DNA of 64,000 bases from Mobula hypostoma (GCF_963921235.1 NC_086097.1:6262001-6326000), one strand, 5' to 3'; counted from the first letter of the stretch, positions 1 to 64,000 are shown. Numbers and translations are program-made. Notes: generated by a model from the letters alone, not told the origin.

Positions 1-175
1 CCAGACACGGAGGAACAGACTTGGCTGCAACGAATACTAAGTTTGCAGGTGACAAGCAAAATGTATTGTGGATATCAAGTAAGATTGTCTAAGGCTACAG
101 CAAGTTATAGAGCAAATGAAAAGTTGGGTGGAGCATTGACAGATAAATTTAATCCCAATAAGTGCAAGGTGTTTT
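1..175 (+). mobile_element. CR1 LINE RT fragment (decayed)
   Basis: Translates with stops to KFAGD...DCLRLQQVIEQMKSWVEH*QIKFNPNKCKV, the CR1 RT segment following FADD. Confidence 0.6.
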
Positions 176-329
176 AAAAAGTGAGTGGGGTCTGTTGGGA
201 ATTATCTGAGGAGCGGGAGATCACAAAGTGAGCTGGAGACAGTTCCTTGTGGACTTTAGTGCCAGTTGAAAAAGTGCGTGGGGTCTGCTGGGACTTGACT
301 GTGGAGCAGGAGATTGATTGGGTTATTAG

Positions 330-1850
330 TCACTAAGAAAGAACCAGTAAAAAGAAGTGAGGTTTACGTAAAGTGGCCATTGTGGGAGTGGCCATTGTTG
401 GAGAGGTCTGGCTTTGGTTCAACAGCCTTAGGTGAGAACAAGTGAGGGCTAGAACTTAAGACAGAGAAGGTTGTTACTTAAAAGTGTAAGCAGGATGGTA
501 GTTCAGGTGGTGGGATGCTCCTCCTGTGAGATGTATGATTCAGGGTACCTAACAGTCTCCCTGATAACTACGTCTGAGGGAAGTGCACTCAACATCAGCT
601 CCTGACTGACAAGGTCAAGGAACTGAAGGTTGAGCTGGATGCATTCAAGACCAACCGGGAGGCTGAAAACTTCATAGATGGGACTTTAACAGAGGTGGCC
701 ACACCAGAGTGCAGGCTTCAGACAGTAGTCAGGTGACCATCAGGCAAAGTAAGGGGAGAAAGCAGTCAATGTAGGGCTCTACTCTTCGTATTCCCCTCAG
801 CAACAAGTATACACCCTTGGATACCACTGGGAGGAAGACCTATCAGGGCACATCAACTGCAGCCAGCACAGTGACTCTGAGGCCGGCTCTATGGCTCAGC
901 AGAGAAGGGTAACATTAGGCAGTAAGGTAGTGATAGGAGACTCGATGATTATGCGGATGGACAAGAAATTCTGTGGCCATGAAAGAAAAGCCAGGATGGT
1001 GTGTAGTTTCCCAGTTGCTAGGGTCCAGAGTGTCTCAGAGCAGCTGCAGAAGATTCTCTAGAGGAAGGGTGAGTGGCCAGAGGTCATGGTGCAGATTGGC
1101 ACCAATGGTTAGGTGGGTAGAAAGGGGGAAGAGGTCCTGTGTATCAGTATAGGCAGTTAGGGAAAAGGATGAAGAGCAGGACCTTCAAGGTAGATTACTC
1201 CCAGTGCCATGTGCTATTCAGGGCAGGACTAGGATGATAGTACAGATGAATGAGAGGCTGGGGGGAACACGGTTTCAGATTTCTGGAGCAATGGGATTGC
1301 TACTGGGGAAGGTATGACCTGAACAAAAAGGACAAGTTACTCCTGAACCCGAGGGGACCAATATCCTTATGGGCAGTTTTGACAGAGATGTTGGGGAAGA
1401 CTTAAACTAAGTTGGCAGCAAGTTGGGCACTGAGTGATAGGCACGACGATGGGGCAGTTGTGATGTAAATTTATGCAGTTGTGGCAGAAAGAAGATCAAA
1501 GTTGGGAGCTTAACATCCAAGGATACACATTGTATTGAAAGGACAGGCAGTAAGGTAGAGGGGGTGGTGTGGGACTGTTGGTGAAAAAAGAAATCAAATC
1601 CTTAGAAAGAGATGATGTAGGATCAGAAGATTTAGAATCCTTATGGGTAGAGTTAAGAAACTGCAAGGGTAAGAAGACCCTGATGGGAGATATACAGTAC
1701 AGGTCTATGAACAGTAGTCAGGATGTGGGACATAAATTTTAATGGGAGATAGAAAAAGCATATAATAAGGACAAAGTTACAATAGTATGTGGGATTTCAA
1801 TATGCAGGTAGATTGGGAAAATTAGCTTGGTGCTGGCTCACAAGAGACCT
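330..1850 (+). mobile_element. CR1 LINE 5' part (ORF1 zinc finger + SGNH esterase, start of APE endonuclease), decayed
   Basis: Remnants of CSSCEM, VVIGDS...FCGHERKARMVC and ESLWVELRNCKGKKTLMG; homologous to CR1 copies at 10230-11700 and 50300-51460. Confidence 0.75.
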
Positions 1851-2009
1851 ATCTTATGTATTTTATGTATTATACTTGTGATTTTTTATTATTATGCTCT
1901 TTGTTTCATTATGGTATTTTTGCACTGCGTCAGATCCAGAGTAACAATTATTTTTATCTCCTTTACACTTGTGTCCTGGAAAAGACATTAAACAATTTTA
2001 AAACTTGAA

Positions 2010-2480
2010 GCAATACACACAAAATACTGAAGGAACTCAGCAGATCAGGCAGTGTCCATGGAAATAAATAAACAACGTTTTGGGTCAAGACCCTTCTTCA
2101 GGACTGGAGAGGAAGGGCAAAGATGCCTGAATTAAAAGGTGGGGGGGGAGGGTAAAGAGGACAAGCTGGAAGGTGATAGGAGAAGCCAGTTGAATCAGAA
2201 AGGTAAAGGGCTGGAGATGAAGGGATCTGATAGGAGAGGAGAGAGGACCATAGGAGAAACAGAAGGAGGAGCGGTACCAAGAGGAGTGTTTGGCAGGTGA
2301 GAAGAGATGAGAGGCCAGAATGGGGAGTAGGGGAGGGAGGGGGCATATTTTTTAACTGGAAGGAGAAATCAAGGTAAGAGGCCAGAGTGGGGAGTAGAAG
2401 AAGAGGGGAGGGGAAAGGAAGCATATTTTTACAGGAAGGAGAAATCAAAATTCATGCCATTGGGTAGGATATTGATGCCG
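2010..2480 (-). mobile_element. Penelope-like element 3' end / pLTR with degenerate hammerhead
   Basis: Reverse complement of the 17830-18238 tail; contains a local duplication (2305-2370 / 2375-2450). Confidence 0.7.
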
Positions 2481-2494
2481 TCAGTTTGAATCTT

Positions 2495-2855
2495 GAATCT
2501 GTTTAGAAGAATGAGGGAAGGTCACAATAAGACCTATCAAATATTGAAAGGCCGAGATAGAATGGATGTGCAGAGGATGTATCCTATGGTAGAGGAGTCT
2601 AGGACCAGAGGGCATAGCCTCAAAACACAGGAATGTCCATTTAGAACAGAGATGAGAAGGAATTCATTGCCACGGGTGGTTGTGGAGGCCAAGTCATTGG
2701 GTATATTTAATTAGTCAGGGTGTCAAAGGTTACAGGGAAAAGGGAGGAGAATGGGGTGGAGAAGGATAATAAGTCAGCCATGATGGAATGGTGGAGCAGA
2801 CTCGCTGGGCCAAATGGCCTAATTTTGGTCCTATATCTTATGGTTTTATGGTCTT
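2495..2855 (+). mobile_element. CR1 LINE 3' fragment
   Basis: RRMRE...SRTRGHSLK C-terminal motif and (TCTTATGG)-like tail. Confidence 0.8.
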
Positions 2856-2889
2856 GAAAGAGCAATAAGTAAATGACAGGCTCATCTGT

Positions 2890-3175
2890 TTTAGTTCAGT
2901 GATTTTGTCTGAGAGATACATAAGATAAAGAACACAATAACTATAAATACATAAGATAGCTTATATATATATATATATATATATAGATTCATTGTATGTC
3001 TATAAAGTGATACTAAGCACAAGAGTGTCTGAACGTAAGGTGACTGACAGGAAATGATAAAGTAGTGGTGACTGGGGGTGTGGAGGAGGTGAGTTAGTGG
3101 GTGAAGGTGTTGATCAGCCTTACTGCTTGGGGAAAGTAAATGTTTTTGTGTCTGGTGGTCTAGTGGTGAAGCTTG
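2890..3175 (-). mobile_element. Rex1/Babar-type 3' fragment with (TA)n microsatellite (about 2962-2983)
   Basis: Minus strand resembles the Rex1 C-terminus (..FFPQAVRLIN) and 3' UTR. Confidence 0.5.
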
Positions 3176-3404
3176 CTGTACAGAAATCTGTTCCCACATT
3201 TCCTATATTACAATATGACTATAGTTCAGAAGTACGTTAGCTGTAAAGATTTCAGGATATCCTGGGACTGTGAATGAACAACCTTCCCTCATCTTCCATT
3301 GCGGAAAGTTTATGATGTTATGATTTGATCATTAAAACCCATTACTTCCAAAAGCTTCTTACTCTTTTCTGGAATTGTGGTTATCACAACATTATTACAG
3401 CTCA

Positions 3405-4310
3405 GGGTGTTAGGGTTCACAGTTCAATTCCAACGTCAAGGAGTCTGCACGACCTCCCCATGAAATGCCTGGGTTTTCTCCTATTATCAACAGTTTTAGG
3501 CCCTGTATTTCAGAAAGGATGTGTTGGCATTGGAGACTGTCCAGAGAAGGTTCATGAGGATAATTCCAGCAATGAAGGGGTTACATATAAGGAGCGTTTG
3601 GCAGCTTTGGCTTGTATTCACTGGAATTTAGAAGAATGCGGGAGGATCTCATTGAAACCTACCAAATGTTGAAAGGACCAGATAGGGTGGATGTGGAGAG
3701 GATGTTTCCTATGCTGGAGGTATCCAGAACTAGAAGGCACAGCCTCAAAATTGAGGGGTGGTCTTTTAGAACAGAGGTGAGGAGGAAGTTTATTACCAGA
3801 GAGTAGTGAATCTGTGGAATGCTCTGCCACAGACTGCGGTGGAAGCCAAGGCCTTAGGTCTAGTCAAAGCAAAATTGATAGTTTCCTGATTGGTCAGAGC
3901 ATCAAAGGTTATGGTGAGAGGCAGTGGTATGGGGTTGCGTGGGATCCAGGATCAGCAATGATGGAATGGCGGAGCAGACTCGATGGGCTGAATGACCTAA
4001 TTATGCTCTGATGTCTTATGGTCTTTTGGTCTGAGTGCTCCGGTTTACGTGGCATCTCAGTTAGTAGGTCCTCATGAACGCTCTCAGACTGAAACGTCAG
4101 CTGTTCAGTCATTTCCAGAGATGCTCCGTGACCCTCTGAGTTCCTCCAGCATTCGGTGTATGTTGCTTTGGAAATCAGCATCTGCAGACTTTCTCATGTG
4201 AGTTAGTAGGTTAATTTGTCATTGTAAATTGTCCCGTGATGAGGCTAGGGTTAAATCAGGGTTGCTTGCAAGCCGCTCGATGGGCCTATTTTGAGCTGTA
4301 TTCTATTAAT
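3405..4310 (+). mobile_element. V-SINE (HE1-like) split by a CR1 3' fragment (3480-4028) and a Penelope pLTR insert (4070-4200)
   Basis: V-domain GTGCTCCGGTTT...TTAATTTGTCATTGTAAATTGTCC. CR1 ORF MYSLEFRRMREDLIETY. Insert 4070-4200 flanked by AGTTAGTAGGT (4059-4069, 4201-4211). Confidence 0.7.
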
Positions 4311-5267
4311 TAATTAATTAATTAATTTCCTGTAGATGATGAATTGCCACTTTGAAAACTCACCCAGGCAAAAACGGCCCTTGAAAAGAAAGTTTGAGGT
4401 ACCAATCTCATAGTACAATGCACAGCTTTCAGCTCTTTTAGTTGTTTTCTACAGGTGACATGTCTGCAATCACAAGAGGCTTATAGAACTCATAATGTAT
4501 CTGAACATCAATGGGTGTCATCTGTATTAAGTTCACTGCCATTCTTACCAGATATTCATCAGAAACCTTGTTGAAAGGTTTGATTGACATAGCATTACCT
4601 GGAGTTGATGAGATTCTTTTCCATCTCTCTATTCTTCTTCTTCAGCAAAACGAGATCTGATTTCATGGAATTGCTGAAAGCTGACCAATTTCCATTCACC
4701 TTCCAGCTCTGGATCAGAGTTTAAATTAAATCACCTTCTCACTGAGATGACTTCTTACAATCTTCTTTTCTTCAACATGAAGAAGCTCAATTCTCTAAAT
4801 GACCACTTGATTACACAATGGTTTTCCATCGCTTTTCTCCAAAGACTCTCAAACACATCAATGTCATTTTAAAGAGACATTGCAGGAACCAGCAGCCAGT
4901 GTTCCAGGAAGTGGCTTAAATAACAATGTCAAACAATGTGCAGAACTATCCTCACTAACAAGTGTAACTTTCGGTGGCTCCTGAATAATCAGGCCCTAAG
5001 TATTCTCAATCTCAGTCTCTTTACTCTCGCTGTCACTGTCAGCATTTACCCGGATCCTCTCAGTTCAAAGTTCAAATTAAATTTATTATTGAAGTATGCA
5101 TCCATTGCCAAATACTACCCTGAGATTCATGTTCTTGTAGGCATGCACAGTAGAGCAAAAAAGTACAATAGAATCAAGAAAACTGGACATAAACAGAAGT
5201 TTAAGATGGCTCTGATGAAGTACAGCGGCTACTTTTCCCTAGCAAACAAGACAAAGAAATCTACTGC

Positions 5268-5430
5268 AAACACGAGGAATTCTGCAGATGCTGGAAATTC
5301 AAGCAACACACATCAAAGTTGCTGGTGAACTCAGCAGGCCAGGCAGCATCTCTAGGAGGAAGTACAGTTGACGTTTCAGGCCGATACCTGTACCTCCTCC
5401 TAGAGTTGCTGCGTTCACCAGCAACTTTGA
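5268..5430. mobile_element. Penelope pLTR fold-back (inverted) insert within a Rex1-tailed SINE-like element (about 5200-6220)
   Basis: CAAAGTTGCTGGTGAAC...GTTCACCAGCAACTTTG inverted arms; AAAGAAATCTACTG is duplicated on both sides. Confidence 0.65.
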
Positions 5431-6779
5431 AAGAAATCTACTGACTACTTTATTAATCACACTCTTTCTGTTAAACAATCACTGCAGTGAACTTACCTTT
5501 TGAACCACCAGTACAACTGGTATTTTTACAATATGAACTGATGACTCGAAGGTGCAGGACAGACGTGTCATGACCTGTTTGGGCTAAATCAAGGTGGCAG
5601 AGCCCTGGTCTGATAGCAGGGAATGAACCAAAGTTTGGCCATTGCAGGAGCGGACTTAGAGGTGATTTGAGGCAATAGAACTGAGGCAAAGCAAGCAGAA
5701 GTGAGGCAGAGTCAAGGCATCAGGGCCCGGGCGTGGAAAGACCAGGGGTTTGATTGATTCAATTGCCTGACCAAAATGGAAAGGTCAGATATGGACTGAA
5801 ATAAAGGACAGGGGTCAGGCCTGAGAACATACCAAAATGACAGGTCCTGGTTCTGATAGTGAGGAATGACTGAGGTTTGGACAATTTAAGTGCCAGGCCA
5901 GATTGGAAAGGTCATGATGTTGGGTCTGGAGGAGAGGGACGGGTCAGTGGCAGCTCGATGCTCCATGAGGTTTACTGAGCGTTCCACTGAACTGAGGCTG
6001 TAACTAACGGCCTCCTGGACCGACTGCAGAGATGACTGGCTTCATGGCTATGGACTCATTTCTCAACTTTAGTTTATTTGCTTGCTCTTGTTTCTTTTCT
6101 GCACACTGGGTGCTTGACGATCTTTTTAAATGGGCTCTATGGGTTTCTTTCTGATGTGGCTGCTTGGGAGATAAATCTCAAGATTGTATATAGTATAGAT
6201 TGATAATAAATGTACTTATAACAGACTTTGACAAACTGTGCAAATACAAAAAAAACAAGTAATAATAAATAAATAAGCAAATAAATAAATGAGTACATGA
6301 ATAATTAATTAATACTGAGAACATGAGTTGTAGATTGCTTGAAACTGAGTCCATTCACTAACTTTAATGAATTGAACTGTGTTCAATGGTCAGTTTAGTA
6401 TTGAGCTGAGTGAAGTTATTCACACCGGTTCTGGAGTTTGATCGTTGGTGGTGTGGGACCAAAATTTCCTGTACCTCCTTCCTGATGGCAGCACTTGGGA
6501 TTGCTGCCAATGCCAATGTTTGTTGTCCAGGCCTACTCACATTTATTGAATGGCATGGTGTACCATTTCAAAAGTAAACCACTTTGCTGGGGGAAATATT
6601 AGTTTGACAGATTTCTCCAGCATGGCACCAGGTGAGGTTTGAAAGTCACCACTTCTGATTCTAAATATCATTTACAGAATTATTTAATTGCATAAATTAA
6701 AGTTCCTCAGCTGCCAGGGCTGGATTTTAATTCCCACAGCACTCTGAAGTACTCGTCCAGTAGATCATTCTGTTACGGC

Positions 6780-7190
6780 AAACAAGAGAAAATCTGCAGA
6801 TGCTGGAAATCCAAGCAACTCACACAAAATGCTGGAGGAACTCAGCAGGTCAGGCAGCACCTATGGAAAAGAGTACAGTCGACATTTCAGGCCAAAACCT
6901 TTCAGCAGGACTGGATAAAAAAGCTGAGGAGTAGATTTAAAAGGTGGGGGGAAGTGAGAGAGAAACTCCAGGTGAAACCTGAAGAGGGAGGGATGAAGTA
7001 ATGGAGTTGGGAAGTTGATTTGTGAAAGAAATACAAAAGGCCATGAAAGAAAGAAAAGGCAAGAGGAGCACCAGAGGGAAGCAATGGGCAGGGAAGTAGA
7101 TAAGGTGAGAGAGGGAAAAGGGAATAGGAAATAGCGAAGGAGGGGATGGCCGTGGGGCATTACTGGAAGTTCAAGAAATTGATGTTCATG
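6780..7190 (-). mobile_element. Penelope-like element 3' end with degenerate hammerhead
   Basis: Homologous to 17820-18238; ribozyme remnant at about 6876-6913. Confidence 0.8.
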
Positions 7191-7983
7191 TTATGGTCAT
7201 TATTCTATGGATTTACTGAGTATGCGCAGAAAAAAGAATATGGTGGCATATGGTGACATATATGTACCAATTTAATTTGGAGATCAAGTTCAAGTTTAAT
7301 TGTCATTCATCCAGACAAATGAATACAGCCAAACAAAACAGTGTTTCTCTAATGCCAAGGTGCACGACACAGTGCCAACAGCCACACACAGCATGCAGCA
7401 TATTTAGCACGTATAATTACGATAACAGAGAAACATACAGTTACAAAAAGTAATACAAAATAATAATAATATAGCCCAAATCGCAGAGTGACATGGCCTA
7501 TAGTTTGATAATGCATGGATGTTGTCCTGGAGTCATGTTTCTACAAGAACAAGCCCATAGCAATTCCTCACCTCACATAAGTGCAGCCACAGATGATCGC
7601 AATCAAACTTAATGAGAGAGACCAGCTCCAGACCCAGAACGGAATCCAGTGGCACACACTACAACCATTCAACCATTACATTAACTTATTCATTTCTGAG
7701 GAGTCTACTATTTAATTAAACTGGAATACTTTGAACTTGCCTAATTTAACCATGCAATTATTTTATTGCCTTCAATGCATATTATAATATGATTCTCTGG
7801 TAAGTTTTAAAATGTAAAGCTATTAGTAGCTAAATATATATCAATAGTTGCTTTACCATCCAGGTGTAAGCAATTAACACCACTCGCTCTATACAACCCA
7901 GCTCATGGCATGTAATCAACTATTAGGCATGTAACTTTTAGAAGCTTAGTATTGTTAACATTCATAGCAGATTTCTGGCATGG

Positions 7984-8085
7984 TTCTGAAGAAGGGTCTT
8001 GGCCTGAAACATTGAATGTCTACTATTTTCCATAGATGCTGCCTGACCTGCTGAGTTCCTCGAACATCTTGTGTGAGTTGCTTTT
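7984..8085 (+). mobile_element. Penelope pLTR mini-copy starting at the hammerhead core
   Basis: CTGAAGAAGGGTCTTGGCCTGAAACATTG followed by the common pLTR tail. Confidence 0.7.
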
Positions 8086-8879
8086 ACGTCCATGGACATT
8101 CATTTTCAATGTTTGCTAGTCCAGATATATTTTATAAGTAGTGACTTCTCAAGGTTCAAAGTTCAAAGTAAATTTATTATAAAAATACGTATATGTCACT
8201 ATTTTCCAAACCTTGAGATTTATTTTCTTGCATGTATTTACAGGAAAACAAAGAAGTGCAATAGAATCAATGAAAAACTATGTAGAAACAAAGACCAACA
8301 GACAATCATTCTGCAAAAGAGGTGAAATTGTGTAAACAAAAATAAATAACTAACACTGAGAACATGAGTTGTAGAATCCCTGAAAGCGACTCCATGGGTT
8401 GTAGATTTATTTCAGAGATGAGATGAGAGCGTCAAGTTCCTAATGGTTATAGGGTAATAACTGCTCCTCAATCTAGTGCTGAGGAACCTACGGCTCCTGT
8501 ATCTCATTCTTGATGGCAGCAACAAGGAGAGAACATGGGCTAGATGGTGAGGACCCTGATGATGGATGCTGCTTCTTTGTAGATGTGCTGAATGGGGAGG
8601 GCTTTGCCTGTGATGGACTAGGCTGTGTTCACCTCTTTTTGTAGAATTTTTCATTCTTTAGCATTAGTGTTTCCATACCAGGTCAGGATCTCAAACCTCC
8701 ACTGCCTCTGGCTATACTCACTCACAGGGGTAAAGTCCAAGGAAAATTCCAGAGCTGGAATCCCTAAGGCAATACTATGTTAAGTTTAATGCTGACTGGC
8801 AACTTCTGCGATACTGCTGGTGCCAATTTGAATTCATCAGCTGTCTGTCTACTTTATCTATGCTCCTCAAGGAAGTATT

Positions 8880-9476
8880 GGTCCTTCTGAGAGAGTAAGG
8901 TTTCAATTAGATATTACTTGGATCTGCCAAAGAATGAATGGTTAACACATGCAACTTTGACTGAATACAGTCAAATGAGTTTGTGTTAGCCCTTGAAATA
9001 TTCTATCTTGCAGTTAGAAGGTGCACTAAATGAATAGCATACTAATATACATTCTTGATTTATTAAGTTCAAAAATACTTCTACACTCAATCTCTGTTGT
9101 TCTAACGTACTATTGTTGTTCCATTGTGTCTCAATAGATAACAAATTTCCTGAATTCCATAAAGAATCCTTAATTATGCGTCTTGAAATTATCGTCTTAG
9201 AAATGGTACTTTTACAGTTCATTAGTCTTCATCCTAATTAATACATTTCTGTGAAGTTGAAGCACATTTATTTTTTATCCACTTTATCTCATTCACCCAG
9301 TTTTCTCTGGAACCTCCTCCCAATCCCACCATCTTGATTGGCTGACACAATATTCCTAAGTTGAACATCATAACCCAAAGCCAAAACAGTCTACCAGCAG
9401 AACACACTGCTTTTAAAGGAGTGCTAAAGTGAAATATCTACAGCATAACAGCAAAAATCTTAACCAGGGCATTACA
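8880..9476 (-). mobile_element. LTR-like sequence (probably solo LTR, left end unresolved)
   Basis: Minus strand begins TGTAATGCCCTGG immediately after the Gypsy pol C-terminus; non-coding. Confidence 0.4.
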
Positions 9477-9479
9477 CAG

Positions 9480-9665
9480 ACTTCAAGATTTAATCACTGT
9501 GGAGGATTTCTCACTTTTATCGGGAAACATCTTATCAGACAAACAGGATCCCATTGCTTGGCAGGTGGGATGTAGCTGTGCAATCTCAGCGTCGGGGGCC
9601 TTCTCTGTGGTTATTGTAGGAGTTGACTCCAGGACTGTAGGAAGTGGTTCTGACAGCTCTGCAAA
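9480..9665 (-). mobile_element. Gypsy (K02A2.6-like) pol C-terminal tail; 3' part of the RBM25-carrying element
   Basis: ELSEPLPTVLESTPTITTEKAPDAEI...VRNPPQ*LNL, matching the typical post-integrase tail (R-Y-P-x-R-x-R-x-P-P-x-R-L-x-L pattern). Confidence 0.65.
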
Positions 9666-9940
9666 CCGCTTTTCTCCTTTTCTATCTCGAGATCTACTTC
9701 AATCACTTCCTTTTTCTTTCACATATACCTTTTGCTCTTTTATATCCACATCTCTTCCTCTTTTTCTTCTTATACTTTGTGTATCTTGGTCTTGGGAAAG
9801 TCCATTTAGTTCACTGGAGTATTCTCTTATTCATCCTTTTATTGTTCCCTCCAAGATCTGATCTCTGCTCTTGGTTTCTTTATCCATAATACCATCTGAA
9901 AAACCCTCCGTTTTCTTACCTACATTAACTCCTTTCTTTT
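9665..9940 (-). pseudogene. RBM25: RBM25 processed pseudogene, segment 2
   Basis: KKKGVNVGKKTEGFSDGIMDKETKSRDQILEGTIKG*IREYSSELNGLSQDQD...SRSRDR vs RBM25 DEETKRRDQMIKGAIEVLIREYSSELNAPSQESD; in-frame stops and an internal deletion. Confidence 0.85.
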
Positions 9941-12900
9941 TTCTTCAGCAGTTTGATCGGGGCACGACTACGCAAGCGCATGGACGTCAGACAGCTAGAG
10001 CAGCGAGAAGAGTTTAAAAGGAGACGGTTATTTCTTCAGTGGTTTGATCGGGGCACGACAGCGCAAGCGAGTAGATGTCAGCCAGTGAGAACAACGAGAA
10101 GACTTTAAAAGGAAACAGCTTTATAGAGCGGGCGACAGAGTAGAGGGCTTTGGTTCAATGGGGCTTTGGCGATAATGGGTTGAGGTGAGGGAGGTTGCCT
10201 GTGTAGAATAGAGACAGGAAGTATGTATGTGAGGCCATTGTTCTGTGCTCGGTGTCAGATGTGGGAAGTCCTGGAGACCCCTGGCCTCCTGGACGACCAC
10301 ATCTGCGCCAGACGTGTCGAGCTGCAGCTCCTTAGGGACCGGGTGAGGGAACTGGAGATGCAGCTTGATGACCTTCGTCTGATCAGGAAAACTTCTGAGG
10401 TGATGGAGAGGCAAATAGTCACACCGGAGCTTTAGGAGACAGATAAGTGGGTAACAGTCAGGAGAGGGAAGGGCAAGAGTCAGATACTAGAGATACCCCA
10501 GTGGCTGTCTCCCTGAACAATAAGTACTCCTGCTTGAGTACTGTTGAGGGGACAGCCTACCTGGGGGAAGCAACAGTGGCCGCACTCCGGCACAGAGTCC
10601 GGCCCTGTGGCTTAGAGGGTAGGGAATGGAAGAGGATGGCAGCAGCAACAGGAGACTCTGTAGTTAGGGGGCCAGACAGGCGATTCTGTGGATGCAGTAA
10701 AGAAACATGGATGGTAGTTTGCCTCCCAGGTGCCAGAATCTGGGACGTTTTTGATCGTGTCCACGATATCCTGAAGTGGGAAGGAGAACAGCCAGAGGTA
10801 ATGGTACATATTGGTACCAATGACATATGTAGGAAAAGGGAGGAGGTTCTGAAAGGAGACTACAGGGAGATAGGAAGGAAGTTATGAAGCAGGACCACAA
10901 AGGCAGTAATCTCGAGATTACTGCCGGTGCCACATGACAGTGAGTATAGGAATAGAACGAGGTGGAAGGTAAATGCGTGGCTGAGGGATTGGAGCAGGGG
11001 GCAGGGATTCAGATTTCTGGATCATTGGGACCTCTTTTGGGGCAGGTGTAACCTGTACATAAAGGTTGGGTAGCACTTGAATCCCGGGGGGACCAATATC
11101 CTATTTGAGGTTTGCTAAGGCTATTGGGGAGAGTTTAAACTAGAATTGCTGGAGAGTGGGTTCCGAACTGACAAGACGGAGGAAGAGGTGGTTGGCTCAC
11201 AAATAGAGAAAGCTTGGAGACAGTGCGAGAGGAAGAATAGGCAGGTGATAGAGAAGGGATGCGCTCAGACCGATGGTTTGAGATGTGTCTATTTTAATGC
11301 AAGGAGTATTATAAACAAAGCAAAGAATGAACTTAGAGCGTGGATCAGCACTTGGAGCTATGATGTGGTGGCCATTACAGAGACTTGGATGGTGCAGGGG
11401 CAGGAATGGTTACTTCAAGTGCCAGGTTTTAGATGTTTCAGAAAGGACAGGGAGAGAGGCAAAAGAGGTGGGGGCATGGCACTATTGATCAGAGATAGTG
11501 TCACGACTGCAGAAAAGGAGGAAGTCATGGAGGGATTGTTTATGGAGTGGGTGGAAGTTAGGAGCAGGAAGGGGTCAATAACTCTACTGGGTATTTTTTA
11601 CAGACCACCCAGTAGTAACAGGTACATCGAGGAGCAGATAGGCAGAAGATTCTGGAAAGGTGTAATAATAACAGGGTTGTTGTGGTGGGAGATTTTAATT
11701 TCCCAAATATCGATTGGCATGTCCATAGAGCGAGGGGTTTAGATGGGATGGAGTGTGTTCATGAAGGTTTCCTGACACAATATTAGATAAGCCTACAAGA
11801 GGAGAGGCTGTACTTGATCCAGTATTGGGAAATGAACCTGATCAGGTGACAGGTCTCTTTGTGGGAGAGCATTTTGGAGATAGTGATCACAATTCTATCT
11901 CCTTTACCATAGCATTGGAGAGGGATAGGAACAGACAAGTTAGGAAAGTGTTTACTTGGAGTAAGGGGAAACATGAGGCTATCAGGCAGGAACTTGGAAG
12001 CATAAATTGGGAACAGATGTTCTCAGGGAAATGTACGGAAGAAATGTGGCAAATGTTCAGGGGATATTTGCGAGGAGTTCTGCATAGGTACGTTCCAATG
12101 AGACAAGGAAAGGATGGTAGGGTACAGGAACCTTGGTGTACAAAAGTTGTTATAAATCTAGTCAAGAAGAGGAGCTTATGAAAGGTTCAAAACACTATGT
12201 AATGGTAGAGATCCAGAAGATTATAAGGCTAGCAGAAGCAGCAAGGAGCTTAAGAATGAAATTAGGAGAGTCAGAAGGGGCCATGAGAAGGCCTTAGCTG
12301 ATAGGATTAAGGAAAACCCCAAAGCATTCTACAAGTAAGTGAGGAGCAAGTGGATAAGACATGAGAGAATAGGACCAATCAAGTGTGACAATGGAAAAGT
12401 GTATGGAACCAGAGGAGGAGAGGTTCTTAATGAATACTTTGCTTCAGTATTCACTACGGAAAAGGATCTGGGTGATTGTAGGGATAACTTACAACAGACT
12501 GAAGAACTTGAACATGTAGGTGTTAAGGAACAGGATGTGCTGGAGCTTTTGGAAAGCATCAAGTTTGATAAGTCACCAGGATCAGATGAGATGTACCCCA
12601 GGCTACTTGGAGTACTGTGCTGAGTTCTGGTCGCCTGACTACAGGAAGGATGTGGAAACTATAGAGGAGATTTACAAGGATGTTGCCTGGATTGGGGAGC
12701 ATGCCTTAGGTTCCACATAGGTTGAGCAAACTCGGCATTTTCTCCTTGGAGCAGCAGAGGATGAGAGATGACCTGATATAGGTGTATAAGATAATGAGGG
12801 GCATTGATCGTGTAGGTAGTCAGATGTTTTTCCTAGCAAGTGAGGAAAAGGTTTTAAGGTGCTTGGAAGTAGGTACAGAGGAGATGCCAGGGGTAAGTTT

Positions 12901-13125
12901 TTTACGCAGAAAGTGGTGAGTGTGTGGAATGGGCTGCTGGTGACGGTGGTGGAGGAGGATACAATAGGGTCTTTTAAGAGACTCCTGGATAGGTACCTGA
13001 AGTTAGAAAAATAGGGGCTGTGGGTAACCCTCGGTAACTTCTAAGGCAAGGACAAGTTCAGCACAGCTTTGTGGGCTGAAGGACCTCTATTGTGCTGTAA
13101 GTTTTCTATGTTTCTATGTTTCTAT
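9941..13125 (+). mobile_element. Near full-length CR1 LINE with internal RT deletion, inserted into the RBM25 retrocopy
   Basis: 5' tandem monomers, ORF1 (CARCQMW zinc finger, GDSVVRG esterase), APE (YFNARSI...AITETW), deletion near 12605, RT C-terminus, (TTTCTATG)n tail at about 13104-13125. Confidence 0.9.
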
Positions 13126-13478
13126 TGATCTAGCTGGACTTTAGTCTTAGCATCTACTTTTAAAAGTAGTGTTTTGTCTCCCACTTGAAATTCATGTAAT
13201 AACCTTAATGGACGCGGAGTAGATTCTGGTTCTTTGTACTCATGAAAGATGAATGCTTTCAACATCATCGAAACCCCTTGAACTCACATCCAGCTTAAAA
13301 CCAAGCCACATTTCTCAACTGTCTGATTAACATATCAGAAGCTTTCTCAGGTACGTGGCCTACAAACACTGTTGTAGTTGGACCACTGCTCTTGGCACTT
13401 TCATGATCACTCTGAGCAGCATCGTCCTTCCTTGGTCCAATGCGCTTTCCAGCCAGAGGCACAGATGTTGGTATCAAT
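13125..13478 (-). pseudogene. RBM25: RBM25 processed pseudogene, segment 1 (RRM domain)
   Basis: LIPTSVPLAGKRIGPRKD...GPTTTVFVGHVPEKASDMLIRQL, frameshift, KCGLVLSWM*VQG...HEYKEPESTPRPLRLLHEFQVGDKTLLLKVDAKTKVQLDQ*; matches the RBM25 RRM, no introns. Confidence 0.92.
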
Positions 13479-13519
13479 GTCAATTTGTCCTCCGTTGGGC
13501 AACAATTCATGGAGTTCGG

Positions 13520-13680
13520 CATGGAAATAGTTGTGACATCACTCAGTACATTGTTAAATTTGCTTTCAATTGTCTTCATTGCAGTAGATAGTTCACGTAA
13601 ATCGTGAATGGATCTCAATCAAGTTGTAGATATCCCAGCCAATCACACCCCGACAATGCTGGTCCTCTTGTTTTTACCAG
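13520..13680 (-). mobile_element. Gypsy (K02A2.6-like) protease end / pre-RT linker fused to RBM25
   Basis: VKTRGPALSGCDWLGYLQLD*..SIHDL..ESKFNNVLSDVT, i.e. the GPALLGRDWL protease flap motif; continues at 21531-21545 (LCVV) beyond the nested Gypsy. Confidence 0.7.
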
Positions 13681-13744
13681 TGTAGTCTAATGTAATTGGT
13701 GGAAGTGTACAGAATTCACAACCAGCAACATTGGGTTGGGGTTC

Positions 13745-13976
13745 TGATGCACCATCCATAACTCCAAAAGACTGGAAGTAGAATAAATACTGAAAGGCTT
13801 TTATTCGCAATAAAATGTGACCTCCACCATGCTGAGTGTCTGCCCCTGGACTGAGGGAGGAGCAGTGGCCAAATCGCCTTTATTCAGGGGTCTGTGGGTG
13901 GAGCCACAGGGCAGTCAGCAGAGGCGCGTGTCCAGACAGGTAACCCAGTTACAACATATAGATATGGTTTACCACA
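13745..13976 (-). mobile_element. Solo LTR
   Basis: Minus strand TGTGG...GCATCA with AATAAA; 5-bp TSD GGTTC (13740-13744, 13977-13981). Confidence 0.85.
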
Positions 13977-14879
13977 GGTTCACTTTCAGAGGCTGGTTTG
14001 ATGTGATTACGTTATTAAGTAAAGCTTTTTAGTGTGCTTTTGTGCTGATATCTTGGATTTCAATAAAGTGTGTTACAGGTTTCATTAAACATAAAATGCC
14101 TCGCTTTATTTTATTTGTGAAAACCTATATTGGTGATCCCGATACTTTAGGATAATTCCAGAGTTTTTGAACATGTCAGCCAACGCGGTTGCTTTGAAAC
14201 TGTTGGATCTTTGGGAGCAAAATGCCATCAATGGGTTTGTACAAGCTGAGGCCCAAGTTGCTTTGCCAGGAATCTCTACCGACAACACCAAATATTTCTA
14301 TGTAGTAGTGTCATTTGGCAACTCCATGGCTACAAGAGTGGTGAATCTACTAGAACACCCATCTGAACACGATAAATACTGATCACTGAAAACTCACTTT
14401 TACAGAATTTTGTCCTATCGGAGGCTGAGCATGCCAACAGTTACACTTCTTGCCTGGCCTTGGCGATGCTAATCCATTGGAGCTAGCGGACCACTTGCTG
14501 TCTCTTCTGGAAATCACCATCCTTATTTTATTTTTAAAGAACTCTACATGCAGTATATGCCTGATCAGGTGCTCATAGCCCTGACTAGTGTACCTGTGAA
14601 GGACTATAGGGATCTTGCTAAAATAGCTGATAGTCAACACTCAGCTGGTCATTGGTACATTATTCCTCCTTTCTCTACCCCAATAAGCCCAGTCAGCAAG
14701 ACCCCAACATAAAGATACTTATTGCTGTGAAGCAGACGATGCCGTGCCTGTGTTTTTACCACACTTGTTTTGGCATGACACTAAGAAGTGCCGACCACCT
14801 TGCAGTTTCAACAGTACCAGCACATCAGGACATCAGATGTCTGTAAAGACAGTAGGTTCCAGCTGCCAGGGTCATATAT

Positions 14880-15359
14880 CTCTGGCTATCCATCTCATAG
14901 GATGATGATGGTTCCTTCAGTCAGTTAGTGGGGTGGTAGGGGTACCCCACTCCTCAGAAAGGAACAGCGTGTGCATGAGTGGATTTTAGGCGACTAGGGT
15001 GTTGCACAGGTCCAGACCCACCCTCTCGACGTCCCCTCCCGGATCCAGCGGCATGGTGGGGTCCAAGATGGCTGGGGGAAGTTCTGGTGCAGTGAATGGC
15101 CAGACCAAACTTCGATGCAAGGGATGCCCTTTCCGCACTTCACGGCACGTGTTTGCTAGATGGCCATTGACCCTACGATAGGGTTCATCCGCCCTTTGAC
15201 AGGTCTTGTTTTTCATCCTGCAGGGTGTCTAGCCACCCTCCTCACCAGGCAAGCCTGGTGGGGGAGCTGGTTTAGTCACCGACCACCAGACCATGCGACA
15301 GGTAGTACTGGGTTCCATGGTACCAGTAGCACTCAGACCAGTGACCTGACCAGAAAGGT
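14880..15359 (-). mobile_element. Non-autonomous non-LTR (RTE/Vingi-like) SINE-type insert
   Basis: 10-bp TSD GGTCATATAT (14870-14879, 15360-15369); GC-rich, non-coding; family call tentative. Confidence 0.6.
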
Positions 15360-15769
15360 GGTCATATATAGTTCATTATGGACAGCCTTTCAGAGCCATG
15401 CCTCTTGTGTGACACTGGTGTTCCAGTAAGCGTGCTGCCAGCATTTCTTATTGATGAGAAGGCAAAGTGTGATAAAACCTTACTGGAGGCTGGCCACCAC
15501 AGCAAGTTCCAGACCTAAGGAACAGGACCCTCTGCTTCAGTGGGTGACGTTACACATTAGACTTTGTCCTGGCTGAAGTGGCTACTCTTCTGCTCGGTGT
15601 AGATTTCCTGTGTGCCTAAGGGCTGTCAGTCGATCTTAAGAACTGCCAGCTTGCGGATCTCAAGGACTTTGGGTCATTGCAGAAAAATAGGTCTCTTTCA
15701 GAAGAATGAGAGGGGATCTTATAGAAACACACAAAATTTTGAAAGGGATAGATAAGATAGAAGTAAGAA

Positions 15770-17848
15770 TGCGATGCGAAACTTTTCTTCCGCCGTCTCC
15801 GTCTCCGAGCCTACTTCTTCGGCAAGGACTCTTCCACCCCCACCGATGACCCCTTCTCTCGTCTTCAACCCTCCTCTTCTTCATGGACACCCCGCTCTGG
15901 TCTTCTGCCTGCTCTGGATCTCTTTATTGCCAACTGCCGACGGGACATCAACCGTCTCGACTTCACCGCACCTTGTCCCCATTCCAACCTCACTCCTTCG
16001 GAACGCTCTGCTCTCCACTCCCTCCGCACTAACCCTAACATTATTATTAAACCCGCTGATAAAGGGGGTGCTGTGGTAGTCTGGCATACTGACCTCTACC
16101 TTGCCGAGGCACAGCGACAACTCGCGGATACCTCCTCTTATTTACCCCTCGATCGTGACCCCACTAAGGAGCACCAGGCCATTGTCTCCCACACTATCAA
16201 CGACTTTATCCGCTCAGGGGATCTCCCATCCACTGCTACCAACCTTATAGTTCCCACACCCCGCACTTCCCGTTTCTACCTCCTACCCAAGATCCACAAA
16301 CCTGCCTGTCCTGGCCGACCTATTGTCTCAGCTTGCTCCTGCCCCACCGAACTCGTTTCTGCATACCTCGACACTGTTTTATCACCCCTTGTTCAATCCC
16401 TTCCGACCTATGTTCGTGACACTTCTCACGCTCTTAAACTTTTCGATGATTTTAAGTTCCCTGGCCCCCACCACTTTATTTTCACCATGGATGTCCAGTC
16501 CTTATATACTTCCATCCCCCATCAGGAAGGTCTCAAAGCTCTACGCTTCTTTTTGGATTCCAGACCTAATCAGTTCCCCTCTACCACCACTCTGCTCCGT
16601 CTAGCGGAATTAGTCCTTACTCTTAATAATTTCTCCTTTTGCTCCTCCCATTTCCTCCAAACTAAAGGTGTAGCTATGGGCACCCGTATGGGTCCTAGCT
16701 ATGCCTGCCTTTTTGTTGGGTTTGTGGAACAATCTATGTTCCGTGCCTATTCTGGTATCTGTCCCCCACTTTTCCTTCGCTACATCGACGACTGCATTGG
16801 CGCTGCTTCCTGCACGCATGCAGAACTCGTTGACTTTATTAACTTTGCCTCCAACTTTCACCCTGCCCTCAAGTTTACCTGGTCCATTTCCGACACCTCC
16901 CTCCCCTTTCTAGATCTTTCTGTCTCTGTCTCTGGAGACAGCTTATCCACTGATGTCTACTATAAGCCTACTGACTCTCACAGCTATCTGGACTATTCCT
17001 CTTCTCACCCTGTCTCTTGCAAAAACGCCATCCCCTTCTCGCAATTCCTCCGTCTCCGCCGCATCTGCTCTCAGGATGAGGCTTTTCATTCTAGGACGAG
17101 GGAGATGTCTTCCTTTTTTAAAGAAAGGGGCTTCCCTTCCTCCACTATCAACTCTGCTCTTAAACGCATCTCCCCCATTTCACGTACATCTGCTCTCACT
17201 CCATCCTCCCACCACCCCACTAGGAATAAGGTTCCCCTGGTCCTCACCTACCACCCCACCAGCCTCCGGGTCCAACATATTATTCTCCGTAACTTCCGCC
17301 ACCTCCAACGGGATCCCACCACTAAGCACATCTTTCCCTCCCCCACTCTCTCTGCATTCCGCAGGGATCGCTCCCTACACAACTCCCTTGTCCATTCGTC
17401 CCCCCCATCCCTCCCCACTGATCTCCCTCCTGGCACTTATCCGTGTAAGCGGAACAAGTGCTACACATGCCCTTACACTTCCTCCCTTACCACCATTCAG
17501 AGCCCCAAACAGTCCTTCCAGGTGAGGCATCACTTCACCTGTGAGTCGACTGGGGTGATATACTGCGTCCGGTGCTCCCGATGTGGCCTTTTATATATTG
17601 GTGAGATCCGACGCAGACTGGGAGACCGCTTTGCTGAACATCTACGCTCTGTCCGCCAGAGAAAGCAGGATCTCCCAGTGGCCACACATTTTAATTCCAC
17701 ATCCCATTCCCATTCTGACATGTCTATCCACGGCCTCCTCTACTGTAAAGATAAAGCCACACTCAGGTTGGAGGAACAACACCTTATATTCTGTCTGGGT
17801 AGCCTCCAACCTGATGGCATGAACATTGACTTCTCTAACTTCCGCTAG
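15770..17848 (+). CDS. Penelope-type reverse transcriptase + GIY-YIG endonuclease (5'-truncated; frame open upstream of the ORF-track start at 16073)
   Basis: KPADKGG, LPKIHK...GRPIVS, MDVQSLYT, GVAMG, RYIDD, FLD, CKRNKCYTC zinc motif, VIY..C..C..LYIGE..RRL..RF.EH; no stops. Confidence 0.93.
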   Translation, partial: CDAKLFFRRLRLRAYFFGKDSSTPTDDPFSRLQPSSSSWTPRSGLLPALDLFIANCRRDINRLDFTAPCPHSNLTPSERSALHSLRTNPNIIIKPADKGGAVVVWHTDLYLAEAQRQLADTSSYLPLDRDPTKEHQAIVSHTINDFIRSGDLPSTATNLIVPTPRTSRFYLLPKIHKPACPGRPIVSACSCPTELVSAYLDTVLSPLVQSLPTYVRDTSHALKLFDDFKFPGPHHFIFTMDVQSLYTSIPHQEGLKALRFFLDSRPNQFPSTTTLLRLAELVLTLNNFSFCSSHFLQTKGVAMGTRMGPSYACLFVGFVEQSMFRAYSGICPPLFLRYIDDCIGAASCTHAELVDFINFASNFHPALKFTWSISDTSLPFLDLSVSVSGDSLSTDVYYKPTDSHSYLDYSSSHPVSCKNAIPFSQFLRLRRICSQDEAFHSRTREMSSFFKERGFPSSTINSALKRISPISRTSALTPSSHHPTRNKVPLVLTYHPTSLRVQHIILRNFRHLQRDPTTKHIFPSPTLSAFRRDRSLHNSLVHSSPPSLPTDLPPGTYPCKRNKCYTCPYTSSLTTIQSPKQSFQVRHHFTCESTGVIYCVRCSRCGLLYIGEIRRRLGDRFAEHLRSVRQRKQDLPVATHFNSTSHSHSDMSIHGLLYCKDKATLRLEEQHLIFCLGSLQPDGMNIDFSNFR

Positions 17849-18140
17849 GCCCCACCTCCCCCTTGTACCCCATCTGTTACTCATTTTTATGCACACATTC
17901 TTTCTCTCACTCTCCTTTTTCTCCCTCTGTCCCTCTGAATATACCTCTTGCCCATCCTCTGGGTCACCCCCCCCCCGTCTTTCTTCCCGGACCTCCTGTC
18001 CCATGATCCTCTCGTATCCCCTTTTGCCTATCACCTGTCCAGCTCTCGGCTCTATCCCTCCCCCTCCTGTCTTCTCCTATCATTTTGCATCTCCCCCTCC
18101 CCCTCCAACTTTCAAATCCCTTACTCACTCTTCCTTCAGT

Positions 18141-18178
18141 TAGCCCTGACGAAGGGTCTCGGCCTGAAACGTCGACTG
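18141..18178 (+). ncRNA. Minimal type I hammerhead ribozyme in the Penelope pLTR
   Basis: CTGACGA 18146-18152, stem II AGG/CCT, GAAA 18166-18169, palindromic ACGT stem III, GTC triplet 18171-18173; one stem I mismatch (AGCC/GACT). Confidence 0.8.
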
Positions 18179-21100
18179 CGCCTCTTCCTATAGATGCTGC
18201 TTGGCCTGCTGCGTTCACCAGCAACTTTGATGTGTGTTGATAGAAGTAAGAAAGTTGTTTCTTATGTGAGACTAGAACTAGGGGACATTGTCTCAAGATT
18301 CAGGGGAGAAGATTTAGGACAGAGATGAGGAGAAACTGTTTTTCCCAGAGAGTGGTGAATCTGTGGAATTCTCTTCCCAGGGAAGCAGTTGAGGCTCCTT
18401 CACCAAATTTATTTAAGATACAGTTGGATAAATTTTTACATAGTAAGGGAATTAAGGGTTATGGGGAAAAGGCAGATAGATGGAGCTGAGTTTACGGACA
18501 GATCAGCCATGATCTTATTAAATGGTGGGGCAGGTTCGATGGGTCAGATGGCCGACTCCTGCTCCTATTTCTTACATTTCTTATTATGTTTCTTATTACC
18601 CTACTCCCCAGTAAGTTCCCCACAATGAATCTGTCAAGCGCATGCACCACCGGATGTGAGTTTACTCGACTGCTGGGTATGTTCCTAAACCTCACCAAGC
18701 CTACATTCTCCATTGCAATCACAAAACATGGGGTAGAGCACCATATTTCTACAACTGTCTCACCAGTCCATGTCTGCATGCATTGACCGAACCCATTAAA
18801 ACTGACAACCATGAAAGCTAAATATGCCAAAATAGAAAGACGTGGTACTATACACTGGTCAATGGCTCCTGGGATTTGCCCCTTCATATGGTCCCTAAGT
18901 CCAATGGCGTTTGCTGCCCTTGTGGCTTAACGAGACCACCTACACCCAATCATTAGTCAGTCCCACATATCCAGCACTGTTCGGCACATTTATCCAGAAA
19001 GTTATTTTTCTCCAATGTCGATCTAATTAGGAGCTAGCTTCAGGTGCCTGTGTGCTTGGAGCACATTTCCAAAATGGTTGTGATAACCCTGTTTGGCCTC
19101 TTTCAGTTTTTGCACATGCCGTTTGGGCTGAAAAATGCAGCACAGACTTTCCAACGGCTAATGGACTCTGTAATAAAAGACTTCGAGTTTCTTTCTGTTT
19201 ACATGGATGACATACTTGTCGCCAGTGCATCCAAATCTGAACCCATATCACAGCTCCGTGCACATTTCGAGTGCTTAAGCCAACATGGGTTGATTATTAT
19301 CCCTGCTAAATGCCAGTTTGGGTTGTCAACCATTGACTTTCTCAGCCATTGCATCTCTGCAGATGGTGTGAAAACTCTCCCGTCAGAAGTAATCGCAATT
19401 ATGGATTTCCCACTGCCCCACAACTACTAGAATAAGACAGGAGTTTTTAGGCTTCATTCTGTGTGCTGCTGTGCTTTCACTTCTCCTGTATAGTGCACTT
19501 GAAGGCAATGCCCCTAATCACGTGCTTGACTGGTCAGCGGACATGACCAGAGCATTTGATGGCACTAAACAAGCTCTTTCCATCATAACCCTACTGGTAT
19601 ACCCACTCCCCAATGCATCTATAGCCATTTCAGACTACGCTGTGAGTGCTGTGCACAACCAGCTGGTCAGAGGCGGGTGGCAGCCATTCACCTTCTTCAG
19701 CAACAGCTCCAAAACCCCAAAAGAAAGTACAGCACATTTGACAGTGAGCTTCTTGTTCTCGATCTGGCTGTCCGCCATTTTCATTTTCTTCCAGAGAGTT
19801 GCAATTTCACAACGTTCATAGACCACAAGCCCCTCATTCACGCAATGGTCAAACTATCAGACCTTTGGTCAGCGAGGCAGCACCGCCAAATGGTCTACGT
19901 TTTAGAGTTCAAACTGGTATATAACACACTAAGGGAAAAATAATTCCGTGGCTGACTGCTGTCATGGCCAACATGGCCCATACACATAGGGGCTGACAAT
20001 GAGAGCATGGCAGCTGACCAAGTTATGGTTCCCAAGGTCCAGGCTTGTTGAACAGAAGTCACAGGTCTGCGGTTAGATGACATTAAGTTCAGGGAAGCTA
20101 GGGTTTCCCTCCTGTGCGATGTCTCAATCATTTGACCTCGCCCTCGCAAACTGGAGGCAGACTGTTTTAGACTCTGTATATGGTCTGTCGCATCCAGGCC
20201 AGAAGGTCTCACAGAAACTGGCTGCACAGAATTACGTGTGGGACGGCCTCAGAAAGGATGTGTGTGATTGGACTGTAGCCTGTGTGGAGAGCCAGTGGGC
20301 AAAAATTAATCCCCATCCGGGCGCCATTGGCACCTTTTGAGGTCCTGAGCAATAGTTTGACCATGTCACTGAGGAACTTGATGACCCTCTTCCCCTCACT
20401 GTGGTTTCTCGCACCTCCTTACCATGGTGGCCTGAACGACCAGCTGGCCGGAGGTCATCGACGACGACCGCAGACGTGGCTCAGGCGTACTTCTGCACCT
20501 GGGTTGTTTGGTTTGGAACCCATCTGATATTTCCTCAGACCATAGTCCCCAGTTCATATCGGACTTAATGGGCTGCTATGGCCTGGAACCTCAGCATTAG
20601 GCTACGTTACACCACGCATATCACTCACAGTCCAGTGGCCTGTGTGAGAAGTTTCACTGCTCCTTAAAGGCTGCTCTGAGAGCTTCCCTGATGGATGACT
20701 GTTGGCATGACTGCTTCCTGTGTGTCCTGCTGGGGCTCAGTACAGATCCAAATGAAGATCTACAGTCGTCTGCAGCTGAATTGGTACTGTATACGGGCAG
20801 CTATTCTGAGTACCAGGTGATTTTACTCTTGATGCTACGACTGCCTGGTTGGTCTCTCAACAGCATTTCGCCCTCTTCAGTAAACCTCATTTGCACCCTC
20901 CTTTGCACCTATTCCTGTCTCCCACCATGGCATACAGCACTGTTCGGTTTCTGCTGATCATTCAGCCTCATGACATTTGTTTTTGTCCACCATGAGGCAC
21001 ACCAACATTGCCTTACACTCCTTACGGTGTCTTGTTCCACATTTCAGAACTGAAAGAGAACACTTTTATGATAGATATGAGGGATAAACCTGAATGTGTT

Positions 21101-21549
21101 TCAGTAGATCGCCTTAAACCAGCCCACCAAGACTTGACGGATTCCACTACCATGCCCCTACCATCACGACACGAACATGAGTGCGTCAACACACCTCTGG
21201 ACGAGTCAGAGCACCTGCAGTCCCCCCACCCATGGAACATAGAACTCGAGCCAGGCAGCTCATCCAAGCTCCAGACAGGCTCGCTAATCTGGTTTTAGTG
21301 AATTCTGGGTGGGTCTGTGTAGGGTCATGTTAATGGTAGAAATGCACATAACTTACAACCACAAACTGAGTTTGGTTTCACTTTAAGAGACTGGTTTGAT
21401 GTGATGACGTAATTATGGAAAGGACTTCTACCGTGCTTTGTGTTCAGTTTTTTTGGTGTTCAATAAAAGAATTGCTAGAGATTTTTCTAATTATAAAAGG
21501 CCTCCGTCATTTTACTGGTGAAAATCTACACCACACACAAAGCAGTGTA

Positions 21550-22285
21550 GGAGTGGGAACTTGAGGCTTTGGCGAGGAGGCACAGGAAAGTAGCAAGCAA
21601 GGCCTTTGTAGTGGTTGAATAAAAAGTCACTAAATTACAGCCATTTAAGTGAAGGGATGATGCAGGATCAGGTGATGTGCTGTGCAAAGAGGTCCTGAAA
21701 AGAGAATTTAGAGAGCTGGGCAGAAAGAGGAGTAGGGCCTCCAGGGTAGTAATTTCTGGATTGCTGTCTGTGCCATGCGCCAGTCAGGGTAGAAACAGGA
21801 TGATTTGGAAGATAAATGCGTGGATGAGAAGCTGGTGCAGGGGTCAGGGCTTCAGGTTCTTGGATTATTGGGATCTCTTCTGTAGAAGGTATGACCTGTA
21901 CAAAGGTGATGGGTTGCTGCTGAACCCAAGCAGGACCAATATTCTTAGGGGAAGGTTTGTTAGAGCTGTTGGGGAGAGCTTAAACTAATTTGGCAGGGGG
22001 GTGGGAACTGGAGTGAAGGGTCACAGGATAGGACGGATGGTAAAAAAAAACGAAGATAACATGCAGTTGGACTGTCAGGAAGAGCAGGCAGATGATAGGA
22101 CAAAATTACAGCCAGCAAGGTGAGTGCATTAGGATGCAGAATCAAAAAGTGTGGCAAAGTACTCCAACTGTTATACCTCACTGCGCAGAGTATAAGAGGA
22201 ATGATCTTGTTGCACTATTACAGGTTGTTCAGTATGATATTGTAATCATCACTGAATCATGGCTGAACGATGGTGGTAGTTGGGA
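21550..22285 (+). mobile_element. CR1 ORF1/endonuclease fragment (mostly an inverted duplicate of 23518-24108)
   Basis: KEVLKREFRELGRKRSRASRVVISGLL...; near-identical to the reverse complement of the adjacent copy. Confidence 0.8.
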
Positions 22286-22289
22286 GAAG

Positions 22290-25200
22290 GATCATTACTA
22301 ATGTCTCCACAATCTCTACTGCTACCTCTTTCAAAACCCTAGGGTGCAGTTCGTCTGGTCCAGACGATTTATGAACCGTTAGGTCTTTCAGCTTTTTGAG
22401 TACCTTCTCTCTTGTAATAGTAACTGCACCCATTTCACTTCCTTCACACACTACAACATCAGGCATACTGCTAGTGTCTTTTGCTAGTGACTGATGCAAA
22501 ATGCTCATTCAGTTCTTCTGCTATCTCCTTGTCCCCCATTATTATTTCTCTGGACTCATTTTCTAGCGGTCCTATATCTACTTCCATCTCTCTTTTATTT
22601 TTCACACAGTTGAAAAAGTTTTTCTATTCATTTTGATATAGTTTGCTACCTTGCTTTCATATTTCATCTTTTCCCTCCTAACAATTCTTGTAGTTGCTCT
22701 CTGTAGGATTTTAAAAGCTTCAATCCTCTATCTTCCTGCTAGTTTTTGATTTGTTGTATGCCCTCTTTTTGGCTTTCACTTTAGCTTTGCCTTCCCTTGT
22801 CAGCCACGTTTCTACTATTTTGCTATGTTTTTGGAATACATCAATTCTGCACTTCCTCATTTTTGCCAGAAACTCAAGCCATTTCTGCTCAGCTGTCATC
22901 CTTGCCAGCATCTCTTTCCAAGTTACTTTGACCAACACCTCTCTCATACCACTATAATTTCCTTTACTCCACTGAAATTCTGCTACATCAGAGTTTACTT
23001 GCTTTCTATCAAGTTTCAAGCTGAACTCAATCATGTTATGATCACAGCCTCCTTAGGTTTCTTTTACCTTAAGCTCCCTAATCACCTCCGGTTCATTACA
23101 TAACACCCAATCCAGTATAGCTTGTTGGCTCAATGACAAGCAACTCTAAAAAGCCATCTCGGAGGCATTCAACAAGCTCACTCTCTTGAGATCCATTACC
23201 AACCTGATTTTCCCAATTGAGCTGCATGTTAAAATCTCCCATGACTATCATAATATGGTCCTTTTGACTTGCCTTTTCTATTTCCTGTTGCAATCTGTGG
23301 TACACATCCCAGCTACTGTTAGGAGGTCTGTGTATAACTGCCATCAGGGTCCTTTTACCCTCACAGCTTATTAACTCAACCCACAAGGATTCAACATCTT
23401 CCAATCCTATGTTACATCTTTCTACAGATTTGATGCCATTCTTTACTGGTAGAGCGACACCACCCCCTCTGCCTAATTTCCTATCCCTTTATACAATGTG
23501 TAACCTTGGATATTCATTTCCCAACTACCACCATCGTTCAGCCATGATTCAGTGATGATTACAATATCATACTGAACAACCTATAAGAGTGCAACAAGAT
23601 CATTCCTCTTATGCTCCGTCCAGTGAGATATAACAGTTGGAGTACTTTGCCACCCTTTTTGATTCTGCATCCTAATGCATTCACCTTGCTGTCTGAAATT
23701 TTGTCCTGTCATCTGTCTGCCCTTCCTGCATGCCATCTTTGTTTTTTTTAACCACCCGTCCTATCCTGTGACCCTTCACGTCAGTTCCCACCCCCCTGTC
23801 AAATCAGTTTAAGCCCTCCCCAACAGCTCTAACAAACCTGCCCACCTAAGAATATTGGTCCCGCTTGGGTTCAGCAGCAACCCATCACCTTTGTACAGGT
23901 CATACCTTCCACAGAAGAGATCCCAATAATCCAAGAACCTGAAGCCCTGACCCCTGCACCAGCTTCGCAGCCATGCATTTATCTTCCAAATCATCCTGTT
24001 TCTACCCTGACTGGCGCATGGCACAGACAGCAATCCAGAAATTACTACCCTGGAGGCCCTACACCTCTTTCTGCCCAGCTCTCTAAATTCTCTTTTCAGG
24101 ACCTCTTTGCTTTTCCTTCTTATGTCATTGGTACCAAATGGTACCAAGACATTTGTCTGCTCTCCCTCCTCCTCCAAAATGCTCTGGATGTAATCTGAGA
24201 TATCCCTGACCACGGCACCTAGGAGGCAACATACCATTCAGGTGTCCTGTTCATGTCCATAGAATCTCCTGTCTGTTCCCCAGACTATTGAGTCCTTATC
24301 ACTACCACTCCCCTTTCTTCCTCTGTCCCATCTGCACCACGGACCTATGTGCAGTGCCAGTTACCTGCTCTCCGTGACATTCCCCAGGGAGGTCATCCCC
24401 AACAATAGTATCCAAAACGGCATACTTATTATTCAGGAGTTGTGGGCATGTGGCCAAGTGGTTAAGGCATTGGACTAGCGACCTGAAGGTCGTGAGTTTG
24501 AGCCCCAGCCGAGGCAAAGTGTTGTGTCCTTGAGGAAGGCACTTAACCACACATTGCTCTGCCACAACACTGGTGCCAAGCTGTATGGGTCCTAATGCCC
24601 TTCCCTTGGACAACATTGGTGTCGTGGAGAGGGGAGACTTGCAGCATGGGCAACTGCTGGTCTTCCATACAACCTTTCCCAGGCCTACGCCCTGGAGAGT
24701 GAAAACTTTCCAGGTGCAGATCCATGGTCTCGCAAGACTAAAGGATGCCTTTATTTATTATTCAGCAGAATGGCCACAGGATTGCTCTGTGCTAACAGCC
24801 TCTTCATATTTCCATTTCTCCTGACAGTCACCCAGCTACCTGCCTCCTGCAATTTAGTGGTGACTATTTTCCTGTAACTCTGATCGATATCTCCTCACTC
24901 TACCGTACAAGACAGAGCTCATCCAGCTGCTGCTCCAGATTCCTAATGCAGTCTTCAAGAAGCTGCAGCCAGATGTAGTTCCCTGGGAGACTCTGGGTCC
25001 CCCAGGACTCCAACATCTGGCATGAAGAACATTCAACAGCCATTTGCGACACTAGGTACTGTCAGGGAACAAAAGGGAAACTTAACAGAAGCTTACCCAG
25101 AGTCAATGCCTCTTTCAAGCCGAAGTCTCCTTTGAAGCAAATCCTGACACTCCGACTCTCACCACTGGCCCACTCCCTACAATGACCCTCCCATTTGTCC

Positions 25201-25400
25201 CTTCTGTACTTTTAAATATCCACAAAGTTCTGCTTTTAAACAAGCGTCACTGATCTACGAGAAACTTTGCCGTTGTTGTCAGCTCCTGCCACTGATTGCG
25301 TCTCTGGAACGAGACTGGATGCCCATGAAACTCCTTTTAAACAAGCATTAGCAACCTGTGAGAAACCTTATCATTGTGGTCTGCTCCTGCCACTGATTGG
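22290..25400 (-). mobile_element. CR1 LINE 5' two-thirds (5' UTR, ORF1, APE, linker), decayed
   Basis: ORF-track hits 23809-24237 (esterase), 23096-23404 (APE) and 22257-22508 (KSSGPDELHPRVLKE). Confidence 0.85.
24437..24754 (+). mobile_element. tRNA-derived SINE
   Basis: A box TGGCCAAGTGG, B-box-like GAGTTTGAGCCC; 11-bp TSD TTATTATTCAG (24426-24436, 24755-24765). Confidence 0.85.
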
Positions 25401-25404
25401 GCCG

Positions 25405-25855
25405 CTGGACTTTTTATCTTTATCTCTTCCCTGTGCAGTCTATTTATTCTTCTCTGCCTGAAATGTTCTTTGTATGTGACCTATTTTGTTGCATTTTCTG
25501 CAAGTTTCATCCTTAAATCTGTATCGGTTATTTAATTTGCTTCAAAATACTGTTCCAATTGCTCAGCTTACACGTCAATAACCCATTGTGTAATCAAACT
25601 CATCAATCTTTCTGAAGTAACAAGACATTTCTGCTTTTTTTTAATGATTGTTATCACACTTTATGAATCCGCGAATTCTTCCTTTTCTTACTGTTTTTTT
25701 AAAACTTGATCCTGTCTTCCCTTCCGAAGAACATGTGCTTTTTGTAATTCGACTATTCCTCACTGCATTTTATTGTATTTCAAATGTCTTGCTGCATTTT
25801 AACAGGTCGGTCTTCGTGTTGGGTTCTTTTTAAAAATACCTTGTTGCCAGTATTA
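25405..25855 (-). mobile_element. Gypsy (K02A2.6-like) PBS, leader and internally deleted gag; 5' part of the RBM25-carrying element
   Basis: PBS-like TGGCAACAAGG (25849-25839); gag start MSCYFRKIDEFD...EQLEQYFEAN; zinc knuckle CRKCNKIGHIQR...DKDKKS. Confidence 0.7.
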
Positions 25856-26464
25856 TTATATATACAATGAGTTAGGGAAATAGAACCATAGAACCTTAGA
25901 ACACTACAACACAGAAAAATGGACAGACATTGTTTGGTACTGAGAACTTTCTACCCTGAAGAAGATTCTTAACCCCTAATATCTATTTCATATCCCTCCA
26001 CAGATGCTGTCAGACCTATTCAGTTTGTCTGCAGATCATTGGTAGCTTTCTGTTATGTATGATATGTACTCAGGGCTATTAGCATTGTCAATGACCCCTC
26101 CCACACAACAATTTCTTTGACTCCCTACCATCAGGCAGGAGGTACTGTAGCATTCAGACAATGACCATTGGGATGGGAAACACCAACTTCCCCCAAGCTA
26201 TGAGACTACTGAATTCTATGGTATCGCTCAGGTCTCATCACAAATGAAGTGCCATTAGTGTTATACTGTTTACTTTTTAAATTGTGTCATAAATCCTTTG
26301 GTTTCCCCCAATATAATATACACTGGTTAGTAAGATAATTATTCATTGTAAATTGTCCTTTGATTAGACTAGGGTTAAATCAGTAGGCTGTTGTGTGCTG
26401 TGGCTCAAAATACCGGAAGAGCGTGTTCCACTCTGTATCTCTCAATCAATATATAATGCACTTC

Positions 26465-26720
26465 AGGGGCGCCACGGTAACGCAGTGGTTAGTGCATTGC
26501 TTTACATGCCAGTCATGTGGGTTCAGTTCCTGCCGCCGTATGCAAGGAGTTTGTCTGACCTTCCCATGACTTTGTGGGTTTCCTCCAGGTGCTCCAATTT
26601 CCTCTCACAGTACAAAGACCTAGGTTAATTGGTCATTGCAAATTCTCCTGTGATTAGCCTAGGGTTAAATTGGTGTGGGTTGATGGGCTGGAAGGGCCTG
26701 TTCTGTGCTCTATTTATTAA
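26465..26720 (+). mobile_element. V-SINE (HE1-like)
   Basis: tRNA-like head (GGTAACGCAGTGGTTAG, GGTTCAGTTCC), V-domain GGTGCTCCAATTTCCTC, CR1-like tail. Confidence 0.8.
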
Positions 26721-26999
26721 TGAAATAATAGAAACATTTTGGTGCACAGTAGTGATCTCTGGGAGAAGAATTTTTTCCAGATCAAAATGAAGATTAAAAG
26801 GCCACAGAAAGCTATTAAATTCCCCATGATGCATATTGGCACAACCAAGCTGAACCACAGAATTCTTTGTATGTTATGGATGAACTATCAAACTTCAGGA
26901 TATTAAAAAAGATACCTTTGGCAGTAAGAATGCAATGAATTGTTTCTATTTAGCTGGCTATATGCAGCAATGATTATTCTGCACAACACCATGAAATTA

Positions 27000-27375
27000 A
27001 TGCTTTTCCCCTCACCCCTCTTCTTCAATTCCCTGCTCTTACCTCTTCTCCTCACTATCACCTCCCCCTGGTGTCCCTCCACCTTTTTCTTCTCCCATGG
27101 TCCACTCTCCTCTCCTATCAAGTTCTTTCTTCTCCAGCCCTTGACCTTTTCCACCTATCACTGCCTCACTCCTGACTTTATCCTCCCTCCACCACCCTCC
27201 TGACTTCACCTATCGCCTTTTAGCTAGTTCTTCTTCCCCTCCCCCACCTTCTTATTCCGGCTTCTCTCCCCTCCCTTGGCAGGAAGGTCTGGCCCTGAAA
27301 CACTGACTGTTTCTTCATTTCCATAGACGCTGCCAGACCAGTTGAGTTTCTTCCGCATTTTATGTGTGTTGCAGG
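27000..27375 (+). mobile_element. Penelope 3' end, degenerate hammerhead
   Basis: Pyrimidine-rich UTR plus pLTR tail homologous to 17850-18238. Confidence 0.7.
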
Positions 27376-27599
27376 AGCTATTGCAGATGGGTTACAATTT
27401 TCAGTGAATGCAATCCCAGAACTGTTTGAAATTTGGATGATTGGCCTTTCAGCAATAAACAGGGAAGAGTGTCACAATGGAGAACCCAGCATTGGGAGAA
27501 CTTGGGTGTAGGCAAAGCTAATACTTCTTCATAGAGCAATGAAAGAGCCAGTCAATACAGATATCTCCCTCAAGTTATAGATTGGTGCACTAATATGTA

Positions 27600-27935
27600 C
27601 GTTGGATGGCGGGGTGGAGATACACCTCAATCAAAGGAGGTGTAAGACGCTCTTTCCCTCTGCTAGCCTTCAGGTCACCCTTGGGCAAGGTGTAGTCCTG
27701 CTTAGCCCCCGATCAGGGTCACGTGGAGCCATGGGAGCAGGTGATGAATGGTCGTGTGAGCAGCTGGTGCATATCACAAGTCCTGGTTATGTGACCATTG
27801 ATGCCAGGCAGACAATCTCTGAAGAGTATTGAGAATTGGTTGAGTTTATTCATCTTACAAAGACACTGCCCAGAATAGGGCAATGGCATACCACATCTGC
27901 CCAGAAAAGGCACATAATGATGATGATGATGAATA
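27600..27935 (+). mobile_element. SINE-like element (RTE-type) with (GAT)n tail
   Basis: Homologous to 54370-54600; ends in ATGATGATGATG. Confidence 0.6.
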
Positions 27936-29344
27936 TGTTTATATTAAGTATAACAAAATAATTCACTGCTATGCTGCCAGAATAAAAATAATGCTCTTTT
28001 AGCCTGTGTGAGTGTTTTATAAAAATACAGAAGACTTCAGAAGCTAGAATTTGGAACACACAAAGCCATGAAGGATTCAACAGGTCAGGCAGCATCTGTG
28101 GAGGAATATGAACTGTTGATATGCTGATTTGATCTGGGTTCAAATTCACCATGAATGTGCACTTCTAGCCCCCTTTAAGGAGGCCTTGGTGGGGGGGGGT
28201 CTCCATTTCTTTCTGGAATAAAGTTTCCCCCCACCGACATCCTCCTCTGCCTGGCTGTGCTTACACCTCGGTAGAAATGAAGGATCTTGACCCAAAACTT
28301 TGACTGCCTGCTTTCCTCCATAAATGTTATCTGACTTGCAGAGGCCTGCCAACATTTTGTGAAAACGCAAAAGGTTCCGCAGATGCTGGAAATCCAGAGT
28401 ATCACACACAAAATGCTGGAGAAACTCGGCAGGTCAGGCAACATCTATGGAAGTTAATAAACAGACCATAAAATCATTAGAAACAGGAGCAGAGTTAGGC
28501 CATTTGGTCAATCGAGTCTTCTTCGCCCTTCCATCATGGCTGGTTTATTATCCCTCTCAATCTCATTTCCCTGCCTTCTCCCTGTAACATTTGATGCACT
28601 GACTGATCAAGAGGCTATCTGTGTTATGATGTGCATACGTAATAAAGAACTTCATGTCCCCATGTGCACTCCGGGTGGTTCACCCAGAACTGGAAGTGAC
28701 ATGGGTGAGCTGGTCACAGGCGCCCATGCCAAGTTGAAGTTATTTTCTGTAAATAAATATGTGTTAGTTTTATTCACACTAAGTTTATATTTTATCAAGA
28801 GCAAACATTAAAAGTTGGCATGAGAATTAAACATAGAGAGCAAGTGAATAATAAACTCTTCTCGGGCTTATAGCCAGGTAAGGGTATTGATTATAACCGA
28901 CGTATCAATGACAAATTCTGGTATCTTCATCAGTGATGATGCTTGGTCATGTCTAGTCAGGTGGTATTTATACTCCTGTCATCTATCACTCCTGATTGAT
29001 TAGTCCTTATCCAATCAGATTTCTGCTCTCCCACCTTGTTTACAATCGAATTTCAGTTTTTACCAACAGCAAGAAATTAATCGTTGTTAAAATTCCTTTC
29101 CTCTAGTTTTATTTCAATTACGTCCTTCACCAGGCAGTCTCAAAAGCCATTGGTGCGGCACAGTAGTATTGTGCTATCTGAGTCGATTCTATGACTGTTG
29201 CAAATGCAATGTTCTGCTAAAGCTGACTTCTCTGGGTAACTCAAGTGGATACATGTCCTGTGCTCTTTGATGTGGGTTTCCACCAGGCATCCTACTTAAC
29301 TGACATACTTCACAGACAATCCTGTAAACACGAGCCTTCTATAA

Positions 29345-31970
29345 AACCATAAGTCATAGGAGCAGAATTAGGCCATTAACATAAGAACATAAGGAATAGG
29401 AGCAGGAGTAGGCCATCTGGCCTGTCGAACCTGCTCCACCATTCAAGAAGATCATGGCTGATCCGGTAATGGACTCATCTCCACCTACCTTCTTATTCTC
29501 CATGACCCTCAATTCCACTACCTTGCAAAAATCTATCCAGCCTTGTCTTAAATATATTTACTGAGGCAGCCTCCACTGTTTCATTGGGAAGAGAATTCCA
29601 CAGATTCACCAGCCTCCAGGAAAAGCAGTTCCACATTATCTCTGTCCTAAATCTATTCTCCTGAATTTTGAGGCTATATCCCCTAGTTCTAGACTATCCT
29701 ATCAGTGCAAACAATTTTCCTGCCTCTATCTTATCTATCTCATTCATATTTTTATATGTTTCTATAAGATCTCCTCTCATTCTTCTAGTTCAGCCCATCG
29801 AGTCTGCTCCGCCATTCCATCATGGCTGATCTCAGATCCCACTCAATAGACAATAGACAATAGACAATAGGTGCAGGAGTAGGCCATTCGGCCCTTCGAG
29901 CCAGCACCACCCTTCACTGTGATCATGGCAGATCATCCACAATCAGTATCCAGTTCCTGCCTTATCCCCATAGCCTTTGATTACGCTATCTTTAAGAGCT
30001 CTATCCATCTCTTTCTTGAAAGCATCCAGAGACTTGGCCTCCACAGCCTTCTGGGGCAAAGCATTCCATATATCCATCACTCTCTGGGTGAAAAAGTTTT
30101 TCCTCAACTGCATTCTAAATGGCCTACCCCTTATTCTTAAACTGTAGCCTCTGGTTCTGGACTCACCCATCAGCGGGAACATGCTTCCTGCCTCCAGCAA
30201 GTCCAATCCCTTAATAATCTTATATGTTTCAATAAGATCCCCTCTCAGCCTTCTAAATTCCAGAGTATACAAGCCCAGTCGCTCTAACCTTTCGACATAT
30301 GACAATCCTGCCATCCCAGGAATTAATCTTGTGAACCTACGCTGCACTCCCTTAATAGCAAGAATGTCCTTCCTCAAATTTGGAGACCAAAACTCCAGGT
30401 GTGGTCTCACCAGGGCCCTGCACAGCTGCAGAAGGACCTCTTTGCTCTTATACTCAATTCCCCTTGTTATGAAGGCCAACATGCCATTAGCTTTCTTCAC
30501 TGCCTGCTGTACTTGCATGCTTGCTTTCAGTGACCGATGTACAAGAAAACCTAGATCTCGTTGTGCTTCCCCTTTTCCTAACTTGACTCCATTTAGATAA
30601 TAATCTGCCTTCCCGTTCTTCCCACCAAAGTGGATAACCTCACATTTATCCACATTAAACTGCATCTGCCATGCATCTGCCCAGTCACCCAGCCTGTCCA
30701 AGTCACCCTGCATTCTCATAACATCCTCCTCACATTTCACACTGCCACCCAGCTTTGTGTCATCGGCAAATTTGCTAATGTTACTTTTAATTCCCTCATC
30801 AAAATCATTAATATATATTGTAAACAGCTGCGGTCCCAGCACTGAACCCTGCGGTACCCCACTGGTCATCGCCTGCCATTCCGAAAGGGACCCGTTAATC
30901 GCTACTCTTTGTTTTCTGACAGCCAGCCAATTTTCAATCCATGTCAGTACTCTGCCCCCAATACCATGTGCCCACTAATCTCCTGTGTGGGACTTTATCA
31001 AAGGCTCAACCCCATGCACCTGCTTTCTCGCCATAACCTTTGATGCTCTGACTGATCAGAAAATGATCAACTTCCACCTTAAATCTAAGTACAGAATTGG
31101 CCCCTACCACGGTCTGTGGCAGAGCATTCCACAGATTCACCACTCACTGGCTAAAGAAATTCCTTGTTACCTCTGTTTTAAAGGGTCTCCCCTCAATTTT
31201 GAGGCTGTGTCTTCTAGTTCTGGATACCACCACCAGAAGAAATATTCTCTCCACAACCACCCTATCTAGTCCTTTCAACATTTGGTAGTTTTCAATGAGA
31301 TCTAAATTCCAGTGAGTACAGGCCCAAAGCTGCCAAACACACCTCACATGTTAATCCCTTGATTCCTGGAATCATCCTCGTGAATCTCCTCTGGACTCTC
31401 TCCAATGACAACACATCCTCTCTGAGATATGGGGCCCAAAATTGTTGACAATATACCAATTTTTTCCCTTTTTTTCTCTCTCTCTTTTTTCTCCCCCCTG
31501 TCCCTCTCACTATAACTTCTTGCCTGCTTTCCATTTTCCTCTGGGCTCCCCTACCCCTTTCTTTCTCCCTAGGCCTCCCGTCCCATGATCATCTCCCTTC
31601 TCCAGGCTTGTATCCCTTTTGCCAATCAGCTTTCCAGCTCTTAGCTCCATCCCTCCCCCTCTTGCCTTCTCTTATCATTTAGGATCTTCCCCCTCCCCCT
31701 CCCACTTTCAAATCTCTTACTAGCTTTTCCTTCAGTTAGTCCTGACGAAGGGTCTCGGCCCAAAACATCGACTGTACCTCTTCCAATGGATGCTGCCTGG
31801 CCTGCTGTGTTCCACCAGCATTTTGGGTGTGTTGCTTGAATTTCCAGCATCTGCAGATTTCCTCGAGTTTGGGACAATATACCAAATGTGGCCTGACTAG
31901 TGTCTTATAAAGGCTCAGCAATATCTCCTTGCTTTTATATTCTATTCCCTTTGAAATTAATGCCAACATG
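29345..31970 (-). mobile_element. Stack of nested CR1 3' fragments, including a 308-aa open RT C-terminus (29943-30869)
   Basis: SGVPQGSVLGP, KFADD, SRTRG motifs; several different octamer tails at about 29345, 29380 and 29846. Confidence 0.88.
31460..31872 (+). mobile_element. Penelope 3' end with hammerhead (GAAA box mutated)
   Basis: 13-bp TSD GACAATATACCAA (31447-31459, 31873-31885); CTGACGA at 31742-31748. Confidence 0.85.
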
Positions 31971-32099
31971 AGTCCCAGGTCATTTTTGACTCGCATAAGC
32001 TGTGACATGAAACTGGAAGAAAAGAGTTTTAACAAAGATGAAGGTCTCGCTCTTAATAAGAAGTGCAATTCCATTGTAAATAAGGTGTAACAGCAAAAG

Positions 32100-32885
32100 C
32101 ATAAGTGTGAGATGGTTCATTTCGGTAGGTCAAATATGATGACAGAATATAGTATCAATGGTAAGGCTCTTGGCAATGTGGAGGATCAGAGGGATCTTGG
32201 GGTCCAAGCCCATAGGATACTCAAACTGGTGTGCAGGTTGACTCTGTGGTTAAGAATGCATATGGTGCATTGGCCTTCATCAACCATGAGATTGCATATA
32301 AGAGCCAAGAGGTAATGTTACATCTACATAGGACCCTGGTCAGACCCCACTTGGAGTACTGTGCTCGTTCTGGTCGCCTCACTACAGGAAGGATGTGGAA
32401 ACTATAGAAAGGGTGCAGAGGAGATTTACAAGGATGTTGCCTAGATTGGGGAGCACGCCTTATGAGAATAGGTTGAGTGAACTCAGCCTTTTCTCCTTGG
32501 AGCGACAGAGGATGAGAGATGACTTGATAGAGGTGTATAAGTTGATGAGAGGCATTGGTCATGTGAGTAGTCAGAGGCTTTTTCCCAGGGCTGAAATGAC
32601 TAGCATGAGTGGGTACAGTTTTAAGGTGCTTGGAAGTAGGTACAGAGGAGATATCAAGGGTAAGTTTTTTTATGCAGAGAGTGGTGAGTGTGTGGAATGG
32701 GCTGCCGGCAACGATGGTGGAGGCGGATATGATAGGGTCTTTTAAGAGACTCCTGGACAGATATATGGAACTCAGAAAAATAGAGGGCTATGGGTAACCT
32801 TCGGTAATTTCTCAGGTAAGGACATGTTCGGCACAGCTTTGTTGGCCCAGGGCCCTGTATTGTGCTGTAGGTTTTCTATGTTTCT
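32100..32885 (+). mobile_element. CR1 3' fragment
   Basis: ERVQRRFTRMLP motif; (TTTCTATG)n tail. Confidence 0.85.
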
Positions 32886-33230
32886 AAACTGATTGGATGA
32901 GTACTAACTAATCAGGAAGGATGGATGCCAGTGGTATACCATCAGACTAAACATGCCCAGGCGTCATCCCTGATGAAGATGGCAGAGTTAATCATTGAAA
33001 CCCATACCTGGCTGAAAGCCCGAGAAGACTTTATTCATCATATACGCTGGGAAAGCACAAGGTTCTTTTTCACAGAGAATAAATTAAGGAATTAATAAAG
33101 AGGCGCTAGATGTCAACAGAGAGAAGCTTCTGGCCAGAGAGCACATTGTGTCCTGAAGCTGCTTTTGTTCACCAAAATCACCAAGAGAGAGTCAGGTGAG
33201 AGACCGAAAATTCTAGCATGGGTAAGCTTA

Positions 33231-33745
33231 AGCCTGATTTATGCTTCTGGGTCAACTCGACGTCGTAAGTGCTGCATCACCACAAACCCTATGCAGAGCC
33301 GGCGTGGATCCCTTTGCCAGAGCCTGACGCGCACCTCTCCCAAAATGTAACAGCATGTCGCGGCAACGCAGAACGCAGCAACAGTAATCGGTCCGCCTGG
33401 GAGCATCGCATTTCCTCCTACGCTGCAATAGCTTCCCATTGGGCAACTGAAGGGCAGGGAAGGAACTCTGGCTGTAATGCTTTCCATAAAGCTTTACAGG
33501 CCTCTGAAATTACGGAGGACACTTTTCGCTTTTACGAGAAACAACGCTCGCTTTAAAGTTGTTTACCCCGAGAAAGACTACCATGACCATGAAGCCTTGC
33601 GTGGGCAGGTGTGTGCGCATGCGCGACGTGCCCGAATTGCAGAGCGATGCAGACACACCAACGCACAAGTATAAGTGCTCACAACGCGTGTCGGTCACCT
33701 GCGTAGGTTACGGCGTGGAGATCACGCAGAAGTATAAATCAGCCT
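33231..33745. mobile_element. Non-autonomous DNA transposon (MITE) inserted at the start of Gypsy gag
   Basis: TIRs of about 20 bp, AGCCTGATTTATGCTTCTG / CAGAAGTATAAATCAGCCT, flanked by TA (or TTA); CpG-rich. Confidence 0.8.
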
Positions 33746-35794
33746 TATGACTTCCCACACCCATGCAGTTTATCGCTAATAAAATGATAATTGGAAACAC
33801 TTCAAACAGCAATTCAATATATGTTTTGTTGCAAGTAGAGCTAGAAAGGCATCCATCTTTTCTCAAGTAATTGGCATAGATACCTTGGACAACTACAACA
33901 ACTTTCAATTGATGAGGCAGCCTTTACATTGGACACTCTAATAATGAGTATTTTGTCCCAAATACAAATATCATGGTTCAAAGGTATGTTTTTTTCCTGT
34001 GACCAGAACTTAGCTGAGCTTCACAAACTGAGTAATTCCTGTGAGTTTGGAGATTTGAAACTGAAAAAGACTGTGAATATGTGCAGGGCAGCAGAGACCA
34101 CATGATCTCAAGCTGAGGAGCTGCACGGGGCTGTAACAATGATGCATACTGTGAAAACAGAGCGGCAGAGCACTTGGGCATCTTGGAGACCAACAGCAAA
34201 TGGGTCAGCTCAAATAGCAAACTTGGAGGTAGGCGCATCCCAAAGATGTGTTTTACCCACACCACAAAGACTTCCTCCGCCTCCTTAGTGACCTGCATAC
34301 TGAAAGTCCTGCAATAATTGTGGGGAAAAAGTAATTTTCCAAAGTGCTACAAAGCTGGGGCTACCAAGAGAAAGGTGCATGGGTTGCTATGGAAGTGGAG
34401 GAAGTCTTTGTCGATTCTCTGCGGACTGCTGGTGCTGGTAAAGCAGAATGGATTGTTCCAGAGACTGACAATCAGACAGTAATACCACTCAAGCTTGACA
34501 CGAGCCCAAGTGAGTTTGTTATCCGTAAAGGATTACAAGACTCTCAAAGTAAAGAAGAAGATTTACCCAGTGAAATTAAAAGTGACAGAAGAGAACATTC
34601 CAGTAAAAGGGGGCTGTAACATGAACTTCCAGCACAAGAGTCAGCACCTAAAGGCACAGTTACTGATTATTTAAAAGTGAATACAGCCAGTACTGGGTTT
34701 GGGTGAATGTGAAAAGCACAACCTAGTGGAAAGTGATTTGGTAGCGGCATCACAGCCTAAAGATAACCAAACATCACATATGGAAGAGTACGCAGATGTC
34801 TTTGAGGGGTTCAGATGGTTGCCTAATGTTAACTCGAGAAACTTATAACAGCATCTATGAGAGCTCCGGAGAGGTAATGCAAGAGAAGCACAAGAACTCC
34901 ACTTTCCATAGACACCCATATTAGCTACACCTGCACGACAGGCAGGATGCCTGTGCTAAAGACAGTAATCATGGTGAAGAAGTCGCCAGTCTTGCTTCCA
35001 CATCATGCAGCTTTGATTCAAAATATGTCTCTCATCGGCCTCCAGTTAAAGACTAGAAATCAAAAATATCCCCACAATGCTCTCCGAGGTTGAAGAGCAA
35101 AAAATAAAAAGGAAGATGGGAAGACCACTCTGTACCCAAGGTCAGAACAACATTGCCAGTTCAACACATACCAATATCTGATTGAAACCAACAGAAGGAG
35201 ATCCGTGAATTCAGACAGAATCTGTTGGAACTTGTGCCAGGACTCACTGATGACATGGATGTAGCCAGGTTTGCATTATGAGGCATGTGGAGCAAATTAC
35301 AATCACACAGCAAGAACAAGAATAGAGATGAACAGATAGGATCTTGGCAAAAGAGTGTGATAGAAATGAAGATGTTGATCAGATTTCTGTAATATAAACA
35401 CTGCAAATGAAAGCAATAAATCCGTGAGACAAAAAGCAGACCAAAAAGGATAATCAAACCACCTCGGAGACTGATTGAAAGTAGATGATTGAATCATGGA
35501 CTGTATTTGCTAATTACTCTTGAAGATAATGCACATATTTTTGTTGGAAAGCATTATTGTTTCTTGCAATCTTATGAGGACATACTATTGCATTTGTTTT
35601 GTTTAAGGGGAAAATGTGTTATTATGTGTGTACATAATAAAGAACTTTAGTTCTCAGTGAGCAATGTAGGTGGTTCACCTGGAAATGGAAGTGACATGGG
35701 TGAGCTGGAGTAAAGTGGAAGCCATTTTCAGTAAATAAATGTGTACTAACATTTTTACTCACACTGTTTGTCTTTATTAAGAACAAACATGACA

Positions 35795-38700
35795 CTATCA
35801 ATGCCTGTTTTAAGTATACACAATGATTTGGATTCCACAGCTGTCTGTGGCAACGAATTCCACCGATTCACCACCCACTGTCTAAAGAAATTGCTCTTCA
35901 TCTCTGTTCTAAATGGATGGCCCTCTATTCTGAGGCTGTGTAATCTGGTCTGAGATTCACACGCTACAGGAAACATCCTCCACATATCGACTCTATTCAG
36001 AGTTTCAATATTCAATAGGTTTTAGTGAGAACCGCGCCCCCCTCGCCAATCCTTCTAAATTCCAGTGAGTGCAGGCACAAAGCCATCAAATGCTCATTAT
36101 ATGTTAACCCTTTCATTTCTGAAATTATTCTTGTGAGTATCCTCTGGATAAGGGGTCCAAAACTGCTCCACACTCCAAGTGTGGACTGAACAATGCCTTA
36201 TCAAGTCTCTGCATTATATCTTTGTTTTTATTTAGATTAGATTAGATTAGATTCAACTTTATTGTCATTGTGCCGAGTACAGATACGAAGCCAATGAAAT
36301 GCAGTTAGCATCTGACCAGAAATGCAAGGAATAGTGTTATTTACAAAATAACTGTGAATAAAAAGTAATTGCTACAGCACACAAATATAAAAGTACTGAG
36401 ACAGTACAATATGGGTGCAATACTGCTTAGCGCTGTGGTGTGAGGTTCAGCAGGGTCACAGCTTCAGGGAAGAAGCTCTTCCTGTGCCTGCTGGTGCGGG
36501 AGCGGAGGCTCCTGTAGCACCTACCGGATGGGAGAAGAGTAAAAAGTCCATGGTTTGGGTAGGATGCATCTTTGATAATGCTTTTCACCCTGCCCAGGCA
36601 GTGTTTATGGTAGATGTTCTCAATGGCAGGCAATTGGGTGCTGATAATCCACTGGACAGTTTTCGCCACATGCTGGAGTGCTTTGCAGTCTGATATGGAA
36701 CAATTGCCATACCACACTGAGATGCAGTTGGTGAGTATGCTCTCAATGGTACAGCGGTAAAAGTCCATCAGTATCCTGGGACAGAGGTGAGCCTTCTTCA
36801 TGCTCGGCAGGTAATAAAGGCACTGTTAGCCGTCTCATCATCCCCTCTGATCAGGCCAACCACCGTGGTGTCGTCTGAGAACTTGATTATGGAGTTTGAA
36901 CCATGCACAGGAATGCAGTCATTGGTGAAAAGGGAGTACAGAAGAGGGCTCAGCACACAGCCTTGAGGCACGCCGGTGTTCAGGGTGAGAGTGGAGGAGG
37001 AGAGGTTGTCTAACTTAACTGGTCGGGGTCTGTTAGTCAGAAGGTCCGAGGTCCAGTTGCTGAGGGATGAGCTGATACCAAGCTGGTGAAGTTTGGCGAT
37101 CAGCTTGGAGGAGATCACAGTATTGAATGCCGAGCTAAAGTCAATGAACAGCATTCTGATGTAAGAGTTGGGGCTGTCCAGGTAGGTCAGGGCAGAGTGA
37201 AGTGTCATGGAGATGGCGTCCTCTGTTGACCTGTTGGTGCGATAGGCAAATTGATGGAGGTCCAGGGTAGTGGGCAGACAGGATTTCAGATTTGATAGAA
37301 CCAGTCTCTCAAAGCACTTTGCAATGATGGGGGTGAGTGCAACTGGATGGAAGTCATTCAGGCCCATGGCAGTGGAATGCTTTGGCACTGGCACGATGGT
37401 GGTGATCTTGAAGCTTGTGGGGACAACTGCCTGGGCCAGGGACAGATTAAAAATGTCCGTTAAGACCCTGGCCAACTGCCCTGCACGGACTCTGAGCACA
37501 CGGCCAGGTATTCCATCTGGACCAGCTGCCTTCCATACATTCACCCTGCTCAGGGTGGCACAAACATCGGAGGTGGAAAGTGAGAGAGGCGGTTCACCAG
37601 GTGGGAGATCCGCTTTGAGGGTGACCTCCTTGTTCTCTGGGTCAAAGCGAGCGTAGAAGTAATTGAGCTTATTAGGGAGGGAAGCAGAGCTGGAAGGGGA
37701 CATAGTACTAGGTGGTTTGAAGTCTGTAATGACCTGTATGCCGTGCCACATGTGCCGGGGGTCCGAGGAGTTGAAATGCTCCTCGATCCTCTGTTTGTGT
37801 ATGTGTTTAGCCTGAGAGATTCCCCTCCTCAGGTTGGCCCTGGCTGAGCTGTAAGCCTCCCGGTCTCCAGATCTGAAGGCTGAATCTCTGGCTTTGAGCA
37901 GGAGGTGAACTTCTCTGTTCATCCATGGTTTCCGATTGGGGAAAACTTTTATTTGTTTTGTGATGTCACTCCATCTACACACTTGTTGATGTGCTCAAGG
38001 TCAGAGATGGTATCTAAATCAATGTTAATCTGAGAGTCTGTGGTGGCATGGGCAGCAAACGTGCTCCAGTCTGTGTGCTGGAATTGGTGCTGAAGAGCAG
38101 AGTCAGCATCCTCCAGCCATCCTCTCAAAACGAATGTTAGCATTGCATTTGCCTTCCTTACCATTGACTCAACCTGCTAGTTAACCATTGGAGAATCCTA
38201 CGCAAGAACTCCCAAGTCACTTTGCACCTTAAGTTTTGAACTTTCTCCATTTCTAAAATAGTCTCTACCTTTTTTCCTTCTACCAGTGTGCATGACCCTA
38301 CATTATATTCCATCTGCCACTTCTTTGCCCTTTCCTCGATCAAAGTCCTTCTTCAAGACTACATGGCCTTCCATCTATTTTCATATTATCCACAAATATG
38401 GCCACAAAACCTTCAATTATGTCATCCGAGTCATTGCCATATAACGTGAAAAGAAGCTGCCCCAATACTGACCTTTGCAGAACACCACTAGTCACCAGCA
38501 GCCAACCTGAATAGGTCCCTTTTATTCTAACTCTTTGCCTTCTGTCCATCAAACAATTTTCCATCCATGTTAAGATCTTTCCTGTAATACCATGGGCCCC
38601 TATCTTATTGAGCAGCCTCATGTGAAGCACCTTGTCAAAGGTCTTTTGAAAATCCAAGTAAGCAACATCCACTGACTCTTCTTTGCCTACATTGTCCGTT

Positions 38701-38995
38701 ATTTCACAAACATTCCAATAGATTTGTCAGGCAAGATTTCCTCTCAAGGAAACCCTGATGACTTTGGCTTATTTTATCATCTGCTTCCAAGTACACCAAA
38801 ACTTCATCCTTAATAATGATCTCCCACATTTTCCCAACCACTGAAATCAGGCTAATTAGCCTATAACTTCCTTTCTTCTGCCTTACTCCCTTCTTAAAGA
38901 GTGGAGTGACATTTGCAATTTTCCAGTCATTTGGAACCATTCTGGAATCTAGTAATTCTTAAAAGGTCATTACTAATGCCTCCACAATCTCTTCA
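35795..38995 (-). mobile_element. CR1 LINE RT half (its 3' tail lies at about 28470-28619)
   Basis: DWKIANVTPLFKKG and YLDFQKTFDKV motifs; sequence is continuous across the Gypsy TSD. Confidence 0.85.
36232..38118 (-). mobile_element. Rex1/Babar non-LTR retrotransposon, 5'-truncated
   Basis: 394-aa RT frame (FPNRKPW, KAAGPDGIPGRVL, FIDFSSAFNT, GVPQG, FSDD), C-terminus FYRCTIESILT; (AATCT)n tail. Confidence 0.9.
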
Positions 38996-39532
38996 AAATC
39001 TGAGGAAAGACATCTTTGCCATAGAGGGAGTACAAAGAAGGTTCACCAGATTAATTCCTGGGATGGCAGGACTTTCATATGATGAAAGACTGGATCAACT
39101 CGGCTTATACTCGCTGGAATTTAGAAGATTGAGGGGGGATCTTGTTGAAATGTATAAAATCCAAAAAGGGATTGGACAGGCTAGATGCAGGAAGATTGTT
39201 CCCGATGTTGGGGAAGTCCAGAACGAGGGGTCACAGTTTGAGGATAAAGGGGAAGCCTTTTAGGACCGAGATGAGAAAAAACTTCTTCACACAGAGGGTG
39301 GTGAATCTGTGGAATTCTCTGCCACAGGAAACAGTTGAGACCAGTTCATTGACTATATTTAAGAGGGAGTTAGATATGGCCCTTGTGGTTAAAGGGATCA
39401 GTGGGTATGGAGGGAAGGCAGGTCCAGGGTTCTGAGTTGGATGATCAGCCATGATCATACTGAATGGTGGTGCAGGCTCGAAGAGCCGAATGGCCTACTC
39501 CTGTGCCTATTTTCTATGTTTCTATGTTTCTA
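38995..39532 (+). mobile_element. CR1 3' fragment
   Basis: EGVQRRFTRLIPG motif; (TTTCTATG)n tail. Confidence 0.85.
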
Positions 39533-39534
39533 GA

Positions 39535-39895
39535 ACAGAGAGGTTGTAGATTGCAGGACTGAGTGGACGTGGAATTGGTTGGGAATTGACTATGCCCAGG
39601 GGAAATCGATGGAGAATGAATGGACAGAAAAGTCGTGAGATCCAATGTGCATATTAGACTGTTCCATCAAAATGGGCCCTTTTCCTTTCTGTTTTCTTTA
39701 CTAACCCTCTAGTCAACTTAAGAATTATAAAGCTAAATTGTTTAATTGCATATTGTGTACTGTTTGTTATTTTGTGGTACTGATTTGTAACAGGGGACAC
39801 CGCGCAGCATCCACACAAACGAGATTTCACAAGTTTGGCAGGCCAGAGAGTGTCTTTCCCTAGACTAATGCCGCCCACCAAACCTGGGGGTTACA
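39535..39895 (+). mobile_element. LTR 3' remnant
   Basis: Ends GGGGGTTACA; non-coding, with an AT-rich poly(A)-signal-like region. Confidence 0.4.
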
Positions 39896-39984
39896 TCATT
39901 TTTATTCTTCATGTCTTGTTGAGCTAGATGGCGAGTAGCCTGCAACAAATAACATGGGCTACAATCTCCATTTGCTTAATGTCA

Positions 39985-40710
39985 AGTCCAGTCCAGTCAA
40001 GTTAACTATATACATGTAGTTTCTCCAGACCAGGGTGTAAAGCACAGTAGTACACATAACACACATATAACATACAATAACTTAGGAAATCAAGAATTAA
40101 ACCTGTAAGTGAATTATGCAAAGATAAACGAAGTAAAGTGCATAAATTAAATATTGTAGGGTATAGAACAGATTAACTGGTGGCACTCTGCATTCGATGT
40201 GGCAGGGAGTTCAGAAACCTAATGGCCTGAAGGGAGAAGCTGTTTCCCATCCCGACCGTTCTTGTCTTTGTGCATCAAAGTTTCCTGCCTGATGGTAAAA
40301 AGTCAAAGAGGATGCTGGACGGATAGGTGGGATCCTTAATAATACTAAGGGCCCTGTGTTCGCAGCACTCCTGATAAATGTCCCCGGTGGACGGTGGAGA
40401 GGCTCCTGTGATCCTTAGCCATTCTCACAGTCCTTTGTAGGACTTCCAGTCCGATACTTGGCTGCTCCCGTACCTGATGGAAATGCAGCTTGTCAGGGCA
40501 GTCTAAATGGTGCTCCTGTAAAACGCAGTTAAGATGGCGGCAGGGGGAGTCTCATTTGTCTCAAACTCCTTTGGGAGTGGAGACGCTGCTGTGCCTTCTT
40601 GTTCAGGGAGGTGATATTAAGGGACCAGGTGAGGTCATCTGTGTTGTGAAATCCCAGGAAGTTGGTGCACTTACCATTCTCTATAGAGGAGCCATGGATT
40701 GGCAATGATT
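39985..40710 (-). mobile_element. Rex1/Babar 3' fragment
   Basis: FLGFHNTDDLTWSLNIT..KKAQQRLH motif. Confidence 0.75.
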
Positions 40711-41024
40711 GTTTCTGTTGCACAAGAAGTTCCACCTTAATAAATGATAAAGACCAGTTTGAGGTGTAGGTAGTTGCCTTGAAGTCACCTCTCAAATCTA
40801 AATTCATGTAGGTTTGCAAGTTACTTTAAATGCAGGGTTGCAGGTGAGCATGTCAATATCTAACTTTTTGAAAGAACTTTGTTCATTGTCTTCATGTTAC
40901 CAATTTTATATGTTAATATAGATCCAGGATTGATGATTCAACATTGTTAAATGTAATTTCCAGTACGCAAGTCTAAGGAAGAAAATACGGATCTGACGGA
41001 GCTTGAAAAAACACAATAAGATAA

Positions 41025-41310
41025 ACACAAGAGGTTCTGCAGATGCTGGAGATCCAGAGAAACACACTCAAAGTGCTGGAGGTTTGATCAGGTCAAGCAG
41101 CATCTGTGGAAATGAATGAGCAGTCAATATTTCAGGCTGAGGCTCTCCCTCAGGACTGGAAAGGAAGGGAGAAGATGCCAGAACAAAAAGGTGCCTTCCT
41201 CCTTCCTTTTCAGTCCTGAAGAAAAGTCTCCGCCTGAAATGTCATCTGTTTATTAATTTCCACAGAGAGTGCCTGACCTGCTGAGTTCCTCCAGCATTTT
41301 GCGGGTGTTA
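41025..41310. mobile_element. Penelope pLTR inverted pair
   Basis: Minus copy 41025-41190 abuts plus copy 41195-41310; each has a hammerhead remnant. Confidence 0.75.
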
Positions 41311-42129
41311 AAATAATAATGTTTTATTATTTTTATTATTACCTTGTTCTTTAACTTATTGTGTTTTTTTGTGCGTTCCGTCAGATCCAGCGTAACAAAT
41401 ATTTCATCTACTTTACGCTTGTGTACTGGAAATGAAAACATTCTTGAATATTGAACCTTGAATCTTAAAGGAAAATAATTTCACCGAAGACTGTCTCCTT
41501 GACTCTCAATTTTGTTGGAGACAATATTAACAACTTGAAGGGAATAAGGATTCAATACACTTCATTTGCGTAAAGCTGGCCTTCCCTCTAGTTCGGATTA
41601 CTCATAGATGAAATACGTGTGCTCTACTGCTTCCTGTACCTTGAACAATTTCCTTCCAATCGGTGATATACAACCCTTATAATACCAATCAATCATTCTG
41701 TCCTTAAAATGGCTGCATTGATTCTTTCTTTTGGATTCTTGTGTATTGGAGTGAGCCACAGACATTCCAAGTCAGCTTTGTGCAATTCAACAGTGTAAGT
41801 GCAGTGACATTCTTAAGCAGTTTCCTTTAACTCTGCCAGAATCTGCAGTAACCAATCTTCTTTTATTGTGACCTGAATAACACCATCAAGGCTGATAGAA
41901 GCTGTAATCAGAAACATTTCAAGTCTTTTTAAAAACTGATGCTGTGCAAATCGACCAGACTCTATAAGAAATAAAATCTGTCTTTCATTAAAGTGATGAG
42001 CTGATCTATAGTTCTTGACTTGCATGACAAGTTCTCTACTTGCAGCTATGTCAAGGGTCAAAGACAAGTTAAAGTTCCTAACTGATGTGTTTTTGACGGG
42101 AAAAGTGGGGTGGGGGTTGATTTTTTCAG

Positions 42130-42260
42130 TCCTGATGAAAAATCTTCAACCAAAACGTTGACTATACTCTCTTCCAAAGATGCAGCCTGGCCTGCTGAGT
42201 TCCTCCAGCATTTTGTGTGTGTTTAGCTTGGATTTCCAGCATCTGCAGATTTTCTCCTGT
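42130..42260 (+). mobile_element. Penelope pLTR mini-insert starting at the hammerhead core
   Basis: Begins TCCTGATGA; 13-bp TSD TTGATTTTTTCAG (42117-42129, 42261-42273). Confidence 0.85.
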
Positions 42261-42855
42261 TTGATTTTTTCAGATATTGTTTGCAACATGAAGGTTAGTG
42301 ATATGGATCACCTCTGAAGTTTCTTGAGTTAAGAAAGATCAGAGCTGGTTTTACTGAAACATAGAACATTATTTAATAGCCTGTTAATGGGATCACAGTT
42401 TCAAAGCTAGGGAATGTCCATGAGGAGAAATCTGTGCAACTAGAGCCTGCATTTTGAAATACTGCAAGCTTGAAGGGTTATGGATATTAGTACAGGAAAG
42501 TGACAGCTATAATATCAGCTCTGATTGCTTACATGGCAGAGCGGTCTGGGGAGGACAAATAACATATTCTTTCTTCTGTTTCTTATATTCTTAACCACAC
42601 CTGCACTTAAAGGAATGTAGATTCTCTAAGTTTACTAAAGTTCCAGCAATTATTACACATCTGGTTCTAAGCTGCATTCTTAGCAGTATTAAAGGTACTA
42701 AATATGGCCCAAAGATGACTGTGGAGTCAAAGACATTGGGTATATTTAAAGCAGAGGTTGATTGGTTATTGATTAGTCAGGGTGTCACAGGTTATGGGAG
42801 AAGGCAGAAGAATGGGGTTGAGAGAGATAATAAATCAGTCAGGATTGAATTATCA

Positions 42856-44095
42856 ACCAGCATCTTTAATAAACCTACTGATTCCCATGGTCATCTCAAC
42901 AATACCTCTTCTCCCTCTATTTCCTTTAAAAATGCTATTCCCTTTTCTCAGTATTTTTTGGCCTCTGCCACACGTGTTCCCGCAACATGGCCACCATTTC
43001 AGGACATCAGAGTCGTTCTCTTCCTTTAAAGAATGTGGTTTCTTTCCTTCACTATTGATACTGCCCTCACAGGAATCTCCTCTGGTTCCCATATATCCAC
43101 ACTCACCCCATGTTCCCATCACCACAATAACGATAGAGTCCCCCTTGTCCTTACGTACCACCCCATCAGTCTCTGCATCCAACAGGCTATCCTCCACAAA
43201 CTTCCACATCTCCAAAGGGATCCTACCATTAAATAGATCTTTACTTCCCTCTCTCTCCTGGTTTTCTGCAGGGATTTCTCCTTCTGCAATTCCCCAGTCA
43301 ATTCGTTCCTCCCCATTAATCTTGCTCTACGCACTTATCCCTGCAAATGGTCTAACTGCTACACCTGCCCATATATCTCCTCCCTCATCTCCACTCAGAG
43401 CCCCAAATAGTCCTGGCAGGTGAGACAATAGTCCACTTGTGAATTTGCGGGGGTTGTCGATTGAGTCCAGTGCTCCCAATGCGAGCTCCTCTACATTGTT
43501 GAAACCCATCGTAAATTGCTTCGCTGAGCACTTCCACTCCATCTGCCAAAGGTGTCACTTCCCGGTGGCCAAATGTTTCAATTCCCACTCCCATTCCCAT
43601 TCCAACTTGTCGGTCCATGGCTTTCTTTTGTGGTAAGATGAGGCCACTCTCAGGGTGGTGGAGCAACATCTTATATTCTGTCTGGGTAGCCTCCATCTAG
43701 GTGGTATGAATATCAATTTCTCCTTCTAGTGAATATATTTCTCCCCCCCCCACATCTCCCTCTATTGCCTGTCTAATCTTTCACTTCTTCTCACCTGCCT
43801 ATTACTTTCCCTGGGTCCCCCTTCCTTTCCTTTCTCCTATTGTCCACTCTCCTCTCATATTAGATTCTTTCTTCCCCAGCCTTTGACCTTTCCTACCCAC
43901 TTGGCATCACTTATCACCTTCCAGCCAGCCTTTTCCCCCTCCCCCACCTTTATTCTGTCATCTCCACCCCCCCCCCAACCCCTTTCCATCTCAGACTTGA
44001 TGAAGGATCTTGGCCTGAAATGTTGACTGTTTACTCTTTTCCATAGATGCTGACTGAACTGCTGAGTTCCTCCAGCATTTTGTGTGTGTTGCTTG
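42856..44095 (+). mobile_element. Older decayed Penelope-like copy (RT thumb, GIY-YIG, pLTR) inside a CR1 tail
   Basis: KPTDSH, NAIPFSQ, RVPLVLTYHP and EQHLIFCLGSL remnants with frameshifts. Confidence 0.88.
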
Positions 44096-45599
44096 GGATC
44101 GAATTGTGTGGCAGATTCAATGGGCTGATTGGCCTGATTCTGCTCCTTGGCTTTATGGCCTAAATACTACATTTCTCCCTTGTATTCTTTTTGCACTTTC
44201 TCCAACTTTTATACCCAACTAAAACTCTTATTACTACCAACAACTACAAAACTTATTACTGCAGGAAATAGTCAGCAGTGATGCATGTAACAAGTTATTT
44301 GCTTTAAAATAATGTTTAGCTACAAGACTGTTCAGTTTGAAAAAAAATGTCTTTGTTTGGTACAGTAACTGTTTGGTATCTGTTGCAGGGCTAATCAATC
44401 AGCTGATGATGTTTATTGCTTCTATATTTAACTGTTCATCATTTGGCATGCATTTTAATCTACAAGAACACCAAGCTGCATCCAATCACACTCTCATTAG
44501 AGAATATTATGGATTAAAAAACAATATTTTCTTTCTAAAGTTAGATCAGATTTCAAGTTAACTGCTTTCTTTACCTTTATCTCATATTCAGAACTTTTAT
44601 CTTGTATCATTTCTCATAAAAAGGACAATATTTCAATGAACACAGATGTGAGTTGCTGTTGTAAACTCTACTGCAAACTTTCTCTGGAATTTAATACCTC
44701 TTTATCTATGAACTTCACAATTCTTATGAAAGGTCATCAACCTTAAACTTAACCTAGTCTCTCAGTATCCACTCTAAACTAGATTGTTCTAGATTGTTCC
44801 CAGTATTTTCCGCTGTTATTTGCTTCTCCAGATCAGCTTTGCATTTTGCTTTTATACTGCTGCATTACAAAATGTCTTTTTCTTGTGCATCACAGGACAA
44901 TTTACAATGAGCAATTAACCTACTAACTGGTACACCTTTGGACTGTGGGAGGAAATCAGACCACCCAGGGAAAACTCATGCAGTCATAAGAACATACAGA
45001 TTCCTTACAAATGGCATCAGAATTGTGCTCCAAACTCCGAACAATGAAACATCCCAAACTTCAATAGTGTCATGATAACCCCTTAGCTACCATACTTTAT
45101 GAGTCAACATGGAGTGGAAAGCGAGTTTGTAAATCTGGCCATGGCAAAGGATGTTAGGAATGGTGAGAGTGGAGCGCTGTGGGAGTGGTGGCAGAGAAGG
45201 GCTGTCAGGGTCAGGGGATGATATGGGTGCAGACACACCCAGCCCTGAGACAACAAGCAAGGTCGTTTGATTCCAAACAATTGGTTTATTGATCATTACA
45301 GAATGTCTCTCTGGTGCTCGCCTCTCCATTCTCCTCTTCCCAACCATGATTCCCCTCTACCTGTTCCATTCCCACTCTTAGTTCACAACAGAAAGTCATA
45401 TCAGAATCAGGTTTATCATCACTCACATATGTCGTGAAGTTTGATTTTTTTGTTGCAGCTCTACAATGCAATAAGCAAAGTTACTACTGTACTGTGCAAA
45501 AGTCTTAGGCACCCCAGACTTCTGTTCTGATGTTTGAGTTTCTATCTGTTATTTGCTTACTTTTTGCTGTTTGTGCAATTTAATTATATTTTTGCACGT

Positions 45600-45998
45600 T
45601 GAACTGGTGGGGAGACTGTTGCTGAACATTTTCTAACTAGTGTTGGTTGCGTGCACTTGGATGGTCATTAGACATACTACTGCGCTTAGTGTGAACAGTT
45701 TTTCATAGCTGCGGCTTGTATGAAGGCTATTCATTACCTGCACTAGGTGCCTGCGCTGATTTTGTTCATTTACAGTCAAAAGAATGCAAGGCAAATGAAT
45801 TTCTCCATCAATAAGTATTAGGAATTGCAGAGGTATTGGTAGTGTTCTAATTTGTTCGGTATTTCACTTAATTACATCATTTGTTACTCAGTTTGTCTTT
45901 TTTATATCTTTTTAACTGTTTCCATGAAACTTTGATATAATTGGGACAGCCTCTTAATTGGGCTAAAATGTACCTGTCCCAATTAACCAAACTCCACT
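45600..45998. mobile_element. Tigger/pogo-like DNA transposon end remnant
   Basis: Terminal TTGGGACA...TGTCCCAATTAACC...CCACT structure. Confidence 0.4.
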
Positions 45999-47074
45999 CT
46001 TTATATACACAAAATGTAGGAGGAACTCAGGAAGTCAGGCAAAATCTATGCAGGGGTATAAACAGTTGATGTATCTGTATGAGACCCCTGATCAGAACTT
46101 GTTGACTGTTTATTCCCCTCTATAGATGGGGTCTAATTTGCTGAGTTCCTCCAGCATTTTGTGCATGTCTTACCTGATGATAAACACTTTCTTATAGATC
46201 ATTCAAAGAGCCAACAATATCTGTAAGAATGTGAATTTCACTGTGCTGCTTAAATTGTATCACAAACATAATTGTACTTACAATGATCCTTCCAGTAAAG
46301 TCATTTTAAAATTTACTGCTTCAGCCTCTGTCTAATAGGCTGGAGTCCAACATTGTGTAACATCAGATTCCTTGGAAACTGGTGTAAGGCAGATGCTGTA
46401 TCTGTCTGAGCCACGGGAATGTCCACATCAATTAAAAGAGAGACAGGTTTGAGCTGAAATGTACTGACAAATGGATGCTGAAGTCTAATGTCCTGGGGAT
46501 AAATCAGACATTTTCCTACCAATGCACAATTGTTTTAATATTTAACATGCTTTTCTATATTTCTAAGCTATGTTTCTCATATGAACTCTATGAATGCCTC
46601 TGCATATGTCATTTTTAAAGCAAATCAAAATTATTTTCACATATAGAATTACACTTTTAATGAGATCAACTCATTTTAAAACATTCAGTAACCCCCCAGT
46701 AAAATACGAAGCACAGGCAGAAGTACTTTGCAGCACTGTGTTTAGAGTCTCAGGCTGAAACATCAGCTGCCTATTCATTTCCATGGACGCTGCCTGACAT
46801 TCTGAGTTCCTCCAGCATTCTGTGTGCGTACTTTGCACACAGTCTTTGTTACATTTGGACATGGATTATATGTTAATAATCCTCCAGGGGAATTTGTTTG
46901 AATTTACAATACATAAAATATTTATAAGCTCACATTACCCAGTGAAAATCGCAGTTCTGCCTATTTATTTTTGCCTAGATTAAGGCTCTTTCAGGGCAAG
47001 AATGCAAACTGCATTGTTACTGGACATTATCAAGAGGTTGCCCGCCAATGCATTTGCAGGAGGATCATTTCATA

Positions 47075-50000
47075 TAAGACCATAAGACCATATGACACAG
47101 GAGCAGAATTAGGCCATCTGGCCCATCGAGTCTGCTCCACCATTCAATCACGGCTGATCCTTTTTTGCTATCTCCTCCTCAACCCCAGTTCCCGGCCTCC
47201 TCCCCGTAACCTTTGATAACATGTCCAAACAAGAACCTATCAATCTCTGCCTTAAATGGACCCAACAACCTGGCCTCCACAGCTGCATGTGGCAACAAAT
47301 TCCACAAATTCACCACCCTTTGGGTAAAGAAATTTCTCCGCATCTCTGTTTTGAAAGGGCGCCCCTCTATCCTGAGGCTGTGCCCTCTTGTCCTAGACTC
47401 TCCCACCATGGGAAACATCCTTTCCACATCTACTCTGTCTAGCCTTTCAACATTTGAAAGGTTTCAATGAGATCCCACCTCATCCTTCCGAATTCCAGCA
47501 AGTACAGACCCAGAGCCATCAAACGTTCCTCATATGGTAACCCTTTCATTCCTGGAAGTATTCTTGTGAACCTCCTCTGGATCCTCTCCAATACCAGCAT
47601 ATCTTTTCTAAGATGAGGGGCCCAAAACTGTACAAAATACTCAAGGTGAAGCCTCACCGGCACCTTATAAAACCTCAGCACCACATCCTTGCTCCTGTAT
47701 TCTAGACCTCTTGGAATGAATGCTAACATGCCTTCCTCACCACTGACACAATCTGCAAGCCACCATTCAGGGTGTTTTGCACAAGGACTCCAAGTCCCTC
47801 TGCATCTCAGATTCCTGGATTTTCTCCTCATTTAGAAAATAGTCTGCACACTTATTTCTACTACCACAGTTCATAATCATCCATTTTCCAACTTTGTATT
47901 TCATTTGCCACTTTCTTGCCCAGTCTCCTAATCTGTCTAAGTCCTTCTGCATCCTACCTGTTTCCTCAACACTACTTGCCCCTCCACCAATCTTCGTATC
48001 ATCTGCAAACTTTGCAACAAAACTATCTATTCCATCATCTAAATCACTTATATACAGCATAAAAAGAAGTGGTCCCAACACCGACCCCTGCAGAATATCA
48101 CTAGTCACTGGCAGCCAACCAGAAAAGGATGCTTTTATTGCCACTTGCTGCTTCCTACCAATCAACCAATGCTCCAACCATAGAACATCGAACATAGAAT
48201 AGTACAACATAGTACAGGCTCTTCAGCCCACAATGTTGTGCCAACCCTTAAACTCTGCCTCCCATATACACCCCCACCTTAAATTCCTCCATATACCTGT
48301 CTAGTAGTCTCTTAACTTTCACCAGTGTATCTGCCTCCACCACTGACTCAGGCAGTGCATTCCACGCACCAACCACTCTCTGAGTAAAAAACCTTCCTCT
48401 AATATCCCCCTTGAACTTCCCACCCCTTACCTTAAAGCCATGTCCTCTTGTATTGAGCAGTGGTGCCCTGGGGAAGAGGCGCTGGCTATCCACTCTATCT
48501 ATTCCTCTTATTATCTTGTACACTTCTATCATGTCTCCTCTCATCCTCCTTCTCTCCAAAGAGTAAAGCCCTAGCTCCCTTAATCTCTGATCATAATGCA
48601 TACTTTCTAAACCAGGCAGCATCCTGGTAAATCTCCTCTGCACCCTTTCCAATGCTTCCACATCCTTCCTATAGTGAGGTGACCAGAACTGGACACAGTA
48701 CTCCAAGTGTGGCCGAACCAGAGTTTTATAGAGCTGCATCATTACATCGCGACTCTTAAACTCCATCCCTCTACTTATGAAAGCTAACACTCCATAAGCT
48801 TTCTTAACTACCCTATCTACCTGTGAGGCAACTTTCAGGGATCTATATAACCATATAACAATTACAGCGTGGAAACAGGCCATCTTGGCCCTTGTAGTCC
48901 GTGCCGACTGCTTACTCTCACCTAGTCCCACCGACCTGCACTCAGCCCATAACCCTCCATCCTTTCCTGTCCATATAGCTATCTAGTTTTACTTTAAATG
49001 ACAATATCGAGCCTGCCTCTACCACTTCCACTGGAAGCTCATTCTACACAGCTACCACTCTCTGAGTAAAGAAGTTCCCCCTTGTGTTATCCTTAAACTT
49101 TTGCCCCCAAACTCTCAACTCATGTCCTCTTGTTTGAATCTCCCCTACTCTCAGTGGAAAAAGCCTATCCACGTCAACTCTATCTATCCCCCTCATAATT
49201 TTAAATACCTTTATCAAGTCCCCCATCAACCTTCTATGCTCCAAAGAATAAAGACCCAATTTGTTCAACCTTTCTCTGTAACTTAGGTGCTGAAACCCAG
49301 GTAACATTCTGGTACCCCAAATCCCTCTGCTCCTCCACACTACCAAGTATCCTGCTACTTACTTTGTACTCTGCCTTGGAGTTTGTCCTTCCAAAGTGTA
49401 CCACCTCACACTTCTCTGGGTTGAACTCCATCTGCCTCTTCTCAGCCCACTTCTGCATCCTATCAATGTCTCTCTGCAATCTTCGACAATCCTCTACACT
49501 ATCCACAACACCACCAACCTTTGTGTTGTCATGTTAGTAACTTTCCTGTAATACCATGGGCTCTTAACTTGTTAAGCAGTCTCATGTGTGGCACCTTGTC
49601 AAAGGCCTTCTGAAAGTCCACATATACAACATCTACTACACCCCCTTTATCTATTTTACTTGTAATCTCCTCAATGAATTCCAACAAGTTTGTCAGGCAG
49701 GATTTTCCCTGAAGGAAACCATGTTGACTTTGTACTATCTTTTCCTGTGTCACCAAATACTCTATCACCTCATCCTTAACAATTGACACTTTCATATTTC
49801 ATTTTTTCCCTAATGATTTTTTTAGTTGCTCTCTGTAGGTTTTTATAATCTTCCCAATTCTCTACCTTTGCACTAATTTTTGCTTTGTTGTATACCCTTT
49901 TCTTTTGCTTTTACAGTAGCTTTGACTTCCCTTGTCAGCCAGAGTTGAACTATTTTACCACTTGTGTACTTCTCCAATTTTGGAATATACATGTCCTGCA

Positions 50001-51545
50001 TCTTCCTCAGTTTTTCCAGAAATATGCGCCATTGCTGCTCTGCTAACATCCCTGCCAACAGCTCCTTCCAATTTACTTTGGCCAACTCCTCTCTCATACC
50101 ACTGTAATTTCCCTTACTCCACTGAAATACTGCTACATCAGACTTTACTTTCTGCCTAACTGCTGCCAGTTCACTACATAACACCCAATCCAGGACTGCT
50201 GATCCTCAAATTGGCTCAATGACAAACTACTCTGAAAGGTTACCTCTTAGGCATTCAACAAACTCACTCTCTTGAGATCCATTACCAACCTGATTTTCCC
50301 AATCAACCTGTATGTTAAAACCTCCCATGACTATCACAGCATTGCCCTTTTGACTCATCTTTTCTATTTCCTCTTATAACCTGTGGTCCATATTCCAGCC
50401 ACTGTTGGGAGGCCTGTATATACATTAATTGCCATTAACGTCCTTTTACCCTTGCAGTTTCTTAACTCAACCCACAAGGAGTCAACATCTTCTTATCCTA
50501 TGTCACATCTTTCTACTGATTTGATGTCATTCTTTGCCAGTAGAGCCACACCAACCTCTCTGCCTATCTTCCTATCTCTCCAATATAATGTATAACCTTG
50601 GACATTCAGTTCCCAACTACAACCATCCATCCGTCACGATTCAGTGATGGCCACTGCATCATACCTGGCAATCTGTAATATTGCGACAAGGTCATCCACT
50701 TTACTTTTTATAATACACGCATTTAGATACAACACCTTGAGTGCTGTATTTGCCATCCTTTCTGAATCTGCATCCCAAATGATTTGATACTCAGCCTGTT
50801 GGCTACAGCTAAGTCCTATTACCTGCCTGCCCTGCCTGACAATCTGAGTACACGCTATCTTTACTTTACCATCTGTCCTTTCTGAGTCCCTTCACTCCAG
50901 TTCCTACTCTCCTGCCAAGTTAGTTTAAATCCTCCCCAACAGCTCTAACAAATCTGCCCATGAAGGTATTGGGCCCCCTCAGGTTCAGGTGCAACCCATC
51001 ACTTTTGAACAGGTCATACCTCCCCCAGAAGAGATCCCAATGATCCAAGAACCTGAAGCCCTGAACCCTGCACCAGCTTCTCAGCCACGTATTTATCTGC
51101 CACATCATTCTGTTTCTACCCTCACTGGCACGTGGCACAGGCAGCAATCCACAAATTACTACACAAGAGGACCTGCTTCTCAGCTTTCTACCTAGCTCTC
51201 TAAATTCCCTTTGCAGGACCTCATTGCTTTTCCTTCCTATGTTATTTGTGCCAATATGTTCCAAGACATCCAGCTGCTCCCAGTTCCTCTCCATAATGTT
51301 GTGGACGCGATCTGAGACATCCCTGACCCTAGCACCTGGGAGACAACATACCATCCGGGTGTCCCGTTCACATCCACAGAATCTCCTACCTGTTCCCCTC
51401 ACTATCGAGTCCCCTATCACTACCACTCCCTTCTTCTCTCTCTTACCCTTCTGTACCACGGACCCACGCTCAGTGCCAGTAACCCCATGCAGTCGTCTTC
51501 TCCTGGGAGGTCATCCCCCACAGAAGTATCCAAAGCAGTATAAGG
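47075..51545 (-). mobile_element. Near full-length CR1 with nested CR1 3' fragments (48180-49530)
   Basis: ORF1 esterase 50920-51459, APE, RT (KFADD), (TCTTATGG)n tail at 47075; younger nested copy 48248-48931. Confidence 0.88.
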
Positions 51546-53190
51546 TTCAATTGGACGACTGAGGGGAAGAAGCTGTTCCTGTATCACTGAGTGTTTGCCG
51601 TCCTGCTTCAGTACCTCTTTCCTGATGGGAGCAATGAGAACGGGGCACGTGCTGAGTGATGGGGTTCCTTACTGATGGATGCTGCCTTTTTGAGACATCG
51701 CTCCTCGAAGATATCCGGGACACTACACAGGCTATTGTCCATGATGGAGCTGACTAATTTTACAACTCTTGGCAGCTCACTTCGACCCTGTGCAGTAGCA
51801 TCCCCCCCGCCACCATACCAGACAGTGATGCAGCCAGTTAGAAAGCTCTCCACGGTACATCTGCAGAAATATGCAAATGTTTTTCATGACATACTAAACC
51901 TCCTCAAACTCCTAATGAAATATACCCACTGTTCAAAAAGTTCAAAGTTCAAATTTTAAAGTAAAATTTGTTATCGGAGTTCATGCATGTCACCATATTC
52001 AACCCTGAGTTTCTGTTTCCCGCAAGCACACATAACAAATCTATAGAAGAGTAACTGTAAACAGGATCAATGAACTGTGCAAATGTAGATATAAATGAGG
52101 AGCAATAAATAACAAGACCATGAAGTAACATGCTGTCATGCCTTCTTTACAGCTGCATCAATATGCTGGGTCCAGTTTAGGTTGTCAGAGATATTGACTC
52201 CCTGGAACTTGAAATTGCTCACTCTTTCCATTTCTAATCCCTCCATGAGGACTGGTGTGTTTTCTCCAATCTTACCCTTTCTGACTGGCAATATCCCTCC
52301 AATACCACACAATTTCCATCAGCTCAGCTACACCTCAAGTCTGTGCTCTTAGCCCCCTGCTCTACTTGCTTTACATTTATGAATGTGAGTCTAAGCAGAG
52401 ATTCAATGCCATATTTAAGTTTGCTAATGGCACCACAGTCATTAGCCAAATCAAATATGGTGATGAATCAGCATATGGGAGGGAGATTTGAAATCTGGCT
52501 GTGTGGGGCGGCAACAAACTCTCACTCAATGTCAACAAGACCAAGGATCTGATTATTGATTTCAGGAGGAGCAAACTGGAGACCCATGATACAGTCCTCA
52601 TCAGGGGATCAGGGATGGACAAGGCCAGAAACTTAAGATCCTCGGTGACGTAACATCAAAGGACCTGTGCAAGGTCCAACACGAAAGCGCCAAACCATAG
52701 CAGCTCTTCTACTTCCTTAGAAGTTTGCGAAGATTAGCATGTCATCAAAAACTTTGATAAGCTTTTATAGATGTGTGGTGCAGAGTATATTGGCTGGTTG
52801 CATCATGGCCTGGAGTGGAATCTCCTGTGTTCTTGAATAGAAAATCTTACAAAACGTAATGGATATGGCACAGTCCATCATTCCCAAAGCCCTCCTCACT
52901 AATAAGCATGTCTATAAAGAGCAGTATTGCAGGAAAGCAGCATTTATCATCAAAACCCTCCACCTCCCAGGCCCTGCTCTCTTCTCACTGTTGTCATCAG
53001 GAAGATGATACTGAAGCCACAAGACCCTCATAGACAAGTTCAGGAACAGTTATTACTCCTCAACCATCATACTCCTGAACCAGAGGGAGAACTTCGCTCC
53101 ACTTCACCTGCCCCATCATTGAAATGTACCCACATCCTATGGGTGCAATTTCAAGAACTCTTCATCTCATGTTCTCAATATTTACTGCTA
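51545..53190. mobile_element. Decayed Rex1/Babar fragments (minus 51545-52280; plus 52330-53190)
   Basis: ESFLTGCITVWYG, SLLPSGKRY and LSLNVNKTKDLIIDFRR motifs. Confidence 0.7.
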
Positions 53191-53194
53191 ATCA

Positions 53195-53850
53195 GAGGTG
53201 GAGGGAGGAGAAGATGGCGACGTGATGCAGCATGCGCGGCCTTTCCGAATGATATCGTATGTATTAACTAGGGGCCGTGCACAATCCTGATTTGATGGAG
53301 ACAGCCGTGAGAAGCACAGGGGAACACCTGGAGAAACTTCTGAAATGCCAATTTCGCTGCCGCCGCTACTGTGCAATCGAGAATCTCCGGAGCGGAAGGC
53401 CCCAGATCGTCGGCTTTGCCTATTGCTTGTTGCCAGGGCCAGGGTCAAAGCGCTCGGCAGAGATGGTGTTCGGTGCTCGGTGTCGGAGAGCTGGTTGGAG
53501 GCTCGGAGTTTTCGGACGGACTCGGAGTCAGACTGTGGTCGGATGCTTCCAGGATACTGCATCGGTAAGTTTGCGGCGCTGGAGGTTCACCGTCTGCGTG
53601 AGATGATGGGACTTTTGAGAGATTTTGAGACTGTACTGTGCCCATGGTCTGTTCTTTATCAAATTACGGTATTGTTTTGCACTGTTGTAACTATATGTTA
53701 TAATTATGTGGTTTTTGTCAGTTTTTCAGTTGGTTTGTCATGTGTTTCTGTGATATCATTCTGGAGAAACATTGTATCATTTCTTAATGCATGCATTACT
53801 AAATGACAATAAAAGAGGACTGCGTGTCCTCATAATGTAATCTAATCTCA
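53195..53850 (+). mobile_element. CpG-rich non-autonomous element with a Rex1-type (TCTAA)n tail
   Basis: Starts GGAGAAGATGGCG; ends ATGACAATAAA...TCTAATCT; CTAATCA at both flanks. Confidence 0.65.
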
Positions 53851-53861
53851 TCTAATCATTT

Positions 53862-53969
53862 CTAATCTAGTCCTGACGAAGGGTCTCGGCCTGAAACGTC
53901 GACTGCACCTCTTCCTACAGATGCTGCTTGGCCTGCTGCGTTCACCAGCAACTTTGATGTGTGTTGCTG
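53862..53969 (+). mobile_element. Penelope pLTR mini-insert
   Basis: Nearly identical to 18141-18240; 14-bp duplication TCATCTAATCATTT (53848-53861, 53970-53983). Confidence 0.88.
53869..53904 (+). ncRNA. Intact minimal type I hammerhead ribozyme
   Basis: Stem I AGTC/GACT, CTGACGA 53873-53879, stem II AGG/CCT, GAAA 53893-53896, GTC triplet 53898-53900. Confidence 0.85.
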
Positions 53970-54354
53970 TCATCTAATCATTTATTTTCTTTTTAATTTT
54001 GTGTTTGCAGTTTGTTGTCTTTTGCACATTGGTTGTTTGTCCATCCTATTGGGTGTAGTATTTCAATGATTCTACTGTGCTTCCTGGATTCATCATGTAT
54101 GCCTGCAGGAAAATGAATCTCAGAATCTCACGGTTGTATATAATTGACATATATGTACTTAGATGATAAACTTACTTTGAACTTTGAATTTCAGTACTGT
54201 GACAATGTAATTCACCACGGGCTTTTGCTCTGCCGCAAGAACTCAATCTGAATGCAAGCAAAATGAACAATATGGAGCAGGGGGTAGCCCTAGGGACTGT
54301 GAAGCCTTATTGCCTTCTGACCATCCAGCAATCCTCTCTGGAAATGTCCCTGGT

Positions 54355-55110
54355 ATGGAGGGGCCACTGCACATAGGTGGCAGGGTGGAGATTTGTCTCT
54401 ACCAAAGGATGTGTAAAGGAGCTCCTTCCCTCCTCTTGCCTGCAGGACACCCTTGGGCAAGGTGTGACATCTGCTTAGAGCCCCAGTCAGAGTCACATCA
54501 AGCTATGAGAGCAGCTGGTGTACAGCACGCCCTGGTTATGCAACCACTGACACCAGGCAGACAGTTTTTGAGTGGTATTGATAATGGCTGGGGTCATGTA
54601 CGAAAAGGTCCTGGTGGTCCCTCTTCCTATTAATGTTCCAAATGGATTACATCTCATATTGCCTCTGACATCCAAATCCTGGCCTTCATGTGTGGCTTAG
54701 CCACTAATCCTAGCAGAATCGTTTCTACTGACAAGAGAAGGGGTAAAGACAGGTTACTGGCTTTGGGCAGATGGGGTTCATTAGCCGTGGTTGGCAGCAC
54801 ATCTAGCAGAAGGAATACTCTGATCTCAAACCTCCACTGGTTGCGGCTATACCCATTCCTGAGGAATCTTTGAGTGCAAACCCTGAGGAGAAATCTGGAG
54901 CTGGAGTCCCAAGGCAGTCCAACATTGAGTTCAACGGTGAACAGGAACTACTGCGATGCCGCTGGTGCCAAACAGTATCGATCTCTGCCGTTCCGTTGGG
55001 TTCATCAACTGTGTGGAGAGGAGGAGCCTGCTGCAGGAGCAACTGCTTGCTCTCCATATCGTACTGCCCTGGCTTGTGTATGACAGCAAGGATGGACTAC
55101 CCATGAGCAG
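54355..55110 (+). mobile_element. RTE-type SINE-like element
   Basis: Homologous to 27600-27840 and 8690-8840; non-coding. Confidence 0.55.
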
Positions 55111-55339
55111 CCCTGACCAATGGAGGGCCTCACTTCTCTGGAAATGGAAAAATAAAAAGTCAAGGTGCCTCATTTACATGGTTTAACCCCAAGCAACTCA
55201 AGCAATGAGTTCTGAGCCAAAATAGAATTTGAGTTTGGTCACTACACTATGCAGCCACAAGATAAGTTTTGAGAGGAGGGAATTTTCCAGATCAACTTAG
55301 CAAAAAAGAGCTTTGACCAGTGACCAGTTGATATTTGCA

Positions 55340-58300
55340 ATTGATTAGTAACAGCAAATTAAAGGATGGCAGAGGCAGGCGTCTGAGTGGGCAGAGTCAG
55401 AGTGGTGATCTTGAGGCTTTAGCTCTTTGAGGCTTAAGTTACAAAAAGCAAAGGAAAGAACAATTCAAGGTTAAGTTTTTTTTTCCTTCCCTCCTTTATA
55501 TCTGGTCAACTAGGACAGTAGAGGTGCCAGGCAGGATAGTGAAATGCTCCTCTTGGGGCATGTGGGAAGGCAGGGAGACCTCCTGTGTCCCTGACGACCA
55601 CAACTGCGAGAAGTGCATCCAGCTGCAGCTTCTAACAATCCACGTTAAGGAGTTGGAGCTGGAACTGGGTGAACTCCAGATCATTCAGAAGGATGCAGGA
55701 TTGGTAGATAGGACATATAGAGAGTTGATACCCCCAAGGTGCAGGGCACAGGAAACTGGGTGACAGTCAGGAAGAGGAAAGGTGTTAAGGAGCCAGTGCA
55801 GATTATCCCTGTGGCCATCCCTCTTAACAACAGATATGTCATTTTGGATACAGTCGAGAGGGTGTGATAGATGTCATAGATATGTGATAGATGTCATTTC
55901 GAGATAGCTTCTTTAACTCACAAGTTTTGGTCATGTACTTTGTTGGAACAGTATTGGAAAGATATTTTTGACATTATTTCAATGGATTTGAAAATAGACT
56001 TACAACCTCATCCAATTACTGCTATCTTTGGATTACCAATGATAGATTCAAATTATTTAGCCTCTTCAGCACACAGGATGATTGCATTTCTTACTTTAAT
56101 AGGTAGAAGATCCATTTTGCTGAATTGGAAAGAGATTAACCCTCCTACTGTATTTCATTGGTTTTCACAAACTATGGTGTATTTGTATTTGGAAAAAAAT
56201 TAGAAGTGCGGTTTATGACCCTTCTATTAAGTTTGAACAAACTTGGAGGCCATTCATTCAGCATTTTCATTTGATGTAATTTGACCATTTCCAAACTTAT
56301 TTTATTTCTCTGTTCTGTTGGTTGAGAGGAATGGAGTCGTCGACACTAAGGTTTTCTTCTTTCCCATTTTTAAGTTGTTAGAATTGCCCAAGTCTTTTAG
56401 TTTAGTTGACTAATTCTGTTTAGTATAGTTTTTTTGGGGGGGAAGGGTTTTTTTAAATTTTTTTTTCATTTTCATGATTTTTCTTCAGTTTTTTTTTGCC
56501 CTGTATTATTCATTGTTATTCTACACGATTGGGAGTTTTGTCAATTTATACTATTTGGTCTTACAATTATTCATTTTAAGTGCAATAATGTATCTCCTAC
56601 TATTTGTATTATTGCTATGTTATGTTTTCATTCTATGAAATTAATAAAAAGATTGAAAAAGAAAGAAAGAGAGGGGGGTGGTGGAGGGAATGATGTAACG
56701 GAGGAAAGACACAGTGGTCGGCTCTCTGACATGGAGTGGGGAGAAGAGGCATTCTGTGGTGATAGGGGATTCATTAGTTAGGGGAACAGACAGGAGGTTC
56801 TGTGGGAGAGAACAAGATTCTTAAATGGTACGTTGCCTCCCGGGTGCAGAGTCCAGGATATCTTGGATCATTCTTGGATATATTGGATCAAATACTCAGC
56901 ATTCTCAAGTGGGAGAGTGAACAGCCAGACATCTTGGTCCATGTAGGTACCAATGACATGGGTTGGGTGACTGACGAGATTCTGCAAGGAAGTTCAGGGA
57001 GTTAGGTGCTAACTTAAAGTGCAGGACCACCAGGGTGGTGATCTCGGGATTGTTACATGTGCCACATGCTGGTGAGGACAGAAGTAGGAAAACTGCATAG
57101 TTTAATATATGGCTAAAAAGTTGGTGTAGGAGGGAGGGCATAAGAATATTGGATCATTGGGCTCTCTTCTGGGGAAGGTGGGCCGTGGACAGAAGGGATC
57201 ATTTGTACCTGAACTGGAGAAGATCTATTATCCTAATGGGAAGATTTGTTAATGCTGCACTGTAGGGTTTAAACTCAAGTGGCAGGGCGACTGAAACCAG
57301 AGAGCCAGAAGTTAGTGGAGAGGTTGTGGAGGCAGATGTTGGTAAGATCTCAGACTAAGTTAGGAATCAAAAGATTGAGGATTGTGCAGCTAGTGTCCTG
57401 AGCTGCATACATTTCAATGTAAGAAGTATTGTAGAAAAGGCGGATGATAGTTCTGAAAATGAGGCAGCTATTTTATAAACAGATGCAATGTGTAGTAAGG
57501 AGAGGCTATTGATTGGGAAGAATTGCAGTCAATCAGGGATGAATTGCAACAGAAAATGTGGACAAAATCGAAAACGGTGAATACTGGACTGAAGGTGTTG
57601 AATTTGAATACATGCAGTATAAGGAATAAGGTAGAGGAACTCGCAGCACAGTTGCGGATTGACAGGTATGGTGCTGTATGCAACACTGCATCATGGCTGA
57701 AAGAAGACTATAGCTGGGAGCTTAATATCCTAGGATACACATTGTATCAAAAGGACAAGCAGGAAGGCAGAGGGGGCACAGTTGTAGTGTTGGAAAAAAT
57801 GAAATCAAATCATTAGAAAGAGGTGATATAAGGTTGGAAGGTGTTGTATCATTGTGAATAGAGCATGGGAGTTGTAAATAGACCCCCAAACAATAATAAG
57901 GATGAGGGCTACAAGTTACAATGGGAGATAGAAAATGTATGCCAAAAGGGCAATGTTACAATAGTCATGAGGGACTTCAATACTTCAATATTTTCAACAT
58001 TGAAAATCAAGTTGACGCTGGGTTCCTGGAGGGGGACATTCCAGAGTGTCTATGAGATCGCTTTTTAGAGAAGTTCATGGTTGAATTTACTAGTAGATCA
58101 GCTATTCTGGATTGAGTGTTGTACAATGAACCGGAATTGATTAGCGACCTTAAGGTAAAAGAACCCGTAGGGGCAAGTGATCAAGTTCACCATGAAATTT
58201 GAGAAGGAGAAGCTAAAGTCATATGTGTCAATATAACAGTCGAATAAAGTGAATTAAAGAGACCTGAGAGAGGAGTTGGCCAGAATTGATTGGAAAAGAA

Positions 58301-59620
58301 CACTGGCAGGGATGACGGCTGAGCAGCAATGGCTGGAATTTCTGGAATCAATTCGGAAGGCACAGGATATATACTCCCCAAAGAGGAAGAAGTATTCTAA
58401 AGGAAAAGTGACAGAACTGTGACTAACAAGAAAAGACAAAGCCAACATAAAAGCCAAAGAGAGGGCATATAATAGAGTAAAAATTAATAGAAATTTTGAG
58501 GATTGGGAAGTTTTTAAAAACCAATAGAAGGCAACTAAAAGAGTCATTAAGAAGATAAAGATGGAATAGGAAGGTAAGTTAGCCAGTAATATTAAAGAGG
58601 ACACCAGAAGTTTCTTTAGATACATAAAGTTTAAAAGAGAGAAAAGAGTGGCTATTAGACTACTGGAAAGCAGTGCTGGTGAGGTAGTAATGGAGGACAA
58701 TGAAATGGTGGATGAACTAAATAAAATTCTTGGGAAACTGAAAGGTCTGAAGTCAGATAAGTCACCTGAACCAGATGGTGTACACCCCAATGTTTTGAAA
58801 GAGGTGGCTGAAGAGATCTTGGAGGCATTAGTAATGATTTTTCTAGAATCACTAGATTCCGGAATGGCTCCAGAAGACTGGAAAATTGCAGTTGATTATG
58901 AAGGATGAGGTCTCAGGGTACTTGGAGACACACGATAAAATAGGCCATAGTCAGCATGGTTTTCTCAAGGGAAAATCTTGTCTGACAAATCTGTTGGAAT
59001 TCCTTGAAGAAATAACAAGCAGGATAGACAAAGGAGAATCTGTTGATGTTGTGTATTTGCATTTTCAGAAGGACTTGGTCAAGGTGCTACACATGAACCT
59101 GCTTAACAAGCTACGAGCCCATGGTATAATGGAATAGATTATAGTATGCCTGAAGCAGTGGCTGGTCCTTTTTATGTTAGATGTCAAAGATTTAGATGAT
59201 GAAATTGATGGCTTTGTTACAAAGTTTCCAGATGGTATGAAGATAGGTGGAGGGGTAGGTAGTTTGAGGAAGTAGAGAGGCTGCAGAAGGAATTAGACAG
59301 ATTAGGAGAATGGGCAATGAAATGGCAGATGGAATACAGAATTGGGAAGTATATGGTCATGTACTTTGGTAGAAGAAGTGAAAGGGTTGACCATTTTATA
59401 AGTGGAGAGAAAATACAAAAAACTGAGTTGCAAAGGAACTTGGGAGTCCTTGTGCAGGATTCCCAAAAGGTTAAGTTGCAGGTTGAGCGAGCAGTGAGGA
59501 AGGCAAATATGATGTGAGCATTCCTTTCAAGAGGGTGAGAATATAAAAGCAAGGAAGTAATGTAGAGGCTTTTAAAGCAGTGGTGAGGCCTCACTTGGAG
59601 CATTGTGAGTGGTTTTGGCC
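55340..59620 (+). mobile_element. Near full-length decayed CR1 LINE
   Basis: ORF1 CSSWGMW...CEKC, esterase, APE (LNTCSIRNK), RT (QHGFLKGKSCLTNLLEF). Confidence 0.88.
55865..56670 (+). mobile_element. L1-clade 3' fragment inserted in CR1 ORF1
   Basis: Fish L1 ORF2 C-terminus (FWSC..LEQYWKDIF...RRSILLNWK...W), T-rich 3' UTR, AATAAA and A-rich tail; GAGAGGG at both flanks. Confidence 0.8.
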
Positions 59621-59624
59621 CCAT

Positions 59625-59950
59625 AGGGCCCCTTCTTCCATGGTCTTCTGTCCTCTCCTAACAGATTCTCTCTTCACCCTTTTATCTCTTTCTTCAATCA
59701 ATTTCCCAGCATTTTACTTCACCCTCTCCCCCTCTCCTGGTTTCATCTATCATCTATCACCTTGTGCTTCTTCCTCCCCTCCCCCTACCTTCTTACTCTG
59801 GCTTCTCGTCTTTTTTCCAGTCCTGATGAAGGGTTTCAGCCTGAAACATTGAAACTCTTTTCCATAGATGCTGCCTGACCTTTTGAGTTCCTTCAGCATG
59901 TTATGTGTGTTGCTTTAGATTTCCAGTATCTGCAGATTTTCTCATGTTTG
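59625..59950 (+). mobile_element. Penelope 3' end with hammerhead remnant
   Basis: CAGTCCTGATGAAGGGTTTCAGCCTGAAAC at about 59818-59849. Confidence 0.8.
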
Positions 59951-59959
59951 CAATAAATA

Positions 59960-60577
59960 TGAGGAGTGATTGATAAGTTCATGCCTAAGGTAGAGAGTCA
60001 ATTTTAGAAAACATAGCACATTTATTTTTCAACATAGTCCCCTCCTACATGTACACACTTAGTCCAGCGGTCGTGGAGCATACGGATCCCTTCTTTGTAG
60101 AAGTGGTCCACAGCAGGGGTGATTGATAAGTTCATGGCCTAAGCTAGAAGGAGATGAGTTATTAACTTAAAACGTTCTGCATTAACACTCAAAGAGTTGA
60201 ACTGCACGTGCATGTAATGAGAGCGTCTTGGACCTCCAGGTGGTCCACAGCAGGGCTGATTGATAAGTTTGTGGCCTAGGGTAAAATGAGATGAGTTATA
60301 CAGCTCTCATTACATGCACGTACAGTTCAACTCTTTCAGTGAAAATGCAGAAAGTTTGAAGTTAATAACACATCTCCGTCTACCTTAGGCCACAAACTTA
60401 ATCACCCCTGCTATGGACCACTTTCTGGAGGTCCAAGACGCCAGCTTCTACAAAGAAGGGATCCGTATGCTCCACGACCGCTGGACTAAGTGTATAAATG
60501 TACAAAAAATAAATATGCTAGGTTTTCTAAAATTGACTCCTTCTAGCTTAGGCCACAAACTTATCAATCACCCCTCG
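59960..60577. mobile_element. Mariner-derived palindromic MITE
   Basis: TA flanks (59958-59959, 60578-60579); TIR (C)GAGGGGTGATTGATAAGTT; both arms encode the mariner C-terminus FYKEGIRMLHDRWTKC. Confidence 0.88.
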
Positions 60578-61119
60578 TAATCATGGTATTTCAACAATTT
60601 TGTCTTCCTGATTTACAATTTGATCACAATGTGTTTAAAAATGTCTCTTTGTAATGTGTTCTAAATGTCTAATGCAAAAAATTTACATGCAGTTGCTGAA
60701 ATTCAGTTCTGTTGGTATGCATAAAGCAGACAGAAAGCCTTTGCTCCTCTAATGGACCTATACATTGGGATAACATCAATGGTACTGTGCATTTGTAAGT
60801 TAACAATAGGAAACGGTCTTATATCATTTGCCTTGAAGTGGGCCGATGTGATGTTTCTGGACCCTCATGGGTGGGACTGGGTCCTGGCAGTAAGGGCAGT
60901 AGGTCTAGAATTTGGCCCTGAATCCATGAGTTTCAACTTGTGTATTGGTACGAAGGATATGAACTGGAATAATCTACATACTTCTTGCACTTTCCCCCCT
61001 GTCTTTTACTCAGCTCTTTTTAAAACCGATGTGTGCCACAGTAGTGTAGGAGTTAGTGCAACGTTATTGCAGCTCAGTGCGTCGGAGTTGAAAGTTCAAT
61101 CCCAGCATCCTCTGTAATG

Positions 61120-61350
61120 AAACACACACAAAATGCAGGAGCAACTCAGCATGTTAGGCAGCTTCTATGGAAATATATAGATAGTTGATGTTTCGGGCCA
61201 AGACCCTTCATCATCAGTGCTGATGAAGGGACTTGGCCAGAAATGTTGGCTGTTTATTCATTTCCGTTGATGCTGTCTGACCTGCTGAGTCCTCTAGCAT
61301 CTTGCGTGTGTTGCTCTGGATTTCTAACATCTGTAGACTTTGTCGTTCAT
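61120..61350. mobile_element. Penelope pLTR fold-back inside a V-SINE (61030-61430)
   Basis: GGCCAAGACCCTTCATCA...TGATGAAGGGACTTGGCC symmetry centred at about 61215. Confidence 0.8.
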
Positions 61351-61429
61351 GATTTCATCACCTGTGAAGAGTTTGTACGTCCTTCTCATGGAATGCATGG
61401 GCTTCCTCTGAGTGCTCCAGTTTCCTCAG

Positions 61430-64000
61430 TTTCCACCTTAAATACCCACAGACTTGGCCTCCACTGCAATCCGTGGCAGAGCATTCCACAGATTCACTAA
61501 TAGCTGGCTAAAAAATATTCCCCCTTAAATCTGTTATAAAAGGCTACCCCTCAATTTTGAGGTTGTGCCTTTTAGTTCTGGATATCCTCACCGCAGGGAA
61601 CATCCTCTCCACATCCACTATATCTAGTCCTTTCAACATTCAGTAAGTTTCAATGAGATCCCCCTGCATTCTTTTAAATTTCCAGTGAGTACAGGCCCAA
61701 AGCTGCCAAACACTCATCATATGCTAACCCCTTCATTCCCTGAATCATCCTCGTGAACCTCCTCTGGATTCTGTCCAATGACCACACATTATTTCTGAGA
61801 TATGTGGCCTAGAACTGTTGACAATACTCCAAGAGTGGCCTGACTAGTGTCTTATAAAGGCTCAGCATCATTTCCTTTCTTTTATATTCTATTCCCCTTC
61901 AAATAAATGCCAGCATTGCATTTGTGTTCTTTACCTCAGACTCAACCTGTAATTGAACCTTCTGGGAGTCTTGCACGAGGACTCCTAAGTCTCTCTGCAC
62001 CTCTGATGTTTACACAGAAAACATAGAAACATAGAAACAATTGTTGTGTTGTTTGAACCTTCTCCTCATTTAGATAATAGTCCGCATGATTGTTCCTTTT
62101 ACCAAAATGTATCATCGTACATTTCCCAATTCTGTATTCCATCTGCCACTTTTTTTGCCCATTCTTCCAATTTGTCTAAGTCCTGCTGCAATCGCACTGC
62201 TTCCTCAGCGTTACCTACCCTTCCACCTATCTTCATATCATCCACAAACTTTGCCACAAAGCCATCAATTCCATTATCCACATCAATGACAAACAATGTG
62301 AAAAGTAGTGGTCCCAATACTGACCACTGAGGAACATCACTAGTCACTGATAGCCAACCAGAAAAGGCTCCTTTAATTCCTACTCGCGACCTCCTGTCTG
62401 TCAGCCATTCAGCTATCCATGCTAGTATCTTTCTGGTAATGCCTTAGGATATTACCTTGTTAAGCAGCCTCATGTGTGGCACCTTATCAAATGCCTTCTG
62501 AAGATCCAAGTAAATGACATCCACTGCCTTCCTTTTGTCCAACCTGCCTGTTATAGTACTTCCTCAATAAAACCTAACAGATTTGTCAGATTTGTCCCTT
62601 GAGAGAAACCATGCTGACTTTGACTTATTTTATTGTTAGTCTCCAGGTGCCCAAAACCAAGGAGATGATTGTTGATTTCAGACGGTCTCAGCCTGAGTAC
62701 ACACCCCTCAGCATCAGCGGCTCCACAGTGGAGAGAGTGGAAAACATCAGGTTCCTTGGGGTGCAGATCTCCGACAATCTCACCTGGTCCAGGAACACCA
62801 CTGGGATTGTGAAATGGGCCCAGCACAGATTGCACTTTCCGAGGAAGCTTAAACAAGCATCACTCCCCACTAACATCTTAGCTACCTTCTACAGAGGCGT
62901 GGTTGAGAGTGTGCTGACCTCTTGCATCACAACCTGGTACTCCAGCTGCAGTGCTGTCGACAAAAAAGCCTTGCAGGGGGTGGTTAGGGGAGCAGAGAAG
63001 GTTATTGGGGTCTCCCTACCTTCTGTCCAAGACCTCTTTCAGAGTCGATGCCTCCAGAAGACACGATACATCATTAAAGACCCCTCACACCCTCTCCATG
63101 AACTGTTTGTACTTCTGCCATCAGGCAAACATTACTGGAGCATCAAAACTAAAACCACAAGGCTACTAAACAGCTTCCTCCCACAGGCAGTCAGACTGCT
63201 AAATAGCTGCTCCACCCGACTCTGCTTTGGACACTTTTAACTTGCCCTGGACACTTATAACTGATTTAACTGACATGTGGTTGTTGTGTTTTACTAGTTA
63301 TTGTTATGTTTATTATTTAGTGTGCGTTTGTTACGTTATGCTTGCACTGCCCCTGAGGAACGCTGTCTCATTCTGTCCTGCAGAGCTGATGTATGGTTAG
63401 AATGACAATAAAGTTTTTTGAATCTTTGAATCTTGAAAGCCTCCTTAATCAATAGAATCCAACTACTGAGGTTAGGCTAATTGGCCTATTATATCCTTTC
63501 TATTACCTTCCTTCCTTCTTAAAGAGTGGAGTGACAGTTGCAATCTTCCAGTCCTCCGGGACCATGCCAAAATCAGTGATTCCTGAAAGATCATAACCAA
63601 TGCATCCGTTATCTCTTCAGCAATCTCTCTCAGGACTCTGAGATGTAGTCAATGTGGTTGAGGTGACTTATCCACCTTAAGACATTTCAGTTTGCCTAAC
63701 ACTTTCTCCTATTAAGCCCGTCTACCATTTCTTCCTCCCCCACCAGCATCATTTTCCAGTGGTCCAATAACAAATCTCACCTCACGTTTACTCTTTATAT
63801 AACTGAAAACAAAAGCTTTTGGTATCTTGCTTTATGTTATTGGCTAGTTTGCTCTCATTTCATCTTGTCCCTTCTTATAGCTTTTTGAGTTGTCTTTTGT
63901 TGGATTTTAAAAGCTTCCAAATCATCCAACTTCCCACTCAAATTTGCTACTTACATGTGCTTTCCTTGGTTTTCATGCCGTCCTGAATTCCTTTGTCAGC
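61430..64000 (-). mobile_element. CR1 LINE RT region (runs off the window)
   Basis: DVPQWSVLGP and KFVDD motifs; continues past the Rex1 insert. Confidence 0.85.
62645..63436 (+). mobile_element. Rex1/Babar 3' fragment
   Basis: KTKEMIVDFRR, FYRGVVESVLT and SFLPQAVRLLN motifs; ATGACAATAAA then (TTGAATC)n tail. Confidence 0.88.

Follow-up and report, generated by a model that had tools for sequence, protein, structure and literature searches.

Within the window (the whole stretch of 64,000 nucleotides that was analysed), the minus-strand unit 25856..9477 is very probably, with a probability of roughly 0.9, a dead copy of a high-copy, non-autonomous family of the Ty3/Gypsy type. This family would have arisen by LTR-mediated retroposition, through a double template switch onto spliced RBM25 mRNA, and would then have been amplified en masse via the enzymes of a partner family. 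We infer this origin from the anatomy of the element and from known mechanism. Far from being a single retrocopy, the stolen RBM25 piece now forms a repeat family for which there are thousands of candidate places.

The minus-strand stretches 25856-25405, 21550-21531, 13684-13120 and 9941-9477 belong to a single element that two LINEs and an LTR element have interrupted. The sequence-only reading had described one collinear minus-strand unit that emerges once nested insertions are removed, and the pieces were indeed collinear with uninterrupted copies elsewhere. In 36 of the 38 other same-genome loci found by blastn against the window, 9477-9941 and 13120-13679 adjoin with a gap of at most 24 nt, the gap that joins 9941 to 13120 in other copies being 4-24 nt, and 25405-25528 sits 300-450 nt upstream in at least 20 of those loci.

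The 5' end of the chimera in the window (25523..25856, minus strand), delimited by blastn against other copies, holds the last few LTR bases, a primer-binding-like site (TGGCAAC...), the leader and roughly the opening 35 codons of gag, the gag start being set by residue 1 of protein P0216 in other copies. This piece matches positions 243-579 of the L041 element at 74% (blastn), and similarity to L006, L011, L016 and L038 reaches 25856. Next comes a decayed piece of gag that contains the second CCHC zinc knuckle (25405..25524, minus strand; 78-85% to other copies by blastn), where the knuckle recognised earlier was corroborated by a tblastn match of P0216 residues 204-248 at 25541-25407 (E 1.6e-6). 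Protease sequence remains in two places on the minus strand. A 20-nt coding remnant (21531..21550) lies directly upstream of the nested LTR element, and the C-terminal end of the protease with the protease-RT linker of the Gypsy backbone (13534..13684) extends up to the 5' junction, as seen by blastn to the family and in partner copy L066. Of the protease end LCVV proposed from sequence only, the 13684-13534 piece was supported by blastn, and 21550-21531, compared by eye with other copies and too short for statistics, is a weak assignment.

The RBM25 part begins at about 13533 rather than at 13478 as initially placed, 13533-13478 being an RBM25 segment that is also present in shark RBM25 models. 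Its first portion (13120..13533, minus strand) comprises this alternative N-terminal segment and then residues 77-201 of gar RBM25 including the RRM, with stops and frameshifts. The second portion (9685..9941, minus strand), delimited by tblastn and by alignment to partner copy L062, covers the post-RRM region and enters the Lys/Glu/Arg-rich region, ending at the 3' junction (about +/-20 nt). When gar RBM25 (P0027) was compared with the window by tblastn, residues 78-201 matched at 13477-13125 (E 8e-37) and residues 225-272 at 9887-9744 (E 2.6e-9). The unit closes with the decayed last ~65 codons of Gypsy pol, the integrase C-terminal tail (9477..9684, minus strand), placed by its similarity to the pol C-terminus and by DNA shared with L062; this agrees with the pol tail named at the outset. 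In L008, the corresponding stretch could be aligned to the C-terminal end of pol in P0229 (residues 1187-1324, E 4e-10) and in P0216 (residues 538-652, E 2e-20).

The spliced-out pieces had been taken as a whole unit, which overlooked how incomplete they are: gag lacks about 510 bp, between 25524 and 25523, protease lacks about 335 bp, between 25405 and 21550, and both LTRs are absent. Family positions ~1204-1540 had no match anywhere in the window by blastn. Neither LTR of this copy was found in the 64-kb window by blastn with whole elements, by local alignment against shuffled controls or by word-7 blastn, nothing scoring above the shuffles. Family similarity stops at ~9477-9454, with no 3' LTR after it. 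Positions 25856 and 9477 were also considered as the termini of a non-LTR element, which was rejected as other copies continue into shared LTRs. The window copy is dead, and since neither an LTR nor a target duplication could be detected for it, that it once transposed is a conclusion drawn from its relatives.

The window region is a pile of nested repeats. The three insertions recognised in the sequence-only reading are all present, and their limits were mended to 9942-13119, 13685-21530 and 21551-25404. The last of these (minus strand) is a CR1/L2-like LINE, with Pfam matches to Exo_endo_phos at 23096-23488(-) and to a GDSL-like ORF1 at 23809-24237(-) and an internal inverted duplication whose arms (21684-22292 and 23512-24110) are 91-98% complementary. 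It marks the site at which the ~335 bp of the host element's protease are gone. The element at 13685..21530 (plus strand) is an LTR-type retrotransposon of a different family, with ends TGTAG...CTACA, a flanking 4-nt duplication (CTGG/GTGG), and Pfam matches to RVT_1 (19038-19430, 4e-17), RT_RNaseH_2 and Integrase_H2C2. It carries a Penelope-like element at ~15767-17848, and blastn gave no DNA match between it and the chimeric family. The RBM25 part is split by the second CR1/L2-like LINE (9942..13119, plus strand), which has Pfam Exo_endo_phos at 11119-11742 and an 8-nt motif repeated at its 3' end; its limits were also set by the joined copies elsewhere. The tail of this LINE (13027-13134) was very abundant in four sequencing runs.

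Three queries were used to gauge how often the chimeric parts recur in the genome. A 551-nt query (13130-13680) matched nearly full length at 77-79% in 40/40 scored places (blastn), window 9440-9940 matched at 72-77% in 40/40, and a 45-aa stretch of the RRM matched at 80-95% in 150/150; the corresponding 3300, 3096 and 2396 candidates are first-look places and not verified copy numbers. The RBM25 part was present in 44/44 other copies and the Gag-protease part in 41, in all 41 of which it lay upstream of RBM25 on the same strand. Therefore, the chimera itself transposed. The RT-to-integrase core, comprising RT, RNase H and the integrase core, was found in none of the 44, as in the window, where its absence had already been remarked, and the chimera is therefore a non-autonomous derivative and not an autonomous member. 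An integrase C-terminal domain was found in one of the 44 (L008). The same junctions recur at other loci, and the suggestion of an amplified non-autonomous family carrying a host RRM is sustained by the thousands of candidate places.

The full chimeric family measures ~2.5-3.0 kb and is composed of an LTR, a primer site, Gag with zinc knuckles, protease, the RBM25 fragment, the last ~65 pol codons and an LTR. LTR pairs of ~170-250 bp with 74-81% identity were found in six copies; they start with TG and end with CA, a TGG-led putative primer site lies one base past the 5' LTR and a purine tract precedes the 3' LTR. Target duplications of 5 bp flank three of the four full copies inspected. At E<=1e-3 the Gag-protease part matched 1347 library proteins, among which P0216 and the full gag-pol P0229 scored best. 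In many copies, collinear tblastn matches to P0216 residues 1-416 and to P0229 covered Gag with its CCHC knuckle(s) followed by the aspartic protease, whose motif LDTGSS is intact in L015. P0216 itself gave only sub-threshold Pfam protease matches. A Pfam search with 13 decayed fragments returned no convincing family for any of them, the lone match being eIF3g (E 0.009), under its cut-off.

On sequence similarity, the host part is firmly identifiable as RBM25. Of 517 candidates, 103 matched a 165-aa frame from L041 at E<=1e-3, with RBM25 of Amia calva in first place (4e-43), and the named matches listed were almost all RBM25 or RRM proteins. The family segment SM..MN..PTE..K matches the shark RBM25 models P0366 and P0367, and at ..KQ|VLVP the family shares an exon joint with a shark RBM25-like gene model, agreeing exactly with isoform X2, from which X1 differs by four residues there. 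A search of solved structures gave only weak matches to the U2AF65 RRM (E 0.02 or worse). The captured coding sequence is ~0.8-1.0 kb long and runs from gar residue ~72 to at least 325, and to ~400-412 in the longest copies, with the RRM included. It is cut at both ends within the coding sequence, being without residues 1 to ~70, everything after ~325-412 and the 3' UTR, and the Lys/Glu/Arg-rich stretch differs in length by ~250 nt between copies. In 54/54 scored matches the part was contiguous, from gar residues ~60-77 to ~270-413, which, together with the tblastn matches in the window, upholds the original description of an intronless RRM and downstream region. The host RBM25 gene lies on the minus strand of contig C1, upstream of 99,808,766, and at least six separate coding exons were located within its 3' half. 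Full gar RBM25 searched against the genome found only retrocopies, and the C-terminal PWI part found the host gene. The one hint from this genome on the exons of the captured residues is negative, no host-locus match being among the 150 places scored with the 45-aa RRM query.

An RT- and integrase-bearing Gypsy partner shares its protease, pol tail and LTR with the chimera. A partner copy on contig C2 has a gag knuckle, protease and RT start (L066), followed by RNase H and integrase (L063) and by the integrase C-terminal part, and another (L062) has integrase, the tail and then the start of an LTR; across the three, partner pol runs from protease through RT and RNase H to integrase. Every partner copy seen is decayed. 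The partner RT start gave 4770 first-look candidates, of which 39 of the 40 non-self places scored matched full length at 78-82%, making the partner about as abundant as the chimera on such candidates. Partner and chimera share 70-80% DNA identity up to both junctions; homology ceases where the protease-RT linker ends and is picked up again ~65 codons ahead of the pol stop. Both flanks of the RBM25 part belong to one Gypsy family and are collinear with one partner, as the initial proposal required.

At the 5' junction, chimera and partner are alike up to ...GATGATGCCA, sharing ...GCCA, and the bases beyond are still partly alike. At the 3' junction, the switch falls within a shared purine run just before GCTGTCAGAACCAC. 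This apparent microsimilarity was read from the chimera against the partner together with protein models, and its extent is approximate. Open frames of 153-281 aa leading from protease into RBM25 cross the 5' junction in frame in six independent copies, and the frame is the same across the 3' junction in two of eight copies. In a near-length protein search with a junction-spanning frame, the protease part was covered by none of the 120 matches listed.

The mismatch rates between 37 copies in the RBM25 part were 0.230, 0.214 and 0.237 at codon positions 1, 2 and 3, and those in gag and protease were 0.26-0.33 with a similar slight third-position excess; the test left out duplicates and six loci chosen by protein similarity (L053-L058). 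These rates fit neutral decay after one burst and say nothing about the master copy.

Based on these results, the origin of the family may be described as below. A reverse transcriptase copying Gypsy RNA within a virus-like particle would have jumped, where short stretches were similar, to a co-packaged spliced RBM25 mRNA and later back to Gypsy, and through these two switches the segment from the RT start to ~65 codons before the pol end would have been replaced by RBM25 coding sequence. The chimera kept both LTRs, the primer site, leader, gag, protease, polypurine tract and pol stop region. Being without RT, RNase H and integrase, it would have been copied in trans by the enzymes of an intact partner family and would have reached thousands of copies in one old burst; this amplification is suggested by the LTRs and tail that the two families share, by their equal age and by their similar abundance. 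The copies later decayed, probably neutrally, and two LINEs and another LTR element entered the window copy, from which the LTRs and portions of both gag and protease have gone.

A same-looking end product could be generated if a Gypsy copy and a pre-existing RBM25 retrocopy were joined as DNA, through ectopic recombination or repair, and the product were then transcribed and amplified, and DNA end-joining uses microhomology too. We consider this route improbable, since it requires an extra unseen intermediate, namely an intronless RBM25 copy in or beside Gypsy, and since the precise internal swap of pol with the cis-acting ends kept corresponds to the signature of template switching as given in PMC5131818. 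Even less credence is due to the disfavoured explanation that an ordinary LINE-made processed RBM25 pseudogene landed in Gypsy and that later deletions made pol appear replaced. While LINEs are active here, two being nested in the window copy, and an A/G-rich stretch at the 3' junction could pass for degraded poly(A), in the longest copies that stretch can be aligned to the Arg/Glu-rich region of RBM25, and the truncation at both ends within coding sequence, the missing 3' UTR, the two breakpoints common to all copies examined, the in-frame 5' fusion and the apparent short similarity with the partner at both breakpoints all stand against it. Moreover, neither poly(A) nor a target duplication or other direct repeat was seen around the RBM25 part, which runs straight into the pol tail; with both ends cut in coding sequence, this favours an LTR-mediated over a LINE-made retrocopy, as the sequence-only reading had argued. 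Finally, that unrelated Gypsy fragments flank an RBM25 pseudogene by chance at the window locus alone, in a region piled with nested repeats, is refuted and deserves virtually no weight, order and junctions being the same in 41/41 other copies that hold both parts and 36/38 loci being collinear across the LINE site.

There is a slim chance that the capture was no passenger event. The in-frame Gag-protease-RRM fusion may have aided packaging or competition for helper enzymes, or RBM25-derived copies, near-identical and numbering thousands at the time of the burst, may have exposed the essential host gene RBM25 to the small-RNA silencing directed at the element. An advantage of the fusion protein would explain how a defective element matched the copy number of its partner. 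Possible silencing of host RBM25 via the chimera copies would resemble the host-parasite conflict proposed for gene-capturing elements in maize, in the account of 10.1101/777037.

In organism B, a 308-nt contig aligns to 13434-13675 with 8 other letters and spans the 5' junction. In organisms D and E, the 5' junction was bridged by none of the 32 contig pieces listed, of more than 50,000. No RNA dataset was among the sequencing-run matches listed. A literature search found no paper joining RBM25 with LTR elements or Gypsy, and among the papers listed by further searches none contained RBM25. The family offers a very clean vertebrate case of a retrotransposon taking a spliced host message, with breakpoints, helper family and product readable in one genome. 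If ~3000 copies of ~2.9 kb is right, it would make up ~0.2-0.3% of the 3.5-Gb genome. Annotation pipelines will meet thousands of false 'RBM25-like' matches, and silencing pathways directed against the family shared sequence identity with a splicing factor that is essential. The family is also a natural experiment on whether a Gag-fused host RNA-binding domain helps a defective element to spread.

Among known systems, LARD and TRIM elements are non-autonomous LTR retrotransposons whose internal DNA is usually non-coding or unidentifiable. The RBM25 chimera is like them in keeping the LTR, primer site and polypurine tract, in missing RT and integrase and in its proposed mobilisation in trans by a related autonomous family, and is unlike them in retaining gag and protease and in carrying an identifiable host domain. 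Bs1 of maize (Elrouby and Bureau) is reportedly an LTR retrotransposon with host gene fragments, present in few copies of a plant genome and drawn from several donor genes. Both would be non-autonomous LTR elements that transduced host coding sequence and were then retroposed in further rounds, whereas the RBM25 chimera draws on a single donor gene and has reached a very high copy number in a vertebrate genome.

Replication-defective acutely transforming retroviruses carry Gag-onc fusions in which pol (and env) is replaced by spliced host cDNA, and need a helper for RT and integrase. The RBM25 chimera likewise has spliced host cDNA in place of pol, an in-frame fusion and a proposed dependence on a helper. 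In contrast to these viruses, it is a germline retrotransposon without env that underwent massive germline amplification, and its captured gene is a fragment of an RNA-binding splicing factor and no growth regulator. Retroviral capture by template switching on co-packaged RNA is among the work cited in PMC5131818.

A further close likeness is to the chimeric retrocopies described by Tan et al. (2016, Genome Res, PMC5131818), which arise by LTR-mediated, microsimilarity-dependent template switching and, according to the same account, can be transcribed and retroposed again. As in the retrocopies set out there, a partial intronless host mRNA has been swapped for internal reading frames of an LTR element with both LTRs retained, short similarity apparently occurs at both fusion points, and no poly(A) or target duplication surrounds the retrocopy. 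Compared with the cases in that account, the RBM25 chimera differs in having thousands of candidate places, about equal to its helper, and in keeping a complete Gag-protease frame that is fused in frame to the host part.

The minus strand from 25856 to 9477 consisted of four collinear pieces of one element with three interruptions, in line with the single collinear unit proposed by the sequence-only reading, whose coordinates were accurate to within a few bases. The interruptions were a plus-strand LINE (9942-13119) with an endonuclease domain and an 8-nt motif repeated at its 3' end, an LTR-type element (13685-21530) with matches to RT, RNase H and the integrase zinc domain, ends TGTAG...CTACA and flanks CTGG/GTGG, and a minus-strand LINE (21551-25404). 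Translation showed a decayed RBM25 RRM encoded at 13400-13125, with the reading picked up again at 9940, and tblastn placed residues 78-201 of gar RBM25 (P0027) at 13477-13125 (E 8e-37) and residues 225-272 at 9887-9744. The window copy lacks ca. 510 bp of gag and ca. 335 bp of the protease including its active site, no LTR of the chimeric family was detectable across the whole 64-kb window, and every reading frame is broken. It is an incomplete relic of the chimeric family. A repeated GGTTCTAT motif resembling a LINE 3' tail lies at 25877-25905 (minus strand), ca. 20 nt upstream of the expected 5' LTR join, and the 5' LTR of this copy may have been shifted or destroyed by another LINE insertion.

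The nested repeats had features of their own. A 693-aa open frame at 15767-17848 (plus strand) gave a weak RVT_1 match and had a GIY-YIG-like C-terminus by eye; it is a predicted Penelope-like element inside the nested LTR element. Copies of the Penelope-like element (window about 17240-18245) occurred in the flanks of unrelated loci at 93-98% identity (L036, 97.6% over 1010 nt; L038, 97.3%; L027, 93.9%), which makes the Penelope-like family far younger than the RBM25 chimera. In the LINE at 21551-25404, its own ORF1-endonuclease region is inversely duplicated (21684-22292 and 23512-24110), the three arm pairs being 91-98% complementary; either a rearrangement during insertion, similar to 5' inversion, or a fold-back in the assembly could have produced this.

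The 3.48-Gb genome (200 contigs) was searched with segments of the chimera. Window 13130-13680 returned 3300 first-look candidates, and all 40 scored matched at 77-79% over almost all of the 551 nt; window 9440-9940 returned 3096 candidates, with 40 of 40 scored places matching at 72-77%. A 45-aa RRM stretch yielded 2396 candidates, and each of the 150 scored matched at 80-95% amino-acid identity. The suggestion that the chimera belongs to an amplified family carrying a host RRM was thus borne out by thousands of first-look candidates and a match at every scored place. The pieces that a LINE splits in the window copy lay at most 24 nt apart in 36 of the 38 loci aligned back to the window, and the zinc-knuckle piece (25405-25528) was found 300-450 nt upstream in at least 20 of these 38. 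Copy-to-copy identity of the junction segment had a median of 82.8% (171 pairs). The top pair, at 99.2%, had its members 2 Mb apart on one contig (L011 and L013, at 12.60 Mb and 14.73 Mb of contig C91), with all other pairs at 80-86%; it seems to reflect segmental duplication in the recent past and not a late transposition.

In public runs of four organisms, each of the 30 bins across window 13000-13800 was covered by contigs at least 80% alike. From organism B, one contig of 308 nt aligned to 13434-13675 with 8 differing letters and crossed the 5' junction; among the pieces listed for organisms D and E, all lay on the RBM25 part only. The LINE 3' end at window 13027-13134 was hugely abundant among the contigs from each of the four organisms, its summed word depth reaching ca. 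1.6 million versus thousands for the RBM25 family, and a SINE that uses the LINE at 9942-13119 may share this segment as its tail.

The anatomy of the chimera was read from better-preserved copies. Direct repeats of ca. 170-250 bp (74-81% identity) flanked six copies fetched with 10-kb context. The LTRs start with TG and end with CA, there is a purine tract upstream of the 3' LTR, a TGG-led site begins one base past the 5' LTR, and the inter-LTR span is ca. 2.0-2.5 kb; three of four full copies had target duplications of 5 bp that differed at no more than one position. The gag-protease frame of one copy (L003) matched 1347 library proteins (E<=1e-3), best among them the Gypsy polyproteins P0216, an internally deleted 652-aa model from a characiform fish, and P0229, a full gag-pol of 1324 aa. 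By tblastn, residues 1 to 416 of P0216 align to the copies, a span that takes in all of Gag, the knuckles, the protease and the beginning of the linker; RBM25 comes next. RBM25 was present in 44 of 44 other copies and Gag-protease in 41, always on the same strand and upstream of RBM25 (41/41). In these 41, the Gag-protease match extended to residue 405 or beyond in 27, and in 33 the RBM25 match began no later than gar residue 84. None of the 44 gave a match to the RT-to-integrase core of P0229, in agreement with the earlier claim that RT, RNase H and integrase are missing. Decayed family fragments were not recognised in a Pfam search.

A 165-aa frame from another copy (L041) matched 103 of 517 candidates, identifying RBM25 of many fishes (1e-43 to 1e-26). 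When whole gar RBM25 was compared with the genome, all 54 scored matches were contiguous, starting at residues 60-148 and ending at 245-413; the 3' half of the host RBM25 gene (contig C1, around 99.79-99.81 Mb) is split into six or more coding exons. Most copies lose the RBM25 match near residue 270-325 and the longest near 400-412, because the length of the Lys/Glu/Arg-rich stretch before the 3' junction varies, by ca. 250 nt among copies. The 268-aa RBM25 model P0367, from a public run assembly, reads ...MAPATTV, then an extra SMLYTMNRCPTEGKQ(CFTQ), then VLLPTTVP, and the Heptranchias perlo RBM25-like models X1 (P0104) and X2 (P0366) differ solely in CFTQ at the end of the extra segment, as two alternative acceptor sites of one intron would give. 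The family reads ...ATTVSM..MN..PTE.KQ joined directly to VLVPTSVP; this is the X2 joint without CFTQ, which shows that the message had been spliced before capture and represented the X2 isoform. The start of the RBM25 part was moved ca. 55 nt upstream of its place in the sequence-only reading, to ca. 13533. The extra segment, 15-19 residues that follow the proline-rich N-terminus and come before the RRM in the three shark models, is lacking in gar RBM25; it resembles an alternative RBM25 exon of cartilaginous fishes that the retrotransposon family has kept.

The partner, a Gypsy family bearing RT and integrase, was traced through several loci. On contig C2, L066 has the order knuckle, protease, linker and RT, and L063, in the same element, RNase H then integrase; in L062, the integrase core, C-terminal domain and tail are followed by DNA 70-79% identical to the 3' part of the chimera, running into the LTR. 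The copy L062 is also interrupted by a Penelope-like element. The RT-start segment gave 4770 first-look candidates, and 39 of 40 non-self scored matches were full length at 78-82%; this proposed helper thus equals the chimera in both abundance and age.

At the 5' junction, chimera and partner DNA are 75-80% alike up to ...CTGGATGATGCCA, and the next dozen bases agree in part; past this point (window ca. 13534/13533) the partner continues into RT and the chimera into RBM25. At the 3' junction, similarity to the partner returns in a purine run just ahead of GCTGTCAGAACCAC (window ca. 9685-9665). Both junctions thus appear to fall within short similar stretches, and short similarity at switch points is described for template switching (PMC5131818). 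Six independent copies (L032, L012, L017, L020, L007 and L011) have stop-free frames of 153-281 aa that extend from the protease across the linker into the RRM, which means that the master coded for a Gag-protease-RBM25 fusion. Across the 3' junction, two of eight copies had the same frame.

One copy departs from this structure. L008 (927-1298, minus strand) is the sole copy of 44 in which RBM25 leads into the partner's integrase C-terminal domain, which follows immediately after RBM25 residue 269 and ends with the usual basic pol terminus; this domain matched residues 538-652 of P0216 (E 2e-20) and 1187-1324 of P0229 (E 4e-10). With the L008 junction as probe, all 39 non-self scored matches covered the integrase part alone (82-87%) and none the RBM25 part. 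This makes L008 a one-off recombinant, probably formed secondarily between chimera and helper RNA, and its integrase part a segment of a separate family of high abundance.

The LTR-pair identities of 74-81% and copy identities of ca. 83% point to one old burst, on the order of 1e8 years ago under an assumed neutral rate of ca. 1e-9 per site and year. Between-copy differences in the RBM25 part were 0.230, 0.214 and 0.237 at the three codon positions, giving no sign of post-insertion selection on the copies, which appear to be in neutral decay.

A literature search found no paper linking RBM25 with LTR elements. The RBM25 chimera family is real and well supported, and its mechanism is known LTR-mediated retroposition. 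Unusual in the chimera are the scale of amplification, the kept Gag-protease frame joined to an RNA-binding domain from the host, and the readability of helper, both breakpoints and donor isoform alike. As a product of this mechanism, the chimera is similar to a helper-dependent Gag-fusion retrovirus and to a LARD-type non-autonomous element.
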